Below, in pieces: positions 1 to 64,000 of a stretch of 64,000 bases of DNA (positions within the stretch are counted from its first letter, which is position 1; each line of letters opens with the position of its first letter). The stretch is taken from assembly GCA_023410875.1 (NCBI GenBank), contig JAEYPH010000036.1, forward strand, positions 11 to 64,010, read 5' to 3'. Position numbers and translations under genes: made by a program. This DNA is from Bacillota bacterium. Its GTDB lineage: Bacteria; Bacillota; Clostridia; Christensenellales; UMGS416. Under the pieces are notes generated by a model. The model did no database searches. It worked only from the letters and a program-made list of their open reading frames with translations, and was not told where the DNA came from.

Positions 1-395
1 TTGATCTCTCCAATGGCTGCATCCGGCGAGTATCCCTCTTGTCCGATTCGCCTCTCCAAATGCCGTACCAATTTGTGGTCTCGCCCTACTTTCAATCCCC
101 GCCCTTTGTTTGCTGCGCTCCTTTCCGCTTTCCGCTGCCCCACATCTGCCGCATATACCTGCTCGTCCAGGTATTCCTTTACATTCGGGTTCCGGCTCCA
201 CTTCGGGTTCTCTCGCCGGTGGACTACGCTTCCTCGCTTGATCTCTCGTTCTATCGTCCGTCTATCCCTGCCTAGTTGCTCCGCGATCTCCCTCGGCTTA
301 TGTCCTGCTGTCACCAATGCTTCTATTTCGTATCGGTCTTTTTCCTTCAGTTGCTTCCAATTTGTTCTCTCTGTGTTATGATTGTCTTGACCCAC
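1..395 (-). mobile_element. IS30-family transposase gene, N-terminal ~131 codons; ORF continues past the left window edge
   Basis: Own reverse-strand translation from GTG ~393-395 (GGAGGTG 7 nt upstream): VGQDNHNTERTNWKQLKEKDRYEIEALVTAGHKPREIAEQLGRDRRTIEREIKRGSVVHRREN...GRGLKVGRDHKLVRHLERRIGQEGYSPDAAIGEI. The HTH block (ERYEIEAL..G....EIA..LGR.RRTI.REIKRG) and the SPD..I block are typical of IS30 transposases. Absent from the ORF track because it is open at the edge. The element terminus should lie in ~396-490 but cannot be fixed from one end. Confidence 0.8.
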
Positions 396-589
396 CTTGC
401 GCCACCTCCGTTGCTTTGTTGTCTTGCAACTTCAGTGTAACGGTTTCTTGACCTTGGTGGGCCTTTTTATTTCCTCTCTGGGCATTTCATTTTACAACTT
501 GCCTTGCGCCAGCTTGTGCTGCGAGTGATCGGAGGATTGGAGGAAGATCATCTATAAACTTCAAAAGGAAGAAATTACACCTGAATGCA

Positions 590-623
590 GCAACGCCCTC
601 TCCCGGCTGGGAGAGGGCGTTGC
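590..623 (-). terminator. GC-rich hairpin downstream of the lipoprotein gene
   Basis: GCAACGCCCTCTCCC-GGCT-GGGAGAGGGCGTTGC, perfect 15-bp stem, 17 nt after the minus-strand stop at 641; moderately T-rich tail on the minus strand. Confidence 0.55.
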
Positions 624-640
624 TCGCGGATACAGCTCCG

Positions 641-1288
641 TCATTTCCCGAAGCTGATGGAATCCATGATTGCCTGGAGCTCATCCAACTCGGTATCCTC
701 TAAATACGTCAACGTAAAAAGGATCGCGTAGTTGTTCTTCAACGTGGATACCAGCTGCTGCCGGATCTCCACCCCCGAATAATCCAGCACAGCGTCTACA
801 ATGGCAAACTCTGCACCGGAGATGGTCTTGGTTTGGATGTCGCTGAAAGTGTATCCATCCATTGTTGACTGCATATTCTTTAGTGCAGCTTCCGCGTAAT
901 CGCTGCTTGTTTTAATGACCAGACTTGTGAGGCTCAGGTTTTCACACACTACATTGAGATTAGGGTTGAAGCCTTCAGCATAATCAAGCGGGTGCTTTGA
1001 AGCATAGGCAAGATAAAGCGTCTTGGCTTCAGCCAGCTTCAGTTTTTTTTCCGTTTCTTTATCATCAGAGCCTATTTCGTCCACTCCGGCTTGGAAGATT
1101 TGCTTCATTTCCTCCTTGCTGCTGATCGTCCAGTCTGCAGGCACAGTGAAGCTCATATTGAAGAAGTCGTTGGAATAGGTTGCGCCGTCAAACGCCCCTG
1201 TCGTGATCGATTTGGCCGGCCCGCAGCCTGCCAGCGTCATAATCAGTAAAGTGATTATGAACGCGATCAGAATCCGTTTTTGCTTCAT
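641..1288 (-). CDS. putative lipoprotein, function unknown
   Basis: N-terminus MKQKRILIAFIITLLIMTLAGC (signal peptide plus lipobox). The gene is visibly more A+T-rich than the rest of the window. Confidence 0.75.
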   Translation of the reverse strand: MKQKRILIAFIITLLIMTLAGCGPAKSITTGAFDGATYSNDFFNMSFTVPADWTISSKEEMKQIFQAGVDEIGSDDKETEKKLKLAEAKTLYLAYASKHPLDYAEGFNPNLNVVCENLSLTSLVIKTSSDYAEAALKNMQSTMDGYTFSDIQTKTISGAEFAIVDAVLDYSGVEIRQQLVSTLKNNYAILFTLTYLEDTELDELQAIMDSISFGK

Positions 1289-1485
1289 ACATACGCTCCT
1301 GTCTATATGGCATTATATAATTGGTATTATGTAATATTTGGACGAAAGCCATAATAATTTATACATTTTATTGCCATTGTGTCAAGGGATGAACACGTAA
1401 TTCTCTATTCTTGATGACCTGTGACATGCCCGAGGCTAAACACCTTTCTGTGTGCATAGGTATAGAGATGAAGGGGGCATGATAC

Positions 1486-2718
1486 ATGTTGGGCAGTGCG
1501 GTCATCGTTGTGGCGGAGCTGGGCGTCGGCAGACGCTTGCTGAGCATAGACAAGGGGCATCAACTGGTGGTGCGGGGCGGGGCAGACGCGCCGGTCGTCG
1601 TGGAGAGCCGGCCGGTGACGGACTTCGCCGCGGCAGTGGACCTGCAGGGCTGCCTGCACATCGTGGCATGGCTGCTCAGCCGCCACCTGATGTACTATAC
1701 ATCCACCGACGGCGCGTCCTTCTCCCGCAGCACGCTGCTGAGCGGCGACGGGCAGTTGCGCATCAAGGAGCCCATGATCTGGGCGGACAAGGCCGCCGCC
1801 GTGGCCTATCTGGCCGAGACGGAGACCACCGACACGCTGGTGTGCTACCGGGCGTCCGGCGGCAATTGGGAAGGCCGGCGGCTCTCGGAGGTGTCACTGC
1901 CTGACCGGCTGCTGCCGCTGCAGTTCGAGGGCGGGCCGGGGCTGTCGGTGATTTACAGCATATTCAGCCGCGGGCAGACCACAGTGAGCGCCCGTTCGGT
2001 GGACGGCGGCGCGCCGGAGACCATCGCGACATCCGCCGACGGCATCAGCGATTTTTGCGCTGTGACGACTGCCGGCGTGCGCCATGTGTGCTGGATGTCC
2101 AACGGGTATCTGTTTGCCGACGGTCAGGTGCTCTCCCAGGAGCCGTGGCAGCAATCCAACCCCTATCTGAAGTGGGACGGCGGCGCGCTGCAGTGCCTTT
2201 GGATGGAAAGCGGCCGCCTGTGCGGCGCCACGCTGGGCCGCCAGCGCCAGAGGCTGCAGAGCGTGGAGATCCGCAACCCGCTGCCCTGCCGGCTGGCGCT
2301 GCCGGGCGAGCTGCGCCGCGCCATTGTGGATGGCGCCACATTGCACGAGCTGTTGCTGAGCCCGCAGGAGCCGGAGCGAGGCGGGCAGTCAGCCGCCATG
2401 CCGGTGTCGCCCAGGGGGGCTGGCGCTGCTGCGCCCACGTTGACCGAGGTCGTGCGCAATCAGGCCAGCTACATGACCCGCTTGCAGGAGAGCGTGAGCG
2501 CCTTGGAACGCAACGTGTTACGACTGACCAGCGACGTAAACCGCCTCAGCCGCGAGGTGGCGGCGCTGCTGCGGGCGGACCGCACCCAGCGCGCGGCGAC
2601 CGCCGCCGTGCAGCAGAGCGAACCGGATGCTCCTGCCCAAGTCCCGGCAATCGAACCGGCGCAAGAGCCGCCGGAGCCGTCAGGATCACCTCTGGAGGAT
2701 GCACCGGCCACGGAATGA
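1486..2718 (+). CDS. uncharacterised protein: beta-rich N-terminal region, C-terminal coiled coil, acidic Pro/Glu-rich tail
   Basis: 410-aa ORF with high GC3 and GAAGGGGG upstream of the ATG. No family recognised. C-terminus LTEVVRNQASYMTRLQESVSALERNVLRLTSDVNRLSREVAALL followed by EPDAPAQVPAIEPAQEPPEPSGSPLEDAP. A hairpin plus T-run follows (~2733-2766). Confidence 0.65.
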   Translation: MLGSAVIVVAELGVGRRLLSIDKGHQLVVRGGADAPVVVESRPVTDFAAAVDLQGCLHIVAWLLSRHLMYYTSTDGASFSRSTLLSGDGQLRIKEPMIWADKAAAVAYLAETETTDTLVCYRASGGNWEGRRLSEVSLPDRLLPLQFEGGPGLSVIYSIFSRGQTTVSARSVDGGAPETIATSADGISDFCAVTTAGVRHVCWMSNGYLFADGQVLSQEPWQQSNPYLKWDGGALQCLWMESGRLCGATLGRQRQRLQSVEIRNPLPCRLALPGELRRAIVDGATLHELLLSPQEPERGGQSAAMPVSPRGAGAAAPTLTEVVRNQASYMTRLQESVSALERNVLRLTSDVNRLSREVAALLRADRTQRAATAAVQQSEPDAPAQVPAIEPAQEPPEPSGSPLEDAPATE

Positions 2719-2853
2719 CAGAATGTAAACGAAAAAGTGCCGCTGACCGGAGCGGCGCTTTTTCGTATTGGATTTTTCCGGTGACACAATTGTCATAAAA
2801 TACCATATATCGTACATGATTGACATCATTACAACATATTTACACAACACCAA

Positions 2854-2882
2854 TTGACAAAATACGGGTTCAACTGTAAGAT
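2854..2882 (+). promoter_or_regulatory. sigma-A-type promoter, TTGACA-17-TAAGAT
   Basis: TTGACA 2854-2859, 17-nt spacer, TAAGAT 2877-2882. The -10 ends 6 nt before the ATG at 2889 and there is no Shine-Dalgarno sequence in between. Confidence 0.45.
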
Positions 2883-2888
2883 CTACAC

Positions 2889-4013
2889 ATGTTTACATGC
2901 AAAAAAACCAATGCAACTTGTGGGCGCCTGGCGCTCTCCTTGCTGTTGGCGGTGACGTTGGTCTTGATCCTGGGCACTGTGCCCGCGGTTGCCGCTACCT
3001 CCATCACCTTTACCGCCACACCCACTTTATCCGGCACGGCGGTTCTTTCCCCCGGCGGCACCGACCGCATGGTGTTCCGCTACGACTATACGCTGCCAAC
3101 AGCCGGTCAGGTCACGATAGACATCAAGGTCGGCACGGTGTGGAAGGCCATCTCCAGGGTCACCCAAACCACACCCGGTACCAAGACTTCTGTGTGGAAC
3201 GGCGCAGTAGGCGGCAAAACACTGGCCGTGGGCACCTATCAGGCCCGGCTTACGATGCCCAATGGAAGCAAGACCATCCAGATCAAGATTCTCCCCAAAC
3301 CCACAGCCACGCTGGTCAGCATACAGCCCACGGCTTTCACGGCCAACGGCAGCGCTACCACGCTGATCACCGCCCGCTGGACCCAGTTGTGCGATGTGCG
3401 CATCGACGTGCTCAACGCCTTGGGGGCGCAGGTGCGCAACCTTTACAGCGTCAAAAACCGCGCCGCCAGCACGACACAGGTGTTTTGGAACGGTCGCAGC
3501 GACAAGGGGACGCTGGTGGGCGCTGGCACCTACACGGTACGCCTGATGTGTGGCGGAGCAGCGCCGGTCTATCAAAAGGTCACCGTGCGCACCCAGACCG
3601 CAGCGCCTGCCACCGCTACAGCCGCCGCAGAGCAGCAGAGCCGTCTCGTCGCGCTGGTCAACAGCGCCCGGAAAGCCAACGGATTGAGCGCGCTCACCGT
3701 GAGCAGCTCTCTTACCGCCGGGGCCCTCAAGCACAGCAAGGACATGGCGGCCAACAACTATCTCTCACATGTCTCCCCGACTTATGGCACCATGGCGGTG
3801 CGCATGAAGGCCGCCAACATCTCCTATTGGTGTGCCGGCGAGAATGTGGCCAGAACCAGCAGTGCCGATCGCGCCCATGAGCTGTTCATGGCTTCCTCCG
3901 GTCACCGCGCCAACATCCTCAAGCCCGAGTACACCCACATCGGCGTGGCCTTCGTGTGGAGCACAACAGCCGGGCAATACTACATTACCGAGTGGTTTGC
4001 GGATTTCCAGTAA
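2889..4013 (+). CDS. secreted protein, two FlgD-Ig-like domains plus C-terminal CAP/SCP (YkwD-like) domain
   Basis: Signal peptide LALSLLLAVTLVLILGTVPAVAA. Two repeats of the W.G....G..(L)..G.Y type (SVWNGAVGGKTLAVGTYQARL; VFWNGRSDKGTLVGAGTYTVRL). C-terminus LVNSARKANGLSAL...HSKDMAANNYLSHVSP...GENVA...SSGHRANILKPEYTHIGVA is typical of the CAP domain. Confidence 0.85.
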   Translation: MFTCKKTNATCGRLALSLLLAVTLVLILGTVPAVAATSITFTATPTLSGTAVLSPGGTDRMVFRYDYTLPTAGQVTIDIKVGTVWKAISRVTQTTPGTKTSVWNGAVGGKTLAVGTYQARLTMPNGSKTIQIKILPKPTATLVSIQPTAFTANGSATTLITARWTQLCDVRIDVLNALGAQVRNLYSVKNRAASTTQVFWNGRSDKGTLVGAGTYTVRLMCGGAAPVYQKVTVRTQTAAPATATAAAEQQSRLVALVNSARKANGLSALTVSSSLTAGALKHSKDMAANNYLSHVSPTYGTMAVRMKAANISYWCAGENVARTSSADRAHELFMASSGHRANILKPEYTHIGVAFVWSTTAGQYYITEWFADFQ

Positions 4014-4018
4014 TTGAA

Positions 4019-5020
4019 CTACAAACGCATCTGATGGATATAGGGAACAAAGCCCACGCTCTTCCAGAATGCCATGCCCACGGGGTTGCAGTGGAGCACA
4101 TCCAATGTTACACGGCCGTATTCATCCAAATACCCTGACTTGATTGCCAGGAAAGCAGCCTTTCCAAGCCCCAGCGCTCTGTGCTGGGGCTTTAGCATGT
4201 ATTGGCGCACATACACGCCGCCGGTCTGCGGGAGGTACAGGCAGTAGCCGGCAGCCTCCGCGTTCACCTCTATGATGACGGCACGATATTCCCCGAGCAG
4301 GAAGCCGTTCATGCGCTGGATCAACTGTTCCAGATTCATCGAGTTGTCGCTGCCCTCATCCAGGATCAGCTGTAGATTCATCTGGGCCAGCATCGGCGCA
4401 TCCTCCGCTGTGGCGGCGCGCAGCGTGAAAGGCGGCGTTGCCCGCGGCGCAAGCGCCCGCAGGCCGGCCTCATAGGCCCGGCGCAGCGCATCCTGGGGCA
4501 GGTTGGCGGGGGAGGAGATGCCCTCGGCATGCACCCGTGCGCCGCAGTGGATGCCCAGATGGCCGAAGAAGTGCTGCATCGTGTCCAGCAGGGCGTGGTT
4601 CTCCGCCGCGTTGCGGCCGGCGCGCACGGCGATGGCGATGCCCGCCTTGCCCTGGGGGAAGGCGCTGCCGCCGGGCCTGGTGTCGCACAGGGGCAGGCAG
4701 CGGTCTATGAAGGCCTTCATCTGAGCCGTCACATCGCCCCAATAGGAGGGGCTGCCCACAGCCACCACGTCGGCCTGGGCCAGCTTGCGCAGTAGAGCAG
4801 CCATATCGTCGCGCTGGGCGCAGGGCCCTTCGTCGCAGGCGTTGCAGCCCAGGCATGGCCGGATGCGCAGCGCGCCCAGATGCACGGTCTCCGGCAGGAT
4901 GCCGGCGTCGGCCAGGCCTCGGGCCGTCTCGGCCAGCAGCGCTGCGGTGCTGCCCCGGGGGTTGGGGCTGGCGCACAGCAGCAGTGCGCGCTTCATGGGG
5001 CGGGTTTGCTCCTCGCTCAT
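4019..5020 (-). CDS. fusion protein: iron-sulfur-flavoprotein-like flavodoxin-fold domain plus C-terminal GNAT acetyltransferase
   Basis: Start trimmed to MSEEQTRPMKRALLLCASPNPRGST (track ORF 4019..5230 has an implausible N-extension overlapping the upstream gene). N-domain has NADPH-FMN-reductase/Isf features including CLGCNACDEGPC (CX2CX2CX4C). C-domain (RAATAEDAPMLAQMN...YMLKPQHRALGLGKAAF...) is GNAT-like. The ATG overlaps the upstream stop (ATGA). Confidence 0.8.
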   Translation of the reverse strand: MSEEQTRPMKRALLLCASPNPRGSTAALLAETARGLADAGILPETVHLGALRIRPCLGCNACDEGPCAQRDDMAALLRKLAQADVVAVGSPSYWGDVTAQMKAFIDRCLPLCDTRPGGSAFPQGKAGIAIAVRAGRNAAENHALLDTMQHFFGHLGIHCGARVHAEGISSPANLPQDALRRAYEAGLRALAPRATPPFTLRAATAEDAPMLAQMNLQLILDEGSDNSMNLEQLIQRMNGFLLGEYRAVIIEVNAEAAGYCLYLPQTGGVYVRQYMLKPQHRALGLGKAAFLAIKSGYLDEYGRVTLDVLHCNPVGMAFWKSVGFVPYIHQMRL

Positions 5021-5967
5021 GGCTCTGTCTCCTCGCTGTCTTGCGGATGGTAATTCTCCCAGGTTTGGCGCGCCAGCTCCGCGACGCGCCGGCGCAGGTC
5101 GGGCGGCTCCAGCACCGTGAGCGCCGGGCCCAGGCCCAGCAAAAAGGAATACAGCCACTGGTTGTCCGGCCAGGCGGCCCGCACGACCAGGCAATCCTCC
5201 TGCCGCTGTATGGCAGCCTCGCCGAACCACTCGATGGCGACGCTCTCCATGGCCGTGTCGATGCGCAGCAGCATGTCCAGCGCGGCTTGCTCACCGCCGC
5301 GATCCCAGGGCAGTTCGTCCAGGTTCACGCTCAAGGGCTGGAACGTCGCGTCCAGCACCTGTGAACGGCTCATGCGGTGCAGCTTGAACAGCCGGAAATC
5401 CTGCCGCTGCGGGCACCACGCGTATAGATACCAGTTCTGCCCCTTGAGCACCACGGTGTAGGGCTGTACCGTGCGCTGGGTGCGCGCGCCGTGGGAATCG
5501 ATGTAGTCGAAGCGCACCTCCCGATGGGCGCCGACAGCCTCTCGCAGCGAGCGCACCAACGCCAGCAGGGCCCCGCCGCCCCAGGGAGTCAGGTCCAGAT
5601 ATACCTCGCGGGACTTGGCGTCCGCCGCGGCGAAATGGCGCTCGGGCAGCACGCCGCGCAGCTTTTCGCCCAGCACCGTTAGCCGGGTGTCGCTCAGCGT
5701 GGCGCTCAAGGAGCGCATGGCCGTCAGCAGCGCGGCCATGTCGTCCTGGCTCAGCAGGCCGCGCTCCAGGCGGAAGCCCTCGGCGATGCCTATGCCGCCG
5801 CCGCTGCCCTGAAAAGTTACAATGGGGATGCCGGCTTGGTTGATGGCCTCGATGTCCCGCAGGATCGTGCGCGGCGATACTTCGAAGAGCTCCGCCAGTT
5901 CCCGGGCTTGCACCCGCTGGCGGCGCAGCAGCACCAGCACGATGGACAGCAGCCGGTCAACCTTCAT
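5017..5967 (-). CDS. YafY-type HTH plus WYL-domain transcriptional regulator
   Basis: Start trimmed to MKVDRLLSIVLVLLRRQRVQARELAELFEVSPRTILRDIEAINQAGIPI (HTH). WYL domain: VRFDYIDSHGARTQRTVQPYTVVLKGQNWYLYAWCPQRQDFRLFKLHRM. Confidence 0.85.
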   Translation of the reverse strand: MKVDRLLSIVLVLLRRQRVQARELAELFEVSPRTILRDIEAINQAGIPIVTFQGSGGGIGIAEGFRLERGLLSQDDMAALLTAMRSLSATLSDTRLTVLGEKLRGVLPERHFAAADAKSREVYLDLTPWGGGALLALVRSLREAVGAHREVRFDYIDSHGARTQRTVQPYTVVLKGQNWYLYAWCPQRQDFRLFKLHRMSRSQVLDATFQPLSVNLDELPWDRGGEQAALDMLLRIDTAMESVAIEWFGEAAIQRQEDCLVVRAAWPDNQWLYSFLLGLGPALTVLEPPDLRRRVAELARQTWENYHPQDSEETEP

Positions 5968-6769
5968 GGGCGTGCTCCCGCAGCCAGCGCACGGCAAAAT
6001 CCACCAGCGGCCGCATGCGCAGCAGCCGGCATTGTGCCCGCGCCACGGTAGCCAGCGTGACACCGCCGGTCGCCTCGAAGGCCTCGCCGATGGCCTGGAA
6101 GGGATCGTCGTCGAAGTCGATGTCGTCATACCACCGCCACACGCGACGGCCGTCCTGCGTCACCGGCGCGCCCTCGCGCACCGCCGGGCGCACGCTGGCA
6201 CGATACTCGGCCAGATGCAGCGACGTGCAGTGGCCGTAATCGCTGCCCAGCAGCAGCACCCAGCCGTCCAGCTCATACAGCCGCCCCAGGGGAGAGTTTT
6301 CACCCAGGCTGAAGTCGATCTCGTGTCCTTGGGTCAGCCCCTCCGACTGGGCGCCCCAGGCGCAGAAGCTGACCGCCGGGTGCGCCGAGCGTCGCACGCC
6401 GGGGAAGGTGCGAAACAGCTCCGGCACGATGCCGATGCCGCGGGTGGGCGTGATCTGCGGGTCGTAGGCCGGCATTGTGTCGCGTATTGTCTGCTGCCAA
6501 GCTGGCGGCACCGGAGGGTTGCACCACTTGGCCGGGTCGCTCAAGTCGCCGCTGTGGGCGGGCATCATCAGCGTGCCCTGGGGCCCTGCGGCGTCCATGA
6601 GCGCCTGTATCAGCGCCACGGCGCCGCCGCACACCCAGCCCAGGCTGGAAAGCCTTGTATGCACCAGTACCGTTTGGCCCGGCAGGCCCATGCGGAGAAG
6701 CTCCTGCGCCAGCGATTGCCGCGTAGCGGGGGATGCGGTGTTTTCAATCAGCTCATGTTCTCTGGACAT
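5957..6769 (-). CDS. AAC(3)-family aminoglycoside N3-acetyltransferase-like protein
   Basis: Start trimmed to MSREHELIE (AAAGAGGTAACC before the ATG). VLVHTRLSSLGWVCGGAVALIQALMDAAGPQGTLMMPAHSGD...FCAWG...GHCTSLHLAEYR matches the AAC(3)/Antibiotic_NAT family pattern. Overlaps the WYL gene start by 11 nt. Confidence 0.85.
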   Translation of the reverse strand: MSREHELIENTASPATRQSLAQELLRMGLPGQTVLVHTRLSSLGWVCGGAVALIQALMDAAGPQGTLMMPAHSGDLSDPAKWCNPPVPPAWQQTIRDTMPAYDPQITPTRGIGIVPELFRTFPGVRRSAHPAVSFCAWGAQSEGLTQGHEIDFSLGENSPLGRLYELDGWVLLLGSDYGHCTSLHLAEYRASVRPAVREGAPVTQDGRRVWRWYDDIDFDDDPFQAIGEAFEATGGVTLATVARAQCRLLRMRPLVDFAVRWLREHAHEG

Positions 6770-6793
6770 GGTTACCTCTTTCGTTTTGCATTC

Positions 6794-6821
6794 ATTATAC
6801 AGAATACAAAACAACATGCAA
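6794..6821 (-). promoter_or_regulatory. sigma-A-type promoter of the AAC(3)-WYL-Isf::GNAT operon, TTGCAT-16-TATAAT
   Basis: Minus strand reads TTGCATgttgttttgtattctgTATAAT about 25 nt upstream of the AAC(3) start. The -35 lies inside one copy of a tandem 13-mer (see findings). Confidence 0.5.
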
Positions 6822-6840
6822 ACCAACAACATGCAAAGGA

Positions 6841-6870
6841 AACCGCCGCAAGCTTGTGCTTACGGCGGTT
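6841..6870 (-). terminator. hairpin after the substrate-binding protein gene
   Basis: AACCGCCGCAAGC-TTGT-GCTTACGGCGGTT (one mismatch), about 30 nt downstream of the stop at 6901; weak T-tail. Confidence 0.45.
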
Positions 6871-6900
6871 CTGTGCGTTGGGATTGGTTTTGGCTTTGCC

Positions 6901-8613
6901 TTAGTCGGCCACGGTGACGTTGTAGCCGGCGTCACGCAGCAGCTGGCGGGCAGCTTTGCAGTCGGCGGCGTAGTCATCGGAGATGCCGATCAGGTTGCCA
7001 GCGTTGCCCTGGAAGTCAGAGCCATCGGCATCGGGCACGCCCGGGGGCACGAAGCCCTTGGCCGGAATGGCGCTGTTCTGGGCCACATCGATAACGCTCA
7101 GGCGGTCGATGGCGAAGGACAGAGCCTTGCGGAAGTTGAGGTCCTTCAGGGCTTCGATGTCACTGTTCATGTTGATGACATAGAAATAGGTGCCCATGGT
7201 GGCCTTCAACTGGTAGAAACCGGCGTCCTTCATGCGCTGGGTCTCGGCCGGCGGGAAGGATTCGGTGAGGTCCAGTTCGCCGGCTTCGAAGGCGGCCAGG
7301 AAGGCGGCGTCGTCGTTGCCGAGCTTGTAGTTGAGGGTCAGATCGCTGACGTTGGCAGCGTTCCAGTAGGTGTCGTTCTTGACCAGAACCAGTTCGCTGT
7401 TCAGGTCAAACTTGCTGACCTTGCGGGGGCCGTTGACGACGTAGGAGGCGGGATCGGTGGCCCACTTTTCCTTGTACTTTTCGACGATGTCCTTACGGAC
7501 GGGGGACAGCGTGGGGAACGCGGTCAGCTGCGTGAAGTAGTTCGTGGGGCCTTCCAGCGTCACTTCCAGCGTCTTGTCGTCCTTGGCCACGACGCCCAGC
7601 TCTTCGGGCTTCATCTCGCCATTGGTGATCTTCTGGCCGTTCTTCACGTACCAGACCTGATAAGCGTACTCGCACTCGGAGGCGGGATCGACAGCGCGCT
7701 GCCAGGCATACACGAAGTCGCCGGCCACAACGGGCTTGCCGTCGGACCACTTGGCGTCACGCAGGTGGAAGGTCCAGGTCAGGCCGTCGGCGGAAACATC
7801 CCACTTCTCGGCCACGCCGGGCACGATGCCGCCGGTCTTGTCCTTGGCGGTCAGGCCTTCGAAGGTCTGCTGCACGACGTTGGCGCCGCTGGTGTCGTTG
7901 TTGAGCTGCGGGTCGATGGTCTTGATCTCACCGATGCCGTAGTTGACGGTCTTGCTCTCGCTGGTGGCCCAGGTGAAGATCAGGTTGCCCAGCAGCGTGT
8001 CGTGGACGGTGTCCTTGACCTTGCCGTTGTCGAGATACTGGTTGGTATAGTGATAGATCGGGATGATGGGCAGATCGGCCATGATGGTCTTCTCCGCCTC
8101 GTGCATGGCGTCCATGCGAACCTTCTGGTCGAAGGAATCCTTGGCGGTCTTGATCAGCTCATCGTACTTGGGGTTGTTGTACTTGGCGTCGTTCTGGCCG
8201 CTGTTGGAAACCCACATGTCCAGGAAGGTCATCGGGTCCACATAGTCGCCCAGCCAGCCGTGGCGGGAGATCTCGTAGTTGCCCTTGGTGCGGTTGTCCT
8301 GCAGCGTGGCGAAGTCCTGGTTCTCCAGAGTGACTTCCAGACCCAGAGCGGTCTTCCACATGGCCTGAATGGCCTCGGCGATGGCCTGGTGGCCAGCGTT
8401 GGTGTTGTAGACCAGGGTCAGCTTGGGGAGTTCCTTGAGCTCGGCCGGTGTGGGCGTCGCTTCAGGGGTGGCGGTGGCTTCGGGTGTGGCCGTTGCCTCG
8501 GCGGTGGTCGCGGCGGCGGACGAGGGGGCCGTGCTAGCGGCGGGACCCTGGCAGCCGACGAGAGCGCCTGCGAGCATCAGCAGCGAAACCGAGAGAGCCA
8601 GCAGTTTCTTCAT
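6901..8613 (-). CDS. ABC transporter substrate-binding lipoprotein, family 5 (peptide/nickel, OppA/DppA/NikA type)
   Basis: MKKLLALSVSLLMLAGALVGC lipobox, then a Thr/Ala/Pro/Glu linker with the tandem EATATPEATATPEATPTP, then a typical SBP_bac_5 body. AAGGAGGAAG RBS. Confidence 0.9.
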   Translation of the reverse strand: MKKLLALSVSLLMLAGALVGCQGPAASTAPSSAAATTAEATATPEATATPEATPTPAELKELPKLTLVYNTNAGHQAIAEAIQAMWKTALGLEVTLENQDFATLQDNRTKGNYEISRHGWLGDYVDPMTFLDMWVSNSGQNDAKYNNPKYDELIKTAKDSFDQKVRMDAMHEAEKTIMADLPIIPIYHYTNQYLDNGKVKDTVHDTLLGNLIFTWATSESKTVNYGIGEIKTIDPQLNNDTSGANVVQQTFEGLTAKDKTGGIVPGVAEKWDVSADGLTWTFHLRDAKWSDGKPVVAGDFVYAWQRAVDPASECEYAYQVWYVKNGQKITNGEMKPEELGVVAKDDKTLEVTLEGPTNYFTQLTAFPTLSPVRKDIVEKYKEKWATDPASYVVNGPRKVSKFDLNSELVLVKNDTYWNAANVSDLTLNYKLGNDDAAFLAAFEAGELDLTESFPPAETQRMKDAGFYQLKATMGTYFYVINMNSDIEALKDLNFRKALSFAIDRLSVIDVAQNSAIPAKGFVPPGVPDADGSDFQGNAGNLIGISDDYAADCKAARQLLRDAGYNVTVAD

Positions 8614-8674
8614 TGGACTTCCTCCTTGAGTTTTTTATGCAAAAGGTTTCCCTTAGGCATTCGCGTTGTTGTGG

Positions 8675-9652
8675 TCACTTGACCATGTGGCAGGCCACCA
8701 GGTGGTCCTCACCGTGGGCCACCAGCGGCGGCATTTCCTTGTGGCAGATGTCGCCGGCATATTGGCAGCGGTTCACAAAGGGGCATCCCGGCGGTGGATC
8801 GATGGGGGTGGGCACGTCGCCCTGCAGAATCACGCGCTGGCGGCGGGCTGCCTCGTCGGGGTCGGGAATCGGTATGGCCGACAGCAGCGCCTGCGTATAG
8901 GGATGCAGGGGCTTGGCATACAGCTCCTTGCTGGGCGCGATCTCCATGATATGTCCCAGATACATGACGCCCACGCGGTCGGAGATGTGCTGTACCATGG
9001 ATAGGTCATGGGCGATGAACAGGAAGGTAAGGCCCATGTTGCGCTGCAGGTCTTGCAGCAGGTTGATAACCTGGGCCTGGATGCTGACATCCAGCGCGGA
9101 GATCGGCTCGTCGCACACGATGAAATCGGGGCTCACGGCCAAGGCGCGGGCGATGCCGATGCGCTGGCGTTGGCCGCCGGAGAATTCGTGGGGATATCGG
9201 TTGGCGTGCTCCTCGTTGAGGCCCACGCTGCGCAGCAGCTCGATGACACGCTCTTGGCGCTCGGTGCCCTTGGCTAGCTTGTGGATATCCAGCGACTCGC
9301 TGACGATATCGGTGACGGTCATGCGAGGGTCCAAGGACGCGTAGGGATCCTGAAAAATGATCTGCATCTTGCGACGGTACTGAAACAGTTGCCTCTCGCC
9401 CAAGTGGGCGATGTCCGTACCGTCAAAAAAGATCTTGCCCGCTGTGGGCTGATACAGGCGGATGATCGTGCGGCCCACGGTGGTTTTGCCGCAGCCGGAC
9501 TCGCCCACCAGGCCAAAGGTCTCGCCCTTGTAGATCTGGAAGGACACATCATCCACAGCCTTGAGCATGCGGGGCCGGCCCAAGCCTCCGCCTACTTTAA
9601 AGTATTTTTTCAGGTTTTGGACCTCTATTAGGGCCTGCTTTTGCTTAGCCAT
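8675..9652 (-). CDS. Opp/Dpp-type ABC transporter ATP-binding protein (OppF-like)
   Basis: Walker [10 protein letters not shown], signature FSGGQRQR, Walker [14 protein letters not shown]-terminal oligopeptide-transporter extension. Confidence 0.92.
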
Positions 9653-10671
9653 CAGACACGTGCTCCTTTAAGATATCCCTCGGGCTTGGGGGCTTCGGGG
9701 TGCGTCAGCCAGCATGCGGCCCGATGTCCGGGAGAGACTTCGATGAGATCCGGGCACTGGTTGCGGCACAGGCGCATGGCGTACTGGCAGCGGTCGGCGA
9801 AGGGGCAGCCCTTGGGCGGAGCGATCAAATCCGGCGGCTGGCCGTCGATGGGCACCAGGCGTGACTTGTGCTCCGTGTTGATCTTGGGGATGGATTTAAG
9901 CAGGCCTTGGGTGTAGGGGTGGGCAGCGTGATAAAAAATGTCGCGCTTCTCACCCTCTTCAGCGATGATGCCGGCATACATGACCTTGATGACGTCACAG
10001 AAGTCGGCGATGACACCCAAGTCGTGGCTCACGAGGATGACCGAGGTGTTCACCTTGGCACGCAGATCCTTCATAAGCTCCATGATCTGTGCCTGAATCG
10101 TAACGTCCAGCGCCGTGGTGGGCTCGTCGGCCAGCAGCAGCAAGGGGTCGCAGGCCAGAGCCATGGCGATCATGACGCGCTGGCGCATGCCGCCGCTGAA
10201 TTCGAAGGGATACTGCTTGACGCGGTCGGCTGGGCTGGGGATGCCAACCATCTCCAGCAGCTCGATCGAACGGTCCAGCGCCTGTTTCTTGCTCATTTGC
10301 TTGTGCAGCCGCAGCGACTCGGAAATCTGGTTGCCCACGGTATAGGTCGGGTTCAGCGACGTCATGGGGTCCTGAAAGATCATCGAAATGTCGTTACCGC
10401 GGATGGAGCGCATTTCCTTATCGGTCTTTTTCATCAGGTCCTGCCCCTGGAAGCTGATGCTGCCTTCCACGATGCGGCCGGGGTTGGGCACCAGGCGCAG
10501 GATGGACAGGCTCATGACGCTTTTACCGCAGCCGGATTCGCCGACCAAACCCATTGTCTGGCCGCAGTTGAGATCCAGATCCACGCCGCGCACGGCCTGC
10601 ACCACACCAGATGGCGTGAAGAATGATGTCTTGAGTCCCTTTATCTGTAAAAGCGGTTGATTGTTGCTCAT
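9652..10671 (-). CDS. Opp/Dpp-type ABC transporter ATP-binding protein (OppD-like)
   Basis: [29 protein letters not shown]; C-terminal Cys-containing extension (CPFADRC). Confidence 0.92.
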
Positions 10672-10687
10672 GATTCCTCCCGGTGCC

Positions 10688-11680
10688 CTACTTGCGCATG
10701 TGCGGATCCAAAGCGTCCCGCAGGCCGTCGCCCATAATATTGAATGACAGAATTGTGATGGAGATGGCCGCGACCGGGAACAGCAGCTGATAGGGGAAGC
10801 TGCGCAGCGAACCCATGGCGCTGCTGGCCAAGGAGCCCCAACTGGACATTGGGGCGCTGACGCCCAGGCCGATGAAGCTCAGGAAGGCCTCGGTGAAGAT
10901 GGCCGAGGGGATGGACATCATGACCATGACGATGATCTGGCCGATGACATTGGGCACCAGGTGGCGCAGGATGATGCGCATGGTGCCGGCGCCCTGGGTC
11001 TTGGCGGCGAGGACGAACTCCTGGCCCTTTAGCTGGAGCACCTGGCCGCGGATCATGCGGGCCATGCCCACCCAGTAGACCATGCCCAGCACCAGGAAGA
11101 TCATGAAAAGATCCGGCCCGATGCCGCTGAACGGTTTCAGGAAAGCCGACTTTTCAAAGGCATCCTCCATACCCGTCTTGAGCGTGACGCGCAGCAGAAT
11201 AACGTACAACAGCAGCGGCACAGCATACAGAATATCCACAATACGCATCATAAAGTTGTCGAGCTTGCCGCCATAGTAGCCGGAAAGGCCGCCGTACAGC
11301 ACGCCGATGGTCAGGTTGATGATGCTGGCCACGATGCCGATGGACAGCGAAATGCGCGCGCCGTAGATGACGCGAATGAACAGATCGCGGCCCAGATTGT
11401 CGGTGCCGAAGATGTGCTGCAGCGTAGGCGCCATGTTGCGATAGGTGCGGTCCTGCTGATCGTAGGTATAGGGATAGAAGAACGGTATCACGACGGCTGC
11501 GACGAAGATCACGATGAGTACGATGGATGAGATCATCGCGGGCTTATGACGGGCAAAACGCCGGCGGGCATCCTTCCAATACGTCACAGAAGGGCGCACA
11601 GCGCCAAACTTCTGCTTTTCGTCCTCTGGAAGGGGTTCAAATAGGGTGGGATCGATCTGCATGTTACTCCTCCTTGCCAC
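10688..11680 (-). CDS. Opp/Dpp-type ABC transporter permease (OppC-like)
   Basis: BPD_transp_1-type permease with N-terminal OppC-like extension; multiple TM segments. Confidence 0.9.
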   Translation of the reverse strand: MARRSNMQIDPTLFEPLPEDEKQKFGAVRPSVTYWKDARRRFARHKPAMISSIVLIVIFVAAVVIPFFYPYTYDQQDRTYRNMAPTLQHIFGTDNLGRDLFIRVIYGARISLSIGIVASIINLTIGVLYGGLSGYYGGKLDNFMMRIVDILYAVPLLLYVILLRVTLKTGMEDAFEKSAFLKPFSGIGPDLFMIFLVLGMVYWVGMARMIRGQVLQLKGQEFVLAAKTQGAGTMRIILRHLVPNVIGQIIVMVMMSIPSAIFTEAFLSFIGLGVSAPMSSWGSLASSAMGSLRSFPYQLLFPVAAISITILSFNIMGDGLRDALDPHMRK

Positions 11681-12602
11681 CGGTCAGCTTGATGCGCGGA
11701 TCGATGAAGCCGTAGGCAATGTCAACCAGGAAATTCAGGAAAATCAGAAGCGCGGCGTCCAGTATCGTGACGCCCATGATCATCGTGTAGTCACGGTTGG
11801 TGATGCTGTCTACGAAGAATTTGCCCATGCCTGCGATGCTGAACAGCTGCTCGATGACGAAGGAGCCGGTCAGCAGGCCGGAAAGCATGGGGCCCATATA
11901 CGTGACTACGGGGATGAGCGCGTTCTTGAGCGCGTGCTTGCCGATGACGCGGAACTCGGACAGGCCCTTGGCCCGGGCGGTGCGGATGTAATCCTGGCGC
12001 GTGACATCCAGCATGGAGGAGCGGGTCAGGCGCGTGATGAAGCTCAGCGAATAGGCGGACAGCGCGACCACCGGCAGCACCAGCGTCATCGGATTGGTCA
12101 TCTTGCCTGAGAGCACGGGGAACCAGCCCAACGATACGCAGAACACATAGATGAGTAGAATGGCAATAACGAAATTGGGAATCGTAACGCCCAGCGTCGT
12201 CAGCAGCATCGTCGTGTAATCCTGCCATTTGTTCTGTTTAAGCGCAGAAAAAACACCCAGCGGCACGGCTATGAGCAGTGTGAGAAGAGCTGCCAATACG
12301 CCCACACGGGCGGTGACGGGCAGGCCCTGCACGATGATCTCGGTGACGGAACGGCCCTTCACGCGGAAGGACGGGCCGAAGTCACCGTGGAATATGCCGA
12401 CCATGTAGTCGCCGAATTGCTTGATCAGAGGGTCATTGAGGTGATACTTCGCTTCCAGCGCCCGCAAAATTTCGTCGGGCAGCTTCTTCTCGCCGGCGAA
12501 AGGACCGCCGGGAATGCTGTGCATGAGTACGAAGGTCAATGCGGTGATGACAAATAAAGTCAGTATCATGGCAAGGAAGCGCTGTAACGTGTATTTTAGC
12601 AA
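11664..12602 (-). CDS. Opp/Dpp-type ABC transporter permease (OppB-like)
   Basis: MLKYTLQRFLAMILTLFVITALTFVLMHSIPGGPF is a typical OppB/DppB N-terminus; overlaps the next permease gene by 17 nt. Confidence 0.9.
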   Translation of the reverse strand: MLKYTLQRFLAMILTLFVITALTFVLMHSIPGGPFAGEKKLPDEILRALEAKYHLNDPLIKQFGDYMVGIFHGDFGPSFRVKGRSVTEIIVQGLPVTARVGVLAALLTLLIAVPLGVFSALKQNKWQDYTTMLLTTLGVTIPNFVIAILLIYVFCVSLGWFPVLSGKMTNPMTLVLPVVALSAYSLSFITRLTRSSMLDVTRQDYIRTARAKGLSEFRVIGKHALKNALIPVVTYMGPMLSGLLTGSFVIEQLFSIAGMGKFFVDSITNRDYTMIMGVTILDAALLIFLNFLVDIAYGFIDPRIKLTGGKEE

Positions 12603-13022
12603 GGAATGTGCCCCCCGTTCTGTCGCGCAACCGCCATGTAAACATATGAGGATATGGCATTGCGATTTGCGATGTTCGACATACAGAGTATCATAATTTA
12701 CACTTTACATCAATATGCAATGACGTCTATTTTTCATTGCGTTTTTTGTTGGGTAAATAAATTATGCTAACCCAGGTATATTCGGTTTTTAAGCTGACGG
12801 ATGAAAGAATGCTGGGAATTTTTAGTACGTTTGGCCAACTCAACAGCTATGGAAATGCGCATATTGGTTTATATTATTGCAGCGTCGTTTATATTATGCA
12901 ACAATTTGCAGGCAAAGAGCTTGTTTCTTTCATATTATAAGCAAAAACCTGCATAGCGCAAAGGGCGATTTTGTGATACTGTCACAGGGTGAGGACAATG
13001 TTATCTATACCTTGGAGGGAAA

Positions 13023-13919
13023 ATGAAACAGGCGGAATTGCACATCGTCGCCGGCTTTCTTGGATCGGGAAAGACGACATTCTTGCAAAAACTGCTAAGA
13101 ACCGCCGACGTCGCTGCGCGCGTGGCCATATGCGAGAATGAGTACGGCGAAGTGGGGCTGGACGGCCTGGAGCTCAAAAGCGATCGCTTCGAGCTGCTTG
13201 AGCTCAACGCCGGCTGCATCTGCTGCACGCTGGGACCATCTCTGGTGGCGGGGCTCAAGATGCTGTGCGCGCGCTTCCATCCCGACCAAATCGTACTGGA
13301 GCCCACGGGGCTGGCGGGGCTGGCAGACATCCGCGAGGTGCTCAGCGACTCCGGCCTGCAAAAGCTGCTGAATGTGAAAGCGGCGCTGGCCGTCATCAGT
13401 GGTCAGGCCTTTGAGCACGACATGCCGCGTTTTGAGAAGTATTACCGCGACATGATCGCATCGGCCTCCTGTGTGTATCTGAACCGCACCGAGGGCATGA
13501 CACCCGAGAGCCGCGAGGAGTTGCTGGGCTTCATACTGGAGCACAACTTCCATGCGCCGATCCTGGAAGATCCGCTGGACGAGGCCGACCTGTGGGCGGC
13601 GCTGAACCGTTCGGTGCTGCCGCCCAACGGGGAGCCGCAGCCCCGCCGGTGGCTGTCCACCTTCAAAGAGACGGCGGTGCCCACCGGGTGGACGGGTTCC
13701 CGCGAGAGGTTGGAAGCCTTCTTTGCAGGAAACCACCAGTGCGGAGACATCCTGCGGGCCAAGGGTTTCGTCATGGACGCCGAGGGAACACTGTGGCGCG
13801 CCGACTACGCCGGCGGCGGGCTGGAACTCCGGCCTGCCTGGGACCAAACCGTGGAGTGGGTGCAGTTCGTGGGCCGCAATCTTGCCGTACCAAAGCTCAA
13901 AGCCTTTTTTGAACATTGA
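13023..13919 (+). CDS. COG0523 (CobW/YjiA/ZigA-like) G3E-family metallochaperone GTPase
   Basis: P-loop GFLGSGKTTF, CxCC motif GCICCTL, CobW_C-like C-terminus (ILRAKGFV...); GGAGGGAAA RBS. Confidence 0.88.
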   Translation: MKQAELHIVAGFLGSGKTTFLQKLLRTADVAARVAICENEYGEVGLDGLELKSDRFELLELNAGCICCTLGPSLVAGLKMLCARFHPDQIVLEPTGLAGLADIREVLSDSGLQKLLNVKAALAVISGQAFEHDMPRFEKYYRDMIASASCVYLNRTEGMTPESREELLGFILEHNFHAPILEDPLDEADLWAALNRSVLPPNGEPQPRRWLSTFKETAVPTGWTGSRERLEAFFAGNHQCGDILRAKGFVMDAEGTLWRADYAGGGLELRPAWDQTVEWVQFVGRNLAVPKLKAFFEH

Positions 13920-13984
13920 AAAACATGGATGGCGGAATCTGACGGAAGGACAATTAACCGGAAGTGAAAGCGTAAAACCCGTTC

Positions 13985-14012
13985 TTGCATGGCCGGTGGA
14001 TTATGATATACT
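13985..14012 (+). promoter_or_regulatory. sigma-A-type promoter of the ilv leader, TTGCAT-16-TATACT
   Basis: TTGCAT 13985-13990, TATACT 14007-14012, about 30 nt upstream of the T-box leader. Confidence 0.5.
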
Positions 14013-14040
14013 GTTTTCAATCTTCAATCCAATTTGAGCA

Positions 14041-14407
14041 AAGGCGATGACGAAGCGAGCGCGGGTGGTTTGAGCCACAGAGAGCCGGCGGCAGGTGGAA
14101 GCCGGCGCCAGACACCCACAAGCGCCAGTCCCTTCAGAGCCTGCGTCCTGAAACATACGACGGCAAATAAACATCGTCTATCCAAATGTTTATTTGACGT
14201 TGTAACCCCTTAAGGGGTGGCAGCTAAATGTTGCCACATTTAGCTGCCGGGGTAAAGAGAGTAGGGAGCACGGGGGGCCCGTTACAGCCGCACGGTTTTC
14301 CGGCCTTTGGCCGATGAACCGCAGAGATGCCGCAAGGACAGCGGCAAGTAGAGTGGTACCGCGAGGGCAACCCCGCCTCTATGACATTCATGGAGGCGGG
14401 TTTTTTA
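14041..14407 (+). promoter_or_regulatory. T-box riboswitch leader (transcription attenuation type) upstream of ilvNCDB
   Basis: GA/K-turn-like GATGACGAAG (~14045), AGAGAG bulge motif 14079-14084, distal-loop GCAGGTGGAA 14091-14100, F-box CCGTTA 14279-14284, T-box sequence GAGTGGTACCGCGAG 14351-14365, then terminator CCGCCTC-N13-GAGGCGG plus T6 (14372-14406). The specifier codon could not be assigned with confidence. Confidence 0.8.
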
Positions 14408-14566
14408 TACCCATCGGACCAAAACAACAGCATGGGATGGATAATATAGAACCGACGGCGGTTCACCCGACGGAAGGAACACAGAACTTATGCAAGGTAG
14501 TGAAAAGGACTCGCCCACAGGCGTTCTCTCGTTCCTTAGAAGATGGGAAAGGGACTAAAGCCGAAG

Positions 14567-14598
14567 TACCGCTTGCCGACGGTTATCGGCAAGCGGTA
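14567..14598 (-). repeat. hairpin carrying the conserved 16-mer GCCGATAACCGTCGGC (inverted copy)
   Basis: TACCGCTTGCCGA-CGGTTA-TCGGCAAGCGGTA, 13-bp perfect stem. Same 16-nt core as the hairpins at 31671 and 58035. Confidence 0.6.
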
Positions 14599-14670
14599 AG
14601 GAGAGAGCAAGAACAGGAAGGCTGAATCGCCGAGGCGCAACAGCGCCGATGGCGAAAGGGAGGCGATAAA

Positions 14671-15171
14671 ATGCAGAGAAGACTGGTCTCGCTGGTCGTC
14701 AACAACCAGCCCGGCGTGCTGACCCGCGTGGCGGGGCTGTTCACCCGCCGGGGCTACAACATCGACAGCCTGACCGTCAGCGCGACCCAGGAGCCGGCGC
14801 TTTCGCGCATCACCGTGGTTGTGACCGCCGACGAGAGCATGCTGCAGCAGGTTGTGCGCCAGGTGGAAAAGCTCATCGACGTGCGCGTGGTGCAGGTGCT
14901 GGACGACGCACCGGTGACCCGCGCCGAAGTCGCGCTGTTCAAGGTGCGCCAGAGCGCCGATCAATCGCTCATGGACATCGTGAACGCCAGCCACGCCGCG
15001 ATCGTGGACATGGGCGAACGCACGGTGACGATACGGGCCACCGGCTCCCTGGAGGAGATCGACGCGCTGGTGGCGCGCCTGGAGGCTTTTGGCATAGAGG
15101 AGATGGCACGCTCGGGCCTGGTGGCCCTGGGCCGCGGCGACGGTGTGCTGGCGCCCATATGCACGGCGTAG
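14671..15171 (+). CDS. ilvN: acetolactate synthase small (regulatory) subunit
   Basis: ACT-domain N-terminus RLVSLVVNNQPGVLTRVAGLFTRRGYNIDSLTV; AAAGGGAGG RBS. Confidence 0.92.
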   Translation: MQRRLVSLVVNNQPGVLTRVAGLFTRRGYNIDSLTVSATQEPALSRITVVVTADESMLQQVVRQVEKLIDVRVVQVLDDAPVTRAEVALFKVRQSADQSLMDIVNASHAAIVDMGERTVTIRATGSLEEIDALVARLEAFGIEEMARSGLVALGRGDGVLAPICTA

Positions 15172-15214
15172 TCCTGATTTTCCGATCCACATCCGACCAA
15201 TATTAGAAATATAG

Positions 15215-16222
<1,008 letters not shown>

Positions 16223-16233
16223 ACGCCAACCCT

Positions 16234-16327
16234 CCGCCGCCTGGCGGCGGCACCTCCCTTTGCAAGGGAGGTAGGGCTGATCCTTTCAGTCTCGGCCCCC
16301 TTGAAAAGGGGGCTGCCGCATAGCGGC
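16234..16327. repeat. four consecutive GC-rich hairpins in the ilvC-ilvD spacer
   Basis: CCGCCG-cctgg-CGGCGG (16234-50), ACCTCCCT-TTGCA-AGGGAGGT (16252-72), GCCCCCTT-gaa-AAGGGGGC (16295-313), GCCGC-ata-GCGGC (~16315-27). Confidence 0.5.
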
Positions 16328-16424
16328 TGGGGGTTTATCGCAAGCCCTGCCGTGGAATTCACCCGTGGGCGAGTTCCGAATCCGAAGTACACTATGCGCG
16401 TCTGACGCAGAAAGGCTGGTATCC

Positions 16425-18074
16425 ATGCGCAGCGACACTGTAAAGACAGGCATGGCCCGGGCGCCCCACCGGTCGCTGTTCAAGGCCATGGGTTACACCG
16501 ATGAGGAGCTGGCGCGGCCGCTGGTGGCCGTCGTGCACGCCCACAGCGAGATCGTGCCCGGCCACATCCATCTGGACAAGATCGCCGAAGCCGCCGCCGC
16601 CGGCGTGCGCATGGCCGGCGGCACGCCGATCAAGTTCCCTGTTATCGGCGTGTGCGACGGCATCGCCATGGGCCATACAGGCATGCACTACTCACTGGCC
16701 TCCAGAGAATTGATCGCCGACAGCATCGAATCCATGGCGCTGGCCCACGGCTTTGACGCACTGGTGCTGGTGCCCAACTGCGACAAGATCGTGCCGGCCA
16801 TGCTGATGGCCGCAGCGCGGCTCAACATGCCCGCCGTCGTCGTGAGCGGCGGCCCCATGCTGGCTGGCCGGGGCAACCGGGATCTGAATTCGCTTTTTGA
16901 AGGCGTGGGCGCATGCGCCGCCGGCACGCTGAGCGAGGCCGGGCTGGCCGCGCTGGAGGATGACGCTTGCCCCGGCTGCGGCTCGTGCTCGGGCATGTTC
17001 ACCGCCAACAGCATGAACTGCCTGTGCGAGGCGCTGGGCATGGCGCTGCCGGGCAACGGCACGATACCGGCGGTGTACGCCGGGCGCATCCGCCTGGCCA
17101 AGCATGCTGGCATGGCCATCATGGGCCTGCTGGAGCGCGGTATCAGCGCCCGGCAGATTTTGAACGAAAGAGCCTTCGAGAATGCGCTGACCGTGGACAT
17201 GGCGCTGGGCTGCAGCAGCAATTCGGTGCTGCACCTGCTGGCCATTGCCCGCGAGGCCGGCGTGCCCATGGACCTGGATCGCATCACGGCGGTCAGCGCC
17301 CGCACGCCCAACCTGTGCCGCTTAAGCCCCGCCGGGCCCCACCACATCGAGGAGCTGGATGCCGCCGGCGGCGTGCCCCAGGTCATGAAGCGGCTGCTGG
17401 ACAGCGGCCTGCTGGACGGTGCCTGCCTGACTGCCACCGGCCAGACCGTGGCTGAGAACCTGAGCGCCGTGGCGGAGCGGCCCACCGAGGTCATCCGGCC
17501 CGTGGGCAACCCCCATTCGTTCACCGGCGGCATCGCCGTGCTGCGGGGCAACCTGGCCCCCGACGGCGCTGTGGTCAAGAAATCCGCCGTGGCGCCGGAG
17601 ATGATGCGCCACAGCGGCCCGGCCCGGGTGTTCGATGGCGAGGAGGCTGCCATTGCCGCGATCCTCAGCGGCGGCATCCACAAGGGCGACGTCGTTGTAA
17701 TCCGCTACGAAGGCCCAGCCGGCGGGCCTGGTATGCGCGAGATGCTGCAGCCCACGTCGGCGCTGGCCGGCGCGGGGCTGGACAAAAACGTAGCGCTGAT
17801 CACCGACGGGCGCTTCAGCGGAGCTACCCGCGGCGCGGCCATCGGCCACGTGTCGCCGGAGGCCATGGCCGGCGGGGCCATCGCGCTGGTGCTCGAGGGC
17901 GACCGCGTGGACATTGACATCGAAGCCGGATCGCTGCATCTAAACGTGGACGAGGCTGAGCTTGCCCGCCGCCGTGCCGCGTGGGCAGCGCCCGCCCCGC
18001 GGATCACCACGGGCTATCTGGCCCGGTACGCACGGATGGTATCCTCGGCCAGCACCGGTGCGGTGCTGCAATGA
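16425..18074 (+). CDS. ilvD: dihydroxy-acid dehydratase
   Basis: Start trimmed to [29 protein letters not shown]; [22 protein letters not shown] motifs. Confidence 0.96.
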
Positions 18075-18102
18075 AACAACAAACAGGGAAGGGGGCGGCT
18101 GC

Positions 18103-19770
18103 ATGCTGCTGACCGGCTCACAGATTCTCATCGAATGCCTCAAGGAGCAGGGCGTGGACACGGTGTTCGGCTACCCCGGCGGCCAGATCATCAACTTCTA
18201 CGACGCGCTGTATACCGACGGCGCCATACGGCACATTCTGACCGCCCACGAGCAGGGCGCGTGTCACGCCGCCGACGGCTACGCCCGCTCCACCGGGCGC
18301 ACCGGCGTCGTGGTGGCCACGTCCGGCCCCGGGGCCACCAACCTGGTCACCGGACTTGCCACGGCGTTCATGGATTCCACGCCGCTGATTGCCATCACCG
18401 GCAACGTGCCCGTGCCGCTGCTGGGCCGCGACAGCTTTCAGGAGGTGGACATCGTGGGCATCACGATGCCCATCACCAAGCACAACTACCAGGTGCGCGA
18501 CATCGCCCGCCTGGCCGACACCGTGCGCGAGGCTTTCATCGTGGCGCGCTCCGGGCGGCCGGGGCCGGTGCTCATCGATGTGCCCAAGAACATCCAGGTG
18601 GCTCAGTATGAATTTGAGGCCCTTCGGCCTGCGACGCCGCAGCGACCGGAGCAGCCGGCTGCCGCTGACATCGACGCCATCGAGGCGCTGATCCGTGGGA
18701 GCCAAAGGCCCTTCGTGTTCGCCGGCGGCGGCGTCATCAAGGCCGGCGCGTCTGACGCGCTGGTGCGCTTCGCTGAGCGCATACAGGCCCCGGTGGCATG
18801 CAGCCTGATGGGCTTGGGCAGCATTCCCGGCGCGCACCCGCTGTTCACCGGCATGATCGGCATGCATGGCGCCAAGGCCAGCAACATGGGCGTGACCCAC
18901 TGCGACCTGCTGATCGTGCTGGGCGCGCGTTTCTCCGACCGCGTCATCGGCCGGGCGGACAGTTTCGCCCAGGGCGCCCACATCCTGCACATCGACATCG
19001 ACCCGGCGGAGCTCAACAAGAACATACAGTCCCGCCACGGCTTCATCGGCGATTTAGGGTCCATACTGGCCGAGCTGCTGGAGCGCCTGCCCCAAGCCAA
19101 CCGGACCGATTGGCTGGCCCAGATCGACACCTGGCGTGCCGAAGCGCCTCAGCCCTACGCGCCCAACGGCCTGCGCCCGCAGCACATCGTGGAGAGGCTG
19201 AGCGCGCTGGCTCCGGACGACGCTCTGGTGGCCACCGACGTGGGCCAGCACCAGATGTGGACGGCGCAGTTCTACCGCTTCCGCGGCCCGCGGACGTTCC
19301 TGACCTCCGGCGGCCTGGGCACCATGGGTTTCGGCCTGGGCGCGGCCATCGGGGCAAAGGTGGCCAACCCGCGCCGCCCCGTGATCCTGGTGACCGGCGA
19401 CGGCAGCTTCCGCATGAACATGAATGAACTCACGACCATTGCCCGCTATAAGCTGCCCGTGGTCATCGTGCTGATGAACAACCGCACGCTGGGCATGGTG
19501 CGCCAGTGGCAAACGCTGTTTTTCGACCGGCGCTATTCCCAGACCAACCTGACTGAGGACGTGGACTTCTGCAAGATCGCCGAAGCCTTCGGCATCCCCA
19601 GCTGGCGGTTGACCGATCGGGCCGATGTGGACCGGGCGCTGACGTGGGCGCTGGGCTGCGGCGGCGCGGCTCTCGTAGAGTGCGCCATAGACACCAACGA
19701 GAAGGTGCTGCCCATGGTAGCCCCGGGGGATTCCATCGACAGGTTGATCATGAGCGCGGATATCGACTGA
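18103..19770 (+). CDS. ilvB: acetolactate synthase large (catalytic) subunit
   Basis: Start trimmed to MLLTGSQILIECLKEQGVDTVFGYPGG; TPP-binding GDGSFRMNMNELTT. Confidence 0.95.
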   Translation: MLLTGSQILIECLKEQGVDTVFGYPGGQIINFYDALYTDGAIRHILTAHEQGACHAADGYARSTGRTGVVVATSGPGATNLVTGLATAFMDSTPLIAITGNVPVPLLGRDSFQEVDIVGITMPITKHNYQVRDIARLADTVREAFIVARSGRPGPVLIDVPKNIQVAQYEFEALRPATPQRPEQPAAADIDAIEALIRGSQRPFVFAGGGVIKAGASDALVRFAERIQAPVACSLMGLGSIPGAHPLFTGMIGMHGAKASNMGVTHCDLLIVLGARFSDRVIGRADSFAQGAHILHIDIDPAELNKNIQSRHGFIGDLGSILAELLERLPQANRTDWLAQIDTWRAEAPQPYAPNGLRPQHIVERLSALAPDDALVATDVGQHQMWTAQFYRFRGPRTFLTSGGLGTMGFGLGAAIGAKVANPRRPVILVTGDGSFRMNMNELTTIARYKLPVVIVLMNNRTLGMVRQWQTLFFDRRYSQTNLTEDVDFCKIAEAFGIPSWRLTDRADVDRALTWALGCGGAALVECAIDTNEKVLPMVAPGDSIDRLIMSADID

Positions 19771-19777
19771 TAAACGA

Positions 19778-19801
19778 CTGGCGGAGGGAGACCTCCGCCA
19801 G
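19778..19801 (+). terminator. hairpin after ilvB
   Basis: CTGGCGGAGG-GAGA-CCTCCGCCAG, 8 nt after the ilvB stop; poor T-tract. Confidence 0.45.
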
Positions 19802-19884
19802 AGCTTTGCATACAGGTTTGCCCTTAACTCTTCTTTTACCGTCGCGCGAACATGGATGCGGTTATTAGCCCTATATGCGTTCCT

Positions 19885-22332
19885 TCAGGTACATAAGGAG
19901 TTCTCGTCCGGGCTCTGGACTGCCATAAGGCTCGCATGAGCGCGGATGTCGCTTATGCAATCTGAAGGTCTTTTGCTTATGTTGCTTGGGTTCGGATTGA
20001 ACTTTTGGAGAAATAGCTTCTCGAAGACTGCTGCAGACATCGGCTTTCCGGTCAGATAACCCTGTACCTCGTCGCAGCTGTATTCGGCCAAGGTTTTGAA
20101 TTGATCTTCAAATTCCACTCCTTCTGCTATTACGCGAATGCCCAGCGCTTTGGCCATGGATATGATGGCCTTGACAATGTTGGCATCACGGTAGTCGTTG
20201 GCCAGGTTGTCCACCAACGGCTTGGCAATTTTGATGCGGTCGATGGCGAATTTCTTAAGATAACTCAAAGAGGAATACCCGGTGCCGAAATCATCGATGG
20301 AGATCGTAATACCCATTTCCGTGATGGCTCGGAACACTTCGTTGGCCTTGTCCGCTTCTTTCATGGCCGCGTTTTCTGTGATTTCGATATCCACCCATTC
20401 CGCCTGTACCTCGTATTCGGACATGGCGTTTAGCAGCCTCGCGGCAAACGAAACATTGGCCAACTGCAAGGATGATATATTGACACCGATTTTGATGGGT
20501 TGATCGTTAAGGCGGTTCCATTTGCTGGCTTGGCGGAGGGCGCTGTGGATAATCCAATCTCCCAACGGTACGATAAGGCCGGTTTCTTCAGCGATGGGGA
20601 TAAACTCATCCGGCGTGATCAGCCCAAGCTCGGGGTGGTGCCAGCGCAGCAACGCTTCCGCGCCGGTTACTTTTCTATCGGGAATTGTTACCTGCGGCTG
20701 ATAGACCAGCTCAAATTCTTTATCAAAATTTGACTTTTTCAGGCCTAATTCCAGGTTGTTTCTGCGGATGACCCTTTCATGGAGCAACGAGGAAAAATAG
20801 GCATGCTGGTTGATTCCTTGTTCTTTGGCATAGTACATTGCGATGTCGGCGTTTTTCATCAGGATGCCCCTGTCTTGGGCATCTGCAGGGTAGAACGTGA
20901 TGCCGATGCTCAAGGTTATGTTGAAGTCATAAGGATCGAGTTTGATTTGGGCCTCACAGCACTGATATATTTGCTTCACGATCTTTTCGGCTTGCCCTAC
21001 ATTGGAGCAACCGGGGAAGGCAAACACAAACTCGTCGCCGCCCAGCCGTGCCAGCAGAGTGCCTTCCGTTGCCACAGAACTCAAACGTCTGGCTATTTCA
21101 ATCAACACAGCATCGCCGGTATCATGTCCATATGTATCGTTGATGGCTTTAAAATGATCCAGATCGATGTAGAAGAGGGCAATCGTTTGACCATTTTTTG
21201 AGTTTTCAATCAAGCGACCCAATTCTGTGAGGAAGAATCTTCGATTGTACAATGGGGTAATGAAATCTTGCTTGGAGAGAAGATCCAACTCACAGTTTGC
21301 TGCTGTTAACTGCTGCGTTCTTTGGGCGACGCATTTCTCCAGAGTAGCGTTCGTGAGCCGTTCCGATGAAAGAAGAAGCTTGCTTTTTGCGGAGGATTCC
21401 AGAAAGCTGCTGATGACGTGATATGTGATCGCAATCAAGAGGATAAGCAGCACTTCACTAACCGCAATGTTACGGTCCAGCACAAGTAATATGACCGGAA
21501 CGGTCAACAGAAACCCGGTCTTGATGTTCTTGGCGTTGCTGTTCAATACATCCGTATTGTTATCAATAGGACCAGCAAGATCCGGCAGATGGAAGTTGTT
21601 GGATATGCACCCTGCGGCCAGAAGCAGAAATGCGCCAATATAGATGCCATCGACGATTGTGTTGGGAATATATTGACCGTTCAAGTATAAATACGCATAA
21701 ACCACATCGATCAGGCTGTAAACGAGGATACCGGCGCTGATCAGAATCCTGATTCGGCCAATGGACATCCATCGTAAAGATGCCAGCCAAATAATGATGG
21801 AGGAGATGGCAAACAGATCGCAAACTGCGTAGAACAGGATCATCAGCTTAGCAAGATCCGGATGATGCGTGACTGTGATGTGATTCCGAAAGAACAAAAG
21901 CCACAAGAGTATGGCTTCCATGCTTACCATGGCTAGAATATCGAGTATCAGCTGTGCGGTGCCCGCTTTGTTGCGATGGATGGTCACTGCCACCCCTGCA
22001 GAAATGGCGAAGAACAGATTGGGCAGGAGATAAAGGACCATGAACAGGTTTTCTTCATTGGGATCGGTGTGGAAAACGAGCTCATAGAGGATCCAGATCA
22101 TGTCAGAGATTAGCCATGTCAGGCTGGCCAACCCAAGCGAAATGTATACCCAGGATGCAAGATTTATTTTGTGATATCGTATAATGGCAGCCAGGATGCA
22201 GGCCAGGGTCAGTAAATTGCCGATTGGGGAAAGTATGTCTCCCCATAAAGTGGAATTTTGAATCAGTGCGATGATGTAGATGATGTAATAGAGAACGAGG
22301 ATTCCAATATGCAGAGTGTATCCCTTTTTCAA
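19885..22332 (-). CDS. membrane-bound GGDEF-EAL protein (diguanylate cyclase/phosphodiesterase) with polytopic N-terminal sensor domain
   Basis: About 8-10 predicted TM helices, coiled linker, GGDEF (RLGGDEFVFAF), EAL (EALLRWHHPELG ... DDFGTGYSSLSYL). The gene is clearly more A+T-rich than its flanks. Confidence 0.92.
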   Translation of the reverse strand: MKKGYTLHIGILVLYYIIYIIALIQNSTLWGDILSPIGNLLTLACILAAIIRYHKINLASWVYISLGLASLTWLISDMIWILYELVFHTDPNEENLFMVLYLLPNLFFAISAGVAVTIHRNKAGTAQLILDILAMVSMEAILLWLLFFRNHITVTHHPDLAKLMILFYAVCDLFAISSIIIWLASLRWMSIGRIRILISAGILVYSLIDVVYAYLYLNGQYIPNTIVDGIYIGAFLLLAAGCISNNFHLPDLAGPIDNNTDVLNSNAKNIKTGFLLTVPVILLVLDRNIAVSEVLLILLIAITYHVISSFLESSAKSKLLLSSERLTNATLEKCVAQRTQQLTAANCELDLLSKQDFITPLYNRRFFLTELGRLIENSKNGQTIALFYIDLDHFKAINDTYGHDTGDAVLIEIARRLSSVATEGTLLARLGGDEFVFAFPGCSNVGQAEKIVKQIYQCCEAQIKLDPYDFNITLSIGITFYPADAQDRGILMKNADIAMYYAKEQGINQHAYFSSLLHERVIRRNNLELGLKKSNFDKEFELVYQPQVTIPDRKVTGAEALLRWHHPELGLITPDEFIPIAEETGLIVPLGDWIIHSALRQASKWNRLNDQPIKIGVNISSLQLANVSFAARLLNAMSEYEVQAEWVDIEITENAAMKEADKANEVFRAITEMGITISIDDFGTGYSSLSYLKKFAIDRIKIAKPLVDNLANDYRDANIVKAIISMAKALGIRVIAEGVEFEDQFKTLAEYSCDEVQGYLTGKPMSAAVFEKLFLQKFNPNPSNISKRPSDCISDIRAHASLMAVQSPDENSLCT

Positions 22333-22412
22333 AATAAGGCACCTCTTTTCATATCAATTACGATATACCCATTTTTGCCCAACCTCTATCAAATGGTATA
22401 ATAAGAAAATGC

Positions 22413-22442
22413 TTGACAGATTTGAAAAAGCGGCACTATAAT
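22413..22442 (+). promoter_or_regulatory. sigma-A-type promoter of the his operon, TTGACA-18-TATAAT
   Basis: TTGACA 22413-22418, TATAAT 22437-22442, about 35 nt upstream of hisZ. The leader is too short for a T-box. Confidence 0.6.
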
Positions 22443-22477
22443 GTTTTAGAGTGGTAAAGTGATAAAGAAGAAAAGCG

Positions 22478-23698
22478 GTGAAGGCAATGACCCAAGGCAA
22501 GACCCACATCCCTCCCGGCACACAGGATTATCTGCCCCGCGAATGCGCCCACAAGCGCACGCTGGAGGCTTCGGCCCGGGCGCTGTTCCGCCGCTGGGGC
22601 TATGACGAAGTCGAGACGCCCTGCGTGGAATACCCCGAGGTGTTCCGCGGTGTCATCGGCGATTTCGAGCAGGAGAAGCTGTTCCAGTTCACCGACAGCA
22701 CAGGCAGGCTGCTGGCGCTGCGGCCGGATTTGACGATGCCCTTGGCCCGTCTGGCAGCTACCCGGCTGGCTGACCGGCCAGTGGCCCGTATGTTCTACGT
22801 GGGCAATGCCTTCCAGTTTGCCGCCCGCGACACCGCCGGTGCCCGGGAATTCACGCAGATCGGCGTGGAACTGATGGGCCAGAGCGGCCCGCTGGCCGAC
22901 GCCGAGGTGCTGGCGCTGGCCATCGAATCCCTGAAGGCTGCGGGCCTCAAGGACTTTCTGTTGGACATCGGACAAGTAGAGTTTTTCAAGGGCCTCATGG
23001 AGGAGGCCGGGCTCACGGTGGCCCAGGCCGAGGAGGCGCGGGCCCACGTGGAGGACAAGAACCTGTTGGCCCTGGAGCTGCTGATGCAGAAAGCACGGGT
23101 GCCCGGCGAGCTGCGCAACCGCATCATGGACCTGCCTGCGCTGTATGGCGGGCCGGAGGTGCTGGACGAGGCCGAGCGCTACACGTTGAACCCCCGCAGC
23201 CGGGCGGCCGTGGCAAGCTTGCGGTGTACGCTGGAGGCCCTGAGCCAATACGGCCTGGAGGATTATGTGAGCCTGGACCTGGGCATGGTGCAGAGTATCC
23301 ACTACTATTCCGGCGTGATCTTCCGGGGCATCTCCCGCTATCTGGGCTATCCGCTGCTGACCGGCGGCCGCTATGACGGCCTGGTCGGCGAATTTGGCCG
23401 GGACCTGCCGGCCACGGGCTTTGCCTTCTCGGTGAAGCCCGTGCTGGTGGCGCTGGAGCGCCAGGGTGGCCTGGCGGATTGCCGTACTGTGGACGCCGTG
23501 GTGGCTTTGGGCGAGGAAGACCTCGCAGCGGCTTTGCGTGCCGTGGCGGCGCTGCGGGCCCAGGGGCTGTCGGTGGAACAATACTATGGCGCACCGCAGG
23601 CGCTGGAGGCTTATGCCCGCGGCCGCGGCGCGGCCCAGGCGCTGCGCTGGAGCGCCGGCGCGCTGCAGCCGGTGTGGCGCCGGGAGGGTGAGCAATGA
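22478..23698 (+). CDS. hisZ: ATP phosphoribosyltransferase regulatory subunit
   Basis: HisRS-like paralog (GTQDYLPRE, LRPDLTMPLAR) directly upstream of, and overlapping, a short-form hisG. Confidence 0.9.
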   Translation: MKAMTQGKTHIPPGTQDYLPRECAHKRTLEASARALFRRWGYDEVETPCVEYPEVFRGVIGDFEQEKLFQFTDSTGRLLALRPDLTMPLARLAATRLADRPVARMFYVGNAFQFAARDTAGAREFTQIGVELMGQSGPLADAEVLALAIESLKAAGLKDFLLDIGQVEFFKGLMEEAGLTVAQAEEARAHVEDKNLLALELLMQKARVPGELRNRIMDLPALYGGPEVLDEAERYTLNPRSRAAVASLRCTLEALSQYGLEDYVSLDLGMVQSIHYYSGVIFRGISRYLGYPLLTGGRYDGLVGEFGRDLPATGFAFSVKPVLVALERQGGLADCRTVDAVVALGEEDLAAALRAVAALRAQGLSVEQYYGAPQALEAYARGRGAAQALRWSAGALQPVWRREGEQ

Positions 23699-24342
23699 AT
23701 ACATTGACGATCGCGCTGGCCAAGGGCCGGCTGGCCGAACAGGCCGTGGAGCTGCTGGGCCACTGCGGCGTGGATTGCCGTGCCTATTACGATTCCGGCC
23801 GCAAGCTGGTCATGGAGGATGAGGCCGGAACCACGCGTTTTCTGCTGGTCAAGCCCAGCGACGTGCCGGTGTATGTGGAGCGGGGCGCGGCGGACATCGG
23901 CGTTGTGGGCAAGGACACGCTGCTGGAGAGCGGCTGCGCCGTGTATGAGATGCTGGACCTCGGCTTTGGCCGCTGCCGGTTGTGCGTGGCCGGCTTCCCC
24001 TCGGAGCGAGAGCTGCCCGTTACGGCGGTCAACCTGCGGGTGGCCACCAAATACCCGGCCATCGCGGCCAGCTTCTTTGGAGCCAAGGGCATTCCCATCG
24101 ACATCATCAAGCTCAACGGTTCCGTGGAGCTGGGGCCGCTGGTGGGCTTAAGCGACGTGATACTGGATATCGTAGAGAGCGGCCGCACGCTACGGGAGAA
24201 CGGCCTGGAGGTGCTGGAGGAGATTTGCCAGAGCAGCGCCCGGCTCATCGTGAACCGCGTGAGCCTGAAGACCAAGGCCGACCGCATCAAGCCGCTGCTG
24301 GGCGCGATGCGCACGCAACTGGAGGAGGGAGCGAAATGCTGA
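23695..24342 (+). CDS. hisG: ATP phosphoribosyltransferase, short form
   Basis: MNTLTIALAKGRLAEQAVELL..., 215 aa without the C-terminal regulatory domain. Confidence 0.95.
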   Translation: MNTLTIALAKGRLAEQAVELLGHCGVDCRAYYDSGRKLVMEDEAGTTRFLLVKPSDVPVYVERGAADIGVVGKDTLLESGCAVYEMLDLGFGRCRLCVAGFPSERELPVTAVNLRVATKYPAIAASFFGAKGIPIDIIKLNGSVELGPLVGLSDVILDIVESGRTLRENGLEVLEEICQSSARLIVNRVSLKTKADRIKPLLGAMRTQLEEGAKC

Positions 24343-25625
24343 CCATCACCGACCTGACCGCCGGCGGCAAGGCGGACTTTCTGCGGAAGCTGGCCGACCG
24401 CGAGCGGGGCATTCCCTCCGATGTGCGTGACACCGTGGCGGCCATTGTGGCCGATGTGCGCGCCCGCGGCGACGCCGCCGTGCTGGAATACACGGCCCGT
24501 TTCGACGGCGTGACCCTGAGTGCAGACACCATGATGGTCACACAGGCCGAGATCGACGCCGCCTATGCCAGCATGCCCAAGGATGTGCTGGCCGCCATGG
24601 AGCGCGCCGCGCAGAACATCGCTGCCTTCCACCGCCGCCAGGTGCAGCAAAGCTGGCTGGACATGTCCGAGGGCAAGGCGCTGGGGCAGAAGGTCACGCC
24701 GCTGGGCCGCGCCGCTGTGTATGTGCCCGGCGGCCGGGCGGCCTATCCCTCCAGCGTGCTGATGAACGCGATACCGGCCAGGGTGGCCGGCGTGGGCGAG
24801 ATCATCATGGCCACGCCGCCTATGGCCGATGGCTCGGTGTACGCCAACACGCTAGCCGCCGCCAAGATCGCCGGCGTGGATTGCATCTACAAAATGGGCG
24901 GCGCCCAGGCCATCGCCGCGCTGGCCTTCGGCACCGCCACGGTGCCCCGGGTAGATAAAATCGTGGGCCCCGGCAACATCTACGTGGCCGCTGCCAAGCG
25001 CGAGGTGTTCGGCTTCTGCGGCATCGACAGCATCGCCGGGCCCAGCGAGGTGTGCGTCGTGGCCGACGGTGGCGCGGACCCGCGCTTCGTGGCCGCTGAT
25101 CTGCTGGCCCAGGCCGAGCACGACCCCATGGCCAGCGCCACGCTGATCACCGACGACGCCGCGTTGGCCGCTGCCGTGGCCGCGGAGCTGGAGAGGCAAC
25201 TGGCAGGGCTTGCCCGCCGGGATATCGCCGGGCAGTCGCTGCGCGATTACGGGGCGATCCTGCTGGCGCCCAGCATTGCCGACGCGCTGGAACTGGCCAA
25301 CGAGCTGGCCCCAGAGCACCTGGAGCTGCTGGTGCGCGAACCCATGGCGGCGCTGGGGGCCGTGCGCAACGCCGGGGCCATCTTCCTGGGCTCGTGGTGC
25401 CCGGAACCGCTGGGCGATTACATGGCTGGGCCCAACCACGTGCTGCCCACCAGCGGCACGGCGCGGTTCTTTTCGCCGCTGTCGGTGGACGACTTCGTCA
25501 AGAAATCCAGCGTGCTCTATTATACGCAAGACGCGCTGCGGGCTGTGTGCGACGACATCGTGGCCTTTGCCGCAAGCGAGGGCCTGACCGGCCACGCGGC
25601 CTCGGCGGCCATACGCTTTGAATAG
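24336..25625 (+). CDS. hisD: histidinol dehydrogenase
   Basis: Start trimmed to MLTITDL (ATG 24336, overlaps the hisG end). GPGNIYVAAAKREV, AQAEHDP, PEHLEL motifs. Confidence 0.95.
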   Translation: MLTITDLTAGGKADFLRKLADRERGIPSDVRDTVAAIVADVRARGDAAVLEYTARFDGVTLSADTMMVTQAEIDAAYASMPKDVLAAMERAAQNIAAFHRRQVQQSWLDMSEGKALGQKVTPLGRAAVYVPGGRAAYPSSVLMNAIPARVAGVGEIIMATPPMADGSVYANTLAAAKIAGVDCIYKMGGAQAIAALAFGTATVPRVDKIVGPGNIYVAAAKREVFGFCGIDSIAGPSEVCVVADGGADPRFVAADLLAQAEHDPMASATLITDDAALAAAVAAELERQLAGLARRDIAGQSLRDYGAILLAPSIADALELANELAPEHLELLVREPMAALGAVRNAGAIFLGSWCPEPLGDYMAGPNHVLPTSGTARFFSPLSVDDFVKKSSVLYYTQDALRAVCDDIVAFAASEGLTGHAASAAIRFE

Positions 25626-25638
25626 GGGAGGGAACGCC

Positions 25639-26223
25639 ATGCGACAGGCAACCATCGAGCGCAAGACGGCGGAGACCAATGTCGCCGTCACGATCAATCT
25701 GGACGGCACGGGCAAGGCCGACATCGCTACGGGCATCGGCTTTTTCGACCACATGCTGACGCTGCTGGCCCGCCACGGCAAGCTGGACCTCGTTGTGAGA
25801 GCCCAGGGCGATCTGAACGTGGACAGTCACCACACCGTGGAGGACGTGGGCCTTGCGATGGGCCAGGCGCTGCGGGAGGCGCTGGGCGTCAAGGTCGGCA
25901 TCCGCCGCTATGGCACCTTTTATCTGCCCATGGACGAGACATTGGTGCTGGTGTCGCTGGACCTGAGCGACCGGCCCTTTCTGGTATACGATGCTCCCAT
26001 CGCCCACGTGACGCTGGGCAGCTTCGAGACCGAGACCGCCGAGGAGTTCTTCCGGGCGCTGGCCTTTTCCACCGGCATCACGCTGCACATGAAGGTGCTG
26101 TATGGCTCCAACACCCACCACATGCTGGAGGCGCTGTACAAGGGCCTGGGGCAGGCGCTGCGGCAAGCCGTTGAGGCAGACCCGCGGGAGAGCGGCGTCC
26201 CCTCCACCAAGGGGGTGCTGTGA
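25639..26223 (+). CDS. hisB: imidazoleglycerol-phosphate dehydratase
   Basis: MRQATIERKTAETNVAVTINLDG...GIGFFDHML...HHTVEDVG; monofunctional length. Confidence 0.95.
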   Translation: MRQATIERKTAETNVAVTINLDGTGKADIATGIGFFDHMLTLLARHGKLDLVVRAQGDLNVDSHHTVEDVGLAMGQALREALGVKVGIRRYGTFYLPMDETLVLVSLDLSDRPFLVYDAPIAHVTLGSFETETAEEFFRALAFSTGITLHMKVLYGSNTHHMLEALYKGLGQALRQAVEADPRESGVPSTKGVL

Positions 26224-26831
26224 TGCGGCGCGTGGCGATTATCGATTACGGCATGGGCAACCTGCGCAGCGTGCAGAAGGCCTTTGAGCACCTGGGATTT
26301 CTGGCCGATGTCACCGACGACGCCGAGGTGCTAAAGCGCGCCGACGGTGCGGTGCTGCCCGGTGTGGGGGCCTTTGCCGACTGCATGGCCAACCTGACCG
26401 AGACCGGCCTGATCCCCCACATCGGTGATTTCGTGGCGTCGGGGCGGCCCTTTCTGGGCATCTGCCTGGGGATGCAACTCCTGTTCGACAGCAGCACCGA
26501 GGGCGGTGTGCATACAGGCCTGGGCCTGCTGGCAGGCCAGGTCGTGGAGCTGCCGGCGGACCGCAAGATCCCCCACATGGGCTGGAACAACCTCCAGGTG
26601 CTGCGGGAGCAGCCGTTGTTTGTGGGGCTGCCAGAGGAAGCCTATGTGTACTTCGTGCATTCCTTCCATGCCCAGCCGGCGGACCCGTCGGTCATAGCCG
26701 CGACGACCGATTACGGCATCCCCGTGACGGCGGCGGTGCAGCAGGGTAATCTGTACGCCACGCAGTTCCACCCGGAGAAGAGCGGCGACGTGGGCCTGCA
26801 CATCCTGCGCAACTTTGGAGGGCTGCTATGA
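26220..26831 (+). CDS. hisH: imidazole glycerol phosphate synthase, glutaminase subunit
   Basis: IIDYGMGNLRSV, GICLGMQLL, QFHPEKS. Confidence 0.95.
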   Translation: MMRRVAIIDYGMGNLRSVQKAFEHLGFLADVTDDAEVLKRADGAVLPGVGAFADCMANLTETGLIPHIGDFVASGRPFLGICLGMQLLFDSSTEGGVHTGLGLLAGQVVELPADRKIPHMGWNNLQVLREQPLFVGLPEEAYVYFVHSFHAQPADPSVIAATTDYGIPVTAAVQQGNLYATQFHPEKSGDVGLHILRNFGGLL

Positions 26832-27547
26832 TCGTCTATCCCGCCATCGACCTGAAAGGCGGCCAGTGCGTGCGCTTGAAGCAGGGCGACATGGCCCAGG
26901 CCACCGTATACGGTGACGACCCCGCCGCCGTGGCCGCCGAATTCCAGCGCCAGGGCGCCCGCTGGCTGCACGTGGTGGACTTGGACGGCGCCTTTGCCGG
27001 CGAAAGCCGCAACCGGGAGGCCATCGCCGCGATCCTGGCGGCGGTGAACATGCCGGTGCAGCTGGGCGGCGGCATCCGCCATATGGCGGCGCTGGAGGCG
27101 CTGCTCAGCATGGGCGTGCGCCGCGCGATACTGGGCACGGCGGCGCTGAGGGACACCGCCTTTTTGCGGCAGGCCGTGGAAACCTTCGGCCCCCGCGTGG
27201 CCGTGGGCATCGATGCCCGCGATGGCCGCGTGGCCGTGCAGGGCTGGGCGGAGGTCTCGGACATGACCGCCGTGGAACTGGCCCGCCGCGTGGCCGATGT
27301 GGGAGTTCAGACCATCATCTACACCGACATCGCCCGCGACGGCATGCTGAGCGGCCCCAACTTTGACGCCACGGCGGCGCTCATCACCTCCGGCGGGCCG
27401 GATGTCATCGTGTCCGGTGGCGTCGCCAGCCTGGATCACGTGCGCCGCGCCGAGGCCATCGGGGCCGCCGGCATCATCATCGGCCGGGCGCTGTACACCG
27501 GCGACATCCGCCTTTGCGATTTGGGTCTGGGAGGAGAAGCATGCTAA
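26828..27547 (+). CDS. hisA: ProFAR isomerase
   Basis: [21 protein letters not shown]... Confidence 0.95.
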
Positions 27548-28314
27548 CTTGCAGAATTATCCCCTGTCTGGACGTGCGGGATGGCCGCGTGGTCAAGGGC
27601 GTCAACTTCGTGAACATCCGCGACGCCGGCGACCCGGTGGAGGCGGCCAAGCTCTATAACGCCGCCGGCGCCGACGAGCTGACCTTTTTGGACATCACCG
27701 CGTCCAGCGATGGCCGAGCCACCATGCTGGACGTCGTGGCGCGCACGGCGGAGCACGTGTTCATCCCGCTGACCGTGGGCGGCGGCATCCGCACGCTGGA
27801 GGATTTTCGGCGCATCCTCAAGGCCGGGGCCGACAAGATTGCGATCAACTCCGCGCCACTGAAGGACCCGACGCTGGTGGACGAGGCCGCGGCGCGCTTT
27901 GGGTCCCAGTGCGTGGTGGTAGCCATTGATGCCCGGCGACGGGCGGGCGGTGGGTGGGACGCCTACCTGAACGGCGGTCGCGTGAACACCGGCCGCGATG
28001 CCGTGGCCTGGGCCGCCGAGGTGGCCCGCCGGGGCGCCGGGGAGATTTTGCTCACGAGCATGGACGCCGACGGCACGCTGGCCGGATATGACATCGAGCT
28101 GACCCGCGCCGTGACGCAGGCCGTCAACATACCGGTCATCGCCAGCGGCGGGGCGGGGGAGCTGGCCCACTTCGCCGAGGTCGTCACGCAAGCCGGGGCC
28201 GATGCGGTGTTGGCGGCATCGTTGTTCCACGACCGCGTGCTGGAGATCGGCGACGTCAAGCGTTATCTGCGCAGCCGGGGTATCCCGGTGCGCCTTGCGG
28301 AGGATATTGCATGA
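27541..28314 (+). CDS. hisF: imidazole glycerol phosphate synthase, cyclase subunit
   Basis: Start trimmed to [23 protein letters not shown]. Confidence 0.95.
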
Positions 28315-28940
28315 ACTTAACAGGTGACTTGTCTCAAATCAAATACAACGCCGACGGCCTGGCGCCCGTGGTGGCCCAGGACGTGGCGACCGGCGCGGTG
28401 CTGATGCTGGCCTGGGCCAACGACGAGGCGCTGCGGCGCACCGTGGAAACCGGCCAGGCCCACTATTACAGCCGCAGCCGCCGGGAACTGTGGCGCAAGG
28501 GGGCCACATCTGGACACGTCCAGACAGTGCTTCAGGTTTTGGTGGACTGTGACGGAGACACCGTGCTCTACCGCGTGGAACAGACCGGCGGCGCGTGTCA
28601 TACCGGCTCGTATACCTGTTTTTCAACCGTCCTGGCGCAAAGTGATGAGGCCTCCCCGCCTAGCTTTGAGGCGCTGGCCCGGGAGTTCGCCGTAATCCTG
28701 GACCGTAAGGCCAACCCAAAGGAGGGCAGCTATACCAACTACCTCTTCGACAAGGGCATCGAGAAGATCTGCAAAAAGGTCGGCGAGGAGACCTCCGAGG
28801 TCATCATCGCCGCGATGAAGGGAAACAACGACGAGCTGCGCTACGAGGCCGCGGACCTGATCTACCACCTGATGGTGGCCATGGCCCACCAGGGCCTGAG
28901 CTGGCAGGACATTCTCTCGGAGATCGATCGACGTAAGTAG
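28311..28940 (+). CDS. hisI: bifunctional phosphoribosyl-AMP cyclohydrolase / phosphoribosyl-ATP pyrophosphatase
   Basis: HisI part ([20 protein letters not shown]...CDGD...CHTG) fused to HisE part ([20 protein letters not shown]). Confidence 0.93.
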
Positions 28941-29023
28941 ACATGGTCTGCCTTGACACACCCCGGTCCCGCGGTTAATCTGTATTGCGATAGCACGGAT
29001 TCGCCGATGACCGGGGTGTTTGT

Positions 29024-29884
29024 ATGGTAACAGTGGGAAACAACCTGCGCCCGGTGCGTCGCAGCCGCCTGCGGCAGGCGCTGGGCCACTGGGCATTTGG
29101 GGCGCGCCGCCGCCTGTGGTGGGCTTTTGGCGGTTGCCGCTTTGCCCTCACTCGTGTGAACACACCGTTGGAGCACCTGTGCATGGCCCACAGCACGCCG
29201 CTGCTGCGACAATTGAAGGGCGCGGACATGGCGCTGCAGCGCAATAAGATCACCAACCTGCGCATCGCCGCAGCTCGGCTGGATGGCCTGCTGCTGCACC
29301 CCGGCCAGGTGTTCAGCTTCTGGCGGCTGGTTGGCCGGCCCAGCGCCGCCCGGGGCTTTCTGCCCGGCATGACATTGTATTGCGGCACGGTGGGCGCGGG
29401 CATCGGCGGCGGCCTGTGCCAGATGACCAACCTGATCTACTGGATGACGCTGCACACGGAGCTGACCATCCTGGAGCGCCACCGCCATTCCTACGACGTG
29501 TTCCCGGACAGCAACCGCACGCTGCCCTTCGGCTCCGGGGCCACATGCGCGTGGCCACACCTGGACCTGATGATCCGCAACGACACTGCGCACACGTACC
29601 AACTGCAGGTGCGCGTGGGTGAACACGATCTGGAGGGCCAGTGGCGCTGTGACGATCAACCGACTTGTCGATACGAGGTCGTGGAGCGCGACGCCCGCAT
29701 GTGCAGCGAGCCCTGGGGCGGCTTTTCCCGCCACAACACCCTGATACGCAGACGTTTGGATGCCGATGGCGCGCTGCTGGGCGAAGAACTGGTGACGGAG
29801 AACCACGCGCTGATGATGTATGAGCCGTTCCTGACCGAGGGGACTTTGGAACAGGCAACGGCAGGGGAGGTGGACAGGCAATGA
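29024..29884 (+). CDS. VanW-family protein
   Basis: HPGQVFSFWRLVGRPSAARGF...GGGLCQMTNLIYWMTLHTEL...FPDSNRTLPFGSGATC is typical of the VanW domain. Start uncertain (weak RBS). Confidence 0.8.
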   Translation: MVTVGNNLRPVRRSRLRQALGHWAFGARRRLWWAFGGCRFALTRVNTPLEHLCMAHSTPLLRQLKGADMALQRNKITNLRIAAARLDGLLLHPGQVFSFWRLVGRPSAARGFLPGMTLYCGTVGAGIGGGLCQMTNLIYWMTLHTELTILERHRHSYDVFPDSNRTLPFGSGATCAWPHLDLMIRNDTAHTYQLQVRVGEHDLEGQWRCDDQPTCRYEVVERDARMCSEPWGGFSRHNTLIRRRLDADGALLGEELVTENHALMMYEPFLTEGTLEQATAGEVDRQ

Positions 29885-30372
29885 AAGCGCCGGAATTTAC
29901 GCTGCGCCTGGTGGACGAGGGCGACCTGGCCGCATTGATGGAAGTGTACCGGCAGTGCGAGGACTTCCTGGCTCTGGGGCCGCAAGCCATGGCCTCGGAG
30001 GCCATGGTGCTGGCTGACATTGCCCATTCCCGGGAAATGGGTGGCTTATTCTGCGGCATCTTCGTGGAGGACCGTATGGCTGGCGTGATAGATTATGTGC
30101 CCTCGGGCTTTGAAGGTGAGCCAGGCCACGCCTTTTTGAGCCTGCTGATGATCGCCGAACCGTGGCGGGGCAGGAGCCTGGGCGCCGCCGTCGTGGCCGC
30201 CGTAGAAGGGATCATCGGGCGCAACTTGGCGGTGAAGGCCATACTGTCCGGCGTGCAGGTTAACAACCCCGCCGGCATCGCCTTCTGGCAGCGCATGGGC
30301 TATTCCATCGCCAGCGGCCCCAAGCAGATGGCGGACACTACTGTGTGCTACGACCTGCTAAAGGTATTCTAG
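29881..30372 (+). CDS. GNAT-family N-acetyltransferase
   Basis: LMIAEPWRGRSLGAAVVAAVE...GIAFWQRMGY; start overlaps the VanW stop (ATGA). Confidence 0.85.
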   Translation: MKAPEFTLRLVDEGDLAALMEVYRQCEDFLALGPQAMASEAMVLADIAHSREMGGLFCGIFVEDRMAGVIDYVPSGFEGEPGHAFLSLLMIAEPWRGRSLGAAVVAAVEGIIGRNLAVKAILSGVQVNNPAGIAFWQRMGYSIASGPKQMADTTVCYDLLKVF

Positions 30373-30436
30373 GTTCGTTCAGGTACATACATTTTGCACA
30401 ACTGGCAAATACTACCGCCTGCGGGGGGGATGCGGC

Positions 30437-31060
30437 ATGGGAGTCGCGCTCATCGCGGGCGGCATTCTTCTTTTGCTAATCGCATTTATCATGACGGCGG
30501 AACTGCGCTCATCCATCACGGTTGTGGCTGGACGGGGTGGGGTGTGGCTGCGCTATGCCACAGGCTTGTGGAGCTGCCCGCTCATCGGCGTACAGCTGCG
30601 CTGGATGTTGGGAGGGCGGCCCCGGGCTTGGCTGGAGTTACCTTGGGCCACGCATCCCGTAAGTGCCTCTTTCGATAAAACGCTCAGAGGCCTCAAGGGG
30701 CGCAAGAGTAAAATCAAGCCGGTAAACATCCCGCTCAAGGCTGTCTTTGATCTGGTCAGCCGCTTTCGGGTGCTCAGATTTGATTTCCGCCTGAAGTTGG
30801 GTGTGGCTGACAACGCCGCCGCAACGGCACTTCTGTGCGCCGCTTCACTTTCGGCGGCCCAGGCCGCGCGAATGGTGCTGGCTCGCCAAAGCGGCGAGCG
30901 TCCCTTGGGCATGGTTCAGGTGAAACCATTGTTTTCCGGCGGTGGCGTGTCTTTGCGCTTTGCGTGCATATGGAGCGTTAAAGCCAGCCATATTATCTGG
31001 GAACTGTTGAAGGCATATGCATCATCAAAGGAGGATTTACATGGGAACCCATCCGATTGA
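30437..31060 (+). CDS. YtfI-like (DUF2953) sporulation-associated membrane protein
   Basis: N-terminal TM helix, repeated hairpin-like body, and position immediately upstream of a ytfJ/gerW homolog as in Bacillus ytfI-ytfJ. Confidence 0.65.
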   Translation: MGVALIAGGILLLLIAFIMTAELRSSITVVAGRGGVWLRYATGLWSCPLIGVQLRWMLGGRPRAWLELPWATHPVSASFDKTLRGLKGRKSKIKPVNIPLKAVFDLVSRFRVLRFDFRLKLGVADNAAATALLCAASLSAAQAARMVLARQSGERPLGMVQVKPLFSGGGVSLRFACIWSVKASHIIWELLKAYASSKEDLHGNPSD

Positions 31061-31604
31061 GAATATCATGCAGACGACGATGGAGAGCATCCGCAACATG
31101 GTGGATGTCAACACGATTGTCGGCGATACCGTGGTCATGGGCGACGGTACCGTCATCATACCGATCTCCAAAGTCAGCTTTGGCTTTGTGGCCGGCGGCG
31201 GAGAATATGCCGGCAGAGATAGCGGTGGCCAGCAGGGCGGAGGCGGACGCCAACAGGAGCAGCCTGCGCCCAAAGGGGATTATCCCTTTGCCGGAGGAAG
31301 CGGCGCCGGCGTCAGCGTGAGCCCCATGGCCTTCCTGGTCGTTAGTGAAGGCAGCGTGCAACTGCTGCCGGTGCAGTTCAACAACGCCTGTGAGCGCATG
31401 CTGGAACGGGTGCCCGACTTGCTCTTTGAGCTCAAGCACCTGTTCACCGGCGATCATGGAGATGACAATCGCGGGGAAGGCCATAAGGATAAGGGCAAGG
31501 ACAGGGAAGAGGAGAAACCCAAGCACCGCTGGGGGCGCGGCGGGGACGAAGCGGATGGAGGGGCTCAGGACCCCAACCTGAGACCTGCGAAAGATGAGCT
31601 CTAA
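31041..31604 (+). CDS. ytfJ: GerW/YtfJ-family sporulation protein with Gly/Gln-rich insertion and charged C-terminal tail
   Basis: Start trimmed to MGTHPIENIMQTTMESIRNMVDVNTIVGDTVVMGDGTVIIPISKVSFGFVAGGGEY (AAAGGAGG RBS). Confidence 0.85.
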   Translation: MGTHPIENIMQTTMESIRNMVDVNTIVGDTVVMGDGTVIIPISKVSFGFVAGGGEYAGRDSGGQQGGGGRQQEQPAPKGDYPFAGGSGAGVSVSPMAFLVVSEGSVQLLPVQFNNACERMLERVPDLLFELKHLFTGDHGDDNRGEGHKDKGKDREEEKPKHRWGRGGDEADGGAQDPNLRPAKDEL

Positions 31605-31670
31605 ATTCGGCGGGGGATTGCATCCCCCGCCGATACCACCCCCTGCGCAATCCTAATCAGCGATTCATAA

Positions 31671-31710
31671 TCAGCCGCCGATAACCGTCGGCGGCTGAAC
31701 TTTTATTTTA
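31671..31710 (+). terminator. intrinsic terminator after ytfJ; the hairpin carries the conserved 16-mer GCCGATAACCGTCGGC
   Basis: TCAGCCGCCGA-TAACCG-TCGGCGGCTGA followed by ACTTTTATTTTA. A second hairpin, CGGCGGGGGA-TTGCA-TCCCCCGCCG, lies just upstream (~31606-31632). Confidence 0.7.
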
Positions 31711-31743
31711 GGATGTTTGAACATGTTTATTAGGAGACGAAAG

Positions 31744-32970
31744 ATGCCTGCGGGCATATGCCAACCTTCGTTCAGTCGTGTTCTGCCGCCCGCGAATCAA
31801 TCGCTTGGGCGGCTGCCGGCTGTTTCCATATCCCTCAAGTGGCGGATGTTTCTTTCAGCAACAATGGCGGCTCTTCTAATTTTCGGCTATAATGGAGCAA
31901 CGGCCCACGCGGCGCCCGCGACCAGCGCTCAGTCCGCCGTGGTTATGGAGCAGTCCAGCCGCCGGGTGCTCTTCCAGAAGAACGCCCACCAGCCTCTGCC
32001 CATGGCCAGCACGACCAAGATTATGACGGCGCTGGTGGCGTTGAAGCATGGCCATCTGGACGACCGCGTCAAGGTAGGTCCCCACGCTGCCGGCGTGGAG
32101 GGCTCATCCATCTATCTGAAGGCCGGCGAGACCTGGACGCTGGAGCAGCTGCTCTTTGGCCTGATGCTGCAGAGCGGCAACGACGCCGCCGTGGCCATCG
32201 CCGAGCATGTGGGCGGCAGCATGGATGGCTTTCTGGCGCTGATGAACGACGAGGCCGCCAAGCTGGGCGCGGTGGATACCCATTTCGCCACAGTCAACGG
32301 CCTGGACAAGGCCGGCCATTGTACCAGCGCCTACGATCTGGCGCTGATCACCGCCGCAGCCATGGATGATGCCGACTTCCGGCGCATCGTGGGCAGCAAA
32401 AGTGCCGTGATCGGCGAGGGCGACGTGCGCCGCGCCATCCCCAACAAGAACAAGCTGCTGTGGCGGATGGACGGGGCCAACGGCGTCAAGACCGGATACA
32501 CGAAGGGCGCGGGCCGCTGTTTTGTGGGCGCGGCACAGCGCGGCGGCATGCAGCTGATCGCCGTGGTGCTCAACTGCGGACCCATGTTTGAGGATTCGCA
32601 GGCGCTGATGGAGGATGCCTTCGCACGCTACTCCATGGTGACTGTGGCGCTGCCCGGCCTGGTGCTGGGAGAGGCGCCCACCGAGCAAGGCCAGCGCGGT
32701 ACCGTGCGCTATGGATTCGGCCACGCGCTCGCGCTGCCTCTGGACACCGAGGAGCGCCGCAGGGTGGCTGTGCAGGTGGAATCCCCCGGCGCCGTGGAGG
32801 CTCCGATCGCCGAAGGCCAGCCCATAGGCCAGGCCAAGGTATATCTGGATGGAGAAGAACTGCGAACAGTGGAACTGGTCGCCTTGCAGGATGAAAAGCA
32901 GCGCACATGGCGCTGGTACGCAGATCGTTTGGTGGAGGGGATGTTATGGAGGGGGAAGGACAGTCCGTAA
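31744..32970 (+). CDS. serine-type D-Ala-D-Ala carboxypeptidase (PBP5/DacB-like)
   Basis: SxxK (ASTTKIMTAL), SGN (LQSGNDAAV), KTG (VKTGYTKGAG), C-terminal PBP5_C-like domain. Start uncertain: ATG 31744 has a GGAGA RBS; alternatives are 31717 and 31846. Confidence 0.88.
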   Translation: MPAGICQPSFSRVLPPANQSLGRLPAVSISLKWRMFLSATMAALLIFGYNGATAHAAPATSAQSAVVMEQSSRRVLFQKNAHQPLPMASTTKIMTALVALKHGHLDDRVKVGPHAAGVEGSSIYLKAGETWTLEQLLFGLMLQSGNDAAVAIAEHVGGSMDGFLALMNDEAAKLGAVDTHFATVNGLDKAGHCTSAYDLALITAAAMDDADFRRIVGSKSAVIGEGDVRRAIPNKNKLLWRMDGANGVKTGYTKGAGRCFVGAAQRGGMQLIAVVLNCGPMFEDSQALMEDAFARYSMVTVALPGLVLGEAPTEQGQRGTVRYGFGHALALPLDTEERRRVAVQVESPGAVEAPIAEGQPIGQAKVYLDGEELRTVELVALQDEKQRTWRWYADRLVEGMLWRGKDSP

Positions 32971-33665
32971 GGCTGCAAAAGTTTTTGGCCGCCGCGGGGA
33001 TTGCTTCGCGGCGCAAGTGTGAGGAGATCATCGCCGAGGGTCGCGTGCTCGTCAACGGTGTCGTGGTTACGGAGATGGGTGTCAAGGTGGGCCCTGAAGA
33101 CCGCGTGGAGGTGGACGGCACGCCGGTGGGCGCGCGGGAGGAGCCGGTGTATCTGGCCTTCTACAAGCCACCCAACGTGATGACCACTGCGGCGGACCCG
33201 GAAGGACGCCAGACGGTGCTGGAATTCTTTGGCGACCTGCCCCAGCGGGTGTTCCCGGTAGGTCGGTTGGATTATGAAACCGAAGGGCTGCTGCTGATGA
33301 CCAACGACGGCCCCTGGGCCAACCGCATCACGCACCCCAGCTTCAATCTGGACAAGGAATACCTGGTGAAGGTGAAAGGCCAGTTGGAGGACGCCCAGGT
33401 GCGGGCGCTGGAAAGCGGCGTGATGCTGGAGGGTAAGCGCACCTGGCCGGCCCGCGTGCACACAGTGCGCCGAGGCGGCATGGTCACACAACTAAACGTC
33501 GTGATCCATGAAGGGCGCAACCGCCAGGTGCGCCGCATGCTGGAGGCCGTGGGCCACGAGGTCGTCTATCTCAAGCGCGTAAGAGTGGGCAGCGTGCTAC
33601 TGGGCGAACTCAAGCCCGGCCAGTGGCGGACTTTGACCGCGGATGAAGTGGATAGCTTTCGATGA
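32946..33665 (+). CDS. rluB: RsuA/RluB-family pseudouridine synthase
   Basis: S4 domain (RLQKFLAAAGIASRRKCEEIIAEGRVLVNG) plus catalytic VGRLDYETEGLLLMTNDG. Confidence 0.9.
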   Translation: MEGEGQSVRLQKFLAAAGIASRRKCEEIIAEGRVLVNGVVVTEMGVKVGPEDRVEVDGTPVGAREEPVYLAFYKPPNVMTTAADPEGRQTVLEFFGDLPQRVFPVGRLDYETEGLLLMTNDGPWANRITHPSFNLDKEYLVKVKGQLEDAQVRALESGVMLEGKRTWPARVHTVRRGGMVTQLNVVIHEGRNRQVRRMLEAVGHEVVYLKRVRVGSVLLGELKPGQWRTLTADEVDSFR

Positions 33666-33841
33666 TGTATTTGTGGATATCGTGCTAGAAAAATATCTGT
33701 TATACTTAAAACAAATGGATCCGAAGGTTTCCAAAGGGCGACCGGAAAGCCCTTTGGTCGCGCCCAGTGGCGCGAAATCTTTGTTCTTTGTTCCATTAGC
33801 ACGATAGCCCATCTTTTCGATTGCAACCAAATAAATAACAC

Positions 33842-33870
33842 TTATCACATGCGCGAATATCCGCTATAAT
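33842..33870 (+). promoter_or_regulatory. sigma-A-type promoter, TTATCA-17-TATAAT
   Basis: TTATCA 33842-47, TATAAT 33865-70, 60 nt upstream of the lipoprotein gene. Confidence 0.5.
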
Positions 33871-33929
33871 GAAGATGTCAGGCGGCGGCATGTCAATGCC
33901 GATTATGTTTCGCTTGCCGAGGAGTACAT

Positions 33930-34541
33930 ATGAAGAAACTTCTTGCGTTGACTGTCGTGCTTTCGCTGTGCGTTTTTGCGCTGGTCGGTTGCGTCGGCAT
34001 GGATTTCACCGGCACAGGGCAACAGCCCCAGCCCACGGAGAGCGCGGCCGCCTATGCAGACGAGAGCGCCTTTGCCCAGGCCGTGGCCGATCAGAAGAAG
34101 GCTGCCGACGGTGCCGACGAACACAACCTGAAGGGCGTCGAACATTACTATGGTTTCAAAGTGCTGCCCGACAATGCCAAGGCCGCCGGCGTCAAGGCGC
34201 TGAGCTTCGCCGTGCGCGTGCAGTACGCCTTCGGCGAGACCCACGAGCGGGACTTTGAAAACCAGATGGAGCTCGTGTGGTATCGCAACACCAACGGCAC
34301 CGAATTCATGAGCAAGGTGTCTGAAGACACCACCGCCAAGCAGATCAGCGGCGACGGTACGACCTATGTGCGGACTGTTGCCAAGGCCCTCGTGGCGGAA
34401 AACAGCCAGGAAACCTTTGACTACTGCCAGATCGTCTACTGGTCTCAGGATGATCAGGCTTTCATGGCCGCACTGCCCATGAGCTTCACCGAGGACGACA
34501 TCCGAACCTATTGCGTGGCCGAGAAGAAGCCCCTGACCTGA
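33930..34541 (+). CDS. putative lipoprotein, function unknown
   Basis: MKKLLALTVVLSLCVFALVGC lipobox; GAGGAG RBS. Confidence 0.75.
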   Translation: MKKLLALTVVLSLCVFALVGCVGMDFTGTGQQPQPTESAAAYADESAFAQAVADQKKAADGADEHNLKGVEHYYGFKVLPDNAKAAGVKALSFAVRVQYAFGETHERDFENQMELVWYRNTNGTEFMSKVSEDTTAKQISGDGTTYVRTVAKALVAENSQETFDYCQIVYWSQDDQAFMAALPMSFTEDDIRTYCVAEKKPLT

Positions 34542-34561
34542 CAAAGGATCAGCGCTTCAAG

Positions 34562-34590
34562 GCCGCCTCGTTTGTGCGGGGCGGCTTTCT
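34562..34590 (+). terminator. intrinsic terminator after the lipoprotein gene
   Basis: GCCGCCTCG-tttgtg-CGGGGCGGC followed by TTTCT. Confidence 0.55.
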
Positions 34591-34645
34591 ATGTGAGTAT
34601 TGCCGTTTTGTTTGCAATGCTATGGCAGGAAGCACTGTTTTGCAT

Positions 34646-34674
34646 TTGCTACGGCAAGTGAAAATTGCTATAAT
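34646..34674 (+). promoter_or_regulatory. sigma-A-type promoter of the GT4-fkp operon, TTGCTA-17-TATAAT
   Basis: TTGCTA 34646-51, TATAAT 34669-74, about 40 nt upstream of the glycosyltransferase start. Confidence 0.6.
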
Positions 34675-34715
34675 CCTGTTGTACTGGGCTATCCAGCCAG
34701 TGTGGAAGGAAACCG

Positions 34716-35957
34716 ATGAAGCCATTGAGGGTGCTGCTGCTTACCGTATACTACGAGCCGGAGATCACGGCTGTGGCGACCTACGTGTCGCAGGTCGTGA
34801 AGGACCTGGCTCGGCAGGGGTGCGAGGTGCAGGTGGTTGCCCCGATGCCCACGCGGGATGTGGACAAGCAGACGAGGCTGGCTTACCGCAAACGGCCGCT
34901 GGAAGTGCAGGAGGAGGGCCGGTTGCGCATCCGCCGCGTGTACGTTCCCTTTCGTGAGCCGCGTAAGATGATGGCCAGGGCGCTGCGCTATGCGCTGGTC
35001 ATGCTGGTGCTCTTCGGCCAGGCGCTGTTCCGGCCTGCCGACGTGGTGCTTCTGTTCAGCGCGCCTCCGCTTTTTGGCCTACTGGGCGCGGCGCTGAGGG
35101 TGTTCCGCCGCACGCCAGTCGTCTATTATTTGCAGGATATCTTCCCAGACTCCATGATCAACAGCGGCGTATCCACCAGCCGGTGGCCTGTGGTGCTGGG
35201 CAAGTGGATGGAGCGGGTGACCTATCGCGCCGCCAATCGCATCATCGTTATTTGCCGGGATTTCCGCGACAACCTGCTTCGTAAGGGTGTAAACGCGGAA
35301 AAAATGGATCTGATCTACAACTGGGTCGATGAGAACGCCGTGCAGCCCGTGCCCCGCGCGCAGAACTGCCTTGTGGAGCGCTTGGGATTGGACCCGGACG
35401 CTTTTTATGTGACCTACAGCGGCAATGTGGGCCACACACAGAACTTGGAGATGATGGTGGACGCTGCCGTGGCACTTAAGGACCGGCGCGAAATCCGCTT
35501 TCTGATTATAGGCAATGGCGCCTACGAGGCGGCCATCAAGGCTTATGCTGCAGGCAAATGCGCGGACAATGTGGACTTTGTGCCCTTTCAGGATGTCAAA
35601 GACATTTCCCATGTGTTAAGCATTGGGGATGTGGGCGTGATTCTCTCCAAAAGGAACATCGGACGCAACTCCTTCCCCAGCAAAACATGGAGCATCATGG
35701 CCGCAGAACGCCCGCTCATCGCGTCTTTCGACATGGACAGCGAACTGCGCGACATCATCGCCCAGGCCGACTGCGGGTTCTATGTGCCTCCGGATGACTG
35801 TGATGCCTTTGTGAAGGCCATCCTGAGGCTGTATGGTGACCGGCAGCTCTGCCAGCGCCTGGGGTGCAATGGCAGGCGGTTCATCGAGCAGAATTTAACC
35901 AGAGCGTATGGCACCACCAAGGTGCACAACGTGATGCATAAGGCCGCCGGGCGCTGA
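34716..35957 (+). CDS. GT4-family (GT-B fold, WcaI-like) glycosyltransferase
   Basis: MKPLRVLLLTVYYEPEITAVATYVSQVVKDLARQG N-terminus; C-terminal Glycos_transf_1 region (YSGNVGHTQNLE...E(x7)E-like SKTWSIMAAERPLIA). Confidence 0.88.
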   Translation: MKPLRVLLLTVYYEPEITAVATYVSQVVKDLARQGCEVQVVAPMPTRDVDKQTRLAYRKRPLEVQEEGRLRIRRVYVPFREPRKMMARALRYALVMLVLFGQALFRPADVVLLFSAPPLFGLLGAALRVFRRTPVVYYLQDIFPDSMINSGVSTSRWPVVLGKWMERVTYRAANRIIVICRDFRDNLLRKGVNAEKMDLIYNWVDENAVQPVPRAQNCLVERLGLDPDAFYVTYSGNVGHTQNLEMMVDAAVALKDRREIRFLIIGNGAYEAAIKAYAAGKCADNVDFVPFQDVKDISHVLSIGDVGVILSKRNIGRNSFPSKTWSIMAAERPLIASFDMDSELRDIIAQADCGFYVPPDDCDAFVKAILRLYGDRQLCQRLGCNGRRFIEQNLTRAYGTTKVHNVMHKAAGR

Positions 35958-35975
35958 CGCCCCGCGGGAATTGGA

Positions 35976-38900
35976 GTGAGTGAAATAGCCATCAACCGCA
36001 GCGCGATGAACGATCTGTTTCTCGCGCAAAGCTATCTGGACAGCTGGAACGAATACCAATATGTGTTGACCCATAACAAGGCGCCGCGCTGGGATTGGTT
36101 TGTCATCACCGCTTCCAATGAGGAGCAGGCCAGCGCCTATCGCCTGCAGATCGAGCGCCGCCAGGCGCTGGGGCTGCTGGCCCATGGCACGCGCTTTGCC
36201 GTGATCGCTGACCCCGAGGGCAAGCGCGTGGGCAGCGGCGGGGCCACGCTCAACGTGCTGCGCCACATCGCCCGGGAGACCGGCCGAACCGATTTTACCG
36301 GCCTGCGCATCGCCCTGCTGCACAGCGGCGGCGACAGCAAGCGCATTCCCCAGTATTCCGCGCTGGGCAAGCTGTTCTCCTATGTGCCGCGGCAGCTGCC
36401 GGATGGCCGCGTCAGCACGCTGTTCGATGAGTTTATCCTTTCACTGTCAGGGCTGCCCGGTCGCATGAGCGACGGCCTGCTGGTGCTGAGCGGCGACGTG
36501 CTGCTGCTGTTCAACGCCCTGCAGATCGATCTGCAGCTGGAGGGCGCAGCCTGCATCTCTATGAAGGCGCTGGTGCAGACCGGCGTGAACCACGGCGTGT
36601 TCTTGAGCGACAGCCAGGGCAGGGTGGAGCGTTTCCTGCACAAGCTGCCCGAGGCGCAGCTTCGCGCGCTGGGGGCCGTGAATGAGCGAGGCTGCGTGGA
36701 CATCGATACCGGCGCCATATGGCTTTCCGGCCAGGTGACCACGGCGCTGTACTCGGTGGTGTTGCGCGATGGTCAGCCCGAAGAGGAGTTGTTTGATCGC
36801 TACGTCAACAGCCGCGAGCGTCTGAGTTTTTATGGGGATTTCCTTTTCCCGCTGGCGCATGCGTCCACGCTGGAAGATTATCAGGACCAGGCGGCGGAGG
36901 GCGAGGCCGGGCCGGCGCTGGAAGCTTGCCGTTTGGCGCTTTGGCAGGCGCTGCACGGCTACCCGTTGCACATCATTCGCATGGCTCCGGCGGAGTTCAT
37001 TCACTTTGGCACCACGGCGGAATTGCGCACGCTGATGCTCTCGGCCGGCAGCCGCTATAGCCATCTGGATTGGAACAGCCACGTTTTGGCCGTGGGCCAG
37101 GGCGCGGATCTGGCCATGGTCAACAGCATCGTGCGAGAAGGCGCACAGGCGCAAGCCGGTTGCTATCTGGAGGATACCGAACTGCTGCCCGGCGCAAGGC
37201 TGGGCAGCGGCTGCGTGCTCAGCCATGTAACCTTTGGCGCGGAACTGCCCGCAGGCAGCCTGCTGCACATGCTGCCCCAGGCCGGCGGGGGCTTTGCCGC
37301 TCGTCTGTGTGCAGTGGGAGACAACCCCAAGCTGGGTCTGCGCGACGGCGGCACGCTGCTTGGGTGCTCGCTGGAGGACTTCCTGCGCGTCAATGCGATA
37401 CGGGAGACCGACGTCTGGCCCGGCGGGGACCGTTCGCTGTGGACGGCGCGGCTGTATCCCCTGGCCGCCACGGCCGACGAGGCGGTTCAGGCTTCGCTGG
37501 CTTTGCTGCGCATGGCCCGCGGCGAGGCCCCGGCGCAGGCCGTGGCTGCCTGGCTGGCAGCGCCGCGCATCAGCCTTATGGACAGCTTCGAACGCGCCGA
37601 CGTAGGGGCTATCCTGCGCCAGAGCGCCGCATTGGAGGATCGCATCCGTTCCTCACTCTTTATCACGCGGTTGGCCGAGGGGTGCAAGGCTTCGGAGGCA
37701 GCCCAGGCGCTGGGCGACCGCCAGGCGCTGGTCCGGCGCGCCGCCGTTGCGCTCTCGCAAGCCCAGTGCCTGCCGCCTGAGACCCGCAGCCGTGTGTATC
37801 GCACGCTGGCCTCCTTGAGTGACGAACGCTCCTTGGCCCTGGAGGAAACATCGGAGGCGTTGGAGGATGCCTGCTACCGCCTCATCAACGAACGCATACA
37901 GGAGGTCACCTTCTCGCAGCTTTCCAGCCAGCCGCCCAGGCCGCTGGCCGGGCCGGTGTCCGTCAGCCTGCCGGTGCGGGTGAACTGGGGCGGCGGGTGG
38001 TCCGACACGCCACCCTACTGCCTGGAGCGCGGTGGCACCGTGTTCAACGCCGCCATCACCCTCAAGGGGCAGCGCCCGGTCAAGGTGGCGGTGGAGCCCT
38101 TGGCGCAGCCGCTGGTCGTGCTGCGCAGCGTGGATTTGGGCGTCAGCCGAGTGGCATCCTCCTTCGCCGAGCTGCGGCCCGATGCCGACCCCAACGACCC
38201 TTTCGGCCTGGCCAAGGCGGCGCTGGCCGTGCAGGGATTGCTCCCGGACCCCTCTCGGGAGCCCACCTTTGACCAGTGGTTGCAGGGTCTGGGCGGTGGC
38301 TTTTGCATCAGCTCCGAGGTGGACGTGCCCAAGGGCAGCGGTCTGGGCACCAGCAGCATATTGGCCGGCGCGCTGGTGCAGGCGCTCAGCCGCGCCTTCG
38401 GCCAGCCGCTCACGCTGGATGCTCTCTTTGGCCGCGTGCTGTGCATCGAGCAGATGCTTTCCACCGGCGGAGGCTGGCAGGATCAGGTGGGCGGAATTGT
38501 GCCCGGCATCAAGCTGATCCGCTCGGCCCCCGGTGCGCAGCAGCGCCTGCAGGTGCGGTGTGTTGATCTTTCCCAGCCCACACTGCAGGAGCTTACCGAG
38601 CGCTTCGTGCTCGTGTACACCGGCCAGCGCCGCCTGGCGCGCAACCTGCTGCGGGATATCATGGGCAATTATCTGCTCAACGACCCGCAAACGGTGCAGA
38701 TTCTCAACGATATCCAGCAGTTGGCGGTGCTGATGTGCTTCGATCTGGAGCGCGGTGATGTGGACGGCTTTGCCCGCCTGCTGGACCGCCATTGGGAGCT
38801 CAGCCGCAAGCTGGACCCCGGCTCCACCAATACGTGCATCGATCAGATCGTCGCCGAATGCCGACCCTACATCGACGGTGTGATGATCGCCGGCGCCGGC

Positions 38901-39026
38901 GGCGGCGGCTTTTTGCAGATGGTGCTCAAGCGAGGCGTGACCGCCGCGCAGCTGAGCGACTGCCTGGCCGACGTGTTTCAGGACAACGGCATCGCCGTGT
39001 GGGAGAGCGCGTTTTCTTTTGAATAA
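35976..39026 (+). CDS. fkp: bifunctional L-fucokinase / fucose-1-phosphate guanylyltransferase (Fkp-like)
   Basis: N-terminal WDWFVITASNEEQASAYRLQIERR...VIADPEGKRVGSGGATLNVL (Fkp pyrophosphorylase part). C-terminal GHMP kinase with PKGSGLGTSSILAGALV and GAGGGGFL. 1016 aa. Start (GTG 35976 or ATG 36006) uncertain. Confidence 0.85.
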   Translation: MSEIAINRSAMNDLFLAQSYLDSWNEYQYVLTHNKAPRWDWFVITASNEEQASAYRLQIERRQALGLLAHGTRFAVIADPEGKRVGSGGATLNVLRHIARETGRTDFTGLRIALLHSGGDSKRIPQYSALGKLFSYVPRQLPDGRVSTLFDEFILSLSGLPGRMSDGLLVLSGDVLLLFNALQIDLQLEGAACISMKALVQTGVNHGVFLSDSQGRVERFLHKLPEAQLRALGAVNERGCVDIDTGAIWLSGQVTTALYSVVLRDGQPEEELFDRYVNSRERLSFYGDFLFPLAHASTLEDYQDQAAEGEAGPALEACRLALWQALHGYPLHIIRMAPAEFIHFGTTAELRTLMLSAGSRYSHLDWNSHVLAVGQGADLAMVNSIVREGAQAQAGCYLEDTELLPGARLGSGCVLSHVTFGAELPAGSLLHMLPQAGGGFAARLCAVGDNPKLGLRDGGTLLGCSLEDFLRVNAIRETDVWPGGDRSLWTARLYPLAATADEAVQASLALLRMARGEAPAQAVAAWLAAPRISLMDSFERADVGAILRQSAALEDRIRSSLFITRLAEGCKASEAAQALGDRQALVRRAAVALSQAQCLPPETRSRVYRTLASLSDERSLALEETSEALEDACYRLINERIQEVTFSQLSSQPPRPLAGPVSVSLPVRVNWGGGWSDTPPYCLERGGTVFNAAITLKGQRPVKVAVEPLAQPLVVLRSVDLGVSRVASSFAELRPDADPNDPFGLAKAALAVQGLLPDPSREPTFDQWLQGLGGGFCISSEVDVPKGSGLGTSSILAGALVQALSRAFGQPLTLDALFGRVLCIEQMLSTGGGWQDQVGGIVPGIKLIRSAPGAQQRLQVRCVDLSQPTLQELTERFVLVYTGQRRLARNLLRDIMGNYLLNDPQTVQILNDIQQLAVLMCFDLERGDVDGFARLLDRHWELSRKLDPGSTNTCIDQIVAECRPYIDGVMIAGAGGGGFLQMVLKRGVTAAQLSDCLADVFQDNGIAVWESAFSFE

Positions 39027-39229
39027 GTACCGCTGTTGCCGAAAGCAAAGCCGTTTTCAGATTGTTCACAAAATGGAAACCCCTTCGTAACAACATTCGC
39101 CGGGTTTCGCGCTATACTGTAGGCATAGACAGACGAACAGGCCCCGTTGGGGCCGTGCATAGATGTCAGCCGCAATGGGCGAAAGACGGCGGGGACGCCC
39201 TCTGCGGCAAGCAAACAAACCGCCGTTTG

Positions 39230-39259
39230 GGATCGCGTAAAGCGGTCCTTTTTTGTTTT
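39230..39259 (+). terminator. intrinsic terminator about 200 nt downstream of fkp
   Basis: GGATCGC-gtaaa-GCGGTCC followed by TTTTTTGTTTT. Confidence 0.7.
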
Positions 39260-39272
39260 CAGAAGTGGCATG

Positions 39273-39307
39273 AGAAAAAAGATCAGCCCGGCACAAGTCC
39301 GGGCTGA
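39273..39307 (-). terminator. intrinsic terminator of the peptidase gene
   Basis: Minus strand reads TCAGCCCGG-acttgtg-CCGGGCTGA followed by TCTTTTTTCTC, about 20 nt after the stop at 39326. Confidence 0.75.
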
Positions 39308-39325
39308 CCAGGTTACCTTAGTGGA

Positions 39326-42097
39326 TCAATAGTGCTTGTATGCGACGACGCTTGAGAATGGCCCGTAATACTTAGTGGTACCGACTATGCGGTAGGCGCG
39401 CACCTTGTAGTAATAGGTCTTTCCCTTTGTGAGTTTGCCGCTGACAAAAGACAACGCCGTAGTCTCTGTGCTCTTGTAATACGTACCGGTTGCGGAGGTT
39501 GCACGGTAGACCTCATACTTCATCGCGCCGGTGACAGCGGCCCAGGTCAGCTTGACGCTGGTAGAAGAGGCTTTGGCCGCCTTTAAGCCGGTCGGTCTGG
39601 CGGGCAAAGGCGTGGCCTTGACTGCGACGCTATAACCGCCGTAATACTTGATACCGTTGACCTGACGATAGGCACGCACCTTGTAGTAATAAGCCTTGCC
39701 GGTGGTCAGGCCGGAGCCGGTGTAGCTGGCAGACGACACATCGGTTAGCTTGGTGTACTTGCCTGTGCTGGTGGAGGCGCGATAGATCTCATACTTCGTC
39801 GCGCCGGCGACTGCAGCCCAGGTTAGCTTGACGCTGTTGTAGGTCGTGGAGGCCACCTTGACCGTGGGCGTGGCCGGCACGGCCTTGGCGGGCACCACTG
39901 CGCTGTAGCCGCCATACGTGACCGTACTGCCAGCGATGAACTTCGCGCGCACCTTGTAATAGTACGTCTTACCGGTGACCAAGCCGGTGCCGGTGTAGCT
40001 GGGAGACGACACATCAGGCAGCTTGATGTACGTGCCCGTGCTGCTGGTCGCGCGATAAACCTCATACTTCGCCGCGACGGATACCGATGTCCAGGTCAGC
40101 TTGATGCTGTTGTAGGAAGTGGAAACCGCCTTGAGGTTGACTGGCGTGGCGATCTTGGCAAATTCAGCCGTGAGCGTGCGGCTTTTCGATGCGGTAAACT
40201 TGTATTCCGCACTCGTGGATACGGCGGCGGTCCCTTCCAGCCAGCGCACGAACCGATAACCCGCCTTGGGTACTGCCTTCACAGTGGCTTGGGCGCCAGG
40301 GGCGTAGCTGCCGCCGCCGCTGACCGATCCATAACTCGTGTTGTTGGCCTTGACAGTGATGCTGTAGGCGCTGTTCACGGCGGCATAGGCGTTCGTCAGG
40401 CCATAGCCATACACAGTGTCATAGCCAGGAGTTCCAAGATCAGTGCTGCTCTTGGTGATGGTACTGGCGATCTGGGTGGGTGTATATGTGGGGAAGCGGG
40501 CCTTGATCAGCGCAGCGATGGCGGCTATATGAGGAGCGGCGGCGCTGGTTCCATAGAAGGGATCGGAGAACCCACCCGCACCTGTGACGTTTACGCCGTC
40601 GGCGCCGCACACATCGGGCTTGTTGCGCTTGCCGGTGAGCGTCGTAACAGGGCCTTGGGAGGAGAAGGATTCAATTGTGGGAGGAGTACCGGGGTTTACA
40701 GCATCTATAGCGCCGCAGGCAATGACGCCGGGCACAGCCGCATGTCCAAAGATTGAATCCGTCTTGACGATGTTGTTGGTGTACATGGGAGCGCCGTAGA
40801 CATAAACCTCCAGCTCTTTGGGGGTAGGAGCATTGTATCTTTTTACAGAAATGGCGTAATTGACGTATGAGCCACTGCTGTTCTGTACAGCAACAGCCTC
40901 CATGGGCATTTTTGTATCAGCATTGGATGTATAGCTCGCGGTGGCCGCGCCTGTGCTCATATTGAACACGTACAGGTCATAATCGCTCAAACCGGTGGAA
41001 TCAAAGGGCTCCTTCCACTGCAGAACGATCCTAGCGGATCTTCCGGGACCTAATTGGAAATAGAGATCCTCGGTCTCGCTGGTTCCGTGGCTGAAGTCAT
41101 GCCAGTTATTGTACTTCGCGCTATTTGTATAGACGCCCTGATAGTGACTGGACGCGGCGTTGCCCGCGGAGCTCACAAGCAACACTTTGTTCTGCGCTGT
41201 GATTTCCTTAAAGTGGCTGGCGATCACGCCATCCTCAAAGAAGGGCTCGAGTATCCAGCCGATGTCGTCAACGACGATGGTGCAGCCGGCGGCGATCAGA
41301 TCGTCCACGGCCTCATTGAAGGCGAGGACGTTGTCTCCGCAATCATGGAAATACAGCTTCGCGCCAGGCGCCATGTCGTAGACGATCTCCAACATGGCGG
41401 TGCCTTCGTCGCCCCCCTGCTCGTTGCTGAGCACAGTAACGCTACTGGGCAAATCGCCTGTGTTTTTTGCAACCTGGATGCTGTCCACACCGTCGGAGAT
41501 GACGCCGATCTTGACGCCTGCGCCGGTGGTCAGCGCGTGGGCCAGATTGGCCTTGTGAAAGCCCACGCCTTCGCTGGTGTCCTGCTTGTTGACGACCGGT
41601 GCCGTGACCTCGCTGATACTGACGACCCAGGTCTGCGCGGACAGCTCCTGCAGTTTCTCCGCGTTTACCCACAACGCCGCCAGCGTATCCTTCTGGTTGG
41701 CGATTTTGCCATAGGACGTAAGCTTGCTAAGATCCGAACTCTTGCTCACCGTGATGTAAACATAGGCCGAAACACCGTTATCGGTGCCCTTGGCAGCGGT
41801 TTTATCCATCTTGGCACTGCCGAACCCTACCAGTTGCTCCTGGTATTGCCCCAGCGTTACACCTTTGGGCAGATAAGTCTGATCGGCCAGCGGCAGCAGG
41901 CCGGAGGACAGCTTTTGCAGTGCCCCTTCAGGCTTCTTGACATCGACAAGGTTAGCGGGCTTTGCCGCATTGCCATGGAACTGCCCCAGGGACTGTGTCG
42001 GCGCGGAGTCGGGGTTCGCGCTGCCTGCGGCGGAGGCCGGCAGGCCACCGGACAACAGCAATACCACGAGGAGAAGAGTCGCTACAAGACGTTTCAT
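39326..42097 (-). CDS. secreted subtilase-fold (S8/S53 superfamily) peptidase with pro-region, InlB-B-repeat-like domain and three FN3 domains
   Basis: Start trimmed to MKRLVATLLLVVLLLSGGLPASAAG (AAGGAAGG RBS). Asp motif KIGVISDGVD, Asn motif VSSAGNAA, Ser motif FYGTSAAAPHIAAIAALI. EGT sits where subtilisins have HGT. Confidence 0.85.
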   Translation of the reverse strand: MKRLVATLLLVVLLLSGGLPASAAGSANPDSAPTQSLGQFHGNAAKPANLVDVKKPEGALQKLSSGLLPLADQTYLPKGVTLGQYQEQLVGFGSAKMDKTAAKGTDNGVSAYVYITVSKSSDLSKLTSYGKIANQKDTLAALWVNAEKLQELSAQTWVVSISEVTAPVVNKQDTSEGVGFHKANLAHALTTGAGVKIGVISDGVDSIQVAKNTGDLPSSVTVLSNEQGGDEGTAMLEIVYDMAPGAKLYFHDCGDNVLAFNEAVDDLIAAGCTIVVDDIGWILEPFFEDGVIASHFKEITAQNKVLLVSSAGNAASSHYQGVYTNSAKYNNWHDFSHGTSETEDLYFQLGPGRSARIVLQWKEPFDSTGLSDYDLYVFNMSTGAATASYTSNADTKMPMEAVAVQNSSGSYVNYAISVKRYNAPTPKELEVYVYGAPMYTNNIVKTDSIFGHAAVPGVIACGAIDAVNPGTPPTIESFSSQGPVTTLTGKRNKPDVCGADGVNVTGAGGFSDPFYGTSAAAPHIAAIAALIKARFPTYTPTQIASTITKSSTDLGTPGYDTVYGYGLTNAYAAVNSAYSITVKANNTSYGSVSGGGSYAPGAQATVKAVPKAGYRFVRWLEGTAAVSTSAEYKFTASKSRTLTAEFAKIATPVNLKAVSTSYNSIKLTWTSVSVAAKYEVYRATSSTGTYIKLPDVSSPSYTGTGLVTGKTYYYKVRAKFIAGSTVTYGGYSAVVPAKAVPATPTVKVASTTYNSVKLTWAAVAGATKYEIYRASTSTGKYTKLTDVSSASYTGSGLTTGKAYYYKVRAYRQVNGIKYYGGYSVAVKATPLPARPTGLKAAKASSTSVKLTWAAVTGAMKYEVYRATSATGTYYKSTETTALSFVSGKLTKGKTYYYKVRAYRIVGTTKYYGPFSSVVAYKHY
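39329..40147 (-). repeat. three tandem ~91-codon FN3-type repeats at the peptidase C-terminus
   Basis: K(L)TW..V..A.KYE(V/I)YRA.S.TG.Y.K......S(Y/F).G.(L).(T)GK.YYYKVRA occurs three times in series. Confidence 0.85.
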
Positions 42098-42146
42098 TGG
42101 ATTCCTTCCTTTCCGTATATGCACTCCATTGCAGTCAAAAGAATGT

Positions 42147-42620
42147 TTAATTTGTGATCGGGGCAGCCACAGCGCGAATGGAGACGACCTCCTGCCGCTC
42201 AGCCAACTCCTTCAAACGATCAACCTCGACATAGGCGGCGATCAGACGATTTTTCTCGTCTTTGTTGCGCAGCTCAAACAGATAGGGCGTGACGGTGTCC
42301 ATGGCAGTGTCCTTCGCAAGCTGCACATAGACATAGGCGCACAGCGCACTGGCGTTGTCTTTTGTTGCTTCCAACACCGAGCCAAGGGCCTGTTGCTGCT
42401 CGAGATAGGAATCCCGGGAGGTGTTCGCCGGCAGGAACTGATCATTCACCAACGCCAGAAGGTCGGAAGACAGCTTTTTCTCGGCGTCATCCATGGACTC
42501 CTTCGGGGGGGGGCTGGCGTCCTGCTTGCCGGCAACCTGTTTTTTGCCACCCGGCGCGCAGCCGCCGAGGAAACTCAGCGTCAGCAGCACCGACAGGAAA
42601 AACGAGATCATCCGCCTCAT
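42147..42620 (-). CDS. lipoprotein homologous to the pro-region of the downstream peptidase
   Basis: MRRMISFFLSVLLTLSFLGGC lipobox. EKKLSSDLLALVNDQFLP...CAYVYVQLAKDTAMDTVTPY...AAYVEVDRLKELAERQEVVSIRAVAAPI aligns with peptidase residues ~69-177 (LQKLSSGLLPLADQTYLP...SAYVYITVSKSSDLSKLTSY...ALWVNAEKLQELSAQTWVVSISEVTAPV). 22-nt gap to the peptidase gene. Confidence 0.8.
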   Translation of the reverse strand: MRRMISFFLSVLLTLSFLGGCAPGGKKQVAGKQDASPPPKESMDDAEKKLSSDLLALVNDQFLPANTSRDSYLEQQQALGSVLEATKDNASALCAYVYVQLAKDTAMDTVTPYLFELRNKDEKNRLIAAYVEVDRLKELAERQEVVSIRAVAAPITN

Positions 42621-42825
42621 TGATATCCTCCTTGTATCGATATGTACAGCAATAAAATGGTAATATCCTCGTTTACTATATTAGTATATTGGCTACAAAT
42701 TCACAATGATGATTTTCAGAAATTTTTATGGTTGTTTTGAATACACCGGAATGAAGGAAACCGTTAAAAACGGCCACCGGCGCAGCGGCTGTGCTATACT
42801 GAGAAAAAGCAAGCAAGGAGTCCGC

Positions 42826-43491
42826 ATGTTCACCAACGATTATGTGATGCGCATGATTGAGCAGTTTGTGCGCGCCATTCAGAAGATCATTGGCCTAAGG
42901 GAATCCGGCGAGCAGGCCGAGGCCAAGGCTCTGCTGGAAGACACCCTGAACGGCTTGCTGGGCATCAACGCCGACACCGTGGACGCGCTGGATTATGACG
43001 GTTTCATCGGCGTGATGAGCGCCGGAGGTGAACTCACGCCGGAACGGTATCTCCTGTTGTCGGAGCTGCTGCGGCTGAAGGCCGATTTTGCGCGAGACGA
43101 GGGCAGGGAAGCTGCCGCCGTGGACCTCTATGACAAGGCGCTGTGCCTCTATCTGGCGGCGCTGGCCGACGAGCCCGCGCTGGATGGGCCGCTGCACACA
43201 GAGCGCGTGGAACGCCTGCTGGCAGCACTGCAGGGCTACCGCCTGAGCGATCGGGCCTATGCCGGGCTGGCGCTGTGGCATGAGCACGCCGGGCGTTATG
43301 GCCGCGCCGAGGACGCCCTTTACGCGCGTATGGATGCCCGAGGCCGCGATGAAGCGTCCATCCACGATACGCTGGCCTTCTATGACCGCCTGTTGGGCCA
43401 AAGCCCGGAGCAGCTGGAGCTGGGAAACCTGCCGCTGGATGAGGTGCAGGCGGCCAGAGAAGAGCTGCTGCGTCGGCTGCCCAGCGCATAG
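42826..43491 (+). CDS. uncharacterised helical (TPR-like) cytoplasmic protein
   Basis: Start trimmed to MFTNDYVMRMIEQFVRAIQKIIG (AAGGAG RBS). All-helical, Leu/Ala-rich. Family not firmly recognised. Confidence 0.7.
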   Translation: MFTNDYVMRMIEQFVRAIQKIIGLRESGEQAEAKALLEDTLNGLLGINADTVDALDYDGFIGVMSAGGELTPERYLLLSELLRLKADFARDEGREAAAVDLYDKALCLYLAALADEPALDGPLHTERVERLLAALQGYRLSDRAYAGLALWHEHAGRYGRAEDALYARMDARGRDEASIHDTLAFYDRLLGQSPEQLELGNLPLDEVQAAREELLRRLPSA

Positions 43492-43621
43492 CTTAGCTCC
43501 TCAGTCCACATAGTTCTACCAACTCCATCTCCGATGGAGTTTTTTCATGCCATGATACTTGAGTATTGACAATGGTATGTGACATACAGTATTATGAGAA
43601 TGAAAACAGGAGGTGATGCGC

Positions 43622-43969
43622 ATGCCGCCATCAGAGGACAGGATGGACAGCCTGATTTCCGAACTGCGCAGGGGCACCGTGGTGCTGGGTGTGCTCAGCT
43701 TGCTGCGGGACAGGCAATATGGTTATTCGCTGACCCAAAGGCTGGCCGAGTTGGGTCTGGAGGTGGACCAGAGCACGCTATACCCGCTGCTGCGGCGGCT
43801 GGAGAAGCAGAACCTGCTGGACAGCGACTGGGCGCTGGAGGAGGCGCGGCCCCGGCGCTACTATGTGCTAAGCGCCCAGGGCCGGCGGATGTTGGAGCAA
43901 TTGACACAGGAATGGGACGCGATCGTGCGCGCTATGGACCGAGCGCTGCACAGGGAAGGGAAGGATTGA
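43622..43969 (+). CDS. PadR-family transcriptional regulator
   Basis: LRRGTVVLGVLSLLRDRQYGYSLTQRLAELGLEVDQSTLYPLLRRLEKQNLL...RRYYVLSAQG; GGAGG 8 nt upstream of ATG 43622. Confidence 0.9.
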   Translation: MPPSEDRMDSLISELRRGTVVLGVLSLLRDRQYGYSLTQRLAELGLEVDQSTLYPLLRRLEKQNLLDSDWALEEARPRRYYVLSAQGRRMLEQLTQEWDAIVRAMDRALHREGKD

Positions 43970-43971
43970 CG

Positions 43972-44964
43972 ATGAACAACGACTTGCTGGAACGGTATCT
44001 ATATGACATCGGCCGGCGCCTGCCGGCCGGACAGAGGGACGATATTCTAAAGGAACTGCGCTCGGCGCTGCTGGACGCGCTGGAGGAGCGTGGTGGCCAG
44101 CTCACGGCCAAGGACATGGTCGAGGTGATCAGGCAATTCGGCCGCCCGGCGGACGTGGCGGCCAAATACACCGGTGAGCGCTCGCTGGTGGGGCCGGCGC
44201 TGCTGCCCACCTATTGGCTGGTGCTCAAAATCGCGCTGGCGGCTACGGCGCTGGCCACGGGCATCGGCGCGGCCTTCGACTTGCCCGCGCTGCAGCCCAC
44301 AACGTCGGTTGTGACCCAATGGCTGGGCCGTGTGATAGGAGATCTGTTCGCCTCCGGTCTCTCGGCTGTGGGCTCGGTGACACTGATTTTCGCCGTCCTG
44401 GAGCGGGTGAACACCGCAAAGAGCATCGCTTCGCTGAGCAGCGACTGGAATCCTTCCGAGCTGCCGCCGGTGCCCGCGCATCACGAAGAGCGCAAGACCG
44501 GCGGTGCCATCGCTACCATCGTGTTTAGCGTTCTGGTGCTGATCGTGTTTCATCAGTACCCCGAAGCCGTGGGATTCTATCACACGGACGGCAACGGGCT
44601 GCAGGCATTCCCGCTGTTTTCGTCGGAGGCGCTCGCAGCTTATTTGCCGCTGTGGACCGTGGGCTGGGCGCTTACGATCGTGCTGTGCGCCGTGGAATTG
44701 GCACAACGGGGAGCGACGGTCCTTACCCGCATTGCCGATACCGTGCTGCAGGCATATTGGGCGTGCGTACTGGTGTTCATGCTCATAGGCCCCACTCTGC
44801 TCAGCGATGAGGTCACGGCTGTGTTCAAAGAGGTGGCGGGAGATGTCGGTTTCATGCAGATCTTTTTGACGCAGCAGTTTCGCTGGGCTCTGGGCATTGC
44901 GCTGGTGGGGACGGTTTATGGTATTGTTCGCAACATCGTGCGTATGGTCTGGCGGAGGAACTAA
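43972..44964 (+). CDS. PadR-associated polytopic membrane protein (DUF1700/HAAS-like N-terminal domain)
   Basis: MNNDLLERYLYDIGRRLPAGQRDDILKELRSALLDALEE followed by about 6 TM segments. Starts 3 nt after the PadR stop. Confidence 0.8.
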   Translation: MNNDLLERYLYDIGRRLPAGQRDDILKELRSALLDALEERGGQLTAKDMVEVIRQFGRPADVAAKYTGERSLVGPALLPTYWLVLKIALAATALATGIGAAFDLPALQPTTSVVTQWLGRVIGDLFASGLSAVGSVTLIFAVLERVNTAKSIASLSSDWNPSELPPVPAHHEERKTGGAIATIVFSVLVLIVFHQYPEAVGFYHTDGNGLQAFPLFSSEALAAYLPLWTVGWALTIVLCAVELAQRGATVLTRIADTVLQAYWACVLVFMLIGPTLLSDEVTAVFKEVAGDVGFMQIFLTQQFRWALGIALVGTVYGIVRNIVRMVWRRN

Positions 44965-45037
44965 AAGACCGCTGCCCTGCAACTTGCAATATGGTATAAT
45001 AGTCATAGTGGCATAGAAAGTGAAGGGGGAGTCACCC

Positions 45038-45457
45038 ATGGATCAAAAGCAGACCGCCGCCCAGGCGGACACGCTGTGGAAGGATCGCAAGCGCACGCTG
45101 TTCGGGTTGCCTTGGTCTTTCACCCGTTACCGACTTACGGGGAAGAAACTTATCCTGAAAAAAGGTTTATTTACGCTCACCGAGGATGAAATCCTTCTCT
45201 ATCGTGTGCTGGACATGCGCCTGGTGCGTACCTTCGGCCAGCGGCTTTGGGGTCTGGGCACCATCATCCTTTTGTCTGGAGACGCGACGTCGCCGGAGTT
45301 CCGCGTCCTCAACATCAAGAAATCCGAGCGAGTGCGGGACAGGATATCCGAACTCGTTGAGCAGGAGCGTTCCCGGTTGCGCCTGCAGGGCCGCGAGCTC
45401 GTGGGCATCGCCGACGAGACCGGGGATGTGGCCGCCGAGTCAGGGCTGATCGGCTAG
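45038..45457 (+). CDS. bacterial PH-domain (YdbS/YdbT, DUF304-like) protein
   Basis: RYRLTGKKLILKKGLFTLTEDEILLYRVLDMRLVRTFGQRLWGLGTIILLSGD; GAAGGGGGAG RBS. Confidence 0.8.
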   Translation: MDQKQTAAQADTLWKDRKRTLFGLPWSFTRYRLTGKKLILKKGLFTLTEDEILLYRVLDMRLVRTFGQRLWGLGTIILLSGDATSPEFRVLNIKKSERVRDRISELVEQERSRLRLQGRELVGIADETGDVAAESGLIG

Positions 45458-45481
45458 TTTCATATAGATCGCATTTATTAG

Positions 45482-45508
45482 GCCGGAGCAGTTTCGCTCC
45501 GGCTTTTT
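45482..45508 (+). terminator. intrinsic terminator after the PH-domain gene
   Basis: GCCGGAGC-agtttc-GCTCCGGC followed by TTTTT. Confidence 0.8.
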
Positions 45509-45663
45509 GCTACCCATGCATGAATATCTCTATGGTAGATAGGCAATAACTTTATGAAAAATCATTGGATTTTTACGTTTTATGGTACCACAGACGTGCT
45601 ATAATATGTTTAAGAGACGAACAAGTGTACTCATATTTCGGTCAATCAATCGCTGGAGGTCCT

Positions 45664-46152
45664 ATGAAAAAGAGAGTTGGGGTTTGGATGCTGTTGGCGG
45701 CTGCCGGCGTAGCTGCGGTCGCTACGGTCTCGGGCGTGGGCGGTGTTGTGGAGCTGGCGCTGGCAGCACTCAGCTGTGAATTCGTGGCGGCGGTGGCCCG
45801 CGAGCTGCGGGGTGACGCCACCCAAGCCAGGAGGGGTGTGCCTCAGGTTTTACCGTTGGTTGCGCTGCTGGGCGCCGCAGGCGTGGCGGATGCTCTTGTT
45901 GGGCCGGGTTTCCTGTTCCGCGTGGCGGTGTGCGTGGTCAGCATGGGCTTAAACGCGCTGCCCCGTGCCCTGAGCCCGTGGAGAAAGCGCAAAGCTTTTG
46001 TCGTTTCCCCGTTTACGGTGGTATCGCGCGCCCCTATAATGGGTGCAAGAGCGGCGCTGCCGCCACACCATGGGAGAGCGAGGATGCGGCCATGTATGAG
46101 CTCATACCGGCGGGGGAGAGGACGTGGGTTGTCAACTGCCCTGCAAAGATAG
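45664..46152 (+). CDS. possible small membrane protein; 3' part doubtful
   Basis: GGAGG RBS before ATG 45664. The first ~110 aa are hydrophobic (MKKRVGVWMLLAAAGVAAVATVSG...). The Arg-rich tail overlaps the next gene by ~60 nt, so the true end or reality is uncertain. Confidence 0.35.
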   Translation: MKKRVGVWMLLAAAGVAAVATVSGVGGVVELALAALSCEFVAAVARELRGDATQARRGVPQVLPLVALLGAAGVADALVGPGFLFRVAVCVVSMGLNALPRALSPWRKRKAFVVSPFTVVSRAPIMGARAALPPHHGRARMRPCMSSYRRGRGRGLSTALQR

Positions 46153-46967
46153 GAATCTTTCTGGGTGACGACGGCGCCACGCTGATCGACAGCGGCAACG
46201 ACAAGGAAGCGGCCAAAAAGGTGCAGCGCATCCTGGAGGCCAACGGGTGGACGCTCAGGCGCGTCGTGAACACCCATTCCAACGCCGACCACATCGGTGG
46301 CAACGCAGCGCTGCAGCAACGCACCGGCTGCGAGATTCTTGGCACGGCGCTGGAGAACGCCTTCACGCGTTTCCCCCACGTGGAGCCTTCCTTCCTGTAC
46401 GGCGGATACCCTCCAAGAGAGCTGCGCAACAAATTCCTGCAGGCGGTGCCTTCGCAGCCCACCGGTGACATGGACGAGACGCCGGTGCCGGGGCTTGCGT
46501 TCTTCCGGTTGGGCGGCCACTTCTTCGATATGATCGGCGTGCGCACCGCCGACGACGTGTGCTTTCTGGCCGACAGCCTGTTCGGTGAAAACATCCTGCA
46601 AAAGTACCATATTAACTTCATCTATGACGTACAGGAATATCTGAACACGCTGGAGATGCTGCGGGGCATGAGGGCCCGGCTGTTCGTGCCGGCCCATGCC
46701 GACATCACCGATGACCTTGCGACGCTCATAGATGCCAACCGTGCCAAGGTGCTGGAGATTCGAGACTTGCTGCTGAACATCTGCTCGGTGGGGCTGGTGT
46801 TCGAGGACATCCTGCACCGGGTATTTGAGCACTACGGCCTGACGATGGACTTCAACCAATATGTGCTGGTGGGCAGCACGATCCGCAGCTACCTGGCGTG
46901 GCTGCACGATGGCGGGCAGCTGGCCTGCGGCTTTGAGGAGAACTATCTGCGCTGGAAGACCGTGTAA
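46092..46967 (+). CDS. MBL-fold metallo-hydrolase family protein
   Basis: Start trimmed to MYELIPAGERTWVVNCPAKIGIF (GAGGA RBS). The metal motif region reads NTHSNADHIGGN. Confidence 0.85.
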   Translation: MYELIPAGERTWVVNCPAKIGIFLGDDGATLIDSGNDKEAAKKVQRILEANGWTLRRVVNTHSNADHIGGNAALQQRTGCEILGTALENAFTRFPHVEPSFLYGGYPPRELRNKFLQAVPSQPTGDMDETPVPGLAFFRLGGHFFDMIGVRTADDVCFLADSLFGENILQKYHINFIYDVQEYLNTLEMLRGMRARLFVPAHADITDDLATLIDANRAKVLEIRDLLLNICSVGLVFEDILHRVFEHYGLTMDFNQYVLVGSTIRSYLAWLHDGGQLACGFEENYLRWKTV

Positions 46968-47028
46968 GCAAATAGAGTGGTCCTCCTGAATGCAGAACGG
47001 CTCAATCATTGATTGCGGAGGAGGACGC

Positions 47029-47670
47029 ATGAAACTGGAATTTCAGACGAAACCCGGGACCTTTACAGAACAGTGGCCCGGCGAGTTTACAAGCTTCTCC
47101 TGGCAGGATTTCCTGACCTGCATCCCGTCGCCGCTGTTCCTGGTGACCAGCTACAAGGCCAACGGACTGCCCAACGCCAGCCTGCAGTCCTGGTCCACCT
47201 TCGTGGGCGAAGGCGGCGAATTCATCTGCCTGCTGGGCGCGGTGAACAAGGGCGGCCACCTGTATCGGACGCTCAAGGAGACCGGCTGTTGTGTGCTGAA
47301 TTTCCCTTCACGGGATGTCTATGACCGTTGCGCTGCTACCGTAGAGCACAACGGCTATGCTGAGGACGAACTGGCGGCCAGTGGCCTGACCGCCGAGCCA
47401 GCCAAAACGGTGAACGCGCCCCGGGTGGCCGAGTGCTTCCTGAGCATCGAATGCAAAATGCTGTGGGAGCGGGAGTACTTTGAGGGCGGCAACGGCGTCG
47501 TGATCGCCTTGAAGGCCACGAACATCTGCATGGATGAGGCGCATATGGACGAGGACAAGCTGGGTCGCTTCGGCAAAAACGGCTACATGTACAACGTCCA
47601 TTCACCCCGCAACCCGCTGACTGGCGAGGCGCTGCCCGACTGCTTCGGTGCGCTGGAGATGTATAGCTGA
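47029..47670 (+). CDS. flavin reductase-like (FMN-binding split-barrel) protein
   Basis: Start trimmed to MKLEFQTKPG (GGAGGAGG RBS). FLTCIPSPLFLVTSYKANGLPNASLQSWSTF... is typical of the Flavin_Reduct family. Confidence 0.8.
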   Translation: MKLEFQTKPGTFTEQWPGEFTSFSWQDFLTCIPSPLFLVTSYKANGLPNASLQSWSTFVGEGGEFICLLGAVNKGGHLYRTLKETGCCVLNFPSRDVYDRCAATVEHNGYAEDELAASGLTAEPAKTVNAPRVAECFLSIECKMLWEREYFEGGNGVVIALKATNICMDEAHMDEDKLGRFGKNGYMYNVHSPRNPLTGEALPDCFGALEMYS

Positions 47671-47705
47671 CAGACGCTGACGGAATTGCGGTCATTTGTG
47701 GCAGT

Positions 47706-47735
47706 AAAAAGGCGGGCGCAACAGCGCCCGCCTTT
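47706..47735. terminator. bidirectional terminator between the flavin reductase gene and purA
   Basis: AAAAA-GGCGGGCG-caacag-CGCCCGCC-TTTGG between convergent genes. Confidence 0.75.
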
Positions 47736-47751
47736 GGTGTGGTTGCTTTTG

Positions 47752-49038
47752 CTATTGGAACAATTGATCCCGCACGATGGTCTGCTCGCGGTTGGCGCCC
47801 ACACCGATGAGCGCCACGGGCACGCCGGTCAGCTCCTCAATGCGGCGGATATAGGCCTGGGCCTCCGGCGGCAGGTCTTCGAAGCGGCGCACGTCGCTGA
47901 TGTCGTCGGTCCAGCCGGGCATCTCCTCGTAGATGGGTTCGCAGCCCTCCAGGTCCTTAAGCCTGGCGGGGAAATCTGTGATGATGTGATCACCCTTTCG
48001 ATAGCCGGTGCAGATTCTGACCGGCCCCAAGCCGCCCAGCGTGTCCATGCGGGTCACGGCGATGTGGGTGATGCCGTTGACGCCCACGGCGTAGTTGAGG
48101 ATGACCGTGTCCAGCCAGCCGCAGCGGCGGGGCCGGCCGGTGCTCACGCCGTATTCCTGGCCCTTTTCTCGGATGGCGTCACCGGTGGCGTCGCACAGCT
48201 CGGTCAGGAAGGGTCCCTTGCCCACGCGGGTCGTGTAGGCTTTTACGACGCCCAGCGTGCCTTGGATCATCGTGGGGCCAACGCCTGCGCCGGTGGTCAC
48301 GCCGCCGGCGGTGGGGTGAGAGCTGGTCACATAGGGATAGGTTCCCAGGTCGATGTCCAGCAGCGTGCCCTGGGCGCCCTCGAAGAGCACCTTGGCGCCA
48401 GCGCGGATGCGCTGGTGCAGCAGGGCGATGGTGTCGGTGACATAGGGCCTCAGGCGCTCCGCGGCTTCGCGGCAGATGCGCAACGTTTCGTCATAGTCAA
48501 TGGGGTCCGCATTGTAGAGGCAGCGGAACTGGGCGTTCTTGCGCTCCACGTTGCGCTTGAGCAGCGACGGGAACACTTCGTCGTCCAGCAGGTCACAGAA
48601 GCGGATGCCGCTGCGCTCGGCCTTGTCGGTGTAGGCCGGGCCGATGCCCCGGCGGGTGGTGCCGATGTCGCCCTCGCCGCGGGCTTGTTCGGAGAGGCCG
48701 TCCTCGGTGATGTGATAGGGCATCACTACGTGGGCGCGGTCGCTGATGCGCAGGCTGGAGATGTCGATGCCCCGGCCGGCCAGGTGATCCATCTCCTGCA
48801 GCAATGCCACGGGGTTCACGACCACGCCGTTGCCGATGATGTTGAGCTTCTCGCGGTTGAAGATGCCCGCGGGCACCAGATGCAGCTTGTATTGCTCGGC
48901 GCCGATTTCCACCGTGTGGCCGGCGTTGTTGCCGCCCTGGAACCGCACGACGACATCGGCCTGAGCGGCCAGAAAGTCGACAAACCGGCCCTTGCCCTCA
49001 TCTCCCCATTGCATGCCCACTAGAACAACCGTTTTCAT
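47752..49038 (-). CDS. purA: adenylosuccinate synthase
   Basis: VVLVGMQWGDEGKGRFVDFLA, GGNNAGHTV, GTTRRGIGPAY. Confidence 0.97.
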   Translation of the reverse strand: MKTVVLVGMQWGDEGKGRFVDFLAAQADVVVRFQGGNNAGHTVEIGAEQYKLHLVPAGIFNREKLNIIGNGVVVNPVALLQEMDHLAGRGIDISSLRISDRAHVVMPYHITEDGLSEQARGEGDIGTTRRGIGPAYTDKAERSGIRFCDLLDDEVFPSLLKRNVERKNAQFRCLYNADPIDYDETLRICREAAERLRPYVTDTIALLHQRIRAGAKVLFEGAQGTLLDIDLGTYPYVTSSHPTAGGVTTGAGVGPTMIQGTLGVVKAYTTRVGKGPFLTELCDATGDAIREKGQEYGVSTGRPRRCGWLDTVILNYAVGVNGITHIAVTRMDTLGGLGPVRICTGYRKGDHIITDFPARLKDLEGCEPIYEEMPGWTDDISDVRRFEDLPPEAQAYIRRIEELTGVPVALIGVGANREQTIVRDQLFQ

Positions 49039-49071
49039 GGAATCCCATCCTTCCTGCCTTGCCGGCGGGTG

Positions 49072-50481
49072 CTATATTTCCACGCCGAGAATATCCCGCG
49101 CGACCACGATCCCCGTGACCGAGGCCTGCATGAGCCCGCGGGTCATCCCTGCGCCGTCACCGATGGCGTACAGGCCGCCAATGGCCGTCATAAACCGCTC
49201 ATTGACCGTGAGCTTGGAGGAGTAGAACTTGACTTCCACGCCATACAGCAGCGTGTTGCGCGAATACAAACCGGGCGCCAGCTTGTCGAAGGCTTTGAGC
49301 GCCTCCAGTATGCTGGTCAGGTGCCGGTGGGGCAGCACGAAGGACAGGTCGCCGGGCACCGCCGTTTCCAGCGTGGCGCGGGTGGTGGACTTGCGCAGGC
49401 GGCTTTCGGTCGTGCGCCGGCCGATGTCCAGATCGCCCAGGCGCTGCACCATGACGCCGCCGCCGGTCAGCATGTTGCCCAGGCCCGCGATGTGCCGGCC
49501 ATATTCGATGGGCTCGTTGAAGGGCGCGGTGAAGTGCGTGCTGACCAGCAACGCGAAGTTCGTATTCTCAGTGCGCTTCTCCGGGTCGCTGTAGCTGTGG
49601 CCGTTGACGACGGCCAGCCCGCCTTCGTAGTATTCGGAGCTTACCACACCGCCGGGGTTCATGCAGAACGTGCGCACCTTGTTCTCGAAGGTGTCCGAAT
49701 AATAAACGAGTTTGGCCTCGTAGAGGTGCTTTGTCAGATGATCCATGATGGAGTTGGGCACTTCTACTCGAACGCCGATGTCCACCTCGTTGTTGATGGT
49801 CTGGATGCCGCTCTTGGCCGCGGTCTCGGCCAGCCACTGGGCGCCGCCGCGGCCGGGGGCCGCCACGACCGAAGGCGCGTAGGCTTCGAAAACCTGACCG
49901 TTTTGCTCCAGCGTGACGCCCTTGACGCGGTTGTCCTCCACGAGCAAGTCGCGGGCGGTCGTGCGCGCCTGGAATTCGAAGCCTTCCATGGCATTCAGGT
50001 GGTCGTACATCGCCTTGAGCACATCGTAGGCATAATCGGTGCCCAGATGGCGCACGGGGCAGCTGACCAGCTGTATGTTGTGGCGGCTGGCTTCGTAGGC
50101 GATCTCGTCCACGCGCTTGTCGTTGAGGCCGTGCACAATGTCCGGCGCGCCGAAACCCATGTAGACGCTGTCGGCATAGCGGATGAGTTCTTCTGCCTTG
50201 CCCTTGCCGATATAGCTGGCCACCTGGCCGCCCACATCGCTGCACAGGCTTAGTTTGCCGTCGCTGAAGGCGCCGGCGCCGCTCCAGCCGTGCAGGATGC
50301 TGCAGGGTTTGCAGCCGATGCATTTGCCCAGCGTGCGGGCGGGGCACGTGCGCTTGACGATTTCGGAACCGCTGTCCACCACGAGAACCGAGGTGGCGGG
50401 TGCGTGCTTCTTGAGTTCCAGCGCGGTGAAGATGCCCGCCGGGCCCGCGCCGATGATGATGCAATCGTATGACTTTGACAT
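49072..50481 (-). CDS. FAD-dependent oxidoreductase (COG2509-type uncharacterised dehydrogenase)
   Basis: Start trimmed to MSKSYDCIIIGAGPAGIFTALEL (GAGGA RBS). Only 33 nt upstream of purA, so probably co-transcribed. Confidence 0.85.
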   Translation of the reverse strand: MSKSYDCIIIGAGPAGIFTALELKKHAPATSVLVVDSGSEIVKRTCPARTLGKCIGCKPCSILHGWSGAGAFSDGKLSLCSDVGGQVASYIGKGKAEELIRYADSVYMGFGAPDIVHGLNDKRVDEIAYEASRHNIQLVSCPVRHLGTDYAYDVLKAMYDHLNAMEGFEFQARTTARDLLVEDNRVKGVTLEQNGQVFEAYAPSVVAAPGRGGAQWLAETAAKSGIQTINNEVDIGVRVEVPNSIMDHLTKHLYEAKLVYYSDTFENKVRTFCMNPGGVVSSEYYEGGLAVVNGHSYSDPEKRTENTNFALLVSTHFTAPFNEPIEYGRHIAGLGNMLTGGGVMVQRLGDLDIGRRTTESRLRKSTTRATLETAVPGDLSFVLPHRHLTSILEALKAFDKLAPGLYSRNTLLYGVEVKFYSSKLTVNERFMTAIGGLYAIGDGAGMTRGLMQASVTGIVVARDILGVEI

Positions 50482-50553
50482 GTAATCCTCTGCCATTCCA
50501 AACATTCGGGTAAATTTCAGCCAATGAGCGATGTTCTCCCACAGGCCCAAATA

Positions 50554-50582
50554 AGTATATGGGATGGCAGGGGAACTGTCAA
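50554..50582 (-). promoter_or_regulatory. sigma-A-type promoter, TTGACA-17-TATACT
   Basis: Minus strand reads TTGACAgttcccctgccatcccaTATACT, about 70 nt upstream of the oxidoreductase start. Confidence 0.65.
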
Positions 50583-50595
50583 GAAAAACATCCAT

Positions 50596-50639
50596 AAACA
50601 CGAATATTAATTTGGAAAAGGATTAAAATGTTCGTATTT
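50596..50639 (-). promoter_or_regulatory. pair of inverted PurBox-like sequences (candidate PurR operator)
   Basis: Minus strand reads AAATACGAACATT (12/13 to AWWWCCGAACWWT), an 18-nt spacer, then the inverted AAACACGAATATT (10/13). The pair ends ~13 nt upstream of the -35. Confidence 0.5.
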
Positions 50640-50664
50640 GAATCTACGGAGGGGTAATGCTGGC

Positions 50665-51714
50665 TTACCACTGCATCGCTGCCAGTGCCAGTTTGATCTC
50701 CGCGCGCACGGCGTCATCCTTTTCGGCTTCCAGCGCTGTGCGCAACGCATCCTCAGCCTCATGACCGCCCAGCCGGCCCAGCGCCCAGGCGCTGTGGCAG
50801 CGTGCCACCTGGTTTGGGTGCTCCAGCAGCAGCTCTGCGAGCGCGGGAATCAGCGAACGGTCGCCGCTGTTGCCGGCTGCCAGCGCGGCCTGCGCCTGCA
50901 GGCGGTGTTTGCGGGCAAAATTGGCTCCGACGGCGCGCTGGAGTGCCTCCACCGCTTCTGGTCGACCGCGCAGCAGGCTTTCCAGACCGCAGGCCTGCAA
51001 CACCTCCTCGGGGATGCGCTGCACTTGGGCGTCGGCGTGGGGGCAGGACAGCGTGCATTCGGTGCAGCCCAACAGCCGGGCGCCCATGGCCTCGCGCAGC
51101 TCCATGGGCACGGCTTCGGCGCCGATCATGTGATGGCGCAGGCAGCGCAGCCGGTCAAAGCTTCCCTCGCTGAGCGCACCGGTGGGGCAGGTTTGCACGC
51201 ACAGGCCGCAGCCTTCGCAGGTGCGGTACGGCGCATCCTGCACGGGCAGCGGCGCGTCGGTGAGCACCAGGTGCAGGCTGACCAGCACGCCCAGTTCTTC
51301 GTGGCAGAACTGCTGATTCTGGCCTTGATATCCCAGCCCGGAGCGCAGCGCGGCGGCGCGGTGGGGCAGGGGCGGGTTGGCCAAAGCCCGGTGACCCCGC
51401 TCCCGCAGCCATTGGGACAGCGCTTCGGCACGGTCATGGCCTGCGTTGGATGCCGTGTAATAGTTTGCGATTTCCCCGCTGCCCTGCGGCCAAGGTTCAA
51501 AGGCGTCATACCGGCGCACGCCCACGACGATGGCCCGGGCTTCAGGCATCAGTTCCCGAGGGTCACCGCGCAGGCGCTCCTTGAGAGCATCCCACGCTGC
51601 GCGGGACCACTCTTCAAAGGGCAGCGCCGAGCACAGCCCCACGTCGTCAAAGCCCAGCGCCTGAGCCTGGGTGCGCAGCGCACCCAGCAGTTTATCATCG
51701 GTTGCGTTTTTCAC
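50665..51714 (-). CDS. queG: epoxyqueuosine reductase-like 4Fe-4S protein with C-terminal HEAT repeats
   Basis: GTG start with GGAGGT RBS. CEGCGLCVQTCPTGAL and CTECTLSCP ferredoxin motifs. C-terminal HEAT-like ALAAGNSGDRSLIPALAELLLEHPNQVARCHSAWALGRLG. Confidence 0.7.
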   Translation of the reverse strand: MKNATDDKLLGALRTQAQALGFDDVGLCSALPFEEWSRAAWDALKERLRGDPRELMPEARAIVVGVRRYDAFEPWPQGSGEIANYYTASNAGHDRAEALSQWLRERGHRALANPPLPHRAAALRSGLGYQGQNQQFCHEELGVLVSLHLVLTDAPLPVQDAPYRTCEGCGLCVQTCPTGALSEGSFDRLRCLRHHMIGAEAVPMELREAMGARLLGCTECTLSCPHADAQVQRIPEEVLQACGLESLLRGRPEAVEALQRAVGANFARKHRLQAQAALAAGNSGDRSLIPALAELLLEHPNQVARCHSAWALGRLGGHEAEDALRTALEAEKDDAVRAEIKLALAAMQW

Positions 51715-51780
51715 AGGCGGGGGACCTCCGGCATAAATTGCTCATGGACAAGACTCAGTTTGAGAAAAGGAGGGAATAAC

Positions 51781-51981
51781 GTGTCCGCAAATGCGAACCT
51801 GCCCATTGATACCGGTTGCGACGGCGAAGTCCAGGGCGCCAATACCTCGTTGCTGTTCTTCTTCCTGCTGTTGGTGATCATCTTCTCCAACTGCCCGTTC
51901 TTTGACGGCGACGGCGACACCCTGCTGTTCTTCTTCCTGCTGCTGGTGTTCATCTTCACGGAGTTCTGCGACTTCTTCTAA
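51781..51981 (+). CDS. unannotated small ORF (66 codons): tandemly duplicated Phe/Leu-rich double-TM peptide
   Basis: AAAGGAGGG 7 nt upstream of GTG 51781. Product VSANANLPIDTGCDGEVQGANTSLLFFFLLLVIIFSNCPFFDGDGDTLLFFFLLLVFIFTEFCDFF. By my count 58 of 66 codons end in G/C in this frame, against roughly half for the minus-strand ORFs listed over the same DNA. Confidence 0.6.
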   Translation: MSANANLPIDTGCDGEVQGANTSLLFFFLLLVIIFSNCPFFDGDGDTLLFFFLLLVFIFTEFCDFF

Positions 51982-52059
51982 GAGGCACAAAAGACCACCT
52001 GAAACAACATACCGACTACATGCAGGCGACGGTAATTCTACCGCCGCCTTGTTATTGCG

Positions 52060-52437
52060 CTACTTACGGTTGTTGCGGAAGGCCGAGGCCATCAGCAGAG
52101 CGCCGGCCACCACCATCGCCACCGGCACGAAGAACCACAGGTTCACATGCAGCACAGCGGTCACGATCAGATACAGGCCGAAGAGGATCAGCGCGGAGCT
52201 GAACCATAGCGACAGCTTGCGGCCATCCACCTGGTGGGCGCGTTCGCCGTCGGGCGCTTCCATCACGAACATCAGGATGAAATAGAGGATCACGGCGGGT
52301 ACGAGCATCGTGGGGATGGCAACCAGGCACCACAGCACGCGCATCAGCGTGGCGTCCATGCCCAAATACTCGGCTAACCCCGCACACACGCCGAACACCA
52401 CGGCATTGCGGGAACGGGCAAAGCGCTTTGTGTTCAT
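52060..52437 (-). CDS. PspC-domain membrane protein
   Basis: Start trimmed to MNTKRFARSRNAVVFGVCAGLAEYLGMDATLMRVLWCLV (AGGAGG RBS); three further TM segments. Confidence 0.85.
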   Translation of the reverse strand: MNTKRFARSRNAVVFGVCAGLAEYLGMDATLMRVLWCLVAIPTMLVPAVILYFILMFVMEAPDGERAHQVDGRKLSLWFSSALILFGLYLIVTAVLHVNLWFFVPVAMVVAGALLMASAFRNNRK

Positions 52438-52530
52438 AGCGGCCTCCTGTCTGCGAGCGCCTATGAGCGCCCAAGATATATCTTGATTATGCATCACCGC
52501 GGTGCGCGGGCGCAAGGGGTTCTTTGCATG

Positions 52531-53919
52531 TCAACGGTGGGCCATGCCCCGGCTCAGCGACTGCCACAGCGCTTCGGCGCCGAATTCCAGCCGCCACACC
52601 GCGGCCCCGGCCAGCGCGTTGAAGGCCAGCAGCCTACCCTTGAGCTCCAGAGAAGGCGCGTCGTCGCAGTAGATGACCCGCAGCACGTTTTCCGCGTCCA
52701 CGAAGGCGTAGCGCGTCATACCCTTGTTGGGCATCCATGTGCCTTTGTTCAGCCAGTATTGCACCTGGACCTTGTTGCCGCCGGACGTATAGGACTCCTC
52801 GGCCAGCAGGGATGCGACCTGGGCCGGCGTGGCTGTCCTGCGGGTTTTGGATTTGGTCAGCTCCGGGAGCTCCTTGAGCGTTTCGCCCTCGGGCACGTCA
52901 AATGTGTATTCCACGCCAAAGAACGGTATGCCCATGAGGATGCGGTCTTCGGGCACCTGGTCCAGCATCCTGCGCATCTTGTCCGCGACCCAGTCGATGG
53001 CGGCCACAGGTTCCAGCGCCGGGTTGTCATAGGCCATCACACACACATAGTCTGCCGCCTGCCCTAAGCCCCGGCGGTCATAGCACTGCCACCAGTTGTT
53101 CGGGTCTTCGTTGGCCAGCGGCACCGTAACGTCCACGGAAATGACAGTGCCGGGAGGCAGGTCTTTTTTTGCTCGTGCCACGAAGGCCGTGAACTTCACC
53201 TTGTCCTTGGGGTCCATCTTTTCAAAATCGAAGTTGATGCCGTCCAGCCCCAGCGTGCTCACGAAAGTGCTGAGCCTGGCATAGAAGGCATCCTGTTGCT
53301 CCTTGTCATTGACCAGCGCCCAGGAAAGGTCCGGGTCAAAGCTGACCACCGAAGCCCACACCTTCGCGCCGCCCGCGTGGGCGGTCTGGATGTATTGCAC
53401 CGGGTCCCAGCCGTTCACCTTGCCCTCCAGCAGGGTGTTCAAGTCGTTGACGACGGCCTGGCCGTCGGCGTCCTTTTCCACATAGAACCACGTGGGTGAC
53501 AGCACATTTACGCCCGGGGGCACTGCGTTGAGCTTTTTGGGCCGGTATTGCCAGGCCAATGTCAGCTGCGGGGGCCGCGCGGCCAGGGGCACGCGGGTGT
53601 TGCCATAGTCCATGCCCGAGGGTGTCCAGGGCTCTTTGACCTCCTGCGGGCGGATGCCCGCGGCGTTCAGCGCCTGCACATACCAGCTTAGCGGCGACAG
53701 TTTGCGCACGGTGGCGTTCTGGCCGATGGCCTGTCTCACAATGCGATCATAGCCGCCTCTGGTTTGGCCCAACGCGCCGCCCGCGCTCAGCAGCATCACC
53801 GCCGCCAGCATCGCCGCGAAGGCCGGCACCGCCCAGTCCGGACCCTTCGGCGTTACATTTTGGAGTGCCGGTTTGTGCCCTTTGCGGCCTCTCTGAGGTT
53901 TTTGCAGGTTAATTCCCAT
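52531..53919 (-). CDS. membrane-anchored glycoside hydrolase family 18 protein (YaaH/YdhD-like)
   Basis: GH18 catalytic motif LDGINFDFE; N-terminal TM anchor AVPAFAAMLAAVMLLSAGG. Start set at ATG 53919, which has no SD but has TGTTATAAT ending 6 nt upstream. Confidence 0.75.
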   Translation of the reverse strand: MGINLQKPQRGRKGHKPALQNVTPKGPDWAVPAFAAMLAAVMLLSAGGALGQTRGGYDRIVRQAIGQNATVRKLSPLSWYVQALNAAGIRPQEVKEPWTPSGMDYGNTRVPLAARPPQLTLAWQYRPKKLNAVPPGVNVLSPTWFYVEKDADGQAVVNDLNTLLEGKVNGWDPVQYIQTAHAGGAKVWASVVSFDPDLSWALVNDKEQQDAFYARLSTFVSTLGLDGINFDFEKMDPKDKVKFTAFVARAKKDLPPGTVISVDVTVPLANEDPNNWWQCYDRRGLGQAADYVCVMAYDNPALEPVAAIDWVADKMRRMLDQVPEDRILMGIPFFGVEYTFDVPEGETLKELPELTKSKTRRTATPAQVASLLAEESYTSGGNKVQVQYWLNKGTWMPNKGMTRYAFVDAENVLRVIYCDDAPSLELKGRLLAFNALAGAAVWRLEFGAEALWQSLSRGMAHR

Positions 53920-54142
53920 GGTCGAATTATAACAAATTACGCATGTGGCGAAAAGGCACACTGAGGGGCTGCAAGCTTTTGAGGATGTAAAATTCCTGCA
54001 AAAATCGAAGATTTTGAGCAAAATGCTTTGAAGCCTGGGAAAAGACCACGGCGGCGGTAGAGGCGGGGCTCTTATCGCTATGGCAAATTCATACCATCCC
54101 GGCGGCAGTCATACCTATAAACACAAGTTTACGGGAGGCGCC

Positions 54143-55609
54143 ATGACCACGCGGGAATTGCAGGCGCTGCGCCAGAGGCGCGAGCTGGGCGGCGGCGAAG
54201 AGAAGCACGAGGCACGGTGGCGCGATGGGTCCTTAAGCGCGCGGGAGCGGCTTGCGCTGCTGCTGGACGAGGGAAGCTTCGTGGAAAGCGGCGTGTTCGC
54301 CGGCGAGGCGGATGCGCCGGCCCAGGGCGTCGTGACCGGCTTCGGCGCGGTGGAGGGTCGGCCAGTGTGCGTGTATGCTCAGGATTTCACGGTGCTGGGC
54401 GGTTCGGTGGGGCAGGCCCACGCGGATAAAATCTGCCGCGTCATGGACAATGCGCTGCAAAACGGCGTGCCGCTGGTGGCGCTGCTGGATAGCGCCGGCG
54501 CGCGGCTGCACGAGGGGTTGGCAGCGGTGGCGGCTTATACGCGGGTGTACCGCAAGGCCGTGGATTTGAGCGGCCAGGTGCCCACCATCGGCCTTGTGTG
54601 CGGCCCGTGCGTGGGCGGCGCGGCGTGGGCAGCGGGACTCATGGATTTCGTGTTCACCGCCGGGCAGCGCGCCCGGGTGCAGACCTGGGGCCCCCAGGTC
54701 ATGGAGGCAGCCGGACAGCCGGCGCCGGCGCCAGCCGCGTGCGGCGTGGCGCAGTTTGCGTACGCCGACGAGCGGGACGGCCTGCTGGCCGTGCGGCAGC
54801 TGCTGGGGTATCTGCCGCCCAACTGCCTGGAGGACGCGCCGGTGGTGGAGCATACTGAGAGCCTTGCGAACGAGGAAGCCGCGGCGGCACTGGACGCACT
54901 GACGCCCGGCTGCTACGACATGTCATGGGTTTTGGACGCCGTGGCCGACAGCGTGATGCCGACGTACGCTGACTATGGCTCCGGCGTGATCACGGCCCTT
55001 GCCCGCGTGGGCGGCCGGACCGTGGGCCTCGTGGCCACGCAGCCGCGGACCAACGAAGGCATGATGGATGGCGCGGCGTGCCGCAAGGCGGCGCGGTTCG
55101 TGCGGTTCTGTGACGCATTCCGGCTGCCGGTGCTGACGCTGGTGGACACCGCCGGTGTGGCGATGGACGCAGCCGAGGAGGCGGGAGGTCTGGTGAACAG
55201 TTGCTGCGAGCTGCTGGATGCCTATGCCCGGGCCACGGCGCCCAAGGTTACGGTGCTGTGCGGCCGCGCCAACGGCAGCGCCATGGCGCTGCTGGGGTGC
55301 CGCGAGCTGGGCATGGACGCCGTGTATGCTTGGCCACAGGCACAGCTGAGCGTGCTGCCGCCGGAAACGGCGGCCAACATCCTCTTCGCCCGGGAGATCG
55401 CCGTGGCGGAGGACCCGGCAGCCGCCCGCGCCGCGGCCATCGCCCGCTGGCAGCTGGACGAGAGCAGCCCGTTGCACGCGGCGGAACTGGGTTTGCTGGA
55501 CGACATCATCGCCCCGAGGGACACCCGCGCCACGGTGCTCGCGCAGCTGGAGCTGCTGCTGGGCAAGCGGGACCGCCGCCCCCGGGGGCGGTTCTTCCGC
55601 GATGGATAG
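54143..55609 (+). CDS. acyl-CoA carboxyltransferase, 12S / MmdA / PccB type
   Basis: Start trimmed to MTTRELQALRQRRELGGGEEKHEARWRDGSLSARERLALLLDEGSFVE (GGGAGG RBS). Two crotonase-like carboxyltransferase halves. Confidence 0.9.
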   Translation: MTTRELQALRQRRELGGGEEKHEARWRDGSLSARERLALLLDEGSFVESGVFAGEADAPAQGVVTGFGAVEGRPVCVYAQDFTVLGGSVGQAHADKICRVMDNALQNGVPLVALLDSAGARLHEGLAAVAAYTRVYRKAVDLSGQVPTIGLVCGPCVGGAAWAAGLMDFVFTAGQRARVQTWGPQVMEAAGQPAPAPAACGVAQFAYADERDGLLAVRQLLGYLPPNCLEDAPVVEHTESLANEEAAAALDALTPGCYDMSWVLDAVADSVMPTYADYGSGVITALARVGGRTVGLVATQPRTNEGMMDGAACRKAARFVRFCDAFRLPVLTLVDTAGVAMDAAEEAGGLVNSCCELLDAYARATAPKVTVLCGRANGSAMALLGCRELGMDAVYAWPQAQLSVLPPETAANILFAREIAVAEDPAAARAAAIARWQLDESSPLHAAELGLLDDIIAPRDTRATVLAQLELLLGKRDRRPRGRFFRDG

Positions 55610-55619
55610 AGGTGAGATC

Positions 55620-56045
55620 ATGGACTTTCTTCGAGACAACCTGACGTTGGTGCTGACGGTGGCCTTTGTGCTGGCCGTGGCCCAGGGCATGCTGGCCCAG
55701 GCCCTGGCTGAGGAAAAGGGCCATAGCAAGCACTGGTTCTGGGCCGGCTGCCTGCTGCCTTTGGTGGGCGTCATTTGGGCGGCGGGCCTGCCGGATGCGC
55801 GGCTGCGGGCCGAGGTAAGGGAGTTGGCCCAGGCCCAGAGGGAGAGCGCGCCGCTGCAGCCGACGGCCGTGGAGCCCGCCCGGCAGGGGCGGGAGCACGA
55901 GGATGTGGACGAGCTCGTTGCGGCAGTAACGGCTTCACTGGCAGCCATGGGGACCGGCGCCAACACGCGCCCTGTGCTGCGCAGCATCCGCCGGGCCGGT
56001 GGGCCCACAGCGTGGGCCCGCGCCGGCGACCGGCGCAGGGCATAG
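55620..56045 (+). CDS. small membrane protein with OadG/MmdD-like C-terminal region
   Basis: Two N-terminal TM helices. The C-terminus VDELVAAVTASLAAMGTGANTRPVLRSIRRAGGPTAWARAG resembles the conserved tail of the gamma/delta anchor subunits of Na+-translocating decarboxylases. Confidence 0.6.
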   Translation: MDFLRDNLTLVLTVAFVLAVAQGMLAQALAEEKGHSKHWFWAGCLLPLVGVIWAAGLPDARLRAEVRELAQAQRESAPLQPTAVEPARQGREHEDVDELVAAVTASLAAMGTGANTRPVLRSIRRAGGPTAWARAGDRRRA

Positions 56046-56072
56046 CGCGATGGAGTTGGGAGGAACCATGAC

Positions 56073-56564
56073 ATGATCCGCAGATTTTATGTCACCGTGA
56101 ATGGCCGCGGTTACGAGGTGGAGGTCGAGGAGGTTGCGGCCTTCCCCCGGCCGGTGGCGCAGGCGCCGCGGACGCTGGCCGAGCAGCCGGAGCTGCGCCT
56201 GTCGGCTCCCGCCGCACCTGCGGAGGCGCCGGCTGCCATGGCACAGCCCTTCCCAGTAGAGCCGCCGGCCCAGAGCGCGCCCGCCGCGCCCAAGGCCGTG
56301 CCAATGCCCCCCGGCGGCGCCGTCAACGCGTCGCCGAAGGCGATGCTCCCGGCCGCAGCCGTAACTTCGCCCATGCCCGGTAAAATTCTCTCGGTCAAAG
56401 TGACCGTGGGGCAGGTCGTCAAACGCGGCGACGTGCTGATGATACTGGAGGCCATGAAAATGGAGAACGAGATACAGTCTCCTGCCGACGGCATGGTCAG
56501 CGCCATCGCCGTGGAGGCGGGTCAAACGGTGGAGGCCGGCGCGGCGCTGGCGTCCATCGGCTGA
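56073..56564 (+). CDS. biotin carboxyl carrier protein (1.3S / MmdC type)
   Basis: Ala/Pro-rich linker then SPMPGKILSVKVTVGQVVKRGDVLMILEAMKMENEIQSPADG (biotinyl-Lys motif AMKM). Confidence 0.92.
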   Translation: MIRRFYVTVNGRGYEVEVEEVAAFPRPVAQAPRTLAEQPELRLSAPAAPAEAPAAMAQPFPVEPPAQSAPAAPKAVPMPPGGAVNASPKAMLPAAAVTSPMPGKILSVKVTVGQVVKRGDVLMILEAMKMENEIQSPADGMVSAIAVEAGQTVEAGAALASIG

Positions 56565-56574
56565 GGAGGCGACC

Positions 56575-57972
56575 ATGGCCAAGGTGCACATCACCGATAC
56601 GATATTGCGCGACGCCCACCAGAGCCACGCCGCCACGCGCATGACCACCGCCGACATGCTGCCAGCGCTGCCAGCGCTGGACCAGGCGGGCTATTGGTCA
56701 CTGGAGGCCTGGGGCGGCGCAACCTATGACACGTGCCTGCGTTTTCTGCGGGAGGACCCGTGGGACCGCCTGCGGACCCTTCGTGCCGGTTTAGCAAAAA
56801 CGCCGATTCAAATGTTGTTGAGGGGGCAGAACCTGCTGGCCTACAAGAACTTCCCTGACGACGTCGTGGAGATGTTCGTGCGCCGGGCCATACAAAACGG
56901 CGTGGGTGTGGTGCGGGTATTCGACGCGCTCAACGACGTGCGAAACATGAAGACCGCCATGGCCGCCGTGAAGCGCAACGGCGGCCATCTGGAGGCTGCG
57001 CTGTGCTACACGACCAGCCCTGTGCACACGACGCAGTATTTCGTGGACATGGCCGCCGAGCTGGAGGCGCTGGGCGCGGACACCATCGCCATCAAGGACA
57101 TGGCCAACCTGTTGCTGCCCTACACCGCCGGGGAACTGGTGACCCGGCTCAAAAAGCGCGTCAAGGCGCCCATCCACGTGCACACCCACAACTCCAGCGG
57201 CACCGGCGACATGGTGTATCTCAAGGCCATAGAGGCAGGCGCTGACATTGTGGACACGGCCCTCTCGCCCATGGCCGGCGGCACTTCTCAGCCGGCCACG
57301 GAGCCGCTGGTGGCCAGCTTAAGGGGCACGCCCTATGACACCGGCATGGATCTGCGGCACTTAAGCTCCATCGCGTCCCATTTTCGCGAGGTGTCCGCCC
57401 GCATGGCCAAGGGTGGCTCCATCGATCCTGCCGTGTACCGCGTGGACATCGATTCACTGATCTACCAGGTGCCCGGCGGTATGTTCTCCAACCTGATCTC
57501 CCAGCTTAAGAGCCAGAACGCGCTGAGCCGCCTGCCCGATGTGCTGCGAGAGGTGCCCCGGGTGCGGGAGGACTTCGGTTATCCGCCGCTGGTGACGCCC
57601 ACCAGCCAGATCGTGGGCACGCAGGCGGTGCTCAACGTGCTGTCCGGGGAGCGCTACAAGCAATTCACCAAGGAATCCCGCGGCATGCTGCGCGGCGAAT
57701 ACGGCCGGCTGCCCGCGCCGCCCAACCCCGACGTGGTCAAGCTGGCGCTGGGCGATGGGCCGCGCATCACCGGCCGGCCCGCCGACGAGCTGAAGCCGGA
57801 GCTGGGCCGCCTGCGCGACGACATCAAGGGCCTCATGGAGCAGGAGGAGGACATCCTGAGCTACGCCATGTTCCCCACGGTGGCCATGGATTTTTTCCAG
57901 TTCCGCCAGGCAAAGAAATATCGTGTGGACCACACGCTGCTGGACAGGAAGGCCGGCGTACACCCCATATAG
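56575..57972 (+). CDS. pyruvate/oxaloacetate carboxyltransferase (OadA N-terminal / transcarboxylase 5S type), no biotin domain
   Basis: ITDTILRDAHQSHAATRM, AIKDMANLLLP, HVHTHNSSGTG; 465 aa, ends before any biotinyl domain. Confidence 0.92.
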   Translation: MAKVHITDTILRDAHQSHAATRMTTADMLPALPALDQAGYWSLEAWGGATYDTCLRFLREDPWDRLRTLRAGLAKTPIQMLLRGQNLLAYKNFPDDVVEMFVRRAIQNGVGVVRVFDALNDVRNMKTAMAAVKRNGGHLEAALCYTTSPVHTTQYFVDMAAELEALGADTIAIKDMANLLLPYTAGELVTRLKKRVKAPIHVHTHNSSGTGDMVYLKAIEAGADIVDTALSPMAGGTSQPATEPLVASLRGTPYDTGMDLRHLSSIASHFREVSARMAKGGSIDPAVYRVDIDSLIYQVPGGMFSNLISQLKSQNALSRLPDVLREVPRVREDFGYPPLVTPTSQIVGTQAVLNVLSGERYKQFTKESRGMLRGEYGRLPAPPNPDVVKLALGDGPRITGRPADELKPELGRLRDDIKGLMEQEEDILSYAMFPTVAMDFFQFRQAKKYRVDHTLLDRKAGVHPI

Positions 57973-58034
57973 TTTCGCGGTTGCCGACACAGCGACAACC
58001 GCGATTTGGACGGCTTGCATATGGGCTTGCTTTC

Positions 58035-58060
58035 GGCCTGCCGATAACCGTCGGCAGGCC
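58035..58060 (+). repeat. hairpin carrying the conserved 16-mer GCCGATAACCGTCGGC
   Basis: GGCCTGCCGA-TAACCG-TCGGCAGGCC in the 296-nt spacer after the 5S gene. No adjacent T-tract. Confidence 0.6.
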
Positions 58061-58268
58061 TGCGCTTGTCTGCAACAATCCATGCTTTTCCTGTAGAAGT
58101 GTTGAGATCGCCTGCGGGCGGGTTTTGGTTTGGCAGCCTGCCTGGGAACCCGTTTCCTCGGCGGAATGAATCCGCCTTCGGTATCTTTCTTTTAAAAGGC
58201 TGGCACATAGTCGAAAAGCCATTGATGGTGTTATACTATAGCCATTCGCTACATCGAGGGGGCTGCCG

Positions 58269-58886
58269 ATGGACTTCAACTCCCGCTCGGCCCAGTGGGA
58301 TACGCCCATGCGCGTAAAGCGCGCCGCGGTTGTGGCGTGCAAGATTGCCGACTTTGTACCGGTGACAGAAGACATGGACGCGATGGAATTTGGCTGCGGC
58401 ACCGGGCTCATCAGCTTCGCGCTGCGGGACCATTTGCGCAGTGTCCTTCTGGTGGATGCATCCGACGGCATGCTGGCGGTGGCGCGCCAGAAGATTGCCG
58501 ATGCCGGCGCGTGCAATCTGCGCACCCTGCAGCACGACCTGAGCAGCGTCGAAGGCTTGCCGCAGGCGGCGTTCGATTTGGTTTATGCATCCATGGCGCT
58601 GCACCATGTCGTGGATGTGGACGCCATCGTCGAGGTATTCCGCGCGCTGCTCAAGCCCGGCGGCCGCCTGTGTATCGTGGATCTGGATGCCGACGATGGC
58701 AGCTTCCATGCCGACGAGCCGGACTTTAACGGTCACGACGGCTTTGATCAGCGGGAACTGGCGGATATGCTGAGCCGCCATGGCTTTGTCGGCGCCCGCA
58801 GCGAAACCTTTTTGCAGGCGCAGAGGGACCGAGGCGGGCGAGTTCTCGATTATTCGCTGTTCACTCTCTGTGCTCAGAAGGCTTAA
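58269..58886 (+). CDS. class I SAM-dependent methyltransferase
   Basis: Motif I AMEFGCGTGLISFAL, motif post-I LVDASDGML, LKPGGRLCIVD. Confidence 0.88.
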   Translation: MDFNSRSAQWDTPMRVKRAAVVACKIADFVPVTEDMDAMEFGCGTGLISFALRDHLRSVLLVDASDGMLAVARQKIADAGACNLRTLQHDLSSVEGLPQAAFDLVYASMALHHVVDVDAIVEVFRALLKPGGRLCIVDLDADDGSFHADEPDFNGHDGFDQRELADMLSRHGFVGARSETFLQAQRDRGGRVLDYSLFTLCAQKA

Positions 58887-58974
58887 GACCGCGCAGGAGA
58901 ATTAACGAGGGCATGCTGGCCCGGGCGTCGGCGGCAATGTTATACTAGACACAATCATTTAAGAGGAGTCGGCC

Positions 58975-59730
58975 ATGCGGATACTGGTTTCCAACGACGA
59001 CGGCATACAATCTGCGGGCATCGCGGCGCTGGCGCGGGCCCTGCAGCAGCTGGGGGAGGTCACCGTGTGCGCGCCCCAGAGCGAGCAGAGCGCCGTGAGC
59101 CGGGCGCTGACGATGAGCCGCCCGCTGCGCATGGAGCCTGCGGAGGTGCCGGGGCTGGAATGCCCGTGCTGGGCCGTGGACGGCACGCCCACCGACTGCG
59201 TGAAGCTGGCCATCAGCCGCTTGTTTGAAGCGCCGCCGGATATCGTCGTCAGTGGCATCAACAACGGCGCCAACCTGGGCAGCGACGTGCTGTTCTCCGG
59301 CACCGTGGCCGCCGCCATGGAGGGCGCCATGCAGGGCGTGCCGGCGGTGGCGGTGTCGCTGAGGATGGGCGGCGAGACGACCTTTGACCAGGCTGCCGTG
59401 TGGGCGACCCAGGCGGTGCGCGCGGCGCTGGCCGCGCCGTTCCCGCTGGGCACGGTCATGAATGTAAATGTGCCTTCCTGCACGCCGCTGGGCTGGAAGC
59501 TGACGGCGCTGGGCGTGCTGGAATATGGCGAGACCTATGAGCAGCGCCGGGACCCCCGCGGGCGCAACTATTACTGGCTGACCGGCAACAAGCGGCCTGC
59601 CGACGCCCAGAGCGACGCCGACGACGCGTGGCTGGAGCGCGGCTACCTCACGGTAACGCCGATCAAATGCGACCTGACCGACTATAGCTTGCTTGAGAAG
59701 TGGTCACAGCCCGGTTTTTTGGACCGATAG
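58975..59730 (+). CDS. surE: 5'/3'-nucleotidase SurE
   Basis: MRILVSNDDGIQSAGIAALARAL...SGINNGANLG...SGTVAAAMEG. Confidence 0.95.
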   Translation: MRILVSNDDGIQSAGIAALARALQQLGEVTVCAPQSEQSAVSRALTMSRPLRMEPAEVPGLECPCWAVDGTPTDCVKLAISRLFEAPPDIVVSGINNGANLGSDVLFSGTVAAAMEGAMQGVPAVAVSLRMGGETTFDQAAVWATQAVRAALAAPFPLGTVMNVNVPSCTPLGWKLTALGVLEYGETYEQRRDPRGRNYYWLTGNKRPADAQSDADDAWLERGYLTVTPIKCDLTDYSLLEKWSQPGFLDR

Positions 59731-59862
59731 GAAGGATTTCACCGGATAATTGATCATTTTTTCTCGTTTCCTTGCGATTTTCTCTATGATCTCGCAAGGT
59801 TTTTTAATTTTACTTGCATTTTTGTGATATACTATATTTAGAACTCAATAAGGAGAACCCCT

Positions 59863-60729
59863 ATGCCCGATACGAAGGATCTTGCCCAGAGGATTGCCGA
59901 CGGCTACGGCGACATGAGCAAAGGCCAAAAACGCATCGCTGATTTTATTTCCAAGAATTATGACAAGGCTGCCTATATGACCGCTCTGCGCCTGGGCGAC
60001 AGCGTGGACGTCAGCGAATCCACGGTCGTGCGTTTTGCCATGGACCTGGGCTATGCCGGCTATCCGCAATTGCAGAAGGCGCTACAGGACATGGTGCGCA
60101 ACAAGCTGACCACGCTGCAGCGCATGGAGATGACCAGCGACATGAGCCGCTCCATGGTGCTGCGCACGGTGCTTCGGGCGGACATGGGCAATCTCAAACA
60201 GACGATTGACTCCATCAACGCCGAGGAATTCGAGCAGGTCGTGGACGAAGTGTACAACGCCCGGCGGGTTTACATCCTGGGCGCCCGCAGCTCGGCTCCG
60301 CTGGCGCAGTTCATGGGCTATTATCTGAACTTTCTGCTGGACAACGTCTATGTCGTCACGTCCGGCATCAACGACATCATGGAGCAGCTGGTGCACATCG
60401 ACAGCGAGGACGTGCTCGTAGGCATCAGCTTCCCGCGGTATTCCAAGCGCACCGTGGAGGGCGTGCACTTCGCCCACGACAAAGGCGCCAAGATCGTCGC
60501 CATCACCGACTCCGGCGCCTCGCCGCTCAATGAATACGCCGACCACGTGCTGGTGGCCCACTCCAACATCGCCAGCTTCGTGGATTCGCTGGTGGCGCCG
60601 TTCTCCATCGTCAACGCCTTCATCGTCAGCATCGGTTTGCGCAAGCGCCATGAGGCCTCGGAGAACTTCATGGAGCTGGAGCGCATCTGGGACGAGTTCA
60701 ACGTTTACATCGACAAGGGAAGAAGCTGA
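59863..60729 (+). CDS. MurR/RpiR-family transcriptional regulator (HTH_6 plus SIS domain)
   Basis: KGQKRIADFISKNYDKAAYMTALRLGDSVDVSESTVVRFA; SIS region VYILGARSSAPLAQFMGYYL. Confidence 0.9.
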   Translation: MPDTKDLAQRIADGYGDMSKGQKRIADFISKNYDKAAYMTALRLGDSVDVSESTVVRFAMDLGYAGYPQLQKALQDMVRNKLTTLQRMEMTSDMSRSMVLRTVLRADMGNLKQTIDSINAEEFEQVVDEVYNARRVYILGARSSAPLAQFMGYYLNFLLDNVYVVTSGINDIMEQLVHIDSEDVLVGISFPRYSKRTVEGVHFAHDKGAKIVAITDSGASPLNEYADHVLVAHSNIASFVDSLVAPFSIVNAFIVSIGLRKRHEASENFMELERIWDEFNVYIDKGRS

Positions 60730-60732
60730 ACC

Positions 60733-61968
60733 GTGGTGAGCGCGCAGGAACCGATCATCGTGGTGGGCGGCGGGCCCGCCGGCATGATGGCAGCGATACA
60801 GGCCGCCCGCCGGGGGTTGCCCGTCACGCTGCTGGAACGCAATGAAAAGCTGGGCAAGAAGCTGTACATCACCGGCAAGGGCCGCTGCAACCTGACCAAC
60901 GATGGCAATCTGGAACACCTTCTGGCTCACACCGTGCACAACGGGCGCTTTCTGTATAGCGCCTTTTCCGCCTTTGGCAGCCGCGACCTCATGGCCTTTA
61001 CCGAGGAACTGGGCGTGCCGCTGGTAGTGGAGCGGGGCCAGCGGGTGTTCCCCGCCTCGGGCAAATCCAGCGACATCCAGCGGGCGCTGCAGCGGGAGCT
61101 TTCCCGCCTGGGCGTGCAGGTGCTGCTGGGCCAGCGGGTCAGCACCATCGACGCGCAGGACGGCCAAATCGTCGCCGTGCGCACGGCAGGCGGCAGGAGC
61201 TTCCCCTGTGCCTCGGTGATACTGGCCACCGGTGGTCTTTCTTACAGCGCCACCGGCTCCACCGGCGATGGCTACTGCCTGGCGGTGGCTCTGGGCCACG
61301 AGGTGGAACCCGCCCGGCCATCGCTGATCCCCATCGAGACAGCCGAGGGCTGGGTGGCGGACCTTCAGGGCTTGTCCTTGAAGAACGTTCGCCTTTCCGC
61401 CGAGCAGCGGGGCAAAACGGTGTACAGCGAAATCGGTGAGATGCTGTTCACCCATTTTGGCGTCAGCGGGCCGTTGGTGCTCACCGCCAGCGCGCTGCTG
61501 GAGGAAGCGACGTTGAATGATGCCCGGTTGCACCTGGACATGAAGCCGGGGTTGACCGGCGAGCAGCTGGACGCACGCATTCTGCGGGACTTTCAGAGCG
61601 CGCCCAACCGGGCGCTGAAAAACGCCCTGTTCGAGCTGCTGCCTTCGCGGCTGTGCCCGGTGGCGCTGGCGCTGGCCTCGCTGGATGGCGAGACGCCGGT
61701 GCATCAGGTTACGCGAGTACAGCGTGAGGCGCTGGCTGCTGTCATCAAGGACATCGTGCTGACGCCGGCGCGCTTTCGCCCCATCGACGAGGCGGTCATC
61801 ACCCGCGGCGGTGTGTCCTGCAAGCAGGTCAACCCCAAGACCATGGAATCCCGGCTGGTACGCGGCTTGTTCCTGTGCGGCGAGCTGCTGGACGTGGATG
61901 CCTTGACCGGCGGCTTCAATCTGCAAATCGCGTTTTCCACGGGCTTTGCCGCCGGCAGCCATTGCTGA
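60733..61968 (+). CDS. HI0933/YhiN/BaiN-family NAD(P)/FAD-dependent oxidoreductase
   Basis: IIVVGGGPAGMMAAIQAA, KLYITGKGRCNLTN, TRGGVSCKQVNPKTMESRLVRGLFLCGELLDVDALTGGFNLQIAFSTG. Confidence 0.88.
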   Translation: MVSAQEPIIVVGGGPAGMMAAIQAARRGLPVTLLERNEKLGKKLYITGKGRCNLTNDGNLEHLLAHTVHNGRFLYSAFSAFGSRDLMAFTEELGVPLVVERGQRVFPASGKSSDIQRALQRELSRLGVQVLLGQRVSTIDAQDGQIVAVRTAGGRSFPCASVILATGGLSYSATGSTGDGYCLAVALGHEVEPARPSLIPIETAEGWVADLQGLSLKNVRLSAEQRGKTVYSEIGEMLFTHFGVSGPLVLTASALLEEATLNDARLHLDMKPGLTGEQLDARILRDFQSAPNRALKNALFELLPSRLCPVALALASLDGETPVHQVTRVQREALAAVIKDIVLTPARFRPIDEAVITRGGVSCKQVNPKTMESRLVRGLFLCGELLDVDALTGGFNLQIAFSTGFAAGSHC

Positions 61969-62004
61969 TGCTTGCGATTTTGCACCCGACGAAAGGGTGA
62001 GAGC

Positions 62005-62625
62005 ATGCGATATACCCAAAAGATGCCGGCGACGAACCCAGAGCTGAGCCGTAAGCTCCAGTCGGAGGGATGGGAGAAGCTCAGGGAGCCCACCAGCCTC
62101 GGCATGGCCACGCTGTTGTCCGTTCCTTTTATGCTGCTAAACGGCTTTCTCACGATGCTCGTTGCTTACTGCTTGTATCCGCCGCTGCGCGGGTTTTTAG
62201 CCACCGGGCCGGCGGGGGAGGTCACCTTCCAGATCGGTCTGACAACCTTGATCTACATTGCGGGCGTCGTCGTGTTTCTGCTCATCCATGAGCTGCTGCA
62301 CGCGTGCTTCATCCCCAATGTGCTGAGGTCTGATAAAACCTTTTGGGGAATCCATATTCTGTTCGGGTTTGTCAGCACGTGTGAGCCTATCCGCAAGGGC
62401 AGACATCTGCTCATATCCGTTGCCCCGTTTTTGCTTTTATCGGTGCTCCTGCCGTTCCTGATGAAGTTGGCAGGCCTGCTCGATGGGTTTGTCATTTTTC
62501 TATGTCTCGTGAATGCTATGGGATCTTCGGTGGATTGCCTGAACATGTGCCTTGTGGCATTCCAGGTTCCCCGCGGTTCCACCATCGTAAACAACGGGTT
62601 TGAAACATATTTCAAGCGACTATAA
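62005..62625 (+). CDS. DUF3267-like membrane protein with HExxH motif (putative zincin)
   Basis: Start trimmed to MRYTQKMPATNPEL; LIHELLHACFIP between TM helices. Confidence 0.7.
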   Translation: MRYTQKMPATNPELSRKLQSEGWEKLREPTSLGMATLLSVPFMLLNGFLTMLVAYCLYPPLRGFLATGPAGEVTFQIGLTTLIYIAGVVVFLLIHELLHACFIPNVLRSDKTFWGIHILFGFVSTCEPIRKGRHLLISVAPFLLLSVLLPFLMKLAGLLDGFVIFLCLVNAMGSSVDCLNMCLVAFQVPRGSTIVNNGFETYFKRL

Positions 62626-62766
62626 TAGATATATATACGAAATGCTGTGTTTCCGGCTGTCGGAGATGCGGCAATAACCAAAGAAGTGGAATCCCATTGT
62701 ATAGTGCTTGCTGTTTTATTCGCTAAGCCTTATACTAGTGATATCATCGGAAATGGAGGAGCGGCC

Positions 62767-63267
62767 ATGAGATTGTTTGGAGGGCTGTTCTGGGGTATCT
62801 TCCTGATCGCGTCGGGCGCTGTGTTTTTGCTGCGGCACGCATTGAATCTGCAAGTCTCTCAGGGTAAGCTGATCTTCGGCGTTTTTGTCGTTCTGGTGGG
62901 CGTATCGCTGCTGACGACGGGTTCCTGGACCAGCCGTTCCGACGGTATGTCGGTGTTCACCGACGGCCGCACGACGGTCTTGAACAACGGCGGCAGCTAT
63001 CAGTCCACATTCAGCTCCACCGATTATGACCTTACGGAGCTTCAGCCGGGTTCCACATTCCGCCTTAACTGTGCCTTTGGCTCTGCCCGGGTCAAGCTGC
63101 CCCCCGGCGCCTATGAGATCCATGCCAACAGCGCCTTTGGCAGCGTGCGTATGCCCGATGGCACCAGTTACGCCTTTGGCAGCGGAAATTTCAGCAGAAA
63201 CGGCACCGGCGAAACCATACGGGTGGATGTCAACTGCTCGTTTGGCGAGGTCGTGCTTTACGATTGA
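62767..63267 (+). CDS. small membrane protein with LiaF-C-like (DUF2154-type) beta-rich domain
   Basis: Start trimmed to MRLFGGLFWGIFLIASGAVFLL (GGAGGAG RBS). C-terminus FGSARVKLPPGAYEIHANSAFGSVRMP...VNCSFGEVVLY. Confidence 0.55.
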   Translation: MRLFGGLFWGIFLIASGAVFLLRHALNLQVSQGKLIFGVFVVLVGVSLLTTGSWTSRSDGMSVFTDGRTTVLNNGGSYQSTFSSTDYDLTELQPGSTFRLNCAFGSARVKLPPGAYEIHANSAFGSVRMPDGTSYAFGSGNFSRNGTGETIRVDVNCSFGEVVLYD

Positions 63268-63324
63268 CGGCGCTTGCATAACCGTCTCGCCTTTCGTTAA
63301 CTTTATCAAAGGAGGTGCTATTAC

Positions 63325-63522
63325 ATGGTGACCAAAGAAATGTCGATTTCAGAGGTGCTGCAAATGGACATGGGCACAGCGCCCATCTTTTTGCGCTTCG
63401 GCATGCACTGCTTGGGCTGCCCCATGGCGTCTGCCGAGAGCATTGAAGACGCTTGCGCGACCCACGGCATCAACGCCGACGAGATTGTAGAGAAGCTCAA
63501 CGAGTATTTCGCGTCCAAGTAA
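63325..63522 (+). CDS. DUF1858-type small protein (hybrid-cluster-protein-associated redox disulfide domain)
   Basis: MSISEVLQMDMGTAPIFLRFGMHCLGCPMASAESIEDACATHGINADEIVEKLNEYF. Confidence 0.75.
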   Translation: MVTKEMSISEVLQMDMGTAPIFLRFGMHCLGCPMASAESIEDACATHGINADEIVEKLNEYFASK

Positions 63523-63634
63523 CGGCCTGTGGATTGTTTTTGGCCCCGGAGGCCGGAAAACACCGCTGAATCCCGTGAATTTGGCGCAAGATGAGCAAAA
63601 CCCTGTGTAATTGTGGACAAAACCTGTGGATGAA

Positions 63635-63680
63635 ACCGGCTGCGCACTTTGGCTCGCAAGGCCGTGCGGCCGGTTTTTTT
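63635..63680 (+). terminator. intrinsic terminator about 110 nt after the DUF1858 gene
   Basis: ACCGGCTGCGCAC...GTGCGGCCGGT followed by TTTTTTT. Confidence 0.7.
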
Positions 63681-63940
63681 GTACGCAGCGCTGTGCAAAA
63701 CCCACGTTCTTTCTTCTACAGCGAAGGCTCTTGGCTATTCTTATATGTATCTATGGTTATCTGGACAACAAATACGTTAGTTCGTAAATTCCATGTTAAG
63801 TACGGGATAAGCACGAACGATATCTCGAGATATCAGAGAAACGAACGTTGTTTTTACAAAGACCTTTTGTTATACTAAAACTCCTCGACAGGGGAACCGA
63901 AAATGCCGGTCAAAACATCAAGATAGTCAAAAACTTCTAG

Positions 63941-63969
63941 TTGACTTGGCCGAATGAATTTGATAATAT
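63941..63969 (+). promoter_or_regulatory. near-consensus sigma-A promoter, TTGACT-17-TAATAT, reading out of the window
   Basis: TTGACT 63941-46, 17-nt spacer, TAATAT 63964-69. No ORF follows within the window. This geometry is typical of stable-RNA promoters, but the target is not visible. Confidence 0.55.
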
Positions 63970-64000
63970 GTCGAGGTGTCGCCCAACGGGACGGCAAACA

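Follow-up and report, generated by a model that had tools for sequence, protein, structure and literature searches.

Between queG and a pspC-like gene, a short plus-strand open reading frame (ORF) specifies a product with two Phe/Leu-rich hydrophobic segments. The locus raises the question of whether this ORF is a real gene and, if it is, what so small and hydrophobic a protein would do. Throughout, the window is the whole 64-kb stretch of DNA that was analyzed. The features of the ORF are as follows.

51781..51981, plus strand: coding sequence of 66 codons plus TAA, with a GTG start; product MSANANLPIDTGCDGEVQGANTSLLFFFLLLVIIFSNCPFFDGDGDTLLFFFLLLVFIFTEFCDFF

51766..51774, plus strand: Shine-Dalgarno site AAAGGAGGG, with a 6-nt spacer to the GTG

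51850..51885, plus strand: hydrophobic unit 1, LLFFFLLLVIIF, residues 24-35, preceded by the N-cap T-S and followed by S-N-C-P-F-F

51922..51957, plus strand: hydrophobic unit 2, LLFFFLLLVFIF, residues 48-59, preceded by D-T and followed by TEFCDFF

Translation of the ORF reproduced exactly the peptide given in a preliminary description of this DNA. That account had also counted 58 of 66 codons ending in G or C in the plus frame and a direct repeat at 51850-51885 and 51922-51957 with 3 mismatches and a 72-nt period, and both counts were confirmed; its Shine-Dalgarno site was placed correctly but with a spacer of 7 nt instead of 6. The ORF is, as had been stated, the in-frame tail of a 447-aa ORF (50638..51981) lying antisense to queG. 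The 447-aa ORF is an artefact, and its tail conceals a real gene. The label "unannotated" applies to the gene track used for the preliminary description but not to public gene calls, since the exact window protein (P0001) is present in public assemblies (loci L001 and L002). The protein of 66 residues is very acidic, contains no Lys, Arg, or His, and carries a net charge of -8.

The plus strand had originally been preferred on the grounds that the two minus-strand ORFs over the same DNA have a third-position GC content (GC3) near 50%. This is correct for 51742..51990 (0.46) but not for 51711..51959 (0.78), whose GC3 over the overlap with the small gene reaches 0.88, since its third codon positions coincide with those of the plus frame. 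On its own, GC3 therefore cannot pick the strand, and we rejected it as a discriminator. A log-likelihood score for codon usage, with 18 confident window genes as the training set, gave +52 bits for the plus frame versus +5.3 and +6.1 bits for the two antisense ORF frames. The closest orthologue, at 89% identity, is found in "Bacillota bacterium OH_PDB_213" (L011) and differs from the window gene by 12 synonymous and 6 nonsynonymous changes (dN/dS, 0.13). Compared with a second orthologue (L003), dN/dS is 0.34, and all four differences within repeat 1 are synonymous. The peptide core is kept in genes of 26 to 42% GC, where TTA, TTG, and CTA replace CTG as Leu codons and Phe is TTC, and conservation of the protein spans gene GC contents from 26% to 55%. 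Stops or frameshifts in the plus frame of orthologues had been named as the finding that would speak against the gene; the plus frame is open in 30 of 30 family genes, while every antisense frame contains stops in 24 of the 30. Thus, codon usage, the synonymous changes in repeat 1, dN/dS values of 0.13 to 0.34, and conservation across the GC range all support coding on the plus strand, and the ORF at 51781-51981 is almost certainly a real gene.

A word-index search of 5.8 billion proteins returned 204 relatives. A profile search covering all 1.84 billion cluster representatives (50% identity clusters) recovered 325 clusters at E ≤ 1e-3 and 125 at E ≤ 1e-10, nearly all of them 40 to 100 aa long, and the window protein itself scored 89 bits against the family profile (E = 7e-21 against 1.84 billion proteins). 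Scans with the family alignment, a short, low-complexity query with poor confirmation, located at least 10 genome-contig and at least 6 metagenome-contig loci. Module architecture was counted in 217 proteins, and residue conservation was read from an alignment of 33 sequences (A1). Two units are present in 188 of the 217 proteins and one unit in the remaining 29; the inter-module loop measures 11 to 13 aa in 181 of the 188. Each module consists of a D-S/T cap, a 12-residue core, and then (C/S)-N-C-x-x-F, or in short form D-S/T-LLFFFLLLVIIF-(C/S)NC. In the core, L-L-F-F-F-L-L-L-V-(I/V)-(I/L)-F, 8 or 9 of 12 positions per unit are at least 94% conserved, an apparent invariance that is partly inflated, as the family searches were seeded on the core motif. 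Outside the core, A1 shows N37, C38, F41, and D46 as either invariant or conserved to 90% or more. We define the family as proteins of about 27 to 90 aa in all with one or two modules of the form [D/x]-[S/T]-LLFFFLLLV-x-x-F plus (C/S)-N-C-x-x-F; the window protein shows this pattern at residues 22-41 and 46-59, with SNC in its lineage, where Ser replaces the first Cys of CNC.

Members of the family occur in Clostridia (Natronincolaceae-like genera, Tissierella, and uncultured Bacillota), the named carriers being Alkaliphilus, Natronincola, Clostridium aceticum, Serpentinicella, Anaerovirgula, and Tissierella. The carrier genera are spore formers. The organism of the window is likewise able to sporulate, on the basis of a gene for a GerW/YtfJ sporulation protein at 31017-31604 (157 bits; cutoff, 116). 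Cultivable carriers include Alkaliphilus oremlandii (Clos gene at about 2.634 Mb of CP000853), C. aceticum (CACET_c03890 and its tandem neighbor), and Serpentinicella alkaliphila. Family genes stand in tandem arrays of three in Serpentinicella and at locus L016 and of two in C. aceticum and Anaerovirgula. Databases name the members "hypothetical protein," with the exception of one UniRef entry (P0063) named "Sporulation protein YjcZ." Searches of Pfam, NCBIfam, PHROGs, and PDB with the window protein and family members gave no family match, only subthreshold compositional ones (PhrA_Strep, the VEGFR-2 TM domain, and ETRAMP), and no papers were found in the searched literature for either the motif LLFFFLLL or TIGR01732. 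Hence, this is a previously undescribed family in spore-forming Clostridia.

The tandem structure of the window protein had been attributed to an internal duplication, and the family supports this: one-unit relatives of 27 to 50 aa exist in Tissierella (e.g., MTQRGFDDSLLFFFLILVIIFCNCDFF) and metagenomes, and different orders share the two-unit form. The duplication is ancient, not recent. At the DNA level, the two copies in the window are 92% identical (33 of 36 nt), and in this host CTG makes up 70% of Leu codons and TTC 70% of Phe codons. The high identity of the copies is due to identical peptides combined with this strong CTG/TTC bias. A recent duplication or gene conversion was considered as the source of the DNA repeat and rejected, since an ancient protein repeat and codon bias suffice.

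In the window, the small gene is nested antisense within a minus-strand string, GH18-pspC-[small]-queG-FAD protein-purA. In the relative L003, its position is shifted by one gene, to the interval between queG and the FAD protein gene. Family genes are monocistronic, stand-alone units. We looked for a conserved neighborhood and found none beyond close relatives, distant homologues residing in unrelated contexts, and the neighbors therefore point to no partner or pathway. In the C. aceticum and Serpentinicella loci, an aspartate kinase gene lies close to the family genes, as do YkuD and PPDK genes in L027 and L028.

The preliminary description had speculated that a CATA-type -10 element of mother-cell sigma factors precedes the ORF. 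The element was found at the place named, and we predict the following promoter.

51711..51715, plus strand: predicted sigma-K-type -35 element, TCACA (family consensus, k-m-A-C-m)

51732..51740, plus strand: predicted sigma-K/E-type -10 element, CATAAATTG (consensus, CATAnnnT[A/G]), 41-49 nt before the start codon

The putative -35 element overlaps the complement of the queG GTG start codon (51712-51714) and is followed by 16 nt and then CATAAATTG; the queG Shine-Dalgarno site (CCTCC on the plus strand, 51724-51728) lies within this spacer. We searched the family for the pattern, imposing AC and CATA with their spacing and leaving the other promoter positions free. AC-N16/17-CATA was present in 20 of 27 nonredundant family upstream regions, with CATA 40 to 76 nt before the start codon. 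By comparison, shuffled upstream regions contained the motif in a mean of 1.7 cases (maximum of 7 in 1,000 trials), and among upstream regions of other ORFs at the same loci, 4 of 86 did. The positions that had not been imposed were also nonrandom, with k-m-AC-m at -35 and CATAnnnT(A/G) at -10, including a T at position 8 of the -10 element in all 20 motif-bearing regions. The overall family motif, kmACm-N15/16-CATAnnnT(A/G), agrees with the sigma-K consensus. Two of the seven genes whose upstream regions lack the motif are downstream members of tandem arrays. Among three further loci, the motif was found in L027 and L029 and was absent from L028. Within the window, the full motif occurs twice over the two strands together (128 kb), with 1.9 occurrences expected by chance, and one of the two sits directly before the small ORF. 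Given this rarity, the chance of a motif falling within 150 nt of the ORF start codon is about 0.002.

[quoted passage not shown] For B. subtilis, the best spacing of the 5-nt block from the 10-nt block is 15 ± 1 bp (PMC517825), and the window sits at the lower bound of that range (TCACA, a 14-nt gap, and GGCATAAATT). Two other candidates in this region were set aside: a sigma-70 scan match over the same bases (TTCACA-18-TAAATT, 9/12), because the family-wide CATA and AC fit sigma-K better, and a SpoIIID-like box (GGACAAG, 51746-51752), which is not conserved even in the closest orthologue (GGATAAG in L011). The CATA-type promoter, speculative when first proposed, is thus the best-supported new inference of this analysis, as a prediction from motifs, and transcription of the gene probably depends on sigma-K, which acts late in the mother cell.

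The small gene also appears to have its own end.

52022..52057, plus strand: probable intrinsic terminator, a G+C-rich hairpin at 52022-52052 (core 52025-52048) followed by TTGTTATTG

The convergent pspC-like gene has its stop codon at 52060, just past this element. In L011, the stem of the hairpin is conserved and the loop is changed, and most homologues carry a hairpin and T-run terminator directly after the stop codon. The fold of the whole 84-nt terminator stretch is only modestly better than that of shuffled sequences (z = -1.4), and a consensus terminator scan did not include the hairpin at 52022-52052 among its reported terminators. Altogether, the element at 52022-52057 probably terminates the small gene. 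A search of Rfam at E ≤ 1 over 51000-52600 gave no match, so no RNA element accounts for the region. As for expression level, nearly all homologues have an AGGAGG-type Shine-Dalgarno site in the corresponding position. In AT-rich genomes, TTC accounts for 66% of Phe codons in family genes, versus 17.5% in neighboring genes, and for 81% within the FFF triplets of family genes, a bias that could also stem from avoiding long runs of T rather than from codon optimization. The consensus Shine-Dalgarno sites and terminators, the tandem paralogues, and the TTC preference are hints of an abundant product.

AlphaFold2 run with A1 returned a helical hairpin (helix 17-37, a short loop, and helix 45-65) at moderate confidence, with a mean pLDDT of 67, a pTM of 0.40, and block means of 76 to 83 over residues 21-60. 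Kyte-Doolittle maxima over 19 residues are 2.36 for each unit. The two modules most likely form a membrane-buried antiparallel helical hairpin. Across the family, Lys/Arg residues are concentrated in the tails, with averages per protein of 1.9 (N tail) and 0.9 (C tail) versus 0.5 for the loop, which contains on average 2.7 acidic residues and 1.7 Cys. Family-wide, the N and C tails are probably cytoplasmic, with the acidic Cys loop on the far side; this positive-inside argument holds for the family and not for the window member, which has no positive residues. At 12 residues, the hydrophobic cores are short for a bilayer span. Very hydrophobic segments of 10 to 12 residues can insert in membranes, at the cost of hydrophobic mismatch. 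We also looked for a lipoprotein signature: the N terminus has no Lys or Arg, and the residues before Cys38 are F-S-N, with no lipobox.

What, then, would such a protein do? We infer sigma-K dependence, membrane hairpin topology, and a location and role in the spore envelope. The compound reading that we favor, by a modest margin over even chances, is a small membrane-hairpin protein of that envelope, made late in the mother cell under sigma-K. The gene is a stand-alone unit with its own predicted promoter, a strong ribosome-binding site, and its own probable terminator. Its product carries two near-invariant modules, each with an N-cap (D/T-S/T), the core LLFFFLLLV(I/F)IF, and an Asn-Cys stub, linked by an acidic, Cys-bearing loop of 11 to 13 residues. 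Under sigma-K control, the protein would be made in the mother cell during assembly of the coat and outer spore layers and would serve as an abundant structural small membrane protein at the outer forespore membrane/coat interface, its cysteines being available for cross-links or metal contacts. An abundant, late, structural envelope peptide is suggested because of the sigma-K-type promoter, the translation signals, the Phe codons, the gene multiplication, and the conserved Cys residues.

The protein would then be a clostridial counterpart of the sporulation-specific, sigma-K-dependent YjcZ-type tiny-TM peptides of Bacilli (TIGR01732, "tiny_TM_bacill"), to which the preliminary description had likened it. 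The comparison stands as an analogy and fails as homology. At E ≤ 10, TIGR01732 (cutoff, 21.35 bits) matched neither the window protein nor any of the 33 A1 members, nor any of seven further members (three one-unit peptides and four divergent members); a YjcZ-like peptide used as the positive control scored 54.6 bits (E = 6.4e-15). The two families resemble each other in being tiny, with a very hydrophobic helix unit and Gly- or Cys-containing stubs, in having several paralogues per genome that are often clustered (five YjcZ-family paralogues in B. cereus AH187 [PMC8313275]), and in belonging to endospore formers. B. subtilis yjcZ is in the sigma-K regulon (PMC517825), to which the predicted sigma-K-type promoter of the window family may correspond. 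They differ in the core, which here is LLFFFLLLVIIF with a D-S/T cap and CNC stub rather than the FALIVVLFILLIIVG type, in architecture, YjcZ having a single helix whereas the 66-aa window protein has two units and most members are tandem two-unit proteins, and in distribution, since this family occurs in Clostridia and not Bacilli. We therefore regard the window protein as a candidate functional analogue of YjcZ and not as a family member. SpoVM and CmpA of B. subtilis are likewise small mother-cell proteins that act at the forespore surface or membrane in envelope assembly (PMC10730256). Both are sigma-E dependent, SpoVM as a 26-aa amphipathic surface-binding helix and CmpA as a 37-aa regulator, whereas the window protein combines two cores that are hydrophobic throughout with Cys motifs, and its gene has a predicted sigma-K-type -35 element (AC, not ATA).

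Among other explanations, the one that survives best, although still unlikely, is a holin-like peptide for mother-cell lysis, that is, a late sigma-K product that would perforate or thin the membrane and help release the spore. The same promoter evidence would apply to it, and the 12-residue cores imply a hydrophobic mismatch with the bilayer that would suit such a function. With 60 to 70 aa, two hydrophobic helices, and an inferred N-in/C-in topology, the proteins also resemble class II (two-TMD) phage holins and pinholins of about 65 to 95 aa; however, no PHROG holin family matched (E ≤ 0.09), and the proteins lack the charged C-terminal tail that holins typically have. No endolysin is linked to the small gene, which sits in a chromosomal and, as its promoter motif suggests, developmentally regulated context, and no murein hydrolase recurs as a neighbor in 10 contexts. 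The sole lysis cassette nearby (L008) belongs to a prophage insertion that is missing from the reference genome. Moreover, a strong Shine-Dalgarno site, optimized codons, and up to three tandem copies would be unusual for a lethal effector.

A type I toxin-antitoxin system, in which a small hydrophobic membrane toxin is held in check by an antisense RNA, is very improbable. Tandem paralogues of a small hydrophobic protein would fit, but the conservation across orders is far above that of type I toxins, and the conserved promoter appears to be of a developmental type, not a sigma-A type. The antisense position of the window gene within a co-directional, operon-like string makes antisense transcripts plausible, yet most homologues are not so arranged, no conserved antisense promoter or RNA was seen, and Rfam gave no match. 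In addition, the Shine-Dalgarno site is exposed and consensus-like, with a short 5' untranslated region.

We give equally little credence to a precursor of a secreted or modified peptide (a RiPP or quorum signal) whose Cys residues would be modification sites. Although the Cys motifs (CNC and the C-terminal Cys) are conserved, the invariant part of the protein is the hydrophobic core, whereas RiPP cores and signals vary, and no modifying enzyme, protease, or exporter recurs beside the genes. Subthreshold PhrA_Strep matches in 8 of 33 members (best E = 3.8e-4, all far below the 40-bit cutoff) are limited to the hydrophobic stretch.

Finally, a Phe/Leu-rich attenuator leader peptide or an ORF that arose by chance in the GC-rich DNA opposite queG, suggested by runs of Phe and Leu codons like those of pheL/leuL leaders and by the position as the in-frame tail of the 447-aa artefact, is effectively refuted by conserved residues other than Phe and Leu (the D-S cap, N37, C38, F41, and D46), by a single terminator of the gene's own followed by the convergent pspC-like gene, which leaves nothing downstream to regulate, by homologues in unrelated contexts, and by the codon changes, dN/dS values, open frames, and protein conservation across the GC range, which exclude a chance ORF.

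The reading as a late mother-cell membrane-hairpin protein of the spore envelope leaves one observation to be accounted for: residue-level conservation of the hydrophobic 12-mer is not explained by a generic anchor role, nor is it explained by any of the rivals. A defined oligomeric assembly would explain why conservation extends residue by residue across orders and both repeats. We tentatively put forward, as a possibility that is considerably less probable than the general envelope reading, a Clostridia-specific class of sigma-K-stage spore-envelope peptides in which paired 12-residue Phe/Leu helices would form such an assembly. The short-span hairpin might thin, seal, or perforate the outer forespore or mother-cell membrane; alternatively, a Cys-cross-linked hydrophobic layer might set spore-surface hydrophobicity.

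Proteins that are small and hydrophobic regularly escape annotation or keep the label "hypothetical," and few details of late sporulation have been worked out for Clostridia other than C. difficile. Our analysis defines a family of about 325 clusters that is covered by no curated library and provides a testable regulatory assignment, a predicted sigma-K-type promoter in three quarters of its members. The class of tiny sporulation membrane peptides has precedent, but the family definition and the regulatory prediction are useful. The residue-level invariance of the Phe/Leu helix is an unusual case in membrane-protein evolution. The link to the equally uncharacterized YjcZ peptides of Bacilli is one of analogy and not of homology; should the two families share a function, tiny hydrophobic peptides would prove to be an overlooked general ingredient of the late-stage endospore envelope.

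In both the window and a relative's locus, L003, the small gene (66 codons, 51781-51981, plus strand, encoding a two-unit hydrophobic peptide) is nested antisense inside a co-directional gene string (window 51711-51730 region; L003 5702-6316). Its place varies among relatives, being pspC/queG in the window versus queG/FAD-protein gene in L003. The following window features were also noted.

6901-12602, minus strand: Opp/Dpp-type ABC transporter operon
12649-12677, minus strand: sigma-K-type motif, GAACA-N15-CATATCCT (sequence match)
31017-31604, plus strand: GerW/YtfJ family sporulation protein (TIGR02874, 157 bits)
31717-32970, plus strand: D-Ala-D-Ala carboxypeptidase (Peptidase_S11 and PBP5_C)
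50665-51714, minus strand: queG (Fer4_16 and HEAT_2; TIGR00276)
51743-51757: initial transcribed region, CATGGACAAGACTC, downstream of the predicted −10 box

In the window, the predicted −35 box of the small gene overlaps the start codon of queG, and the promoter spacer contains the queG SD. Thus, queG transcription must start within, or cross, the small gene's region, which in turn makes transcriptional interference between the two genes possible. A simple GC3-based gene picker ranks a 447-aa ORF (50638-51981, plus strand) above the true queG; this ORF, which runs antisense to queG with its recognizable domains, was rejected as a gene and is the usual antisense-ORF artefact of 61% GC DNA.

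Conservation in the family loci extends past the promoter: 10 to 25 nt 3′ of the predicted −10 box, the initial transcribed region follows the consensus (A/T)T(G/A)AG(A/G), with AATGAGAC or ATTAAGACTAGAGA frequent, and could correspond to the transcription start site or to a 5′-UTR element. A SpoIIID-like GGACAAG of the window was discarded, as L011, the locus with the closest orthologue, does not keep it. Besides the small gene's own copy, the motif upstream of the ABC transporter operon (∼47 nt before its first gene) is the sole sigma-K-type match in the window; since ∼2 matches are expected by chance, it may be meaningless.

The coding sequences are also distinctive. In the family genes of AT-rich genomes (L006 to L025), 66% of Phe codons are TTC, compared to 17.5% in long neighbouring ORFs, and the share rises to 81% inside FFF; 24 of 30 family genes contain no T run longer than 5 nt. 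This pattern suggests that T homopolymers are selected against, that high expression is favoured, or both.

The GerW/YtfJ gene, which adjoins the carboxypeptidase gene, shows that the host organism is an endospore former. Three other loci carry the following features beside or near family genes.

L008, 1-4840: prophage tail/lysis module (Baseplate_J, Holin_BhlA, Amidase_2)
L027, 4693-4869, plus strand: 58-aa two-unit hydrophobic Gly/Asp/Cys peptide, MLNDLLQGFTKGGNGTILLILVLLLLFGGDLGDCFCGGGFDDNILFIFLIIFLIGGIF
L027, 5284-6636: YkuD (L,D-transpeptidase) domain gene
L028, 7344-8765: YkuD (L,D-transpeptidase) domain gene

L008 is an Alkaliphilus oremlandii-type metagenome contig, on which the prophage module lies upstream of the family gene and ends ∼160 nt before it; because the reference genome (L007) has other genes there, the spot beside the family gene may be where a prophage integrates. 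In L027 and L028, a YkuD domain gene adjoins the family gene or lies close to it, and the sigma-K regulon of B. subtilis includes both ykuD and yjcZ (PMC517825); the association may be coincidental. The 58-aa peptide gene neighbouring the L027 family gene had no sigma-K-type motif, and its product had no meaningful NCBIfam match (only PA2779_fam, E = 9.8, 6.3 bits). Its sequence type differs from that of the LLFFFLLLV-type family, hinting at more families of such small hydrophobic peptides in Clostridia.
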